64,000 nucleotides of DNA from Heterodontus francisci (GCF_036365525.1 NC_090379.1:27395790-27459789); one strand, 5' to 3'; shown: positions 1 to 64,000, counted from the stretch's first letter. A program made the numbers and translations. Notes: generated from the letters alone by a model not told the origin.

Positions 1-982
<982 letters not shown>

Positions 983-1279
983 CTAAGGAATTAAAAACAG
1001 ATGAATTATTGAAAAAAAAACACTGACTGCAAATATGCCTATTCATCAAATATTGTTCAAAACTTGCTATAAGTGGATGATAGAAATTCACATTCTATAG
1101 TAGTTTATAAAATGAAGCACAAAACTAAACAGGAGACTATTATGCTACTGATACAGGTGTTAAAATTAAGATTTTATTTTTTTCCGTTGTGCTGGCAAAT
1201 CAAAAGTATATTGCAGTGTGAATTTTTGCACATGAATCAAATTGCATTGTATTTATAACATACTAGCAAAGTTACTTAC

Positions 1280-1339
1280 CAAAATCATGTGCGACAATAA
1301 GTTCCCTCCAAGTGCTCCAAAGGTGTAAAATACTAAAGC
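1280..1339 (-). CDS. SEL1L: SEL1L exon 8
   Basis: 60 nt, ALVFYTFGALGGNLLSHMIL; TAG and GTAAGT splice sites. Confidence 0.96.
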
Positions 1340-1467
1340 CTACAAGAAAAGGAAAGCAAAAAAAGGTTATTAAGCATTTTATTGCACGTAAGCTTACAAG
1401 ATTAGACATTCAGCAAGGGAGAGGTGATTGGGTGGCCAGATTTTTAAAAACTACATAAAACAAGTAC

Positions 1468-1521
1468 CTTAGCTTGACTTGAGTGGACTCCAACTCCAGA
1501 TGCATAAAGGAATCCAAGAGC
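1468..1521 (-). CDS. SEL1L: SEL1L exon 7
   Basis: 54 nt, ALGFLYASGVGVHSSQAK; TAG and GTACTT splice sites. Confidence 0.96.
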
Positions 1522-1569
1522 CTAGAAATGGAATACAAGAAAGAGCCTCCAGAATTAAAAAATTACATT

Positions 1570-2115
1570 TCTTATGTCCCTTTCCCACCCCACCAAAACA
1601 ATTACAGTACTTGTTTGCCCTCCCACCCCAAAATACTTACCTTTACATCTGACCATCCCCCCCACCCCCCCACCAAAACTAGTGCACCAAGTGTAAGGTT
1701 CAACCCTTTCCACCATCCCCTACACCCTTTACATGTATTTAACCCCATTCCCCCCACCCCCATCCCACCCTGCACTGACAAACTTACCTCCTCCCCCCTC
1801 CCCAACATGGTGCCGCGTTTCCCTGGGCGGGGATCTGAAGGCACGGGCATGCCGGATGACACACCGAAGATCACGGCGGGCCCTCAAGATCGGAGGTAAG
1901 TGTATTTAAAATGTATTAATTTTATTGATTTGGATATTTAAATTGTGGTCCCATCACCCAGCGGCAGAGCCGAGGTGGGGGGGCCGCCCCGGAGCCTCGC
2001 TGTCGCTGGGCTGATCGGCCTGGGTCCTGCTGCCATCAAGGTCCGTGGCGGGCCTCATCTTCAGGCCACCCCATGCCACAGATCATGATGTCGAGGGCTT
2101 GGTAAAATACAGCCC
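1570..2115. mobile_element. GC-rich non-autonomous DNA transposon remnant (Harbinger-like end)
   Basis: Ends in AAAATACAGCCC, matching the GGGCTGGATTT termini at 18811 and 30328. Confidence 0.45.
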
Positions 2116-2119
2116 CTAA

Positions 2120-2366
2120 TGGGAGAGAGCTTGAGAAAGCCGGCATGTAGATTATTTTAATTAGCTCTGTTTAAACATAGTAAAGTTAACCTCTTTGTTA
2201 ACTCAAGAAAACCTGTCCGATTACTCACTTGCTATGATCATAACCAGAACCAAACACCTAATAAATTGGATATACTAGCCAATTCAAAGAAAGAATTAAA
2301 CCTGTTGTGGTCAAAGAAGGAGGGAAAAAAGGGAAGTCCTTTGACCCCTCCTCACCTGACTAACAA
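2120..2366. mobile_element. LTR fragment
   Basis: Reverse complement of 24861-25050; ends in ...TAACA. Confidence 0.7.
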
Positions 2367-2384
2367 TATTCAATACTGCACCAT

Positions 2385-3025
2385 GCACTGTACAAACACT
2401 GAGCCAAAAGGAAGATAGATTAGAAATGACCAAAAGCTTGCTCAAAGAAAAGGATTTTAAGGAGAGCATCAAGGAGGTGAAAGTGGAGGGGCAGGGAAGT
2501 TTAAGAATGGGGAAAAATGCACAAGAACCTAGAATCTGTGGAAGAGAGTATTTATAGAGGGCATTATAGGGCTAGACATGTTTCGAGAAATAATAGGAAC
2601 CAAAACCTGAAGGGATATAAAAACATAGAATTTTAAAAACTGAGGTGTTTGAGAAACCAGGAGCTAAATACAAGTCAAGTCAATGGGAACTGCGGTGATG
2701 GAATAGTACATGCAAAGAGTTTTGGATGAGCTGAAAATTAGATGGTGGAAGATTAGAAGGGCAAAAGAAGCTGCTAGTATGGAAGTGCGAATAGGTAGTT
2801 TTGTGAAATTCAGGTTCAAACAGAATACTGAAGTCCAGCCTGGGACAGAGGTCAGGGAAAGACACAGTTTGTGCAGGGGGCAAAGATGACGGGCGATAAT
2901 AGGCAATGAAGGGGGTTGACCAAGATACAGGAGAGAGCCACTAACATCTATGTAGAAGCAGATTCTGTCTGTAGATGATGTTGCCAAGGGAAACATTTAG
3001 ATAAGCCCTGATACAAGCCCTGAAG
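2385..3025 (-). mobile_element. Old L2-like LINE fragment
   Basis: Purine-rich decayed sequence resembling antisense L2 ORF2 and 3' end; similar in character to 53910-54350. Confidence 0.45.
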
Positions 3026-3643
3026 AACTGAAAAAAGATTTTCTATTCTCTAAACCAGCGAAGCAGTAATATGGCTTCCTTGATTACAGGATAGCTTGGA
3101 TGATTCAATCCACACGCTCACACCCCTTTCCTCAATTTAATCCAACACTGATATCAGTTATTGGCCAACTAGCTCAGCTGAAGAATGGATCTGGATCAAT
3201 AATAATCATTCCAAAAATAGAATGAAATACAAAAACAAGGCAAAAACATAAGTTGTCAAGGACAAGACAAAAGGCTGAACTATAATGCATTTCAGTTCAT
3301 ACTGAAACATCCAAAAAAAATTTAAGAACTTCATCATATACAGCATTTCAGACCATATACAGGAACACCTATAGGGAAAATTGCTAGGCTAATTTTAGTA
3401 AGGTATCTGGTTCTTCAATCTCAAAATTACACAAAGTAACCTATATTTTCTACATATAATTGTAGCGCCTAGAGGGAATTTAACATAATACTACAAATTC
3501 ACATTACAACATTGTGTTACTGTTCAGGGGTTATGAAACTCAGATCAAGTTCTTTAAAACTGCATTCAAATCATTCAGGATGCTATTATCATTTGAGGCA
3601 AGAACCAGTGATTAATAAAGATTGTGTAGCTATGATGTAGTTA

Positions 3644-3823
<180 letters not shown>

Positions 3824-4513
3824 TCAAAAAAAAAGAAAAAAAATGGACCAACACCCATTGAAAGGGTTTATGATCAAGGCAATGGCAAGATGGTCAAGCA
3901 GTTGCAACATTACATTAATCCTGCAATTGTTAGTACTGGAGAACATGCAAATCAAGTCTGGGCTCAAGCACACTGCACATGAATTCAGCATTGTATACTT
4001 ACACTTTTCCTTACTTGCAAAGGTTTTCCTATAAAGATGCCAGCATTTTCCTTTGAACAATTAACAGTCCCTGGGAGCTACTTATGTTCTTAATGACCCC
4101 TGGCTCTAATTCCAACATGAAAAAGTTCAAAAACCACCAGTGTAAGATATTTATTTACACAAGGCTCTGGTACCTCTCTAAAGGCCCACAAAACACAGGA
4201 CAACACTCAGTTCTAGCACTGAGCAGGAGCTCTGAACCAGGACATTAATTGCTTTAATAATTTGTAGACACAACCTCAAACGGAACACTAACATAAAAGG
4301 ACCAACTGGCACAATACTCCACCTCAGTGGGGTAAGAACAAAAATAGGAAACTTCCCCCCTCCAAGGAGTTTTGTTATGCCTGAATCCCTACCAGTTGAC
4401 TAGAGATGATGTGTAATTTTGACCATCTTACTCTCATAGGCAAAGGAGGTGGCTGAATGGCACCAAGCAGCCTACAAGGGGAAGAAATTTATAATTAAAG
4501 TGTGGATGCTTAC

Positions 4514-4619
4514 TCTTTTTTCTGATTCTTTTTACTTGTACTGTTGATCATTTTCATTCCAGTGTGATAAAATCTCTCTGCCTCTTGTGCAACTTTTCTT
4601 TGACTGGCCTCCTCATCAG
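4514..4619 (-). CDS. SEL1L: SEL1L exon 5
   Basis: 106 nt, TDEEASQRKVAQEAERFYHTGMKMINSTSKKNQKKE; TAG and GTAAGC splice sites. Confidence 0.95.
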
Positions 4620-5003
4620 CTAGGACATAAAAAAGTATGCTTTAATACTTCAGGAAACCAGAGAAACAAGTTAACTTCTAATTAAGATCTCAGATCCCAG
4701 CCCCCTTAACTCAGAAACAAAAAGTGACTCCAACTCATGATTACATGGTTTTGTCATGAGCCAATGCCAAGAATGTAATTTTTTGTAATCCATTTGGCCT
4801 ACGCAATTCAGTTATGATCCAATACCAAAATTTATTCGACTAGTGAACCCAGTTTTATGCCATAAAAATTAACTCATGGAAGTTATACAGAGGATGTTAC
4901 TGATTTCTCTCGATCCCAGCACTGTACTTCAGAATTTGAAAAAGTATATCTACAGTCTTCATTCAAGCTTTTAGTATATTCAGGTTTTCACCAGCCCAGT
5001 TCA

Positions 5004-5237
<234 letters not shown>

Positions 5238-6980
5238 TCAAATAAAAATAATTTAATATCAGATAATAAAACCTCATAGAAGCTAAGAAATGCAGCAGAC
5301 TATTTTCACTATACCTACAGATTGCACACACTACTATTTAGAACCAACAAGTTCTCAAATATTCTTAGATTATGCATGAAAAGGCTGATTAATGTACGCA
5401 AGTTTTAGCCTCTGGTGTGGTTGTCAAAAATATTAATATAATTGAGGGTAAAAAGCAAAAAAAGGGGAAAGAAAAACAACGGTATGAACTATACAAAATT
5501 ATATCATAATTCCAGAAGTGACAAAATATTTTTGAATGAAAACAAATGTCGGACAAGACCAATTTACTTAAAACTCATTTGTTTTTAAAAAAATCTCCAC
5601 CTTACAAAAAACCCAAATCATTCATGCAAATAAAAGTAATCTTTTCAGTTAGCTACCAGCTTCAAAAATGAATTAAAAAATCAACACAAAAAGAAAATTC
5701 TATTTAACAAAATGGAGATGGTCCAGAAAGTTTATGGCTGTATTCAGTTAATACCAAACAAAACAAAAAAATCCTGTATCGCGAAGGGCATCATATAAAA
5801 ATTATATCAGTGTGCAAATATGCATATTATTCACACTTTAAAGACTTTTAAATTGAAAGCTTGTTATAATGTATATAAAAATACCTTGTGACACCCTAAC
5901 CTTAAGCTTGTATACGTTATAAATAAGCCAAAAAATAAAAAAGGGTTTAAATCAACTGCATGGGTAAAGTTTCACTTCAGGTTCTCAAGCGTTTTACCTT
6001 ATTTCAGCTTTTCCACTACTTCCATATTGAGTTAAAGATTTCAAAGACTACAGATGCAGTAAAACAGTGAAATATTTCACCTGAAATTAAAATGTTAACT
6101 TCACAAATAAAATGTTGGCACTTTGCCAGCTGCTCATACTTACCCATACTGGATAAGCACCTAACAGATTATCCTAAATGGTACTTAAAATATTACATCT
6201 AACTGAACAAAATGATTGATTTTAATGCTTGAAGAAACATATATCCTGACACGAGTAAACCAAATTTATTTTCTGCCTTTCTTCTCCAACCTTTATACTA
6301 CACTATAGAAACTGTTTCTTTGTATACGTGGCACAACATTAATCACGGGGAAGGGGTGGGAAAAACACCTGCTTAAGCCACTGCTGACTTAGTCTCATTA
6401 CAGCTTATGACTGATATGATCAACTATTTTATTTTTAGATGCAAGAGTTTCAGATGGAGTCAAATACATACAAGCTACAATCAGTAGCATGTTTCAGCTT
6501 GATAAGGAACTAAGACAACTACAATACAGGAGAAAAAACCCTCACTTTTCAAGACTAGAAGTAAATCTATCGAGTTCTGCACTATTATTGGTATAATTAG
6601 AGGGGCTAATGCATAGTCTATACATCACAACCCCATTTTGTAATTGACCAATGTTCAGCAGATTAATACTTTACACTGTATTCCAAATTCTGCTTAACCT
6701 GAAAATTGAATTCTGGTAGAAAATGAACATGTAAGCAAGTGACAAAATAATAATCCATTTAATAGTAATTTCCAGTCAAAAACAAACGAGTTATATTCCT
6801 ATTGGTATATCAATACTCGCCTTGATTCTCAAGTTATTCAACCATATGGCTTTGCTCTGCACCAACAAATGCATTTTGTCACTGGGTCACTGAAGACCCA
6901 CCGGGAGTTAAGGATCTATTGAAAGTTGTTTTCAGTGGATCGCTTTGAAGTCTGGTCAAATAGATGATCATCAGTCTTAC

Positions 6981-7140
6981 CTTTTTTATCACTATCCGTA
7001 TCAGTGGTTAGACTTTCTTCATCAGAAGTAGTAAGCTGGTGTTCTTCATCCTTATCTTGCCAGAGATCTTCTTTGGAGTCTATGATCTGCCCGGCAACTA
7101 CACGAGAGCCAGCTGGATGATCTTCCTTCTGTTCATTTGT
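6981..7140 (-). CDS. SEL1L: SEL1L exon 3 (acidic linker)
   Basis: CCCTTTTTAG acceptor, 160 nt, TNEQKEDHPAGSRVVAGQIIDSKED...DSDKK, AAG|GTAAGA donor. Contains the conserved RVVAGQI motif. Confidence 0.88.
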
Positions 7141-7549
7141 CTAAAAAGGGAACATGCATACAAAAAAAAAAATATTCAAATCAATTCAAAAAACAGGATC
7201 TCCTTCTCACATACAATTTTTAGTTTTTTTTTAATAAATAAATGCCAAGAGCAGTTGGGCTCTCTGGAGAGAGGGAAAACCACATTAACATCTAAAGATT
7301 TCTAACATTTGCATGTCTCAACAAAGGATACTAGGGAAAGAACATGAAAGTGATTCAAACTTTACTGCACAGTAATTGGTAGAAAACACTATTTTGCAAA
7401 GAGAATGCATTAAAAATTAAACTAATGCAACAAAATAAAAAATGTTGACTTATTACATTTGCCAGCGAGGCAGTGACAACACACCAACTTGAAACATCAC
7501 AACTTCAGAGCATCACTGAGATGGGTCTGGCAGATGATGATTAGGGAGC

Positions 7550-7820
7550 AGTACATCAAACCTATAGTGCAGAAACAAGGCATTCAGCCCACTTATCCAT
7601 GCTGCCATTTATGCCACACAAGCCTCCTTCCACCACTCTTCATCTAACCCCATCACATATCCATCTATTCCTTTCACCATTATGTTCTTATCTAGCTTCC
7701 CTTTAAATGCATCTATGCTGTTCGCCTCAACTGCTCTTTGTGGCAGCACCTTCCACATTTTTACCATTCTTTGGGTAAGAAACTTCTCCTGAATTCCCTG
7801 TTGGATGTATTAGTGACTAC
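7550..7820 (-). mobile_element. CR1 3' fragment
   Basis: Similar to the CR1 3' ends at 12337-12620. Confidence 0.7.
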
Positions 7821-7950
7821 AAAAGAGAAAATAAGTTTGGAAAAAGCACTTCAGTTTCAGCACTCCTCCTTCATGATCACAGGATCCTAACACTACTTAT
7901 AAATGCTCCTCTGCAACTTTTTTGGCGTGGTTGGTCACATGAAAGATTAC

Positions 7951-7988
7951 CTTCGAGTCCAGTGATTCACCATTTATTTCTTGCACAT
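7951..7988 (-). CDS. SEL1L: SEL1L exon 2
   Basis: TTTTGCAG acceptor, 38 nt, (D)VQEINGESLDSK, GTAATC donor. Resembles mammalian DEEGSQDESLDSK. Confidence 0.9.
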
Positions 7989-8689
7989 CTGCAAAAGTAC
8001 AGAGGAAAGAAAAGTTACCAGGGTAATGACACCTTTACCATTATTACATAGGCTAAGCCCAGACAATTTATTTTTAAAGCAGTCATACTGTAATCCACCA
8101 TTTAAACCATGTACTGAAAATCAAGTCTCAGACTGATCAAAAAAGTTTCACCATGTAATTTTTGCCAGAGAAGTATTCTCCATTTAAAAATGCAAAACTT
8201 TTCCAAAAAAATTTCAAGATGAATCAAGCATAAATATAGATGGTTCAATTATTTGCGTTTACATGTTTATCTGTAGCACAAAAATATTTCTGTTGATCAT
8301 TCAGCCTATCCAGCAAGTCCAACACCCACGTTCTAGAAATGTTTGTCACATTATGGAAAAACAAACATTAAATAGGAACATGCAAAGGAAAGTTGCATGA
8401 CTGATCACATTCCTGCTCCTAAACGGGTTACGGACCTGGTTAGAAAAGTAAAACATATGATTGAAAAAGGGAGATACAATAGGTTTTGGAGGTTCATCAA
8501 TTGAAAAGAATGACTTGTTCCATTATGAAGATCCAGAATCAATTAACAATCTGAGCTGTACAATTAATGCGGGCATGTAAAACATTTAAACTTGCATTTA
8601 TGTATTCTTAATTAAAAATACGTACAAGATATTGTTGATTTGTTAGGGAACATTTAAAGGCTAACATATCAAAAGTCAGAGTGTGGGAC

Positions 8690-9035
8690 AAGTAAAGGTC
8701 TTTTAACATTATGGAAGGATTTGATCGGTAGATGTAGAGAAGATATTTCCACTTGTTGGTGAGACCAAAGCTCGGGGCCATAAATAAGAGAATCCAGAAG
8801 GGAATTCAGGAGAAACTTTACCCAGAGTGTGGAACTTGCTCCCACAAAAAGGCATTGCTGTCAACAGAAAAGATACTTTTAAGGGGAAGTTAGGTAAAAC
8901 AAGAGGGAGGGAGGGAGGAATAGAAGATTATATTAATAGGGTTAGATGAAAAAGGGTAGGAGGAAGCTAATGATGCATAAAAGCTGGAATGAACCAGTTG
9001 GGTTAACTGCCTGTTTTTCTGCTGTACATTCTATG
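8690..9035 (+). mobile_element. CR1 3' fragment
   Basis: Carries the RRNFFTQRV-like region and a TTCTATG tail. Confidence 0.7.
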
Positions 9036-10551
9036 CAACAAAAATCTCTCGAGTCCATTTCAACAGGATGAGGAGTTCTCCAGTTGGAAGAGGCAATCTG
9101 ATAATGGGGGTGGGGCACGAGGAGAGTCTACTGAATCCAAATTAATTTATCAAAGTAGGCTATTAATCCATTAGAATCGCTACATACTGTATTGTAACTG
9201 ATTGGGGAAACAGTACATTTAAATTCCACACAACTCTTCTCTAGGCCCTGAAAATACACACAAATCTGTTATCTAAGCCAGTCCTAAAAGGTTTGTAAAA
9301 ACCAGTTAACCAAAAATGAAAATTCTCCTTCAAAGGTGAGTGATCCAATTAAAATGTAACATTTACCTCCCATTCCATGATTGCTAACTGCGTAATCTTC
9401 AGCCACATTGTAAATATTGTGCAAATACAGTGCTCCCTCCACAGCAAGATCAACAGCTCTCACAATATTACTAACAGAGGTAAAAATGAAAGATTTCCAG
9501 TCATTACAACTAACACTTAAAATGTTCACACTAACTTATAGGTGGTCTGACAGTAGTTAATGCCAATCAACCTCCGTCCCAAGCTTCTACTCCATACTTT
9601 CCCACTCCAGCTCCATGCTCTCCCTCGCAGTAGTTTTACAATTGCTTTACATCTTCAGGTCCTACTTCCAATCACACCAGCTGCTCTGCCTGGCCCCATA
9701 GTTTACTCTCACCCAATACAGGTAGAGCGTGAAGCTTACAAGAGACAGGAAAAAAGACATGACAAAACTAAAATGCCAAAGCAGTCAGAGATGGAGACAA
9801 AGGGAATAAAAGCAGACTGACAGAAAGAACAAAAAAAATTAAGATGCCAAGTTGAGGAGGGAGACCTCTGTCCAATGAATATCTTATATGCAATAAAATA
9901 AATCATTTTTAGTTATCTCATATTCAACTGTATGGAGACATCTACATCCACCTGCAGGGTTGCTAGTCAATCAACATGAAGTACACACTGTCCCTTTAGG
10001 GATACATCCACATACCAATTCAGCTAGGATTTCCTAACTGGCCTGCAGGATTATCTGAAGTAAACTGAAATGGCATGACGAATGAATTGTATGTTCAGAA
10101 ATATTTATACATAAAAGGGGTGTGGTATTATGCTCAGGAGACAAAACTGTTTTTGAGTTAACATAGTATGAGGCATATTACTATATTTTATAAACAAAAC
10201 TAAGACACAACTCCCTTAAAACATAGAATGAATGGTTTATGGGAGGTAGTTTTACATTAAAACACACATGGAACCATTATTTTTCAGATGGGAAGGAAAG
10301 CAAATCAATTTGCATAATTTGTTTCTTTATCTCATTCTTCCTGAACAAGTTTGGTATTCAAAATGAACAAAATGCAATATAGTGCTTTCTGTCATGCATA
10401 CATATTGCAATGCCTGGTCACACAGTGCTACATTACATACTTATACTAGCACTGGTACCATTGAGCCATCTCCGATAATCAAAACTCGAATGGAGCAAAC
10501 TTTGAAACTGCAATATCTTTGAAAAAAAAATATTACCAGGATTACCAGAAA

Positions 10552-13500
10552 GGGCAGGCGGTGGCGTAGTGGTATTATCACTGTACTAATAACCCAGAGA
10601 CCCAGGGTATTCCTCTGGGGACATGGGTTCGAATCCCACCACAGCAGAAGGTGGAATTTGAATTTCGTTAATAAATCTGGAATTAAAACTAGTCTAATGA
10701 TGGCCCTGAAACCATTGTCAATTGTTGTAAAAGCCCATCTGGTTCACTAATGTCCTTTAGGGAAGGAAATCTGCTGTCCTTACCTGGTCTGGCCTACATG
10801 TGACTCCAGACCCACAGCAATGCGGTTACCTCTTACATGCCCTCTGAAATGGCCTAGCAAGCCACTCAGTTGTACCTAACCGCTACAAAGTCTATAAAAA
10901 GGAATGAAACCGGACGGACCACCCGGCATCGACCTAGGCACCGGAAACGACAACGGCAAACCCAGCCCTGTCGACCCTGCAAAGTCCTCCTTACTAACAT
11001 CTGGGGGCTTGTGCCAAAGTTGGGAGGGCTGTCCCACAGACTAGTCAAGCAACAGCCTGACATAGTCATACTCACGGAATCATACCTTACAGATAATGTC
11101 CCAGACATTGCCATCACCATCCCTGGGTACGTCCTGTCCCACCGGCAGGACAGACCCAGCAGAGGTGTTGGCACAGTGGTATGCAGTAAGGAGGGAGTTG
11201 CCCTGGGAGTCCTCAACATCGACTCCGGACCCCATGAAGTCTCATGGCATCAGGTCAAACATGGGCAAGGTAACCTACTGATTACCACATACTGCCGTCC
11301 CTCAGCTGATGACTCAGTACTCCTCCATGTTGAACAAGAGTGGCTCGGTAGCACCACTACTGCCTGAGTTGGCAGAGTTCTAAAGGACATGGCTGCTAGA
11401 CTGGGTCTGCGGCAGGTGGTGGGGGAACCAACACGAGGGAAGAACATACTCGACCTCGTCCTCACCAATCTGCCTGCTGCAGATGCATCTGTCCATGACA
11501 GCATTGGTAGGAGTGACCACTGCACAGTCCTTGTGGAGACGAAGTCCCACCTTTACACTGAGGATACCGTCCATCGTGTTGTGTGGCACTATCACCGTGC
11601 TGAATGGGATAGATTTCGAACAGATCTAGCAATGCAAAACTGGGCATCCATGAGGCGCTGTGGGCCATCAGCAGCAGCAGAACTGTACTCAACCACAATC
11701 TGTAACCTCATGGCCCGGCATATCCCCCACTCTACCATTACCACTAAGCCAGGAGACCAACCCTGGTTCAAAGAAGAGTGCAGGAGGGCATGCCAGGAGC
11801 AGCACCAGGCATACCTCAAAATGAGGTGTCAACCTGGTGAAGCTACAACCCAGGACTACTTGCATGCCAAACTGTGTAAGCAGCATGCGATAGACAGAGC
11901 TAAGCTATCCCATAACCAACGGATCAGATCTAAGCTCTGGAGTCCTGCCACATCCAGCCGGAAATGATGGTGGACAATTAAACAACTAACTGGAGGAGGT
12001 GGCCCCACAAATATCCCCATCCTCAATGATGGGGGAGCCCAGCACATCAGTGCGAAAGATAAGGCTGAAGGATTAGCAAAAATTTTCAGCCAGAAGTGCC
12101 GAGTTGATGATCCATCTCGTCCTCCTCCTGAAGTCCCCAGCATCACAGATGCCAGACTTAAACCAATTCGATTCACTCCACGTGATATCAAGAAATGACT
12201 GAAGGCACTGGATACTGCAAAAGCTATGGGCCCTGACAATATTCCGGCAATAGTACTGAAGACCTGTGCTCCAGAACTTGCCGCACCCTGAGCCAAGCTG
12301 TTCCAGTACAGCTACAACACTGGCATCTACCCTGCAAAGAACAAAGAACATAGAAAATTACAGCACAGGAACAGGCCCTTCGGCCCTCCAAGCCTACGCT
12401 GATCCAGATCCTCTATCTAAACCTGTCGCCTATTTTCTAAGGGTCTGTATCTCTTTACTTCCTGCCCATTCATGTATCTGTCTAGATACATCTTAAAAGA
12501 CGCTACCGTGCCCGCGTCTACCACCTCCGCTGGCAACGCATTCCAGGCACCCACCACCCTCTGCGTAAAGAACTTTCCACTCATATCCCCCCTAAACTTT
12601 TCCCCTTTCACTTTGAACTCGTGTCCCCTAGTAATTGAATCCCCCACTCTGGGAAAAAGCTTCTTGCTATCCAACCTGTCTATACCTCTCATGACTTTGT
12701 ACACCTCAATCAGGTCCCCCCTCAACCTCCGTCTTTCTAATGAAAATAATCCTAATCTACTCAACCTCTCTTCATAGCTAGCGCCCTCCATACCAGGCAA
12801 CATCCTGGTGAACCGCCTCTGCACCCTCTCCAAAGCATCCACATCCTTTTGGTAATGCGGCGACCAGAACTGCACGCAGTATTCCAAATGTGGCCGAACC
12901 AAAGTCCTATACAACTGTAACATGACCTGCCAACTCTTGTACTCAATACCCCGTCTGATGAAGGAAAGCATGCCGTATGCCTTCTTGACCACTCTATTGA
13001 ACTGCGTTGCCACCTTCAGGGAACAATGGACCTGAACACCCAAATCTCTCTGTACATCAATTTTCCCCAGGACTTTTCCATTTAATGTGTAGTTCACTCT
13101 TGAATTGGATCTTCCAAAATGCATCACCTCGCATTTGCCCGGATTGAACTCCATCTGCCATTTCTCTGCCCAACTCTCCAGTCTATCTATATTCTGCTGT
13201 ATTCTCTGACAGTCCCCTTCACTATCTGCTACTCCACCAATCTTAGTGTCGTCTGCAAACTTGCTAATCAGACCACCAATACTTTCCTCCAAATCATTTA
13301 TGTATATCACAAACAACAGTGGTCCCAGCACGGATCCCTGTGGAACACCACTGGTGACACGTCTCCATTTTGAGAAACTCCCTTCCACTGCTACTCTCTG
13401 TCTCCTGTTGCCCAGCCAGTTCTTTATCCATCTAGCTAGTACACCTTGGACCCCATGCGCCTTCACTTTCTCCATCAGCCTACCATGGGGAACCTTATCG

Positions 13501-14948
13501 AACGCCTCACTGAAGTCCATGTATATGAGGAAAATTGCCCAGGTATGTCCTGTACACAAAAAGCAAGACAAATCCAACCCGGCCAACTACCGCCCCATTC
13601 GCCTACTCTCAATCATCAGTAAAACGATGGAAGGTGTCATCAACAGTGCCAACAAGCGACACTTGCTTGGCAACAACCTGCTCAGTGACGCTCAGTTTGG
13701 GTTCCGCCAGGGCCACTCAGCTCCTAACCTCATTACAGCCTTGGTTCAAACATGGACAAAAGAGCTGAACTCAAAAGGTGAGGTGAGAGTGACTGCCCTT
13801 GACATCAAAGTAGCATTTGACAGATTATGGCATCAAGGAGCCCTAGCAAAACTGAAGTCAATGGGAATCGGGGGGAAAACCTTCCGCTGGATGGAGTCAT
13901 ACTTAGCACAAAGGAAGATGGTTGTAGTTGTTGGAGGTCAATCATCTGAGTTCCAGGACATCACTGCAGGAGTTCCTCAGGGTAGTGTCCTAGGCCCAAC
14001 CATCTTCAGCTGCTTCATCAATGACCTTCCTTCAATCATAAGGTCAGAAGTGGGGACGTTCGCTAATGATTGCACAATGTTCAGCACCATTCGTGACTCC
14101 TCAGATACTGAAGCAGTCAGTGTAGAAATGCAGCAAGACCTGGACAATATCCAGGCTTGGGCTGATAAGTGGCAAGTAACATTCATACCATACAAGTGCC
14201 AGGCAATGACCATCTTCAACAAGAGAGAAACTAACCATCTCCCCTTGACATTCAACAGCATTACCATCGCTGAATCCCCCACTATCAACATCCTAGGCTA
14301 CCATTGACCAGAAACTGAACTGGAGTAGCCATATAAATACCGTAGCTACAAGAGCAGGTCAGAGGATAGGAATCCTGAGGCAAGTAACTCACCTCCTGAC
14401 TCCCCAATGCCTGTCCACCATCTACAAGGCACAAGTCAGGAGTGTGATGGAATACTCTCCACTTACCTGGATGGGTGCAGCTCCAACAACACTCAAGAAG
14501 CTCGACACCATCCAGGACAAAGCAGCCCGCTTGATTGGCACCCCATCTACAAACATTCACTCCCTCCACCACCGACACACAATGGCAGCAGTGTGTACTA
14601 TCTACAAGATGCACTGCAGCAATGCACTAAGGCTCCTTAGACAGCACCTTTCAAACCCACGACCTCTACCAACTAGAAGGACAAGGGCAGCACATACATG
14701 GGATCACCACCTGCAAGTTCCCCTCCAAGTCACACACCATCCTGACTTGGAACTATATCACCGTTCCTTCACTGTTGCTGGGTCAAAATCCTGGAACTCC
14801 CTTCCTAACAACACTGTGGGGGTCCCACATGGACTGCAGCAGTTCAAGAAGGCAGCTCACTACCACCTTCTCAAGGGCAATTAGGGATGGGCAATTAATG
14901 CTGGCCTGTCCAGCGACGCCCACATCGCATGAATGAATAAAAAAAAAA
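10552..14948 (+). mobile_element. Full-length non-LTR retrotransposon (CR1/L2 group, EN-RT) with a tRNA-derived 5' head; inactivated and interrupted by CR1
   Basis: Pol III A box near 10560-10572 and B box GGTTCGAATCC at 10626-10636. APE motifs NIWGL, LTES, LDLVL, SDH. RT motifs NYRPI, QFGFR, LDIKVAFD, GVPQGSVLGP, FAND. Several in-frame stops and a frameshift near 14300. Tail (ATGA)n plus poly-A. Confidence 0.9.
12337..13524 (-). mobile_element. Young 5'-truncated CR1 LINE with an open RT C-terminal frame
   Basis: Open frame from YMDFSEAFDKV through GVPQGSVLGP and KFADDTK to a stop at 12417. (TTCTATG/TTCTTTG) tail. Splits the host LINE at GIYPA|MRKIAQV. Confidence 0.95.
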
Positions 14949-15036
14949 TTTGGGCGTCACTGGCAGTTTGGTACAACAGAGTGGCTTGCTGGTTAACCTC
15001 AGAGGGCAGTTGGATTTCAGTGCATTAGTGAACCAA

Positions 15037-15225
15037 CTCCTTTGGCCTCCTTGTCTCGGGAGACAATGGGTAAGCGCCTGGAGGTGGTCAGTGGTTTGTG
15101 AAGCAGCACCTGGAGTGGCTATAAAGGCCAATTCTAGAGTGACAGACTCTTCCACTGGTGTTGCAGATAAAATTGGTTGTTGGGACTGTTCCACAGTTGG
15201 CTCTCTCCTTGCACTTCTGTCTTTT
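15037..15225 (-). mobile_element. RTE-clade LINE 3' fragment
   Basis: Homologous to 23272-23470 (C-terminal HSRIGLYS region). Confidence 0.75.
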
Positions 15226-15694
15226 TGAACCAACTGCAGCTTTGGTAATCAGACAGCTTTTTTTAAAGTTAAAAATGATTCTGAAGGTATCATGGATGGG
15301 ATTCGATCAGGCTCTAAACAGCCCAAGATTACTGGTTCAGTAACCACAATACTACCGTAGTTATGGGATGATGAGTACAGATACAGTTAGAAGAGCCACA
15401 GCAACACAACTAACGGTGCAATGTTTGTGATGGCGGGGCGAGGGAGGTGTGGTGACCACTCACCAGCTGCACCTGTCAACAGCCCAACTCATAGCCCCCA
15501 GCCCCCTCAACCCTGCCAGTGACAGGTCAATTAAATATCCGGGGGTAGGGAGAGGATCCTGATCATTGCAACTCAGCCACAGGTAATGGAACTGTGAGGG
15601 GCCCTCGGCGGGCCTGTGTCTGGCCTCGGTTTCCGGGGGAGGTGAAAGGGACAGAAAGATGCGACACTCCCGGGGATTTCTCGTGGTTACTCAC

Positions 15695-15785
15695 CCCCTG
15701 AAACGGGCTTCAGCCCCGACACCAGGAGCAGCAGCAACAGCGGCCAAATACGGACCTTCCTGATGCGATTTCCAGTCATCTCCAT
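15695..15785 (-). CDS. SEL1L: SEL1L exon 1 (signal peptide)
   Basis: ATG at 15785 (second in-frame ATG at 15779) gives MEMTGNRIRKVRIWPLLLLLLVSGLKPVSG. 91 nt, phase-1 donor G|GTGAGT, inside a CpG-rich region. Confidence 0.88.
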
Positions 15786-15935
15786 CCTTCCTATATTTCC
15801 CCCTCTCTCTTTAGTACAAGAACTGCGGCCTTCCTCTTCCCGCTTGCACACTTCCTCACTCAGACCTCCTCGGCCATGGCTGCGTTTCGTTTTTATCACT
15901 TCCAGAAAGCCCCCACCACCGACCAACCACCTCGA

Positions 15936-15954
15936 CCAATCAGCCGCTCCCACC
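15936..15954 (+). promoter_or_regulatory. ERSE-like element
   Basis: CCAAT-cagccgctc-CCACC against the ERSE consensus CCAAT-N9-CCACG. Confidence 0.55.
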
Positions 15955-15998
15955 CATCCCGGCGGCGGGTGAAACGGAAGACGCCACGTGTCCCTCTA

Positions 15999-16017
15999 CA
16001 TGGCTGTTAGCGATTGG
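15999..16017 (-). promoter_or_regulatory. ERSE-like element
   Basis: Minus strand reads CCAAT-cgctaacag-CCATG: exact N9 spacing, one mismatch. Confidence 0.5.
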
Positions 16018-16214
16018 GCGTTGCCGACTGGGCGGAGGAGCAGGCAACCTATGAGATCATGCGTCCCGGGCACGCGGCGGCGAACAAAGGCGCAGGCGCA
16101 CGAGCTGCTGCGAAGGTTCGAACTGTTTCCGAGAGACGCGAGACGTCGCCGTTTTAAGTCCCGCCCACTGCGAGGGCGGGGCTCGAGCGCGTCCCAAGAT
16201 GGGGGAGGTGTTTT

Positions 16215-17899
16215 GCATTACTGAGCGTGAAGAGGGGAGTTGGGAAGTGGTGGGCTTTAAGGGTTAATGGCTCAAGACTAGTTTTTTTGTTTACATCTAG
16301 CAACTAATTGAAATTCCTGTTTCAGTTAAGAGGTAAGCTGGGTTTCTTGCAGTTTTTTACAAGGGTATACTAACACTCTGAGAGTTGCTGTAACTAGTTA
16401 GATAGCTAGCATAAACTGGTTTCTGAGATCTAGCAGAGCTGACACAGCATTGTTTTCGGAGTACAAATTCAGGGGACTGTCAGTGCTGCTTGTCTGCATT
16501 GAGTGTTGCTGGAGGGCACAGAGTGTGAAGAAGGGAGTTTGGTATGGAGGGGAACTATAAATTTAGAAAAAAAATTGAGTGCACATAGTGTAGAGTGGGC
16601 GTTTGGCTCATGAGGGAGGGGTTCCTTTCTTTCTTTCTTCCTTTTTCAGCCTCCAGTAGCTGCCTCTCTCTTCGGTACAGGGGAAGAAGCTGATTGGTGA
16701 GTAACTGGTAAGTTATTTTGCTACTCATTGTAATAATAAGTTATTAAAGTTACGTTATGGCAGGTCAGCTCGGCCAAGTGAAATGTACGTCCTGCGGTAT
16801 GTGGGAAGTCATGGACGTACCAGGTGTTCTAGACGAACACATCTGCAGGAAGTGTCACCAGCTGCAGAAGCTTAAGTTCCGGGTTTTGGAACTCAAGCAG
16901 CGGCTGGAGTCACTGTTGTACATCCGCGAGACAGAAGACTATGTGGATAGCACATTTAGGGAGATGGTCACACCGTAATTAGGAACATGCAGGCAGATAG
17001 AGAATGAGTGACCGCCAGGCAGTCTAAGAGAACCAGGCAGGCAATGCAGGAGTTCCCTGAATCTATCTTGCTTGCTAATTGGTTTTCCATTTTGGATACT
17101 GGTGAGAGCGATGGCTCCTCAGTGGAGTGCAGCCAGAGCAAAGTCTCTGGCACCACAGGTGGCTCAGCTGCACAGGAGGGGAGGAAGAAGAGTGGAAGAG
17201 CAATAGTGATAGGAGATTCGATAGTCAGGGGATCAGACAGGCATTTCTGCAGCAGTAAACGTGACTCCAGAATAGTGTGTTGCCTCCCTGGTGCCAGGGT
17301 CAAGGATGTCATGGAGCAGCTGCAGAACATCCTTCTGGGGGACGGTGAACAGCCAGAGGTTATGGTCCACATTGATACAAGTGACATTGTCCTGAAAATG
17401 GATTTTAAGGAGTTAGGAAGAAAAGTAAAAAGCAGGACCTCCAAAGCAGTAATTTCAGGATTACTCCCAGTACCACGTGCTAGTGAGCATAGGAATATGA
17501 GCATTGATTGATTGAACACATGGCTGGAGAATTGGTATAGGAGAGAGGGCATCAGATTTCTGAGGCATTGGGACCGGTTCTGGGGCAGGTGGGACCACCT
17601 GTACAAGATGGACAGGCTACATTTTAACAGGACCGGAACTAACATCCTAGCAACGACATTGCAAGTGCTGTTGGGGAGGGTGTCAACTAGCTTGTCAATG
17701 GGATTGGAACCTGAGGGGTAGCTCAAATTGGAAGGAAGTAAAGCTGATAACAGGAGGTAGCAAAGTAGCAAGTGACATTAGAAGGCAGGTGAAACAAAGG
17801 TGAGCGTCAACCAGGCTTAGAATGCAGAATGTCAAGACGACAAGGTTAAGGGCACTCTACCTGAATGCATGCAGCATTCGCAACAAGGTAGATGATTTA
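16215..17899 (+). mobile_element. CR1 5' portion: 5'UTR, decayed ORF1 (zinc finger + SGNH esterase) and start of ORF2
   Basis: ATG 16757, CTSCGMW...CRKC zinc finger, VIGDSIVRG and DRLH esterase motifs, then LRALYLNACSIRNK of the endonuclease. Confidence 0.88.
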
Positions 17900-18010
17900 A
17901 ATTTCATCTGCCACTTGTCCACCCATTCCACCAACCTGTCAACTGTTTTGTATCGTTCCCAACTTTTGAAATTGTGCCCTGTATACCAAGGTCTAGGTCA
18001 TTAATATATC

Positions 18011-18808
18011 GGTGTGTTTCCTGACAATGCAGAGCGTGCGCAGTGCGATCGCCAACGTCATCAGTGTGTCTGAACATTTGCCAGCTTGCCATTATGAATT
18101 TGTGCGTGTGTGCACCGTGCCACCACGCAATGAAGCCAGATGTAATGACGTCTGAGCCGCTGACTGGCTGCAATCGCCACCTCCATTCCCCCCCAACAGT
18201 ACCTGGCTTTGGCCACTCGCTTCCCCCAGCGCCCCCCCCCCACCCACTGGCCTAATTGCTTCCCCCCTCTGACCCCGACCAATCGCTGCCAGCCTCTCCG
18301 CTACACCCCTTGGCTGCTCACTTCCCTTCCTAACCACTTCAGTCTCTTGCATATGGCTGCCCCTCCTCCTTGGCTGATTGCTCCCAGCTGGAACCGCACC
18401 GAGAAGCAGCGGAGAACAAGCTGCTGAGGGTGCAGCAAGCGGCCAAGGGGTGATGGGCATTGCGGGGAAAAAGCCACTGAGAAGGAAGAAGCGGCAAAGT
18501 CGCGAGCGGGAGGCAGCGGCGAGGCAGGGAGCGAGTAGCTGAGGGGAGGCAATGGCGAGGCGGGATGCGAGAAGGGAAGCACAATGGCAGGAGGGAGTGG
18601 GGTACTGTTGGGGGTGGGTTGGAGGCGGCGATTGCAACCATTGAGGGGATTTGGATTTAATTTGTTTTTTGTGACAAATTGAGCAGTGCCATTTTTATTA
18701 CTGGCAGCTGCCTGAGATGTTGCAGTGACATTGCAGTCAATGAAGCTGCATTTGTGCATGTGCCAGTGTTGCGTCACCTAGTGGCTGCGTTATCAGCAAA
18801 CGCAGCCT
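18011..18808. mobile_element. MITE with ~22-bp imperfect TIRs
   Basis: Left end GGTGTGTTTCCTGACAATGCAG; reverse complement of right end GGCTGCGTTTGCTGATAACGCAG. Confidence 0.65.
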
Positions 18809-18810
18809 CA

Positions 18811-19518
18811 GGGCTGGATTTTATGGTGGGTGGTGGGGAGGGGGGAGCCGTCAACTGACTGAGAAGTCGGAGGCGATTCCACCTCCACCGGGCCTGGGGA
18901 TCTAGACTGCAATTTATGGACCCCAGGTCCTTAATTGGTTAATTCAGTGGCTTCCACCTCATTGACGCAGGAAGTCCCGCCTAATGGAGCTGCCGACCAA
19001 TCAGCAGGCCAGGAGTGTTGGCCACTGCTGGGATTGCAACCCAGCTCAAGGTTGAAGATGACGGCCCCCGAGCACTGGAAAACTGGTAAGTTTGTGGGGC
19101 CTTGCCGGGGGCAGTCAGTCGGGCCTCGAAGAGGCAAGGGGGGGGGATCAGTTAGGGGGACGGGCAAGTGTTAGACGTTGGGGGCGGTTGGGGCTTTGGG
19201 GTGGCATTCCGTCGGGCACAGGGTGCCGGATCAGGAGGCTGCCTAGTTTTATCAGGCGGCTTTTCTGAGGCCTCAACCGCCCACCAGCCAACTGTAAAAT
19301 CCCTGTGGTGGCTGGTGGAGGCCCTTAAGTGGTCGTTAATTAGCCACTTAAGGGCCTTTATTGGCCTGGGGCTGGCAGGCCGTATGCCGCCGCCGCCCGG
19401 CATAAAATGGCAGCGGAGGCGGGAGCGGGTCGGAATGAGCCCTCTCCAGCCTCCCACTCCATTTTACACTCCCTCCCAGCCACCAGCCTGCTCTTTTAGG
19501 GCATGTAAAATTCCGGCC
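18811..19518. mobile_element. Harbinger-like MITE
   Basis: Termini GGGCTGGATTTT ... AAAATTCCGGCC; GC-rich non-coding interior. Confidence 0.65.
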
Positions 19519-19579
19519 TTGATATATATCACGACGAGTAGGGATCCTAACACTGACCCCTGGGGAACTCCATATAAAC

Positions 19580-19897
19580 CTTACTTAGTTGAAGGGTCAG
19601 TTACGAGGGGACACAAGTTTAAGGTGAGGGGCAGGAGGTTTAAGGGGGATTTGAGGAAGAACTTTTTTACCCAGAGGGTGGTGATGGTCTGGGATGCACT
19701 GCCTGGGAGGGTGGTAGAGGCGGGTTGCCTCACATCCTTTAAAAAGTACCTGGATGAGCATAACATAACATTCAAGGCTATGGGCCAAGTGCTGGCAAAT
19801 GGGATTAGGTAGACAGGTCAGGTGTCTTTAATGCATCGGTGCAGACTCAATGGGCCGAAGCGCCTCTTCTGCACTATTATTCTGTGATTCTGTGATT
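19580..19897 (+). mobile_element. CR1 3' fragment
   Basis: GSVTRGHKFKV...KNFFTQRVV region; (ATTCTGTG)n tail. Confidence 0.85.
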
Positions 19898-19925
19898 CAG
19901 TCAGAAAAACAACCAATAGCCACTA

Positions 19926-20137
19926 AAATAAAAGTAAAATACTGCAGATGCTGGAAATCTGAAATAAAAACAAGAAATGCTGGAAATACTCAGCAGGTCT
20001 GGTAGCATCTTGCAGAGAGAAGCAGAGTTAACGTTTCAGGTCAGAGACCTTTCTTCAGAACTGACAAATATTAGAAATGTAAAAGGTTTTAACCAAGTAA
20101 AGCGGGGGTGGGGCAAGAGATAACAAAGGTGAAGGTG
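19926..20137 (-). mobile_element. Penelope-type terminal repeat fragment
   Basis: Same family as 43069-43283 and 62890-62975; contains a hammerhead motif. Confidence 0.65.
20026..20062 (-). ncRNA. Minimal type I hammerhead ribozyme motif
   Basis: Minus strand AGTT-CTGAAGA-A-AGGTC-TCT-GACCT-GAAAC-GTT-AACT: CUGANGA and GAAA cores, stems I and II paired, palindromic ACGU stem III. Confidence 0.7.
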
Positions 20138-21269
20138 TTCTCTCTGTTTTCTGTCACTCAGCCAATTTTTTATCCATGCTGTTACTGTCCCATTTATTCC
20201 ATAGGCTCTAAGTTTGCAGACTGTTATCCATGTACATCACATCAACACCATTGCCCTCATCAACCGTCTCTGTTACTCATCAATAAATTCAAGCAAGTGT
20301 TAGCTAAACTCTGAGGAAGTGCATTCCAGATCCTAACCATTCACTGTGTTAAAAAAAGTTTTTTCTCAAGTCACCTCTGGTTCTTTTGCTAATCACTTTA
20401 AATCCATGGCCTCTGATTCTTGACCGTCCACCAATAGGAACAGTTTCTCTCTACCTACTTTGTCCAGACCCCTCATGATTTTGAACACCTTTATAAAACT
20501 CCTCTCAAACTTCTCTTCTTAAGGGAGAACAATCCCTGTTTCTCCAGTCTATCCATGTAACTGAAGTCCCTCATCTCTGGAACCATTTTCCTAAATTTTT
20601 TCTGCATCCTTTCGAAAGCCTTCACACCCTTCCTAAAATATGCTGCCCAGAATTGGACACAATACTCTAGTTGAGGCTAAACCAATATTTAATAAAGGTT
20701 CACCATAACGTTGTTGCTTTTGTACACTATGCCTCGATTAATAAAGCCCAGGATCCTGTATGCCTTTTTAATCACTTTCTCGACCTGTCCTGCCACCTTC
20801 AACGATTTGGGCACATATACCCTCTCTGCTCCTACACCAGCTTTAGAATTGTGCCCTTTATTTTGCCCCCCCCCCCGCCCCCCCAACCCCCATCGTTCTT
20901 CCTGTCAAAATGTATTACTTTACACTTCTCTGTATTAAATTTCATCGGCCACATATCCACCCATTCCACCAGCCTGTCAATGTCCTCTTGAAGTTTATAA
21001 CTATCCTCTTCAAAGTTCACAGTACTTCCAAGTTTTGTGTCATCTGCAAATCTTGGAATTGTGTGCTGTACACCTAAGTCTAGGTCATTAATATGTCAAG
21101 AAATGCAGTGGTCCTAGTACCGCCCCTGGGGAATTACAATTTATACCTTCCTCCAGTCCGAAAAACAACCATTCACAAGTACTGTCTGTTTCCTGTCACT
21201 CAGCTAACTTTGTATCCATGCTGCCACTATTCCTTTTATTCCTTGGACATCAACTTTGCTGGCAAGCTT

Positions 21270-21665
21270 TTTTTTTGTTTGTTTGTTTCATGGGATGTGG
21301 GCATCACAGGCAAGGACAGCATTTGTTGCCCATCTCTAATTGCCCTTGACAACTGAATTCAGAGGGCAGTTACGAGTCAATCACATTGCTGTGGGTCTGG
21401 AGTCACATATAGTCCAGACCAGGTAAGGATGGCAGATTTCCTTCCCTAATGCACATTACTGAACCAGATGGGTTTTTACAACTATCAATAGTAGTTTCAT
21501 GGTCACTTTTACTGGACTGGCTTTCAATTCCAGAGTTTAAAAAAAAATAATTGCATTTAAATTCCACCAGCTGCCATGGTGGGATTTGAATTCATGTCCC
21601 CAGAGTATTAGCTTGGGTTGCTGGATTACTAGTCCAGTAACATTACCACTATGCCACCGTCTCCC
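21270..21665 (-). mobile_element. tRNA-headed SINE equal to head plus tail of the 10552-14948 LINE
   Basis: Reverse complement aligns to 10552-10872, then directly to 14871-14940. Confidence 0.85.
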
Positions 21666-22055
21666 AATTAAATGTGGCAAATTATCAAATGCGTTTTGGA
21701 AGTCCATGTACACCACATTAATTGCATTATCCTCATTAACCTTCCCTGTTACCTCACCAAAAAGCTCAAATCAAGTTAGTTAAACATGATTTTCCCTTAA
21801 CAAATCAGTCCTAGCTTTCCTTAATTAATCCACACTTGTCCAAGTTACTGTTAATTTTTTCCCAGATTAGTGTTTCTAAAAGCTTCCCACCCCCGAGGAT
21901 AAACCACCTGGCCTGTAGTTGTTGGCTTTATCCTCACACTTTTGCTCAAAAAACATTGTAACAGTTTCAATTCTCCAGACTTCTGGCACCATCCCTGTAT
22001 CTAGGGAAGATTGGAAGATTATGACCAGCCTTTCTGCAATTTCTACCTTTACTTC

Positions 22056-23010
22056 TGTTACGCATACAAGAAATTGCAATGGTGAAAAATTATGGACTAA
22101 AACAGAAGAGTTATAAAAATTGACTTTGTCTTTTTTTTTAAAAATGGACCTTTGGATTAAAAAGTGACCAAGATGCTCCAAAATGTCTGCCAAAGGTTAA
22201 ATGACTTGGCCTTTGTATATTCAAACCATCTAACAGGGACAAAGGAATACCTTCAAAGCTAAGAGGTGCCAATTGCACTCATCCTACACCCATCCTGAAT
22301 ATTCCCATACTGAATGGTTCTTCTGAAACAAGGAAGGTGTTAAGTGGAAACATCAGAACCAGATTATTCTCATTCTGGGCCATTGTGTGATCACCATGGG
22401 GGAAAGACCAAAGCGTCTCCTACCCAAAGATGATGTGACAAACCTTTTACCTTAAAAGGGCAGCCCTCGAAGAGAGAGAGAGAGAGAGACAACCAGAAAT
22501 AAGCATCCAAGAAATTTGTGTCCAGCTAAAGGGGCTGAAAAATCCAGCAGCCAGAAGGGATGTGCCCAGCTGTAGAATTTTATATCTACACTTATACAGC
22601 AATGAATGAGAAGTGATACACTATCTTCAACTGAACTTACAACCAAGATGGAAACCTACAAACACCTCAGGCCTGCAACCATCAAGAACTTTACTTCCGA
22701 GAGAATTCAACAGGTTTACTGTGACCCCCAAAACCTACCTCCCACTTACCATCGCTAACCCCTTTTCCTCTCTATCTGTCTCTTGTGTGTGTGTGTGTGC
22801 GCGCGCGCGCGCGCAAGCAAATGCATGAGTGGATGCAATTGCGTCAATTTCAGGTTAAGGCATATTGATCAATAAATAATTTGTTTTCTATTTTAAACCT
22901 ATGAGAAAACCTGTCACTGTCTGTTTATTTGACAAATAAAACACAAAGGGGTTAATCCCTAATAACAAACCACACTCAGGTGGGAGTGGAGCAGTGGGAA
23001 CCACCCAAAC
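22056..23010 (+). mobile_element. Solo LTR-like element
   Basis: Starts TGTTACG; AATAAA near 22871; interrupts CR1; right end unclear. Confidence 0.55.
22784..22815. repeat. (TG)n(CG)n alternating purine-pyrimidine tract
   Basis: Read directly; this composition is Z-DNA-prone. Confidence 0.9.
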
Positions 23011-23271
23011 TCCTTACCAATTCCCTCAACATTCTGGGATACATCCCATCTAATCCTGGTGACTTACCAACTTTATGTACAGCCAGCCTTAATAATATCT
23101 CCTCTTAATCAATTTTATATTCAATCAATATTTTAGCCCATCCAGTATCACAATACCTCCTCTTTCATTATGAATTTGGCAGCATCTTCTTGGTAATTAG
23201 TACCTAATCCATGCCCTCTGCCTCCATGTGTAGAGTTCTTTTTTGGGCCCTATTTAGCTCCACCCCTCTTA

Positions 23272-23712
23272 TTCTTCTTTTGGGCCTCCTTATCTCGAGG
23301 GACAATGGATACGCGCCTGGAGGTGGTCAGTGGTTTGTGAAGCAGCGCCTGGCTATAAAGGCCAATTCTAGAGTGACAGGCTTTTCCACAGGTGCTGCAG
23401 AGAAATTTGTTTGTCGGGGCTGTTGCACAGTTGGCTCTCCCCTTGCGCCTCTGTCTTTTTTCCTGGCAACTACTAAGTCTCTTCGACTCGCCACATTTTA
23501 GCCCCGTCTTTGTGGCTGCCCGCCAGCTCTGGCGAACGCTGGCAACTGACTCCCACGACTTGTGATCAATGTCACAGGATTTCATGTCGCGTTTGCAGAC
23601 GTCTTTATAGCGGAGACATAGACGGCCGGTGGGTCTGATACCAGTGGCGAGCTCGCTGTACAATGTGTCTTTGGGGATCCTGCCATCTTCCATGCGGCTC
23701 ACATGGCCAAGC
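23272..23712 (-). mobile_element. RTE-clade LINE 3' fragment
   Basis: MEDGRIPKDTLYSELATGIRPTGR...RYKDVCKRDM...FLCSTCGKACHSRIGLYS; (GAA)n-like tail. Confidence 0.9.
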
Positions 23713-24054
23713 CTTTTATTATTTATATGCCTATAGAAGACTTTTGGATTCTCTTTTATGTTAGCTGCCAGTCTTTTCTCATGCTCTCGCTTTGCTTCTC
23801 TTATTTGCTCGCTTCATTCTATCTGTATATTTTCCTAGTAAACAGCAAGATTCAATGTTCACTAATTAACTAACAGAGGTATCCTACATGGCTCCATCGC
23901 TCTGCTAAGGGGAACAGAGTAAAGACAGATCTAGTAGCCCATAACGAGGCATCAATGAGATACTGTGGGCCATGAAAAGTGGCAGATTTGTATCCTTGTG
24001 GCCTGACACACCCCTCACTCCTACATCATATCAAGCCAGGAGACCAGCCATAGT

Positions 24055-24165
24055 GTATCCGTCTTTCGGATGAGATATTAAATCGAGGCCCCATCTCTTC
24101 TCTCAGGTGGGCATAAAACATCCTGTAACACTTCAAAGAAGAGTAAAGGAGTTCTCCCAGTGTAA
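24055..24165 (+). mobile_element. DeuSINE domain fragment
   Basis: GTCTTTCGGATGAGATATTAAATCGAGGCCCC...; reverse-complement similarity to 62734-62840. Confidence 0.6.
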
Positions 24166-24508
24166 GGTGAATACTTACCATTTGCGTGGTTGGGTACAAT
24201 TACAACAACATTCAAGAAGCTCAAACACCATCCAGGAAAGCAGACCAGTTGATTGGCCCTCCAGGACTCAATATCCACCCTCTTTGCCACTGTGCACTGT
24301 GGATGCAGTATGCATTACCTACAGGATGTACGATAACATCTCACCAAGCTTACTTTGATGGCACCTGTCTTGTACTGCCAAGAAGATAAGAACAGAAATG
24401 TTGAGGGACAATTATGGCTTCCAAGTTCCCCTCTTTGTCATGCAACATTCTGATTTGGGCATATATCATATTTCCTTATTGTTGCCTGGTCAGTACTTTG
24501 GAATTCTT

Positions 24509-26240
24509 TGTTACGATCAGGTGAAGAGGGGCCACCAGGCTCCCCTCTTGTCCTCCTCCTTGTTTGACTGCAACAGGGTTTATTCTTTTTAAAGAACAGT
24601 GGTTATGCCGACCACCTCAGTGAGTGTTTTACCTTTTTCTTTTATTGCGATTATAAAAGAACCAATCGGACAGGTTTTCTTGAGTTTAAACAAGAAAGAC
24701 ATGAGTTGATCTTTGAGACAGTTGAGCAGAGGGTTTTCTTCCCTGGGTCTTTGTCTTGGATTTAGCAGCCAGAGAGAGAAGCCTCTTTTGGCTTCTGCAC
24801 AGATTGGCGTGACTCCCGTCTGTGACAAAACTCCCAGTTTTACACAGCCTGGTGGCGGACTGTTATGGTCAGGTGAGGAGGGGTCAAAGGTCTTCCTTCT
24901 TTTCCCTCCTTGTTTGACCACAACAGGTTTAATTCTTTCTTAAAGTGGATGTACTGGCCAATTCAGTAGGTTTTTGATTACTTACTTGCTATGATCATAA
25001 CAAGAACCAATTGGACAGATTTTCTTGAGTTAACAAAGAAAGAGGTTAACTTTATTGTACCTAAACCGAAATAATAAAAATAATAAACAACATGCCAACT
25101 TTCACTCTCACACACACACTAGTGGTTTACACACACAAATAGGTTACAGAATGGTGAAAGGTAGTTTGGTTGAGTTAGAGTTCATAAAAAAAGGGGGTAT
25201 ACAGTCTATGGTGTTTGGTTATTTGGCTGGCTTCTGGCTGAATTCAGTCGTCCTGAGGCTTTTAGTTTGAAGAGATTGTTAACTGGTTTGGTGGGTCTCT
25301 TGGCGACTGCAGATGATTTCCTGCAACGGGTTTTCTGATTGTAGCCAGAGTATGCAAAGGTGGTCAGTCAACAAGCAGGACTTGAAAGCTTTCGAGCTGG
25401 ATTGGGGAGAGAGAGAGAGAGAGAGACCCCCACTTAGGGTCTGCTTATGTCAGAGTCCAGTTGCTTTTCCTCTGCTGCAGAGAAAAAAACAGCTTAAAAG
25501 CACTGCTGGTGAGGGGCTTGCCACATGACAGTAACTCAGTCATTCAAACATAGCAGTTAGCAGTATTTCTCTGCTTGCTGAGAGAACAGGTAGTTCCTTT
25601 AAACTTCCTGGGTCTTGGTTCTTGCTGGGATATTAGCAGACATTTTGTCTCTTTCCTCACAGTCCTTTGCAAATTAGGATACAGTATAGCAAACTAAGTG
25701 ATCATCTTAAGCTGAAAGGATGACTTTGCTGGCAGCTTGTCTTTTAAATCTTCTAAAAAATACAAATTCAGATCTTCAGTCAGTGGATTAAAGAAAATTA
25801 TTATTCAAGAAAGCACATTGGAGCAACAGGGACTGTCATATGGTTTTCTCAATTCCCTTTGTTTTTATTGAGGTCCAAAGTCTAAAGCCCAAAACCTCTC
25901 TCAGGGGTTATTGTTATTGTTTGTACCCTGGAAGGACGTCTCCACTCATGAATGCCTCAAGTTGGCTTTGAATGTCTTGCTAATGAAAGCAATCTCAGGT
26001 CGTTCAATCACTAGGGCAAGCTATTATGTTGGGTAAAGGCTAATCAGACATGCATCTTCCTTTGATGTCTTGGAATGTGAAAGGTGTTCAAATGCCAATG
26101 CTAGCAGCCATTTTTAGCTGGTGGCAAAACCTTTGTAAAAGTTGAATGTAATATTACAGCTTTCCTTTTTTTAAGTTTAATGTAGGTTTCCAGTCGATGA
26201 ATTATAAAATCCTCCTTTGCCATAGCAGGTTTTCTTGACA
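24509..26240. mobile_element. Composite LTR-like insertion in an old LINE 3' fragment
   Basis: Termini TGTTACG...CTTGACA, with a second related LTR start at 24861. Flanks 24165-24508 and 26241-26370 join into a diverged copy of the 14430-14940 LINE tail. Confidence 0.6.
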
Positions 26241-27519
26241 TTTACCTAACACCATTGGCTGCATGCATACCACAAGGATTGCAATGTTTCAAGGAGCCTC
26301 CTTACCACCTCAGAGCACCTAGGGGTAGGCAATAAATGTGGCTTAGCCAGCATTATCCATATCTCAAGAATAAATATTTTAAAAATGAACTAATCTGGGC
26401 TTCATTCATTTCTTGGCTCACTGATACTTTATACTGTTCTTTAAAACCTAGCTCTTCAGTCAAGTTTTTAACTATCTGTCCAAATATCTCCTTATGTAGC
26501 TCAGTGTCAAAGTTTGCTTGATGACACTCCTGTGCAGTGCCTTAAGATGTTTTACTGCATGAAAGATGCTATATGAATGCAAATTGTTGTTGTCATGCTT
26601 TGAATAAAATCTTCCTCATACACAGATCCCAAGGTGTTCATAAAAGAAATACAATATATGCAGAAAGGAAAGCAAACTAGTTATGTATAAGAAGGCAAGA
26701 GGGAGAATAGGGTGCATCCATGTTTTATTACAGGAAAAGGTAATTATGGAAGAAAGTATTTTCAAGGTAAAACTACTTCTCTGTATTTATTTAAAGGAGT
26801 GACATTAGAGCAAATGATTTGTCAGGATGTGGTGATTTTCATCCAGCACAACTATGACCATCCCCAGTTTTTTTTCCTTTGCTGGCAATTTAATTTTCAT
26901 CATCAGTTTAATTTCAGTGCTGTTGGGCCTATTTCAACTTTTCCAAGCGTGAAGCTGGCTTCCAACTAGTTATTGTAACAGTTGCTTATACAGTTGCCAA
27001 GAGCTCAGCTCACACTGTTCAAAATTTGTCTGAATTAAGGTGTTACAGAGTACATGTAAAAATTAAGGAGAATCAAAGTTTTTTGTTGCAAGAAATTAAT
27101 TGTAGATATACTGAGGATTGAACCCAAATGAAAATAAAAATCACCACCTAAACATTTGAACAATACTGATCAATTTTTATGTAAAATAATCTGGAAGCCA
27201 TCTCCGAGAGTAATTGGTGTGCTGGCTTTAAGAGCACTTGTTACAGTAAATGCTGGTCACAACATGTTCCGCGAGCTTGCCAGTGGTAATTCAAATTCTA
27301 ATTTAAACCATGCCAATGTGCTGATTGCTCTTCCACTACACAACTAGCTGAAATTTGCTTCTATCTTAGGTTGGTTGAGAGAGAATGTAAGAAAAATCAG
27401 AGCAATAAAAGCTCTGTAAGCAGTAAGCCTGCTTCGTCCACACTCCATGCATACCTTTGGAAATTGGGATATTTCCATAGGAATAAAGAAGGCTATGAGG
27501 AGAGTTAATAGAAGTGTGA

Positions 27520-27825
27520 AATTATGAAGAAATTCTTTCAGTCAAGAGAGAAAGACTATCTCCTCTGGTTTTGGAGTTGGTGAATTCAGGATTATCACTG
27601 AGAGAGTGTGGAGAGATGTTAGTAGAAATTTCTCTATGCAGAGGTTGGAGCATGAAATGTTTTATGGTGGAGTGGTTGAGATAGATGCTTTTGGATAGGT
27701 TTGAAGCAGAGGAAGGTGCAGGGCTATGAGGAGAGCGCCAGGTAGTAGGATTAGTTTTGGATTGTTTTAGCAAAGAGCTGGCACACCCAACGAGGGGCTG
27801 AATGGCCTCCAGTACTATAAACCTC
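27520..27825 (+). mobile_element. Old CR1 3' fragment
   Basis: Decayed CR1 3' motifs (GGGGCTGAATGGCCTCC). Confidence 0.55.
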
Positions 27826-30327
27826 AGTGGTAATTATTGGTAATGGTGAGGGATTTCTCTCCCATAAAATCTGCTGATCCCCTACTTTAGGAAACGGTGC
27901 AGGTAATTTTTACCTTCAACACATAAGCAGTAAACTGGCAAAGTGGATTCATTATAGAAGGTGCCCAATTTTCATTTCGGGTTCTATAACAGCCTGATGA
28001 TTTGCTCCACCAGTTTACTGCCAAAGCAGTGCAGATGTAAATGACTCCCATTGATTTCCTTCCCTGAATAAAGATCAAGCAATCCTACTGAATAAAAATC
28101 TCTTTAAACCTTAATCTTGCTTTTCAAGAGACAACGATCCAGAATTAAATACCTTTTTCTGGGAGATTTTTGCACATAGTAGCATTTGTACAGCAGGTTT
28201 AAATGGAAAATGTCCCACTGCACTTTCTAAAAAGATCAGTTTTCATGTAGCCCAGGAGTCATTTGAACAAGACCTTTCTCCTTGCTCGAGTGATTTAAAT
28301 TATGAGAGCGATCATAGAGTGGTTCCGTTGCAAACTAATCCAATTTGTCTGAAGTGGAGCAGTCTGGCCCTGGGAAAGAACATTGCAAGCTGGTAATGCA
28401 CATTTCTCAAACCATAGCACTAGTTCCCAGGGCTAGATGTCCTCACTGCAGTGCATAGACCAATATCAAGTTGATTCCATGGTGCTTGCAGTGGAGCTAA
28501 CCCCCCATAAAACACGATAACCACCCCGCACCCTGTCCCCCACTCCACCACCCCTGACTTCCCGCTTTGTAAATGTCAGTTATATTTTTGCAAATCCGGG
28601 AGCAATAAAATGTCCTCTACTACCTAGCAACCCACAATGAAATTCTCCTTACGATCAGTCGTTGCTCTGCAAGTTAAATAGAGTATATGAGCACTGAGTT
28701 CAAGCTCGCACATATGTGTAATTGTATATCTAAATACATTTTGTGAATGAGTGGACTTTCCATACCATTTTCTGTAACAGCCTTTTTTTCATACCTACTT
28801 ACATTATCTATCTATATATATTCAACCTTTTTCTTCTGCTTTCACCTGATTGAATCATTCTTGACATGTCATAGAGTTATACAGCACAGAAACAGGCCCT
28901 TTGGCCCATGTGATTCAATACCAGGAGGGCTCTCAGCCCTGACTCCAAGGCCAATTCTTTTTCAATCTACATAAACTTAAGACGTTAGAATACTGCCGGC
29001 CATTTTTTGAAGAGATTTTGTTTTTGATACGTAGTTTTTATTGTTTTATTTTGCTACCAGATATGATGATTTTAGGTAAATAATGTGTAGAGAGTGTGCT
29101 TTGTTGCCTGTTATGCTGAAATAATCAGATTGGTGACTGCATGGCCCTGCCCTGAAAATAAATTAGTCACACCGTGGTAGTTATTTCTAAATAAAAGTGG
29201 GTTTGCATTTTATTATTTTAGGTTGAAACTTGTGTATCTTGGTGAAGTTTCTCCACTTGTACCTCACTGTGTTCACTGAGGCTACAGTGTTAGGGAGGGG
29301 CATATTCTGTGACTTCTCCCATCTTACGAGTGCTTCCATACCCCTGCTTTGAGGCTTACGGAATGCCCTCCTAAATGCTTACACACCATGAACCACCTGT
29401 GCTACCCAAGCTTCCAAATCTTGGGATCATGGTCCCCATTTCATCCTATCTACATAAGTTTAGTCCTACATGATTAATAAAACCCATTTTGGTCATTGTG
29501 ATGCAATTGCATACAAAACACGACATTTTGCACTCTAAGTTTTCCAGAATCCAGCAGATGTTTAAAACATAACTGTTCCTTTCCACAGAGAGATAGACTG
29601 GGTGTGAAGGTTTGATTTCGTCAACACACTGTCAGTTGTCTGATACATCACTTGGGTTGTAGAAAAAGAGACAGACTCTTTCCCATATCTCCTTTATTTA
29701 TCCTTTTTCTCCCTTGAACCAATTTTCAATCCCTGATGTTTGCTACTTAATCTCATTTAGAAAAACAGTCAGTAAGACATGTCTTGAATTTAAACTGCAA
29801 ATAAAAGCACAAGCAGTTTTTAAAAAAAACACTCGTCCAATTAAAGCAAACTGTTTTGAAACATCAACTTGGATTTCTGCCAGACATTTTCAAGGCTTCA
29901 AGGCTGAAGCTTATCTCTTACAAAACAATCTATTCAGTGCCTTTTCACAATTGCAAAACTAACTTTTAAATAAAAATAAAAAAACTAAATCAGCATCTTT
30001 AATTTAAAATGTAATTCAGTTTTCAATTATTTTCCAATTCTGAAAGTGCATAATCTTAAATGGAAATAAACACACTTTCATGCGACTTAGTTCAAAATCA
30101 AAACATGCCTCACATTTCTCACAAAAGTAAACTCATGTACACATACATAGAGAGGACAAGTAACAAACTTAAACCATTCTGTATACTACTAACATTAAAG
30201 ATGAGACTACAAATGTTTCAATGACTTTTAGTCTGTGCACAGAACAGTAAAGCTGACACACAGCGTAGTTTTTTTTTTAATCAAACCTCCAAACAAAAGA
30301 AGTACTGTCATTTGAATTCTCATACAC

Positions 30328-30905
30328 CGGGCTGGATTTAATGGGCCCTCCCCGAGGTGGGGTTGGAGGCAAGGGGGGCATGGAGAATCGCGACAGCTGG
30401 TGGGAGGCGGAGGACCCGTCGCCAAATGATCTTACTGGGAGCGGGACAACACTCCCTGCAGGCTTAGGGCAGGGGTCTCTCTGTGGGCAATCTGTGCCCC
30501 TGGAGGACCCTTGCTGGAAAATACTTTACCCCCCCGAGACACCCTCCCCCTGTTATGCACCATCCCCTCACCAGGACCTTGCAGACTGGCCCAGACGACC
30601 CTGCCTCACTTACCTGAGGTCCAGGGTTCCAGTGCTGGGCCTGTGTCCAAGGGCTCTGCAGTACCAGCAGTGGCCACTGCTCCTGGTGGCATGCTGATAC
30701 TGCTGAGCTGTCAGCCCTGTGAGTGGCCAGCAGCACTTCGAGGCAGGATCATTGTATTTAAAGGAACGGGGATCCTGGCTCATGAAACTTAGATTTAAAA
30801 AGATGGAACACTCTGCGGGGGGTGGGGGGTGGGCTTTTCCTCACCTTTGCGGGCCAGCGCCAGGAGCCCTGCTTCTCTCATTCTCTTTTCCCTTCCCCCC
30901 TCCAC
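30328..30905. mobile_element. Harbinger-like MITE fragment
   Basis: GGGCTGGATTT terminus; GC-rich; related to 18811-19518. Confidence 0.55.
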
Positions 30906-31198
30906 TCTGGGAGTAGGGGACACAGATCGAAACTTTTGCGCAAAGGATGCAGGGGGAATACGAAGAAGCACTTTTTTATGCAGCGGGTGGTAATGACGTG
31001 GAACTTGCTGCCCAAAGGATGGTGGAAGTGGAGATGATCAGTGACTTCAAGAGGAAGTTAGATGGCCACCTGAGACTTGCAGGACTATGGGGATCGAGCC
31101 ATGGAGTGGGACTGACTGCATAGTTCCATGGAGAGCTGGCATGGGCTCGATGGACAGAATGGCCTCCTTATGTGCTGTAAGTAAATGACTCTTTGACT
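30905..31198 (+). mobile_element. CR1 3' fragment
   Basis: KHFFMQRVVMTWNLLP region; GACTCTTT repeat tail. Confidence 0.75.
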
Positions 31199-31545
31199 CT
31201 CTCCCCCCCCCCACCCCGTTTCTCCCCTCTCTGTCTCTCAGTCTCTATCTCTCCCCCCCACTGTCTGTCCATCTCCCTGTCTCCCTCTCCTCCCCCTCTC
31301 TCTCTCCACCCCCCATGTCTCCAGTGTTCCCCGCTCAGCATTCCCAGCTCTGTGTTCCTCACTTTCTGCTCAATATTCCCGGTTCCCCGCTCAGTGTTCC
31401 CTGCTCCCTGCACAGTGTTCCCTGCTTTCTCTGTCCACCCCTATCTTTCCCCCACTCTCTGTCTCTCCCCACTCTCTTCCTCTCCCTCCCTCCCTCTCTC
31501 CCCTCTTCCTTTCTATCTCTCCCCCCCTCCACTCTCTCTTTTACA
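31199..31545. repeat. CT-rich low-complexity tract
   Basis: Read directly. Confidence 0.85.
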
Positions 31546-31923
31546 CACCCACAGTTGCAGAGAGTTGCAGGTCAATTCTTTTAAAAAAGATCGCTGTCAG
31601 TTTCACAGCTGACAGCTGCTGACATCGGGAACAGCCATTTCCCAACAGACTCGGGGTTTTCCAGCGACCTTTTTAAAAAAAAAAGTCAGAACGTACCAGA
31701 AAACTCTGAGTCTGTTGGGAAATGGCTGTTCCTGATGTCAGCAGCTGTCAGCTGTGAAACTGACAGCGTAATAGTTTAAAAGCCGGTCTGACAATGGGAA
31801 ATTTCTCATCTCTAGTCATGGTGAGGATGAGGAACGGCCCTGGGAACGTTGCCATCCGCGGGACGGATGGAAACCTTTGGTGGGCCAGATCCTGGCCTGC
31901 AGGCCATATGTTGGACAACCCTG
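31545..31923. mobile_element. hAT (Charlie-like) non-autonomous element end with internal long palindrome
   Basis: Right terminus reverse complement CAGGGTTGTCCAACATATGGCCTGCAGGCC; ~70-bp inverted repeat at 31592-31661 and 31699-31768. Confidence 0.65.
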
Positions 31924-31999
31924 GATTAGAGATATGCTGCTGTTGTAACAAAGCAGTTGTACACTGGTTACAGAGCTCCAAATCTCGGACCCACTGTTA

Positions 32000-33147
32000 A
32001 GCCAGAAGGTTCCTTGCCTTTTGACTTTTAACTTTTTCTGATCTACCTACTTAAAGTAAACTCTGTGACTTCCCTATGTGGCTTCTGATTGCCTGCATTC
32101 AGGCATCCAACCATTAAGTCCTGCATTTCATAGATGGGTAGCTAATCTAACATTTTCTCAAAAGACCTGCTTGGCGTCATGGGCAACATAGTTATACTCT
32201 ATCTATTCTCTCATAAGTCCCTTTGATCACTGATGGATCCATTAGGGTCCTCACACTCCAATAAATTCACAACCTAGTCACATCCGATCTGGAGTGCCAC
32301 TGTAATCACGAGTCAATCCCAGAGGGTTTAACTCCTTCCTCACAACAGGATTGGATGTGACAAAAGTTCAGTTGTGAAGCTACTTAATGAGACAAAGTCA
32401 CAACAAGTTTATTAAGTTTCATGCAAACTATGGCAATAAACATGGCAGTGATTTACGCATAGCATATACTTCCCGTATTAGTCCTGGATGGGGAGCGCAC
32501 ATCTTCACTTGCAGCTTTTGGTCTTCAAACTTTTCTCTTTGTTTTTCTCTCTCTCTCACTCTTGCCTTTTCTCTTTGTTTTCTTGTTTCTGGTTCTCTCC
32601 ACTGTGCAGACCCAACCGGTCGGTCCTCTTTTATCCTGGCTCTTATCCAATTAACCCCTCCCAGTGCCCAATCATGTTTATCCCCGTGGCTATCATGCCC
32701 TGTGCATGCCTTTCTTGACCAGGTATTTGTTCATGTGGCTGTTACCAACCTTACATAATTACATTATGTCTTTCATTATAACATTCTTCACTCCTTCTCA
32801 AGGTCTACATTCTGTTCCTTCTTATCAACTTGAGAGAGAGCTGCTAGACAGTTCTCAGCCAGCTCTTCAAGAACTTTTAGCTCCAGCTGCAGTGGGCTTA
32901 TTACTGTTTGACAGGATTTCCCACAGTCTCTCTGTCTTGCCATCTTTTATACTATGCCCCATTTTTCAACTATATTATATTACAAGAGTTCTTTGGCAGG
33001 GTTAAATATTAAGAATCATACAATAGGATGACAAATATTGACGTTGCAGCTAAAAGAAGAACAACACTGTATTGTGGCTGTAAACAATAGAACAGCCTAT
33101 GATAGCAAACAATTAAATGAATAATCTTGAACAGGAACACCGTAACA
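32000..33147 (-). mobile_element. LTR (32301-33147) with PBS and leader remnant, probably with a nested LTR at 32373-32755
   Basis: Minus strand TGTTACGG...GATTACA, followed by the PBS-like TGGCACTCCAGATCGGA (32283-32299). Confidence 0.5.
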
Positions 33148-33171
33148 AATGTGGTTTTACGGGTGGTATTG

Positions 33172-36100
33172 TGTTAGGGTCTGAAGTTCTGTTAATAGAT
33201 GATTAATACCTGGTAGTTCAAGATAATAGGTTGAATAAGTGTTGGGTGTTAATTAGTTAATTGTATTCAAGTGTGTATATATAAAGAAGAGCCAGCCAGC
33301 ACTGTCTGGGGGTGTTGTTTGGAGAGTGGAAATAAGCTCTGTGATAAGCAATAAATAATCTGCACCAAAGCATCCTAGTCTCAGTGTCTTCTTCACAAAC
33401 AGGCTTAGAAATTTCTCTGACATTGGTAGCAGAGGATGGTTGCCTGAAAGTGAAGATTGGCGACTAAGATTTGTTTTCAGACAGGAGATTAGAATTGGAG
33501 TTTTGCTTTGCGAAAGCTGTATTTGGAGTTTTTTTTTTGAAGAAAGCTGACTGAAACCAAGTGTAAGGTGTCGGGATATGATTTTCTACTGCTGTTTTGT
33601 GAAGTTGATTATATGGATATGAGTTATGTCTTTACCAAAAGGAAGCAAAGAATGGCTCTTGCACTTTCACTTCCCACCAGAAGCAAGATCAGGGGCAAAG
33701 TGTTTTCAGAGCTAGAGGCTCATCATTTGGATGATGAGGAAGATGTGGACAAACACTTGACAAATGTGGATAAAATTTATATGAAAAATGACCTATTAAG
33801 TGCCTATGAGGCGTGATCAGACTTTGATAAATTTAGAAAATTGGATTGTTCTTCCACAGACGAATATATTATGGAGTTTAACCGACTATATGCAAGGTTT
33901 CTGCGATCCTCCTTGGAAATTCCTAGATCAGTACTAGCCTTCAAATTGTTGGATTGTGCTAGGATGTCGAACATGGATAGGCTCTTGGTATTAACCGGAG
34001 TTAGATTCAATGAAAAAGATATGCTGTTTGATCAGATGTCTGACGCCCTAAAAAGATTTTTGGGAAAACGTTCCTTTCCAGCTGCTTTCATGGCACAGAT
34101 GGGCTCTTTAGCGGTGACACCGAAGGAGGAGCATACAATGTTAGCAACATTTCGAGGCCGTTCAAGTATGGGGCCCAGACGTCAGTACGAAAGGCGAAAC
34201 ACACACAAAATGAATAAGGATAGAGACCCTTTTGGCAGCTATAACAGACAGCAGGAATTGAGTAATTATGGCAGAAGGATGAAGCCCAAGAATAAGCAAG
34301 GGGTGGTCAACAGGTGTTTCCGATGTGACTCAAAGTATCACTATGCGTTGCATTGTCCAAAAAGGAATAACAGGATCTTTGAAATGACACATGACGTGAA
34401 TGGTGCGGAAGGTAAGGATGACGCTGCTGATCAATCAGAAGGTATTGTACTGGTCACGAGAAGCTTCAGTCCGGTAATAAGTGTCCTAGTCGCAGATATG
34501 TTCAATTGCGCAGTAGTAGACAGTGGATGTACGTCCGCAGTATGTGGAGTGGACTGGTTAAGGTGTTACATGGATTCTTTAAGTAAGGAAGACTGAAATA
34601 AGGTCAAAGAATACAATAGTTCTACTTGTTTTAGGTTTTGGGGTGATAACCTGTTGAAATAACTAAAAAGAGTGGTAATTCTGTGTAAAATAGCAAGGGT
34701 AAACCATTTTATTAGTACGGATGTAGTATCCAGTGACATACCTTTGCTGTTAAGTAAACCGTTTATGAAAAAGGCTTTGATGAAATTGGATGTGGAACAT
34801 GATAAGGTGGTTGTCTTTGGGAAATCTGTAGCTTTGCGGTTTACACGGTCAGGACATTATTGTATTCCTTTAGCATGACCTAATATCTCTGAGCAGGATG
34901 TTAAAGAAGTATTAATGGCACCTGGGGGCAGGGATTTAAAGGAGAAAAGGCAAAATATTTCAAAACTACGTCGACAGTTTGTACATCCATCTTGTCAGGT
35001 TGAAGATGTTGTTAAAAGCTGCAGGAGTAACAGATGATTATACTAAACTTATTGACGATATCAGTTGAAAATGTGATATCTGTTTTAAAAAAAAAATACA
35101 GGAGGATGCCATTGTGACCCATAGTGAGGCTCCCATTAGCAAGGGACTTTAATGAAACTGTACCGATGGACTTAAAGGTATGGGATAAAGAAAAAAACAT
35201 TTTTATTCTATACTTTATAGACATGGTGACTAGCTTTGGTCTGTTGACGGTAATTTATAGTAAAGGCAAAAAAGTAATAGTGGACAAGATAATGGAAAGG
35301 TGGATAGGAACAGGACTGGGAGCACTGGCTTTCTAACTGACAATAGTGGAGAATTTGCCAATGATGAGTTCAGGAATATGTGTGAAAATATGAATATTGT
35401 AGCAATGCACGCGGCAGCAGAAAGTCCTTTTACTAACGAGATTTGTGAGAAAAATCATGCAGTGACTGACGAAATGCTCTGAAAAATTTTAGCAGACCAG
35501 CCAAATTGTAAATTAACGACTGCTCTGCTCTGGTATGGGCAGTACATGTGAAAAACACATTTCAAATGGTTGGGGGTTACAGTCCCTATCAATTAGCTTA
35601 TGGCAGGAATCCAAAAATACCTTCGGTAATGTGGGATCATGCCCCGGCTTTAGAGGGGACTATAATTACTTCATTTTTTGCGGAACGTTTGAATGCCATA
35701 CATGCAGGGAGAAGAGAGCAGCTTCTTCTTGGAAAGTCTACATCAAACCAGTGGGAGTCATTCAGAAAGGAAATAGTGAGGGTTCAGGTCCAACATGTTC
35801 CCGTAAAGGTGAAGGGTAGGACCAACAAATCAAGGGAATCCTGGATGCCAAGGGATATAGAGGATTAGATAAAGGAAAAAAGGAGGCTTATGGCAGATTC
35901 AGAGTGCTGGAAACAGCGGAGGCCCTAGAGGAGTATAGAAAGTTTGGGGAAGTACTTAAATATAAAGTAATTGGGAGAGTGAAGAGAAGACATGAAAAAT
36001 CACTGGCAGACAAGATAAAGGAAAATCCCAAGTCATTTTATAAGGGAAAGAGGATAACCAGGGAAAAAGTGAGGCACATTAGGGATCAAAGATGCAATCT

Positions 36101-39100
36101 GTGTGTGGAGTCGGAGGGCATAGGTGAGGTTTTGAATGATTACTTTTCGTCTGTGTTCACTATGGAGAGGGGTGATGTAGGTGTAGTGATCGGGGAGGGG
36201 GATTGTGATATATTTGATCAATTAGCGTTGAAAATGAGGAAGTATTATCTTTATTAGCGGGCTTAAATGTGGATAAATCCCCACGCCCAGATGAGATGTA
36301 TCCCAGGCTGTTATGTGAGGCAAGGGAGGAGATAGCAGGGGCTCTGATGCAAATTTTCAAATCCTCTCTGGCCACAGAAGAGGTACCAGAAGACAGCGAA
36401 TGTGGTACCATTATTCAAGAAGAGTAGCAGGGATAAACCTGGTAATTATAGGCCTGTGAGTCTAACATCAATGGTAGGGAAATTATTGGAAAAAATTCTG
36501 AGGGACAGGATTAATCTCCACTTGGAGAGGCAGGGATTAATCAGGGATAGTCAGCATAGCTTTGTTGGGGGAGATCATGTCTAATAAATTTGATTGAATT
36601 TTTCGAGGAGATGATTAGATGTGTAGATGAGGGTAAAGCAGTTGATGTGTTCTACATGGACTTCAGTAAGGCTTTTGATAAGGTCCCGCATGGGAAATTG
36701 GTTAAGAAGGTAAGAGCCCATGGGATCCAGGGTAATTTGGTAAATTGGATCCAAAATTGGCTTAGTGGCAGGAGGCAGAGGGTAATGGTGGATGGTGGTT
36801 TTTGCGTATGGAGGACTGTGAACAGTGGGGTACCACAGGGATCGGTGCTGGGACCCTTACTGTTTGTAATGTACATTAATGATTTAGACATGAATATAGT
36901 AGGTATGATCAGTAAGTTCGCAGATGATACGAAAATTAGTGGTGTTGTAAATAGTGAGGAGAAAAGCCTTAGATGACAGGACGATATAGATGGGCAGAGC
37001 AGTGTCAGATGGAGTTTAATCCTGAAGTGTGAAATGATGCATTTTGGGAGGGCTAACAAGGCAAGGGAATATACAATGGATGGTAGGACCCTAGGAAGTA
37101 CAGTGGGTCAGAGGGACCTTGGGGTGCTTGTCCATAGATCACTGAAGGCAGCAGTACAGATTGATAAGGTGGTTAGGAAGGCATATGGGATACTTGCCTT
37201 TATTAGCATAGGCATAGAACATAAGAGCAGGGAGGTTATATTAGAGCTGTATAAAACGCTAGTTAGGCCACAGCTGAAGTACTGTGTACAGTTCTGGTCA
37301 CCGCATTATAGGAGGGATGTGATTACACTGGAGAGGGTGCAGAGGAGATTCAGCAGGATGTTGCCTGGGCTGGAGCATTTCAGCTATGAAATGAGACTGG
37401 ATAGGCTGGGGTTATTTTCCTTGGAGCGGAGAAGGCTGAGGGGGGACCTGATTGAGGTATACAAAGTTATGAGAGGCATTGATAGGAAGGAACTTTTTCC
37501 CTTCGCGGAGGGGTCACTAACTAGGGGGCATAGATTTAGGGTAAGGGGCAGGAGGTTTAGAGGGGAGTTGAGGAAAAATCTTTTCATCCAGAGGGTGGCT
37601 AGAATCTGGAACACACTGCCTGGAGGGGTGGTAGAGGCAGGAACTGTCACAACATTTAAGAAGTATTTAGATGAGCACTTGAAACATCATAGCATACAAG
37701 GCTACGGGCCAAGTGCTGGAAAATGGTATTAGATTGTATGGGTGCTTGATGGTCAGCACGGGTGCATTGGACCGAAGGGCCTGTTTGTGTGCTGTAAATT
37801 TCTATGACTCTAAGAGCATTTATTAAGGTGGAGGTTTCAGAAAAAATTAGGAGAGCTTTGAGGTATTGGATCAGGCCATCAGAAAAGAATTTTGATATCA
37901 GGATATTGTGTATTACAAAAGAGAAAGGCAGAAAGAATGGAGAGGCCCAGGCAAAATTATAGGCACTGATGGCAAAACGGTGATTTTGCAACATGGCAAC
38001 CAAACAGTTCGAGTATATTCCTCGTGACTTATTGGCACTGATTATACATTGATAGTCTGAACAAATGATGGACATTGACGATGCACCATGTACTTCGCAT
38101 GCACATATGTCGGATCTTTGCGAGCAACAGATTGTGGCAGATAATGGGCTGACTGAGAGGGGACCAAGTGATCTTGAAGATCCAGATAAGGCCATTTGTC
38201 CCAAAGGTCAACTGCTGAAAATTGAGACTAGTGACATATATGCCAGAAGAGAGTATTAAATGGAGGGAAGCCACCATTATAGGAAGGGCAGGAAAGGCCA
38301 CCGGGAAATACAAACATTGACTGTGCAAGATAAGGGAAGGATATCAGACTTATAGATTGGCAGAAGGAAGTGAAAATGTGGAAGGCCAGAAAACACAGTA
38401 TTAGTTCAGACAGTGGGCCTCAAGATGATCATAGTCCAAGGAAAAGGAAAAACTTGTGAAAGGAAGTCTGGTTGAAGGAGGGACAGGTTGAGTAGTAGTA
38501 GTCCAGAAAGGGATAGGAAATCTAGTAGGGGACGTGGTTTCACTCTAGCAAGGACCAGAGAGCAGGCGAGGAGCACCATAACAAGTAGGAGCCCTTATGA
38601 TAGAGAAGCTGTAGTGGCTACTAACAAGTTAGATGGTAAGTTGATAAAGGATGCCAAGCAAAAAGAGCTTGACCGTTGGAGAGAGTTTGGCAAAATAGAG
38701 GGAGGTGCCAGATAGAGGACAACCAGCATTGTCCCATGGATGGATCTGTACAGAGAAAGTACTTCCCGATGGTACGTATAAACTGAAGGGCCTTCAGACT
38801 TGTAGCTCGGGGATTTGAGGAATGACTAGGCGACCAGGAAGTTAGAGTGGACTCCCCAACAGCAAGAAAAGCAAGTTTGTGGATTTTCTTAGCCCTTTTA
38901 GTGACCCAGTCATGGGAATGTAAGTCCATTGACATCAAAGCAGCATTTTTGCAAGGGGAGAAATTTCAAAGAGAAGTATTTTTAAAGCCACCCAAAAGAA
39001 GCTGGAGATATAGAAGGGAAATTATGGAAGCTAAACAAGTGTTTATGGGCTACATGATGCATCCAGTGTGTGGTATTTTTCAGTTAGGTCCATCCTGCTA

Positions 39101-40563
39101 AAAGCTGGTTGTATTTGACTAAAGGTGGATCTGGCAATGTTTTTTGGTACTATGAAGAAAAGCTAGCAGGCATTTTCTTGATGCATGTGGACGATTTTCT
39201 GTGTGGAGGATCTGAGGCATTTGAGAAATTTGTGGTAGATAAAGTTCTGCAGGAATTTAAAATTGGAAGTTAGGCTTCCGGAGCTTTTAAATATATAGGG
39301 TTAAATATTAGGCAGACTAAGTTGGGGGTGGGGGGGTAACCCTAAATCAACAGTCTTACCTAGAGAATGTTAGTAGGATCCCAATAAGTCGGGCCAGATC
39401 CTCACAACAGGCAGTCTCCAACCAAGGAAGAAGTAGACCAGTTAAGGAGCTCAATTGGGCAGTTGAATTGGTTGTGCACACAAACTAGGCCGGATGCTTG
39501 CTATGATGTATTAGAATTGAGCACCATGATGAAACATGCTACTGTTGGGCAAGTGCTGAAAGCAAATAAGACATTGAAGAGATTGAGTTTTGATAAATGT
39601 ACACTCATGTTTCCAGCATTGGGTGACCCAGAAAAGATGAAATTGGCCATTTTTAGTGACTCCTCACATGCTAATCTTCCCGATGGTTATTCAAGCACAG
39701 CAGGGTTCATTATATTTTTGGTGGGAAGAAATGATAAATGTTGTCCATTAGCCTGGGAATCGAGGAAAATAAAGAGGATAGTTAAAAGCGCCTTAGCTGC
39801 TGAGACACTTGCACTGATAGAAGCGATAGATATGGGTATGTATTTATCGAGTATTTTAAAGTAACTCATGTATAAGAGGCAATTGGATAAGAGTTTTCCT
39901 ATAGAATGCTACATAGATAACTATTCTCTCTGGTACAATGTCCATTCAACAAAGTGTCACAGGAAAAAGGTTGAGGATTGATCTCACGAGTATAAAAGAA
40001 ATGTTGAAAAGAAAAGAAATTTCCAAAATAAAATGGGTTGACACAAGTCATCAGTTGTCGGATTGTTTTACTTAGAGAGGTGCTTGTTCGAAAAAATTGT
40101 TGGATGTCCTCGAAGAGGGCCGTCTTGTGTTATGATACATTAGGAAAACGTGGAAATTTTTTTTACAATAAGATTGCTTTTTCTTTAAACAAGTTTTTTA
40201 AAGGGGGGAATATATGGCATGTTAATGGCTGGTGCTGTTGAAAGTTGATGATTGATAATGTAAAGAAAAATGTGTCATTATTTTTTATTTATTTTTCATG
40301 TGTATTTAATTTAAAGAAAAAGGGGGAATCTGTTGGGGTCTGAAGTTCTGTTAATGGATGATAAGTACCCGGTAGTTCAAGATAACATGTGATGGGTGTT
40401 AACTAGTTCATTGTATTCAAGTGTGTATATATAAAGAGCCAGCCAACACTGGCTGGTGTTTGGAGAGCAGAAGGAAGCTCTGTGACTAGCAATAAACAAT
40501 CTACACTAAAGCATCTTAGTGTCAGTGTCTTCTACACAAACAGGTTTGGAGATTTCTCCAACA
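33172..40563 (+). mobile_element. Decayed Ty1/copia LTR retrotransposon, GalEa-like
   Basis: LTRs 33172-33422 and 40331-40563 (TG...CA); TSD TATTG/TATTA; PBS TGGTAGCAGAGGATGGTT (33424-33441, tRNA-iMet); PPT at ~40313-40328. Gag knuckle CFRCDSKYHYALHC, protease VVDSGC, integrase before RT, DIKAAFLQG, HVDDF, RNase H FSDSS...SALAAE. Many stops and frameshifts. Confidence 0.93.
35721..37812 (+). mobile_element. 5'-truncated CR1 inserted in the copia integrase
   Basis: RT motifs NYRPVSL, YMDFSKAFD, KFADDTK; TCTATGAC tail; TSD AGAGCA at 35715-35720 and 37813-37818. Confidence 0.93.
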
Positions 40564-41339
40564 TATTATTTTACATTTTGTAATAAACTTTACTGGTTTC
40601 AATCAGGGTAAAAAGAATCAATTTTGTTTGTTTTGCCACATTTAATATTTTTGTTTGAGATTTTAGTATAATTGCTTTTATTAATTGGTATCAAATGTGT
40701 TTTAAAAAATACTGATGAAATAAATTGAAAAGCTAGTTTCTGATTTACACCATGAGTGGCAACGTGAAAGTGATAAAATAATGTATTACTGTGCTTCGCT
40801 TGTTTTTGGTAGGGGCAGTTGCTGCTATACAGTGAGTGCTTTGTACAAATATTAGTCAATAAATGTCAGTTGGGTAAGAGGCTGGCGACAAATCTAGTAC
40901 ATGGTGGTTTTGCTAGGTAGTTTTTTTTTGCAGTGAGGCATAATGCAAAACGACAAACTTACAGTAATAAATTTCTATAATTTTGCTACTTTTTATTTAC
41001 TTTCATATCAGATGAAGCTTTTGCCATCTGTTGAAATCAAGAATGGTGTCATCACATTAACAGTATGTAGCTGAGAGATTTTAAACCATAGGTAATCGAT
41101 TCCCTCTGTATATCATCACAGGATATACCATATATTCAAAGTTTTGTCGATAGTGCAGCATTTCTGTGTGTTGCATGTACTTCCTGTAATATTTCATTTC
41201 TGTCCCACCTGCCCAGCACACTTTGCAGCATATTACAACTGACCAGGCAGGAAATGTACAAATCAAATGCGAGTGAAGCTGGTAGAAAAACTTAGAATGA
41301 GAAATAACTGAGAACATATGAACCTAAAGAACCAAGCAC

Positions 41340-41515
41340 TTTTTTATTTATTCATGGATGTGGGCATTGCTGGCCATGCCAGCATTTATTGCCCATCCCT
41401 AATTGCCCTTGAGAAGGTGGTGGTGAGCTGCCTTCTTGAACTGCTGCAGTCCATGTGGGGTAGGTACACCCACAGTGCTGTTAGGAAGGGAGTTCCTGGA
41501 TTTTGATCCAGCAAC
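41340..41515 (-). mobile_element. 3' fragment of the tRNA-headed LINE family
   Basis: Reverse complement of about 14775-14945. Confidence 0.85.
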
Positions 41516-41886
41516 ATGACCAGTCTGCAAAAGCTACCAGTGAAAGAAAAGACAAAGAAAATTGTATCATTTGCACCCTGACCTTGAATTTGCTTCAATT
41601 GAAAATTTACCAGTAAATGGGGAAAAATAAGAAACACAAAAAATTAAATAATCCTGAATAAAGTCATTATCCATTATCACAGAGGTGCTGGTACCTTGTT
41701 ATAAATCACAGGGAAACATTTTCTTGGAGAAGCCTATTCCTGTGTCATGGGGCTTGAGTTTAATTTGGATCACTGCATTGGAACTTGACTTATTGGGTTG
41801 GCTTTTCTGACTTTTTTTTCCATAATGGCTTTGAATTCTTACTGATTAGCTGTTGTCCATCTCAGCCATTCTCGCCTTTCTTCAGT

Positions 41887-42754
41887 TGTTACGACTGATG
41901 GCTCCTGTCAAAGCCCCCAATCAAAATATATGATTCTGATTGTGGTGGGACCAATAGTTAATTCAATCCCATCGTTCCACAGATCGGCTAACATATCATT
42001 TAAAACTTTCCAAATTAAAGAGACTCAACCAAATTGTACCATCTATTAACCCCTGAATAAGGCTAACCAAACTAGGTGTCTTTAAATCAATAAATTAACT
42101 CTTTAATTAGAAGAACTACATTCTTAAACACTATGAAGATATAAACAACATTTAAAATAGAAAAAATTAGATTCCTTGCAAATTTACAGTCCAATGTTGC
42201 TCTAAGTCCCCACAGAATGTTGCTTTCCTTCTACAGCGACTTTCAACAATTAACGACTTGCAGACACTTTCTACAGTATCAATCCAACTTTAGAGTTTTT
42301 GAGGGATAAAAGATTGTTACCGTCTAACTTCCCTTTCTTAAATTTAAATTACCAGAGATCTCTGTTTTGGCTTGATGCTTTAGAATTTTGAGAGAGAATG
42401 ATTAAATGGACTAAATTGCTCTTCCTTCAGTTTAAATGGTTGAGAGCTCTTTGACAGACAGACACAGACAGCTGTGATGAAAGTGTGTTCTGTTAGGACA
42501 AACTGTCTCACTAAAAGCCAGTTCAAACTGAATTAAAACAAATGTAATCGCATCAGGCTCACTCCCAGTGGCTGTTTCCTTGGCACTGAGAATGCACCCT
42601 TTGAATCGCAGTCTCCAAATGGCTGTTTCTGAGGCAACGAAAATGCATCTTCCTCTAACTCCTAAGGCTTGCCGGCTCTTAAAGCAATACTGATCCCTTG
42701 CAAGCCTTAAAGGCAAACTGCATACTCTGAGAAAGAAACTACAGGACCATGACA
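41887..42754. mobile_element. Solo LTR
   Basis: Termini TGTTACG...CATGACA, flanked by the 4-bp TSD CAGT (41883-41886 and 42755-42758). Confidence 0.8.
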
Positions 42755-43068
42755 CAGTATATATACACAATGCAAATGACAGATTCCTTCTTTTGAGTCT
42801 AATGAACATTTAAAGAGCAGGTCAGGACTTTCAGACTAGTGTAGAAGCCAGGAACCTTGTGAAGTAACTGATTTATTTCTTTCTAATATCTACAAAACAG
42901 CATAAACCACAAACTTATGGCCTATTTCTGAAGTAAATTGTAAGATACTCTACTTGTGTATACATACATATTTGGATTAGAATTTAGTTTAATCTCATGA
43001 TTCAAGTTTTTGGTTTCTTGTACAAATGAAACAGTTAGAAATAGTTGTCAGAGTGCTTTAGGGTTTGA

Positions 43069-43283
43069 AATAAAAACAAAGTGTTGGAAATACACAGCAG
43101 GTCAGGCAGCATCTGTGGAGAGAGAAGCAGAGTTAACGTTTCAAGTCTGATCTGAACTGATGAAAGGTCACAGACCTGAAACATTAATTCTGCTTCTCTT
43201 TCCACCGATACTGCCTGACCTGCTGCGTATTTCCAGCACTTTCTGTTTTTATTTCAGATTTCCAGCATCTGCAGTATTTGCTA
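43069..43283. mobile_element. Palindromic Penelope-type terminal repeat insertion with a degenerate hammerhead
   Basis: Inverted arms of ~75 bp; CTGATGA-AAGGTC-ACA-GACCT-GAAAC at 43157-43182; 10-bp TSD TAGGGTTTGA. Confidence 0.75.
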
Positions 43284-43614
43284 TAGGGTTTGATTTGTTA
43301 TAGGGTACAATTTTAGCTGACACTGTGTTGTAATTGAAGCTCTCGGATATAAGATTCATGTTTATTGGCTTGTTTTCATGCTCCTACACAATGTTACCCC
43401 AATGGCTACAGTACGGTTGGTGGAAGGCTGCTGACATTTACTGGGGGAGATGGTAGATCGCTTTGCACGAGGCCTTCAAGCAGCTCTGAGTCTTGTGGCC
43501 CCAGCCTCAGACTGCATCACCTCAGCATGGGTGGCAGCAATTTGGCCTGGCTGGCTGATAGGCAATAGCAAGGGCAGTGGTGGACTGGCAGTCGTGGGAG
43601 GACGAATGCTGTTC

Positions 43615-46600
43615 AATTGAAGGGAAGTTTAAAAGGTCGAATAGTAACGAGAGAACAGAGGTGCATGGGTAGTGACGGAGCATGCATTAATCAGAGTGAC
43701 AGGAAAGGACAGAGAGTACAAGCACAAGAGTACAGCAGAAATTAGAACCAGAGTAGGTAAAAATGGTAAAAAGTCAAAGCTTAAGGCTCTTTATCTGAAT
43801 GCACATAGCATTTGTAACAAGATAGATGAGCTGACGGCACAGGTAGAAATAAATGAATATGATCTGAAAGCTATCACTGCGACGTGGTTGCAGGATGACC
43901 AAGACCGGAATCTAAATGTTCAAGGATATTCAACATTCCAGAAGAATAGGCAGAAAGGAAAAGGAGGTGGGGTAGCTTTGCTATTAAAGGAACGGATCAG
44001 TGCAGTTGTGAGTAATGATATAGGTGTAATAGATCGTGATGTAGAATCCGTTTGGGTGGAAATAAGGAATAGCAAGGGAAAGAAATCACGGGTGGGAATG
44101 GTTTATAGGCCCCCGAAGAGTAGCCTCTCTAGGACAAGATATAAATCAGGAAATAATGGAGGCGTGTAAGAAAGGCACTTCAATTATCATGGGTGATTTT
44201 AATCTGCATACAGACTGGACAAATAAAATTGGCAAGAGTAGCATGGAAGACAAATTTGTAGAGTGCCTCAGGGATTGTTACTTAGAGCAATATGTTGCAG
44301 AACCTACCCGGGAACAGGCTATTTTAGATTTGGTATTGTGTAATGAGGTAGGACTAATAAGAATTCTCCTAGTTAAGGATCCTTTCGGGGGAAGTGATCA
44401 TAACATGGTTGAATTTCAAATTCAGTTTGAGGGTGAGCAACTCTGGTCTCAAACCAGTGTCTTCACCTTAAACAAGGGCAATTACAGAGGTATGAAGAAA
44501 GAGTTGTCTAAAGCGGACTGGGAAAATAGACTACAGGGGAAGTCGGTGGATGAGCAGTGGCAGACTTTTAAGCAGATATTTCATAACACTCAGCAAACAT
44601 TTATTCCAGTCAGAAGGAAGGACTAGAAGAGAACGATGAACCATCTGCGGATAACAAAAGAAGTTAGAGAGTATCAAATCAAAAGCAAAGGCGTACAATC
44701 TAGTGAAAACGAGTGGTAGGCCAGAGGATTGGGAATTTTTTAGAAACCAGCAGCAGATGACTAAAAAACTAACAGAGGGAGAAAATTGATTGATTGAGAG
44801 TAAATTGGCAAGAAATATAAAAACAAACAGTAAGAGCTTCTATGGGTATATTAAAAGGAAGAGAGTAGCTATAAGTGTGGGACCCTTAGAGGATGAGGAT
44901 GGGGAATTAATATCAGGGAACAGGAAAATGGCAGATAATTTAAACCAATATTCTGCATCAGTCTTCACAGTAGAGGACACTATAAACATCCCAACAATAA
45001 CAGATGAGCAAGGTGTTAATGGGAGGAAGGAACTTGTAACAATCACTATCATGAGGGAAAAGGTGCTGGACAAACTGGGGCTAAAGGCAGACAAGTCGCC
45101 AGGACCTGATGGCCTGCACCCAAGGGTTTTAAAAGAAGTGGCTGCAGAGATAGTGGAGGCATTGGTCGTAATATACCAAAACTCACTTGATTCCGGTAGG
45201 GTACCAGCGAATTGGAAAACCGCTAATGTGACACCCCTATTCAAGAAAGGAGGGAGGCAGAAAGCAGGAAACTATAGACTAGTTAGCTTAACATAAGTCA
45301 GTGGGAAAATGCTTGAGTCGATTATTAAGGAAGAAATAGGAGGACATTTAGAAAAACATAATGCAAACAAACAGAGTCAACATGGTTTTACAAAAGGGAA
45401 ATCATGTTTGTCAAATTTGTTAGAGTTCTTTGAGGATATAACAAGCAGAGTGGATAAAGGTGAACCAGTAGATGTAGTGTATTTGGAATTTCAGAAGGCG
45501 TTTGATAAGGTGCCACATAATAGGTTATTGCACAAAATAGGAGCTCAGGGTATTGGGGGTAATGTGTTGACATGGATTGAGGATTGGCTAACACACAGAA
45601 GACAGAGAGTCGGGATCAATGGGTCTTTTTCAGGTTGGAAAGCCGTAACTAGTGGGGTGCCACAACGATCGGTCCTAGGGCTTCAACTATTTACTATCTA
45701 CATTAATGACTTAGAGGAAGGGACAGAGTGTAGTGTATCCAAATTTGCTGGCGATACAAAAATAAGTGGGAAGGTATGTAGTGATGAGGACACAAAAAAT
45801 CTGCAAAGGGATATAGATAGGTTAAGTGAATGGGCAAAAACTTGGCAGATGGTGTTCAATGTGGGAAAGTGTGAGGTCATCCACTTTGGTAGGAAGAGTA
45901 AAAAGGCAGATTATTATTTCGATGGTGAAAGATTACAAAATACTGTAGTACAGAGGGATCTGGGTGTTCTTGTGCAGGAAACACAAGGTTCGCATGCAGG
46001 TGCAGCAAGTAATTAGGAAGGCAAATGGAATTTTGGCCTTTATTGCTAGGGGGTTAGTGTTTAAAAATAGAGAAGTCCTGTTACAACTGCACAGGGTGTT
46101 GGTGAGGCCACACCTGGAGTATTGCGTACAGTTTTGGTCCCTGTATTTAAAGAAGGATATACTAGCATTGGAGGCAGTTCAGAAAAGGTTCACTAGTCTG
46201 ATTCCTGGGATGAAGGGACTCTCTTATCAAGAACGGCTAAACCAGTTAGGCCTTTATTCATTGGAGTTTAGAAGAATGAGAGGTGATCTTAGAGACATAA
46301 GATTTTAAGGGGGCTCAACAGGGTAGGTGTTGAGAAGATGTTTCCACTAGTGGGGGAATCTTGAACTAGGGGACATAATTACAGAATAAGAGGGCACACA
46401 TTTAAAACTGAGATGCGAAGGAATTTCGTCTGAGGGTGGTGAATCTCTGGAATTCTCTGCCTCAGAGTTGTGGAGGCTAGGTCACTAAATGTATTTAAGG
46501 AGGAGGTAGATAGATTTTTGAAATCTCGGAGTCGAGGGTTAGGCAGAGCAGGCCCGAAAGAGTTGAGGCCTGGGACAGATCAACCATGATCTTGCTGAAT

Positions 46601-46661
46601 GGTGGGGCAGGCTTGAGGGGCTGAATGGCCTACTCCTGCTCCTAGTTCTTATGTTATGTTC
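43615..46661 (+). mobile_element. CR1 LINE, near-complete decayed ORF2
   Basis: LKALYLNAHSI, IMGDFN, GSDHNMV, QHGFTKGKSC, KFAGDTK; (TTATG)n tail; frameshifts. Confidence 0.95.
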
Positions 46662-47619
46662 TGAGAGGGAATAATGGGTTTGTGCTCCACAAAGCCACTG
46701 CCACTCCCCTGGGACAGTGCCTCAGCAATGCTAGTAATCTGTTGGAGGACAGATTGGACTGCTGCCAGATCCTGCAAGCACCTTTGAGCACTGGTATGCA
46801 CTGCCATGATGGTCACAGTCTGAGATTGCATGGCAACAAGCTGCATTTACATGACTTCACCCTGTACTCCCACTGCAGCACTCTGACATTGGGTGGCTTC
46901 TATTTGTGCTGCAGTAGAAGCTGATACATTGGACGCTATATCATTGTTGGGTCTGCAAGTGCTGTCATTGAGATGACCACCACTTCCATGCTGAAAACAA
47001 TGAGCTCCAAATGCTGCGTAAAGCCCTGCACCAAGCTGGTATCAGTCTCCTCCATGTTCCTTGGCAATGACTGCAGGCTTTCTGCAGAACTGCCAAGCTG
47101 TCTGTGCACTAATCGTTTCATTGTGCATGCCCATCAGCCTTTTCCTGTAAGCCGCCCCATCAAAATCCTAATCTGAGTCCTCTGAAACAGAATTTGCTTG
47201 CAACCTCACCCTCTGGGGAGCGCACACCCACGCTACTCTTTCTTCTGTCCTTGCTGAAGACCATTCGTACCCTCTGACTCACCGTATGAAGATTCCACCT
47301 CTGTGCTACCCTCTAAAGAATGTGCAGTGCCAGTATCTGAGCTGGTGGCTGTGACTGCCAGATCAAGTGAAAGTTTATCATTGTCATCAATCATCAGTCT
47401 CTTCTTCCTCTTCTACTCTATGCTTCTGCACCATTACTTTGCCAAGTGACAGATCTTTGGTATCTGAAGAGAAAAGCAGGGAGGGAAGGGGGAAAAGCAA
47501 AAGGTGCATGAGTATACCATCTGCAGCTAGAAAATCAGATGAGATTGCAGGCTGACGGGGAAGTGTGATGTGAGCATGTGGATTTGGGTGGAACACACCA
47601 TTTTTATTTTCATTTATTT

Positions 47620-47908
47620 TAATTTTATTTAGAGAAACAGGCCCTTCGGCCCACCGAGTCTGTGCCGACCAACAACCACCCATTTATACTAAGCCTACAG
47701 TAATCCCATATTCCCTATCACCTCCCTACACTAGGGAGAATTTACAATGGCCAATTTACCTATCACCTGCACGTCTTTTGGATGTGGGAGGAAACCAGAG
47801 CACCCGGCGAAAACTCACGCAGACCTTGCAAACTCCACACAGGCAGTACCCAGAATCAAACCAGGGTCCCTGATACTGTGAGGCTGCGGTGCTAGCCACT
47901 GAGCCACC
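47620..47908 (-). mobile_element. V-SINE (HE1-like)
   Basis: Reverse complement of 56997-57335, including the V-domain. Confidence 0.85.
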
Positions 47909-47932
47909 CAGAAACAAGCTTAGTGCTCACAA

Positions 47933-48268
47933 GTCAGAGTCATACAGCACTGAAACAGGCCCTTCGGCCCACTGAGTCTGTGCCGACCATCAACCACCCA
48001 TTTATATTAATCCTACATTAATCCCATATTCCCTACCACATCCTCGCCTTCCCTCAATTCTCCTACCACCTGCCTACACTAGGGGAAAGTTACAATGGCC
48101 AATTTACCCATCAACCTGCAAGTCTTTGGCTGTGGGAGGAAACCGGAGCACCCGCCGGAAACCCACGCGGTCACAGGGAGAACGTGCAAACTCCGCACAG
48201 GCAGGACCCAGAATTGAACCCGGGTTGCTGGAGCTGTGAGGCTGCGGTGCTAACCACTGTGCCGCCCT
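47933..48268 (-). mobile_element. V-SINE (HE1-like)
   Basis: tRNA head GGGCGGCACAGTGGTTAGCACCGCAGCC, V-domain GTGGGTTTCC..GGGTGCTCCGGTTTCCTCCCAC, CR1-like tail. Confidence 0.9.
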
Positions 48269-48274
48269 ATAATC

Positions 48275-48565
48275 TAGTCATTCCATGGTCACTCTGATTA
48301 ATACTGGCTTTTTAATTCCATAATTTTTATTTGACTGAATTTAAATTCCCCAGCTGCTATGCTGAGAGTTGAACCCTTGTCTCAAGATCATTAGTGCAGG
48401 CCGCTGGATCGCTAGTCCAGTAACATAACCACCATGCTACCATATGCACACTTAAATTCAAATTTCACTATCTGCTATGGTGAGATTTGAACCCATGTCC
48501 CCAGAACATTGGTCTGGGCCTCTGGATTACTAGTCCAATGACATTACCACTAAGCCACCTCCCCC
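48275..48565 (-). mobile_element. Two tandem tRNA-head fragments of the LINE/SINE family
   Basis: Both match the reverse complement of 10552-10710. Confidence 0.75.
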
Positions 48566-49199
48566 TGTAATCTCCTCACCATAATGCCTCTGTGAAGTGC
48601 CTTTGGATGATTTATTACATAAAAGGTGCTAGATAAGTAAGTTGTGTTGAAGCACCATATTCACTCTTCCTGCTGAGAATTTCTTCCCCAGCCACTTCCA
48701 ACACCTGCTCCAGTCAGAATGCACCTCTCCTTAAGAGGTGCTGGCTTGCTTTAATTAATGCTAGCCTCGCATGAACTTAGGCCCCCTGCTGAGGCTTGCA
48801 GCCATTCAATAGTGCATTTCGCGCTAGGCTGCATGCTACTCGCAACTCCTCAGATACTGAAGCAGTCCGTGTCCATATGTAGCAAGACCTGGACAAAATT
48901 CAGGCTTAGGTTGATAAGTGGCAAGTAACATACACACCACACAAGTGCCAGGCTATGATTGTGAACGATTGCTATCCTGACGTCACACAGCCCAACTGGC
49001 CAATGGAATGTCAGGATACCAATTTTGGATCCCACAGGTCCAAACACATATTCCCTTGTCACTCTGTCAACAACAAATGTGAAGCTGCAGGATGGGCCTT
49101 TCAATAGCGTTCCTAAAAGGGCCAGGCATCCAAATTGCAGGTAAGGTAATTTTTAAGATTTTCTGATATTGTTAAGTGGCTCGCAGTACTCTGGAGTAT

Positions 49200-50762
49200 T
49201 TTGGGATGTTGTGGTAAGTTCCTGGGTTGCCAGGTTGGAGCCAGATTCCTCCATGCCCCTTGACAGTGACAGGGGGTTGTCTGGCAGGTCAGCCAATGCT
49301 CCCATTCTTGATATGCATGTCTATCCGTGCTCTTTTGCATGCCATCCCATCGAGGTGCACATCTGAATCCCCATCAGCAGAACTCAGCTGTATCGCACCC
49401 TCTGATGAGCTGGCAAATGAACTATCCTTTACTCCCTGGCCTGGCTGCAGCCCACTCATCCCCAGGTGGCTCACTATGTGCTGATTCCAACTCTGTATTA
49501 GCCTCCAAGGTACATGCAGTGTCAGTATCTGAGCTGTTGGCTGCGAAAGTCAGATCGAGTGACTGGACCTCTTCATCAGTGATGTGCTGTTGCTCTTTTC
49601 TTCCTTGGGCTGCTGTGGCTGGGTAGGTGGCAGTTCTTGGGTGTCAGAAAGCAGGAGCTTAGAAAGGGAAGGTTGGCGTGAGGGAAGGAAGCTGGGGTGG
49701 GAAGCAAGAGTTCCATGGGCACACCATCTACAGTTTGCTTATCCTGCCAGATTGCAGGATGAGGGTGAGCTGGGAGTTGAGAAGGGGTACATATCAAAAG
49801 CATACCATCCTCAATGTTCTCAGCAATGCCGGATGCCACAGGGTCTGTCACAGCTGGCTCTGTGATGCTGAGAGCCATCTCCTTTGCAAGACTCAGGAAA
49901 TGTAGACGTCCTTGTCCCCTGTCGGTTCAGCTCTGCTCCCTTCTATTGTGTGTGATATTGTCCTGCAAGAGAGAGGGCAGAATGTCAGTGACTGTGTTGC
50001 ACCTTGAGTGATGTGACTGCCACAGCTGTTGGAGGTATGTAAAGGCAGCGAGAGGTGTGTGTGAGGTTGGCAGTATTGGTTGGAGGGTGAGGTGGAGTAT
50101 CTTGATGTTAGGCTTAAGTCCTGAGCGCTGCTGGGTGAGTAATGGGGGGTGTGGCGCATTGATCAGCGTGAGGGGTTCTGGTGTGGTGGGCAGGAGATCC
50201 CATGTGAAATCTACTGACTACCCAAATGAGGTATTAGACTTCTTGTGACATTATTGCCAGGTTCTCCGGTCCAGAGGCTGGGAGTTGACCTCCCTGACCA
50301 CCTGCTCCTACTTCCTTCTCAGGTTGTCTGTGAGGCCCCCCACCCTAGAAACGCAGCATCTCTGCTCCTGCCTACCTCCACCACTAATACCTCCAGTACC
50401 ACATCCATAACCCTGGAGCCCTCTTTTCCCTGGTGTCCCATTTTTCATGTTTTAAATTGCCTCAGCGTTATTCAGCGCATCTTCCTTTTAAGAGGGACAG
50501 ACTGCCTTTAAGAACAGAAGGCTGGCTGCATCACGTGCTCTCAGCACAATGTTGATCGGCCCTGTGCTGGGCATAGAGGCAGCCAGCAGAGTGAAGAGGA
50601 AGGCAGCAATGAGGAACTCATTCGTCCCCATGCTAATGAGGTGGGAGAACTAAAATTGTGTGCTGCCCACCTCCAACTGATCAATACGGGCAGGCCCCAA
50701 ATCATGACAGCCCCCACCCCCCCCCCCCCAAAAATGGGGGGGTGCAGGTGAATTTTTAGCCC
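49200..50762 (-). mobile_element. Harbinger-like remnant with a spliced Myb/SANT pseudogene
   Basis: 50215-50441 translates, with lesions, to ...LEVLVVEV...EQVVREVNSQ...RRTWQ*CHKKSN (trihelix-like). Second exon at ~49804-49965 (...EMALSITEPAVTDPVASGIAENIED|GTATG). Terminus AATTTTTAGCCC. Confidence 0.6.
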
Positions 50763-52014
50763 TCCACGTTTGAGCACTTTTGCCAGAGAATGTTCATTGT
50801 GATTGATGGCAGATAGAGTTGTGTGCAACAGATTGGGTATAGAAAAACAATATTTTGATCAAGGCAAATTAACAGACCAGTTGAAAGGGTTACTCTCCAG
50901 TATCAACAATTAAAAATAATGAGGTTATTGAATTGTAAGTTTGGAATCAGAAAGGGATTTCCTCATCCTCACTAAGATACCCTAGATATGTGTGTGTGTG
51001 ATATATATGGTAGAAAGTTGTTCATTCCCAGGTTGTCCTAGAGTTTGATACGTTAAGGTACAATTTAGCTGACTCCGTGCTTTCATTGTTTGCTGAGACT
51101 ATAGGATATATATGGACTTGTTTTCATGGCCTTGTTAGGAAACAGTTAGCCAAGGCAGTTTTGAGATAAGAAGATGGAACAATGAAGACAGGATGAAAAC
51201 AAGTTGGCATCTGTTGTTTGTAGGAAATAGATCCTTGAAGGGGGTGCGGGGGGGGGGGGAGGTGTCTAGCTTGCATAACACTTGTCATGTCACAATAATC
51301 AATTATCAATGACAAGGTTGTAGAGATATTCAGGATTGGAAAGAAACAACAACAAGGTTCGTCTCTGCCGGGACAGAGAAAACACAGCAGCATTGTTTTA
51401 TTTCTCTGTATGCCTACTGCTTAAAGGTATTGTTTATATCTGGACTTGGTCTCATAGATAAAGAATTGTTGCCAACCATAATTTGGTGTCAGGAATCAAA
51501 TTTGTCACAAAGTATCCATAGCACAAGAGTTATTTGTTTGTTATGTTTATTAAATAAACAAATGTTTATTTCTTATTTGAAAGCAAGCTTTTTTTATTCT
51601 CCAATAAATCTTTTCACTTATCAGGAATACTAACCTGGTTTGCTTTTTACACAATGGGCAGGCCTATGTCTCTGCATTAAAATACCTGTAATAATAATTT
51701 CCAGAATTTTTTCATTGACTGCAAAACTCAGTATTTACAGAGCACGCCAGCACTTTAAACTATGCCAAATTTCAACGTGAAGTCTTTATTATTTTAATGT
51801 GTTCAAAAGTGGTTACGTGAGTTGCCTTTTTTGTTTATACTGACAATACTGTTCAAAATGATTGTTCATATGACCAAATTTATTTATATAACTGATATTT
51901 GCTTATTGGTCTGCACTGGGTTAGGAAATGTTTGTTTATTTTCCAGGAACAAATAAAAAAAACACTTGCTTCACTGTCTCTGGGGAGATCTCTTACAAGC
52001 ACCTTTCATCATTC

Positions 52015-52300
52015 TCTAACAGAAGATAGGAGATTTAATAGAAGTGTTTAGAATTATGAGGGGTTTTGATAGATAGGGAGAAATTGTTTGCACTGGTAGT
52101 TTTGTGATCTGCAAAGCACTGCCTAAAAGGCTTGTGGAAGCAGAGTCAATAGTAACTTTCAAAAGGGCGTAGGATGAATTCCTGAAAGGGAGAAATATGC
52201 AGGACTTTGGGGAAAGACCAGGATAGTGGAAATTCAAATTCAATTCAAAGGCTGACACAGACATAATGGGTCAAATGGCCTCTTTCTGTGATATGATATG
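52015..52300 (+). mobile_element. CR1 3' fragment
   Basis: GDLIEVFRIMRGFD region. Confidence 0.75.
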
Positions 52301-53909
52301 CAACCTTACAACACTATAATGTCTGACACACTGGAAGAAATACCATGGGAGAACTGCTCTGTATATAAATAAAAGTGTTGCATCTAGCATGTGGCTGTTA
52401 CACAAAATTATAATTGACTCCTATCTTCCAGGGTCAATCAAATAGCACTTACTTCACCGTCTGAGCTCATCTCCCAAAAACATCTTTCCAAATCCTTTCA
52501 GCAGTTAAGTGTACCCCTTGCAGCAGTCTAAGCCTGACTTTAAAAAGCCAGTTTGACCTCTTAATTCACTTGAGGACCTGCTAACAGCATTCAGTCTCCA
52601 AGTGACCTGAGAAAGGTACAGCAATTGCACTTTGTGGCCTTCAAAGGGACATAGCAAGTTACATATAGCAATACTGTAGCAGCTGCTGGTGAATTTCATG
52701 ATATAGGTTTCCTATCCCTATAAAACAGAATACCACCAGCCGCTTGAGTAGCAGTATGAGAGATGCATTAGAGTGGGAAAATAACAATATGTTGGAAATC
52801 ACATGTGATTTTGCCCATGGATTAATACTTGAATAGAGTAAAATAGTGATTTTTTGACATTTGCTGGGTAGAATTGGAGGTTCATTTTGTTTTCAGTTTC
52901 TATTCATTTAGATTTTCAGCTTTTTATGTTTTTCCTGAGCAGTTTTTGGTTTATATTCCCTGCAAGTTGACAAATTTAATCTACAAGTGCAAAAAAAGTG
53001 CACTGGAAGTTGATCCAATTTAATTTGATAAGTATTCAAATCACAAAATACAATATACAAAAAATGTCCACGGGCACACTGAATTACATTGACATCTACA
53101 GCAGCATATTTATATAAACTGAAATCTGTCTTCACAATTCCCAGTATTTTGATGCAATTAAACTGAATTAGTGAATTCAAACCAGTTGAGGGTGCTGCAG
53201 TACAAGATAAGGAATTTTCTCAGCAAACTTCTTTTGTGTGATTATATCTTGTGTCGTGGTAAACGTGAGCTGATTTAAAATGAATTCTTCGTATATAGAG
53301 GTGACCTTTACAATTTTGTCAGACATGCATTTCTTACTGATATCTTTGATCAACATATGCAGTTTGGTCTTTGAACTGTTTGAAATACACTGGCTATACA
53401 AAAAGCAGTGGGGCAAACTTTCACACACCCTTCACACAAATGCTTATTTTACTGAAGTTTTGTTCAGTTTCAGTGGCTTTGAAACATGTTTGACCTTAAC
53501 ATGGCTGTTGAAATCTGCTTTTGCTCAAATTTTGGGATTCAGTTCCATTTCTTTTTTGTACAGATGATCCTTTTATATCTCGGGCAAAAATAGAAAAACT
53601 CTCTTTTCTGTTAGTGCACTGTCGTCAACAAGGAGTTTGGCTGTTGTCGCTGAGTGAAATATTGGGCATGGGTGGAATAATATTGAGGTGGCTAATTTTA
53701 CTGCACTGGAATAGAAAAACCACAATCCATTTTTATTCATGTGCAACAGTGCTTTTAAAGGACCTGTGTACATTCATTTCTAGACAACACTGTTTCCTCA
53801 ATTTCATTGACATTTTTACCATTTAGGATATCTTTCCGTTCTTTGATTGTAAAATGTGTTTTTTCACATGTATTGATATTGAACTGAATTTGCCACATCT
53901 CTACTCACT

Positions 53910-54350
53910 CCCCTAACAAAAAGAACAACTTGCATTTATATAGCACCTTTAACATAGTAAAACACCCCAAGGTACTTCACAGGAGCATTACCAAACAAAA
54001 TTTAACTCCAAGCAACCCAAGTTTGAAAACAAGGATGAGAATGTTAAAAGTGAGGCGCTGTCGGATCAGGAGTCACTGTAGACCAGGGAGCACAGGGGTG
54101 ATGGATGAATGAGACTTTGTGCAAGTTAGAATACGTGCAGCAGATAAACAGTTTAAGAGGGGTGCAAGTTGGGAAGCTGGCCAGGACAGCATTGAGATAA
54201 TCAAATCTAGAGGTAACAAAAGCATGGATAATGGTTTCATCAGCAGAGGCAGGGGTGGAGACAACCGATGTTATGGAGATGAAAGTAGGCGATCTTGGTT
54301 ATGAGGTCAGAAGCTCAGCTTAGGGTCAAATAGGATACCAAGCCTGCAAT
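53910..54350 (-). mobile_element. L2 LINE 3' fragment
   Basis: AACAACTTGCATTTATATAGCACCTTT tail; antisense AARILTCTKSHSSITPVL. Confidence 0.75.
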
Positions 54351-56462
54351 CTTTGTCTGCCTCTTCTTCAAATTTTAAACCCATTTGTTGAGAATTCTCT
54401 TGCATGCTTGCTCAAAACATGGAACCAGAAAAGGCCGTTTGGCCGTCTAGTCCATTCGCTTCATAGACCTACTTGCCTCACATTAACTGCCAAACCAAAC
54501 TTGGGCCAGGTGTTGAACATTACGTTAAACAACCACATCACCCTCTCTTCCTAAGTGTCCTCAATCAGATTTTACACCAAACTTACTAAAATGTTGAGCT
54601 AATTTTGAAACTATGAAGCCAGCACTCGTGATTCATGTGACACTAAACAAGTAACAGAAAAATTGGTAATGTGCTTTAGTTGTATACCTCGGGAACATGG
54701 CCGTTCATTTATTTTTATACCTTCATATTTTCATTTAATCTAAGCTGATCTTTCTATTTCTGAAAATTTAACAAGTTTAAGCAACTTATTATTTTAAATT
54801 CATTATATTCAATGGAAGTGCAGATCTTAGCTTGAAGTTTATTGAGCTGAGCTAAAGTGACTTCATTTAGATTATGCCATCCACTAAACTAAAATAGAAA
54901 TCAAGAAAAATAATTTGAAATCTGAGTTCAGTGTACAAGTTACAGACATTCTTGGAAAGCAGCACAGAAAAATGCATTGATGTACAAAAACGATAACATG
55001 TGAATGTTGTTCAATAAATGTCACTCCTGGAGGGCTTTTCAGTAAAAAGTATTATGCAGGGGAGAGAGTAAACATGAACAAGAAATCAAAGAGCTTAGAT
55101 GTAAAAACATGAGTTGAATCCAGACTTACCAGAAATTACATTTCAACTTTTTATTCATAAAATGGAAGGATCACGGAAACAGTTGGGAACTATCAACTTT
55201 AAGGGATAGTTGATGTACTTCCCTTGGGGAAGATTTCCAAAATGTTAAGTATGACATAAGCTACCTGCACATTGCAGTTGGGTCAGAAAGTTTTACTTGT
55301 GGATGGTATTTGTAATTTTTGTCAGCACATCATTTAGCATAGATATTATAATTAAGTAATAAAAGATGGTTTCATACTGGAGAATTAAGAATTAGCAGGC
55401 CAATTGAAGGACAAGATTTCAGTTTCCCAATAAGTCACAGGAAGCCACCCATCATCGTTGCTCCTGCAGCATTTCAGTGGCTATTGCATATTGTGTTGCT
55501 GATCCTCTGAGATTTTCAAAGCATTATACAGAATTGTTTCTATCTCAATTATCTTGGAAGGATTTGAAACTGGCTGTTGCAGTTCTTAGTTGTAAGAGTA
55601 TGTGTCACCGGCCTCTACGCTAAATGTTAAAGCAAAGGTTTGTTCAATGATTATTGCAAGAACTGCGCCAGTTTTGATTGTTTCGAGTTGTCCCGTGAGT
55701 TTCATTGTTGACTGTTCTATAAGGCATTTTATGATGTGAAATTAATGTAATTATATTATTTTTGTAAATATAACTTGCATGCTGTGTTAAGTTTACATGA
55801 AGACTGTAATTTAGATTACGGACAAACTATCAACCAAAAACCTCATCAGTTCATTATTAATGACAACAGACCAGTTGCTGCAACTGCCCCACTGTATGCT
55901 GTTCGAGTCATTGTGCTTTTGAAAGTTGCAAAGGTTCACAAAAAAAATCCAATAATGGTGATTGTGATAACATACCAGGAACTGACCCTGCAGGTAGGAT
56001 TGATTTACTGTGTGGATCCTTTTTAGGATGGGAATGTGCTGTGGGTTTCAGTGATGAATTGCAGCTTGATTGCTTGCAATGCTGGAGCATGAGCATGCAT
56101 GGTGACTAATAAAGGAGCTTTAACATTGAGGGATTGGCACTAGCCAGCAGTAAATCTGCAGGAGATTGACAAGCATCACTGTAGCATGTGTACTTGAATC
56201 ATATACCTGGTAAATGGAACTATATGTAGCCTTAGCATGGCAGCTTACTTAAAAAATCCCTTCTTATTCCACAGCTGTTCCCAATCCAGTGGGGACAGAA
56301 AGACTTGCATTAATATAGAGTCTTTTATGAGCACAGAATGTCCTGAAGCCGTTTACAGTCAATGAAGTACCTTTTGAAATTATTGTGATACCAGTTTAAT
56401 ATTCTGAGTACTTTACAAACACTCACAGGAAGTGACATCAATCAACACGTGATAATTCAGTT

Positions 56463-56905
56463 CAGAACATACGAACATAAGAAATAGGAGCAGGTGTAGG
56501 CTATTCGGCCCCTCAAGCCTGCTCTACCATTCAGTAGGATCTTGGCTGATCTGATTGTGGCTTTAACTCCACTTTCCTGTCTGCCCCCCCATAACTTTTG
56601 ACTCCCTTGTCAATCAAAAATCTGTCTAACTCAGCATTGAATATAGTCAATGGCTCAGCCTCTTCTGCTCCCTGGGGAAGAGAATTCCAAACACTAACAA
56701 ACCTCAGAGAAGAAGTTCCTTCTCATCATTGTCTTAAATGGGAGACCCCTTAATTTGAAACGATGCCCCCTTGTTCTAGATTCCCCCACAAGGGGAAACA
56801 TCCTCTCAGCATCTACCCTGTCAAGCCCCTCAGAATTTTATACATTTCAATATATCACCTCTCAATCTTTTGAACTCCAATGAGTATAGGCCCAACCAAC
56901 TCAAC
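56463..56905 (-). mobile_element. CR1 3' fragment inside the gypsy 5' LTR
   Basis: AGAACATACGAACATAAGAA tail, antisense; related to 46250-46660. Confidence 0.85.
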
Positions 56906-56996
56906 TTTGTGTTAGTCATGCATCATTGAGCTCTCTTGTAAAGCTTTTACTTAATAATAAAGAACCCACTCCTTGATTACCTTTCAACCTTTTAGT

Positions 56997-57335
56997 GGGC
57001 GGCATAGTGGCGCAATGGTTAGCACCGCAGCCTCACAGCTCCAGCGACCTGGCTGGTTCTGGGTACTGCCTGTGTGGAGTTTGCAAGTTCTCCCTGTGAC
57101 CACGTGGGTTTCTGCTGGGTGCTCCGGTTTCCTCTCAGCCAAAGACTTGCAGGTTGATAGGTAAATTGGCCATTGTAAATTGCCCCTAGTGTAGGTAGGT
57201 GGTAGGAGAATTGTGGGGATGTAGTAGGGAATATGGGATTAATGTAGGATTCGTATAAAATGGGTGGTTGATGGTCGGCATAGACTCGGTGGGCCAAAGG
57301 GCCTGTTTCAGTGCTGTAACTCTCTATGACTATGA
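56997..57335 (+). mobile_element. V-SINE (HE1-like) inside the gypsy 5' LTR
   Basis: tRNA head, V-domain and CR1-type TCTATGACTATGA tail. Confidence 0.9.
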
Positions 57336-60300
57336 TAACTCAAGGCTGTTGTGTTATTACCTTCTTCAGAAATAAGATACAAAATATGGTGACAGTGTTT
57401 GGTCTCAGAACATTTTCGTGTTTTAAGCACACCAGTTACAAGATGGTGGCAGCCTGTGGTTTCGGAAGCTTTTTGAGTTCTGGGCACACCACCCACATCC
57501 GGTAGCCTAGAGTGCAGTTGAAGACCAAAGTATCGAGGTAGCAGAACATATCGAAGTAGCAGGCCAGCAGAGAGGCTCAGCAGCGGTGTTCATCAGGAAC
57601 AGCTATTTCTCCCGTTGAAGTCCATTGGAGGTAGCAGCAACAGCACGACGCTATCAAGTTCGCCTACCATCCACTGAATTCGGTGCTCAAGTGTGAATGA
57701 ATACATGGAAGGGGGTTGTTATTTCAACAGTTGTCAGCAAGAAATGCAAGAATCGGGTGGAATTAGGCTCAGGAAAGTTGAGCAGAGTTGGTTCATGCCA
57801 GGGCAGCAGAGCGGCACTGCCATTGCGCGCTGTGTGTTTTCCTGCCATAATCGCTTCGAGGTTGATTCTCCCGATCGTAGGCAGAAAGCCCATGCTGCAG
57901 GCACTGAACACAGGACGTGGCTGAAGTCTGCGCTATGCACATAGGAGACCTGCAATTTTTTTTTCCTTTAGGGAAAACCTCAAGCAAAAAAAAGGAGTCA
58001 TTTAAAGGGAAAGGTCCAGCCAAAGATTCTTGCAGATCAGTAATTTGGCACTATGACTACCAAATACCTATCAATGAATTAGAAACCCAAGACCTTCTCC
58101 ATGAGTTCCAACTTTTTAGGCAATGCATGGAATTGTATTTCTTGGATCTTGCTGTCACTGAGCTGGACAAACAAGCAGTCAAAATAAAAATTGCGATCGG
58201 CATCGAGGGGCTGCATTGTATTAACACCTCTGGATTATCTGAAGCAAACCAGAGGAAGCCAGTGAGACTCTGGACTAACCAGAGCGAACCAGCGAGACTC
58301 TGGACTAGGAGGAACTGAAGGTCAATATTAATTTTTGAATCCATTGTCTTGAACTAATTGTGTACAGGCAGCAATCGAAGAAGACCATCGATCAATTCAT
58401 AAGCAGATGCCATGAAAAAGGAAATGTCTGATTTTTCGGAAGTGTAGTTATCCAAAAGGATCATGGAATTGGCCATTGCATCTACCCAAATAGAAGCTTT
58501 TCAGAAGGAGCTACTAGACAAAGAAAAAGGGTATGATCTAGAAAGTCTCATGAGAGAAGGCAGGAAATTTGAGGCCATTGCTACAAGTAGGCAGTGCATA
58601 TGAGCACTTGGAACAACGATCGACCATAGGTGAGGTAACCAGATCACCTCAGCAAGGCAAGATTATGTGCCAAATGCGGACTGGTACACCAACTGAGAAA
58701 TTGTCTCACTTACATGGACAACTGTAAGGTGTGTGGCAAGAAAGGGCACTGGGTGAGGCATTGCAAGAGTTCTAGTACTGAAAAACTGGCCAAAAGTCAC
58801 AGCAGGCCCTGACATGACAGGAAACAAATATTGCCTTGAGAGAAACAGGGATACATTCAGAAGAAGTCAATCCAATGCAGACATGTCCACGAGATCGACA
58901 CAGATGTATGTAACATAGAGAACACTAATGGTGAGCAAGCGTTTCACACAGCAACAATGGCCCACCAGATGGACTGAGCAGGAAGCATTCACCACCATTG
59001 ACATCACCTGCCCAGAGAAGGCTGGACAATACGAACTGCGACTCAAGATCTATAGAGGGGCAAGTGCAAATATTTTGCCACTGAGAATACTGACTAACAT
59101 GTACCTGGCAATATGGGAAGCCATGATGCAACTTACAAACTCAAGACTCACTGCATACAACGGTACCCCAATCACATGTATGAGAACAGTGAAGCTGGCA
59201 TGTAGGTCTGGGAACTCTTCATGGTCACAGAAAACATGCTACATTGTCAATATGAACGGTCCAGCAGTTGCAGGGTTACCAGCATGTAGCGAGCTTCGAA
59301 TTGTGGCAATCCTTGAGATCAGCAGTGTGCCAAGGACAGACAAAACAGGTGTGATCCATTGAATCCATCCAAGACTTACAACAAATGTATCTGGATCATT
59401 TTGATACAGTAGGAAGTTTCAAAGGAGTAGTCACTTTACATCTGAAAGATAATGCCATTCCTTCTATACATCCACCAAGGAAATGTAGCGTCCATATTAA
59501 GGACAAACTCCGAGCCGAGCTGGATACTATGGAGAAGTAAAGAATTATCAGGTGTGCTCAGCATCACACGGATTGGTGCAGTTCTATAACCCCGGTGATT
59601 AAAAAAAAAAGACGGCCTAGAAGGCTGATTTCAGGCATTAAAACGATGTCCTCATAAAATCCCCACCTTGGAGAAACTTAATCCAAAGTTTGTAAAGCTA
59701 GATTCTTTAACAAGCTTGATGCAAAGTACGGATGCTGATCGGTCCATCTCTCTAAGTTCGCAAGAGGTACCAACCTTCAGGACTCCGTTTGGAAGATATT
59801 GTTTCTTGCGCCTACCTTTTGGCTTATCAGTGAAGCCAGGATGTATTTTACCACCATATGCATCATATCACGGAGAATGTTCCAGGGTGTCTTTGTATTG
59901 CTGACGATATAGTGGTAATGGGCAGCATAAAAGAGAAGCACGAAAGGAATCTGCATATCCGAATGCAAAGTGCCAAAAAGGAAGGCCTTGTATTCAACAG
60001 CAAGAAGCGTGTCGTGAACATGAATCACATCAATCTTTTTGGTTCCATTTACACCGATTCAGGCATAAACCTGGATCCCAGCATAGTAGAGTATATTCAG
60101 TCCATGCCAAGTCCACAAAACAAGGAAGACTAATGGAGATGCCTCAGTCTATTTAATTTCCTAGCTTCCTACATTTCAAACTTTTCAGAGAAGTCCTCAT
60201 CTCTATGGGAACTCCTTTAAAAAGGATAGACCTTACCTGTGGCATGAGGACCACCTGCATGCATTTGATTTACAGAAGCATGTTTTACAGTATACTGACC

Positions 60301-62475
60301 CGGATAAGGATACCATTCTTGAAGTAGATGCTTTGTTGTAAGGTTTGGGAACATGCTTACTCCAAGAGGATCAAATAACTCATCGCCCACACAGGCAAGT
60401 TATTCCAACAAAGCTCTGGTATTCAGAATCACCGAGTTTCAGACTTAACTTTTTGGGGAGCATTTCGTAGTCGAGATGAATCATAAACCACTGGCTATGA
60501 TATGGCAGATAACACCCATCAGCGCACCATCCAGTCTACAATGACTATTGATAAAAGTACAAAGATATGACTGTGAGGTCAGACATAAGTCTGGGAATCT
60601 TACGATGACCTCAGACACTTAGTAGATTACCCAATCCCAGAAAGTGTGAAGACATTCTATTAGACATCCAGGTTGATGAAGTCGACATAGAACTGGAAAA
60701 TGTATACCAGATAGATTTGATGCAGTTTGGACAAAGGAATCGTGAGGAATTACAGGAAGAAACTTCTAGAGACTCAGGCTTAATGGAACTATGGCAACTC
60801 ATTGTCAAAAGATGGTCTGACACAATTCAAGAAGTTCCTGTAGAACTTAGAATCTTTTGACCATACCAAGATGAGTTGGGGGTTTCTAATGGTGTGATCT
60901 TTAAGGGAAGGTGGTGTTAATTCCACAATTGCCCACCTTGACATACTTTTGCAGTTGCACCTCGGTCATTTGGGTGTAGAGAAATCCAGAAGACTTGCAT
61001 GCGAAACTGTCTGCTGGCCAGGAAGTAACAATGACACCAGGCGGGCAGTACGGTTATATGATGCATGCCAAAAGCATCAATCAAGTCAACATAAAGAGCC
61101 ACTTCTCCCCCATGAAGTTCCATCTGATCCTTGGACAGGGATCGCCACTGATCTCTATCAAAGGCGATTACTATCTTTTGCTGACCGATTATTTTCCCAA
61201 GTTTCCTGTAATCCAGCAATTGAGGGACATGTCAAGCCCATCAGTTGCTAACACTATCCGCAGAATATTTAGCTTTTTTGCCCTTCCAGAGAAGATAATA
61301 TGGACCTCAATATACTGTCAAACCGTTTGAAGATATGTGTAAGAAATGGGAAGCGAACCATGTCACATCTTCACCATCAGCCCACCTGAAAGAATGATAT
61401 GCACAGTCAAATCACTGAGAAATATGTACAAACAAAACAAGATTTACATGTAGCCACATTACACTTAAGGGCAACACCAATCGGCACAGGATTACCATCA
61501 CTTGCATAAATTATATTTGGAAGATAATACAACTCTACCAAAGTCAACATTTCATGAAATGTTCATCAATATAGGTCAAACTGATAGCGAATCAGGAGAA
61601 GATGAAAACTGTGCATGACAAACGTGCAGGCATAGAGGTTCTACCATTACAGATTGGGCAGAGGGTTTGAGTGATCCATCTGCAGGAGGGAACTTGGTTT
61701 CTCACTGAATTGTCCAAAATCTGCACTGAATCCAGATTATATGAAGTTACCACCCCTAATGGAGCAGTGCTAAGGAGGAAACCAATGTCAGCTTACGAAA
61801 CCAGATAACAACATTGTGCCTGACAACCATATTGCTTTCAGAACATGTTCACATTCTAACCCAAAGAACACAGTGAAATGTACAGGATGCCTGTCAGAAC
61901 ACAGTCAGGTCGAGAAAAAAAGGTTGGCAAGTCTAGTTTGCAATCAAGCTACACTGTAACAAGATTAGGTCAAGTCATTAGACCACCTCTATGTTAGAGA
62001 CACTTGACTAAAGGACATGGAAGTCCGTGCATATGTAAATATTGTTCCAAACTCTTTTCTTTCATCATGTACATATGTGTACTTTTGTGTATTTCCATTT
62101 TAGGAAAGGGGAATATTGTGATACCACTTTAACAGCCTGAGTACTTCACACATCATCACAAGAGGTAACGTTAACCAACACATGATAGCTCAGTTGGAGT
62201 TGTGCTAGTCATCTAGTCACACGTTTATTATAGAGCTCTCTTGTAAACCTGATACTTAATAATGAAGAGCCCACTCCTTGATTACATTTCAACTCAAGAT
62301 TGTTTGGTACTTTATTGCTGAAGAAGGCAATGACACAACAGAAATGTAACTGTTGTAATGTAGGTAATGGAGCAGCCAATTTGTGCACCGCAAGCTTCCA
62401 CATACAGCAATGTGATAACGATCAGATAATCTGTTTTTGTGATGTTGATTGAGGAATAAATATTGGCTAGGACAC

Positions 62476-62728
62476 TAATGAGAAGCTTTTTTGTTGTTTG
62501 ATGTAACATAAATGAGATGCGTGGAGTTCTGTTGATTGATCTCAAACAGGTTTATTAACAGCTAACAAGTATATACAGTGCAGAGCTATCTATTTATAGG
62601 TCTTGCCTCTTGGTGTTACAGTTACAGAGTGACTCTGGCTCCATGTCACATGACTGCATCCTGGTACTTGGCTTATTAGCATTGTATGATCTTAAAGGGA
62701 CATCACTCTTAAAGGCAATCACACAACA
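62476..62728. mobile_element. Solo LTR
   Basis: 253 bp ending CACACAACA; 5-bp TSD GACAC (62471-62475 and 62729-62733). Confidence 0.8.
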
Positions 62729-62889
62729 GACACGGGGGATAACTCACCTGCTCTTCTTTGAACTAGTGCCATGGGATCTATTATGTCCACCTGAGAGGGC
62801 AAACGGTGCCTCTGTTTAACATCTCATTAAAAAGATGGTATATCTGAGAGTGTAACACTCCCTCAGTACTACACAACAGTGTCAAGCTT

Positions 62890-62975
62890 GAAATAAAAAC
62901 AAAAAATGCTGGAACCACTCAGCAGGTCTGGCAGCATCTGTGAAAAGAGAAGCAGAGTTAACGTTTTGGACCCGA
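62890..62975 (-). mobile_element. Truncated Penelope-type terminal fragment
   Basis: Matches 19955-20040. Confidence 0.65.
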
Positions 62976-63686
62976 AGCTCACTTTTTAAGAGTCAATATG
63001 AATAGTTTTTTCAAAAACTTTTTCATATTTCTGTCATCCAGTCATCGGTTAATTTAAATAACCTGGCTGAACCCAGATTTCACCGTTCTATCAATTTAGT
63101 TAATTTTGCTGTTCATCGATGTGAGGAATGTATCAGTGCCCGCGAATGGAGCATTTCATTGGAGCACTCTCTGTCCGATTTGATCACTGTCAGCTTAACT
63201 GCAGCCAGCAGAATGTAAAGCTTTGTGTTTATGAATCATGGTCTCAACAAAGGGAAGGTTTCTTTTTAAAAGATTCTGGAATAAGTCAATCAATATTTGA
63301 AAGCGAAAGTTAGGCTATAGATTCCACGCTGCATGATTCTGATATTTCATCAGAACTGGCACAATCGGACAGGAACACCTACTTTAGTGAATAAACAAAG
63401 TGTGTTACACTTATTGAACTACTTACCCTTGATACAAGCAGCAACACCAACCCCCCTGCTCCTACCCCCACTGTCCCTCAGTCTGAGGGATAGATTCCTG
63501 CGTGCTGGTATTGGTAGGAAGACGTGGTTTTGCCTGGCACTGGTATCCATTTGCTGATTGTGCCTAAATTTCACATTCTCCATTCTCGTACCTGCCTGAT
63601 CAGCTGTCAACATTCTGCCTGCATAAAGAACTCATCTCAGTTGTTTTTAGCCAATTTACTCCTGTGACAGTTAGCAAATGTAGAGG

Positions 63687-63845
63687 AACTGGCTTGGTAC
63701 TGCTATTGAAGGCAAAGCAGTTGGCCTAGTCCTGTTAATGAAGACAAAAAAGCAGACTCAGTGCTGTTAATGAAGATAAAAGAGTTGGCCCCATACTGTT
63801 GATGTATGCAGGCAGTTGGTCTGAACCTATCAGTAGAGGCAAAGG
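63687..63845. repeat. Degenerate ~32-bp minisatellite, five copies
   Basis: Unit approximately AGTTGGCCTAGTACTGTTAATGAAGGCAAAGC. Confidence 0.7.
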
Positions 63846-64000
63846 AATTTTAAAGCTTTCTGGTAAGGAGGTTCAAAAGCACTTTCAGTGCAATGACTAA
63901 CTAAGCTAAAATGATAATCCCCAATGGAAATCATCAATATGATTGATTGATTATAATTTTTTATGTGGAGTCCAACACCCATATTCAACCTGATTTGTGC

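Follow-up and report, generated by a model that had tools for sequence, protein, structure and literature searches.

LINEs are ordinarily regarded as protein-coding elements transcribed by Pol II, and Pol III heads as the mark of non-coding SINEs. The locus described here raises the question of whether both can belong to a single mobile unit. It lies in a 64,000-nt stretch of the Heterodontus francisci genome (GCF_036365525.1, NC_090379.1:27395790-27459789), called here the window, with positions counted from its first letter. Between 10552 and 14948, the original prediction placed a LINE lacking ORF1 behind a tRNA-derived Pol III promoter head, being either an autonomous Pol III LINE or a SINE-LINE chimera that propagated as a unit. 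These two descriptions are not exclusive, since one concerns transcription and the other origin.

The element starts at 10552, 10 nt ahead of an A box (TGGCGTAGTGG, 10562-10572), and a B box (GGTTCGAATCC, 10626-10636) is found within a T-arm-like hairpin, so that both predicted boxes are in place. This A and B box pair is the only one in the window, and none of 200 shuffled windows has one. Conservation of the A box columns among 44 copies is 77-95%, being lowest at CpG. The tRNA-like head (10552-10645) is followed by a body or 5'UTR (10646-10870), which is common to a short SINE family and contains upstream ATGs with short frames. Past a stop at 10855-10857, after only about 305 nt of leader, a single frame opens (10858-14884) with a basic leader, an APE endonuclease, an RT and a C-terminal part. 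The 3'UTR and A tail (14885-14948) are also common to the SINE, and 1-9 T are found ahead of the A tail in sister copies. All these features are on the plus strand. As had been predicted, no ORF1 lies between the head and the endonuclease. A match to RVT_1 was found in the 3' part of the window copy, whose frame is broken, and an unbroken stretch of a sister copy has both endonuclease families and RVT_1 (PF03372, PF14529, PF00078) in one frame.

The tRNA derivation of the head was only partly borne out. Besides the two boxes, it has motifs resembling an anticodon arm and a T-arm. However, ARAGORN found no tRNA, and among the Rfam tRNA-clan models a sister head matches tRNA-Sec best, though weakly (E 0.32, 16.9 bits against a threshold of 47). 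A tRNA origin is suggested by boxes and arm-like motifs, with no tRNA model reaching its threshold. The consensus fold of the heads (16 rows, L110 among them on the wrong strand) was uninformative. The initial 369 nt of one sister copy give a better fold than shuffled sequences do (z -2.8). The 5' A and B boxes are those of tRNA-headed SINE2 elements, but a length of 3.29 kb and a selected ORF do not agree with a short and non-coding SINE2; only the companion element described below is of that kind.

The window copy is dead, in agreement with the original prediction. It is 94.6% identical in alignment to the natural copy L101, against which it shows a 75-nt in-frame deletion (11334-11335), a 1,188-nt insertion (12337-13524) and a 2-nt frameshift near 14295. 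Four in-frame stops (11365, 11965, 12196 and 12289) all precede the insert. The deletion is private to this copy and takes out the GDFN region, confirming the proposed cause of the missing motif: GDFN is kept in 40 of 44 other copies, and all of 39 other copies compared have sequence at the site. The insert is a later, 5'-truncated CR1-type LINE on the minus strand; its RT fragment clusters with the CR1-type elements of the host, and the sister copies spanning the site lack the insert.

Could a SINE and a 5'-truncated LINE have come to lie side by side at this locus by chance? The SINE with this head is itself abundant (10,008 candidates), although first-look candidates of our genome searches, here and below, are not copy numbers. 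Searching the host genome with the head-ORF junction gave 2,384 first-look candidates, and the same junction is present in all of the 40 scored (98-100%, window copy included), which are spread over many contigs. The copies examined throughout are best-scoring matches and not a random sample. In the 39 other copies the flanks differ, the start is at most 9 nt from 10552 in 32 and the tail is reached in 34. All 30 loci fetched with the head alone, again with the window copy, run on into the ORF, this query favoring LINE-type heads. Among 30 loci obtained with the endonuclease DNA alone, 20 extend to element position 1-15 and the remaining 10 have lost their 5' part at various points (57-416), two of them with inverted pieces. 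Inverted segments, such as twin priming or a subsequent rearrangement would produce, are seen in copies L262, L277, L087 and L097. The full head is present in 14 of 20 loci obtained with a protein query (20 of its 63 matches, fetched for long frames) and in 25 of 30 more diverged copies (82-93% identity to L101). Many diagnostic sites separate the heads of the LINE from those of the SINE, and in an unrooted tree the SINE heads group on their own. The junction, 39-copy and endonuclease-only searches rule out a chance adjacency, whose probability we take as negligible.

The original prediction would have failed had the junction been unique to this locus, or had full-length copies carried a conventional 5'UTR and ORF1. 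The first is contradicted by the repeated junction with differing flanks, which together with the fixed 5' end indicates that SINE head and LINE body spread as a unit. As for the second, no other shared leader or ORF1 was found at the DNA level across the 30 endonuclease-only loci, whose flanks share only other repeats at varying distances.

The family is about 3.29 kb long, with a mean divergence of 2.7% among 44 copies. Matches of 4-6 nt compatible with target-site duplications were found in 4 of 19 copies, against 6.7% of mismatched pairs, and most copies have none. We assign the family to APE-type LINEs on the basis of its dispersed copies, shared 3' tail, 5' truncation, and endonuclease and RT in one frame. 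The body-ORF junction is bridged by contigs from sequencing runs of the organisms coded B, D, E and G and from one metatranscriptome; the type of these contigs is uncertain ('RNA' being a guess for most) and they carry no RNA start, strand or cap. Read depth climbs toward the 3' end of the element in four sequencing runs. Shark protein models, for example from Heptranchias perlo, contain pieces of the element at 77-85% identity. We conclude that this is a genuine shark LINE family, present in more than one species, in which a SINE-type head is combined with one selected ORF. Two shark protein models, P0002 (aldo-keto reductase) and P0006 (sushi-domain protein), include a stretch of the LINE ORF, which could be either an annotation error or exonisation. 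Further fragments of the LINE/SINE family are present in the window (41340-41516 and 48276-48562 on the minus strand, 48840-48958, 23986-24049 and 24159-24366), namely a 3' tail, two pieces of head and some older stretches of ORF.

Concerning coding capacity, the column majority of 44 copies, six of them 5'-truncated, is one open frame of 975 codons, the intact consensus ORF that the original prediction proposed to look for. Among the copies examined, which are top-scoring matches, none has a stop-free full frame and the best have one stop. For non-CpG variants, pN/pS falls from 0.71 in private variants to 0.43 in those shared by 2 copies, 0.28-0.29 in those shared by 3-9 and 0.10 in those present in at least 10 (4 nonsynonymous, 13 synonymous; Fisher P 1.5e-4). 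The tests of shared against private variants gave Fisher P of 1.5e-4 and 3.5e-7, with shared-variant counts being non-independent events. Since shared variants are mostly synonymous, the element spread as a coding unit. This pattern of substitutions indicates that the 975-codon frame was under purifying selection during the spread and that the protein worked then.

The same data bear on another explanation, in which a SINE head acquired a complete LINE body and the Pol III product was copied in trans by a distinct partner LINE, with the frame never translated. In its favor, RNA made by Pol III carries no cap, the frame lacks a start ATG, no fully intact copy is found among those examined, and the T-run depletion described below would fit as well. 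Nevertheless, a frame that was never translated should not show widely shared variants in a 4:13 ratio of nonsynonymous to synonymous nor a majority open for 975 codons, and no head-less partner with a different leader was found in the 30 endonuclease-only and 20 protein-query loci. We regard such a chimera as improbable.

How translation would start is less ordinary. In a point that the original prediction did not raise, no in-frame ATG occurs before codon 204, which lies beyond the endonuclease core, and the basic leader ahead of the endonuclease looks by eye like those of some relatives; from these two observations we infer a non-AUG start. There are also nine short upstream ATG frames, and an out-of-frame ATG (10904-10906, plus strand), present in 44 of 44 copies, opens an overlapping 46-codon frame. 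The codon 10 ACG was considered as the start, its ACG/ACA/ATG mix being reminiscent of CpG decay; in the young set, however, ACA is in the majority (27 of 44), and we set this weak candidate aside.

The closest relatives of the protein are 40-48% identical across the RT half, and many are proteins of 930-995 residues on contigs of 3.2-4.0 kb, suggesting compact single-ORF elements. The nearest named relatives (35-46%) are from amphioxus, sponge, wrasse and moth. In a quick RT tree, which answers the call for a phylogeny in the original prediction without fixing the clade, the protein sits among these relatives and apart from host RTs that we take, by their motifs, to be CR1-type and RTE-like; deep support is weak. 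The host CR1-type RTs form their own clade with support of 100. With its RT outside the host CR1 group in this tree and ORF1 missing, the family does not look like a member of the vertebrate CR1 clade. L2 and CR1-group elements with a single ORF have been described (PMC7140322, PMC4120745 and PMC6740152, in the parts available to us). Considering them and the compact appearance of the closest relatives, the missing ORF1 is probably not special for this clade. In the closest relative with DNA (L150, 37%), the frame has 20 TTTT runs, and no A and B box pair is found in about 1 kb upstream. A scan of metagenomes gave relatives only 24-41% identical, 59 of 80 with a long frame; no A and B box pair was found upstream in these 59, many of which have little upstream DNA. 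Nothing was found in a scan of viral contigs. Two nearly identical RTE-like RT stretches were observed (L039:1622-2551 and L062:4038-4598), one of them replacing the 3' half of a family copy.

Which polymerase made the RNA can be approached from the distribution of T runs. In the column majority, no run of four or more T is found on the coding strand across 3.29 kb, and 28 natural copies have 12 in 90,992 nt (0.13/kb) against 412 A runs. Eleven other host LINE stretches have 28 in 7,173 nt (3.9/kb), and 58 of the 59 metagenome LINE control frames have five or more TTTT. CR1-type LINE RT fragments of the window (36641-37671 and 45162-46217) were used as T-run controls. The one metagenome control devoid of TTTT, L167, is T-poor and has 401 codons; it ends in (GAA)n, and its 5' end is off the contig. 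The absence of TTTT is not significant on its own (P 0.07-0.08 in codon shuffles, 0.15 in dinucleotide shuffles). For TTT, 5-6 runs are observed against 13-14 expected, none of 3,000 codon shuffles being as low. The host control LINEs match their expectation for TTT; 4 of the 59 metagenome frames show a milder depletion, and that of the family is larger than in all 59. A sense strand free of internal oligo-T is what a type-2 Pol III unit should have, the signal here being of limited strength for T4 and strong for T3. The low Phe content of the protein (2.0%) was discarded as evidence, since it is lower still in an amphioxus relative (1.5%).

The ends of the element were also compared. A cap-derived extra 5' G is known from work on L1. 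The base before the head is G in 8 of 51 full-length copies, no excess over a background of 21%, in a test without a positive control in this genome. It is A in 29 of 51 (background 31%, P 1e-4), which may be either the true first RNA base or an insertion preference. Of 44 matched tails, 20 have 2-9 T ahead of the A stretch and the other 24 a single T, so there is no fixed terminator. An AATAAA is found about 45 nt before the tail.

Taken together, the canonical boxes, the fixed start, the TTTT/TTT depletion, the variable T-run of the tail and the lack of an extra G favor Pol III. This reading is weakened by the P of 0.07-0.15 for the TTTT absence, the tails often without T-run, an AATAAA that would serve Pol II equally and the sub-threshold tRNA score. 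Judging from sequence features, we give somewhat better than even credence to the window copy being a decayed member of a LINE family that was once autonomous, had a single ORF and was likely transcribed by Pol III from the A/B-box head. The alternative is an autonomous LINE transcribed by Pol II, from a promoter in the head or body itself or from host promoters, that uses a SINE-derived head as 5'UTR, with the boxes as passengers and a T-poor strand of compositional origin. Translated RNA normally needs a cap, the TTTT absence alone is not significant and an AATAAA precedes the A tail, all of which agree with Pol II. In addition, LINEs swap 5'UTRs (PMC5753468) and are taken as Pol II units (PMC5786205), according to the parts of these sources available to us. 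Against it, most long copies begin abruptly 10 nt ahead of the A box, a poor fit to read-through from host promoters, the TTT depletion goes beyond codon usage and all 59 controls, nine upstream ATGs without an in-frame one are poor for cap-dependent scanning, and no extra 5' G precedes the head. We therefore consider Pol II transcription rather unlikely, though it deserves serious attention.

Under the preferred Pol III reading, TFIIIC and Pol III would start about 10 nt ahead of the A box, and the avoidance of oligo-T on the coding strand would let the polymerase read through 3.3 kb. The transcript would end at a terminal T-run or in the flank and then be A-tailed. Uncapped, it would be translated from a non-AUG start, the candidates being TTG at codon 5 and ATA at codon 13, perhaps aided by the structured body. 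The encoded protein would then copy its own RNA, and that of the companion SINE, by target-primed reverse transcription. In its strongest form, this describes a self-mobilising coding retrotransposon served by Pol III from end to end, with a 3.3-kb uncapped mRNA, codons evolved to avoid terminators, no start ATG and a SINE derived by loss of the ORF; this full picture we put forward only tentatively.

The companion SINE is represented in the window by a 0.4-kb copy at 21272-21668 (minus strand), with the same head, body and tail, no ORF and about 80% identity, and by at least 30 other loci. It consists of element positions 1 to about 300-320 and the last 85 nt, final ORF codons included, and the same joint is present in four sequencing runs. 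In terms of sequence, the SINE family is the LINE element minus its ORF. Divergence is higher among the SINE copies (8.8%), and their heads share about 80% identity with those of the LINE. The tail of the window SINE directly adjoins a piece of RT from a different LINE (about 20892-21260, minus strand). The SINE may have arisen by deletion from a head-bearing LINE, which is simpler, or a head may have been added to a bipartite derivative and passed later onto the LINE via the shared body, the first step being that of a published model (PMC5786205, in the part available). We tried to name the SINE after known families. A Deu/SacSINE1 label was rejected because the body is unlike, by eye, the Deu alignment in the portion of PMC7245038 examined and the 16-nt Deu motif is absent; the Meta and UCON3 domains of the supplementary alignments of that source gave no match to the body by eye either. 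An LF-SINE label was not supported.

Some known systems share part of this arrangement, the comparisons being limited to the portions of each source at hand. Zenon is a lepidopteran CR1-group LINE and Persaeus its internally deleted derivative (PMC6740152), so that, as here, a LINE is accompanied by a short derivative that retains the 5'UTR, both ends of the ORF, the 3'UTR and poly(A); lepidopteran CR1 may also have a single ORF (PMC6740152). However, in the part of that source available, Persaeus lacks both homology to tRNA and a Pol III promoter, whereas the shark LINE and its derivative both have A and B boxes. Zenon was compared by its description, and a moth protein is among the relatives of the shark element (35%). 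SINE2 elements built on bipartite LINE ends of RTE and Vingi types (PMC5786205) join a head with LINE 5' and 3' parts, exactly as the companion SINE does. In that model, as presented in the sections consulted, the head is on the non-coding derivative only, SINEs cannot encode protein and the autonomous LINE is a Pol II unit, while here the coding element has the head; moreover, the model concerns RTE/Vingi types and the shark RT is not grouped with the host RTE-like stretches. The Deu-SINEs SacSINE1 and LmeSINE1, together with L2-2_CM (PMC5499810), provide a cartilaginous-fish tRNA-headed SINE of about 0.4 kb whose tail is shared with a LINE. In the excerpt available, L2-2_CM shares only the tail with its SINE, whereas the shark LINE shares head, body and tail. 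The tail order of polyadenylated Pol III SINEs such as B2, Dip and Ves (PMC8466645, consulted in part), namely AATAAA, T-run and A tail, is that found here, but these are short and non-coding, and in the shark element the T-run varies and is lacking from more than half of the copies. In the literature searched, no coding LINE with a tRNA-type head was described; Repbase or Dfam may already have an entry for the family.

In this family a selected ORF stands behind a SINE-type head, and the search candidates number in the thousands. Even under Pol II, a head-bearing LINE/SINE pair is an architecture that we did not find in the literature searched. If Pol III makes the RNA, the element would be a natural case of a long mRNA from Pol III, translated independently of a cap and from a non-AUG codon. 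If the reading is true, there would be a direct route from LINE to SINE, and the body of one SINE would have originated as the 5'UTR of a LINE.
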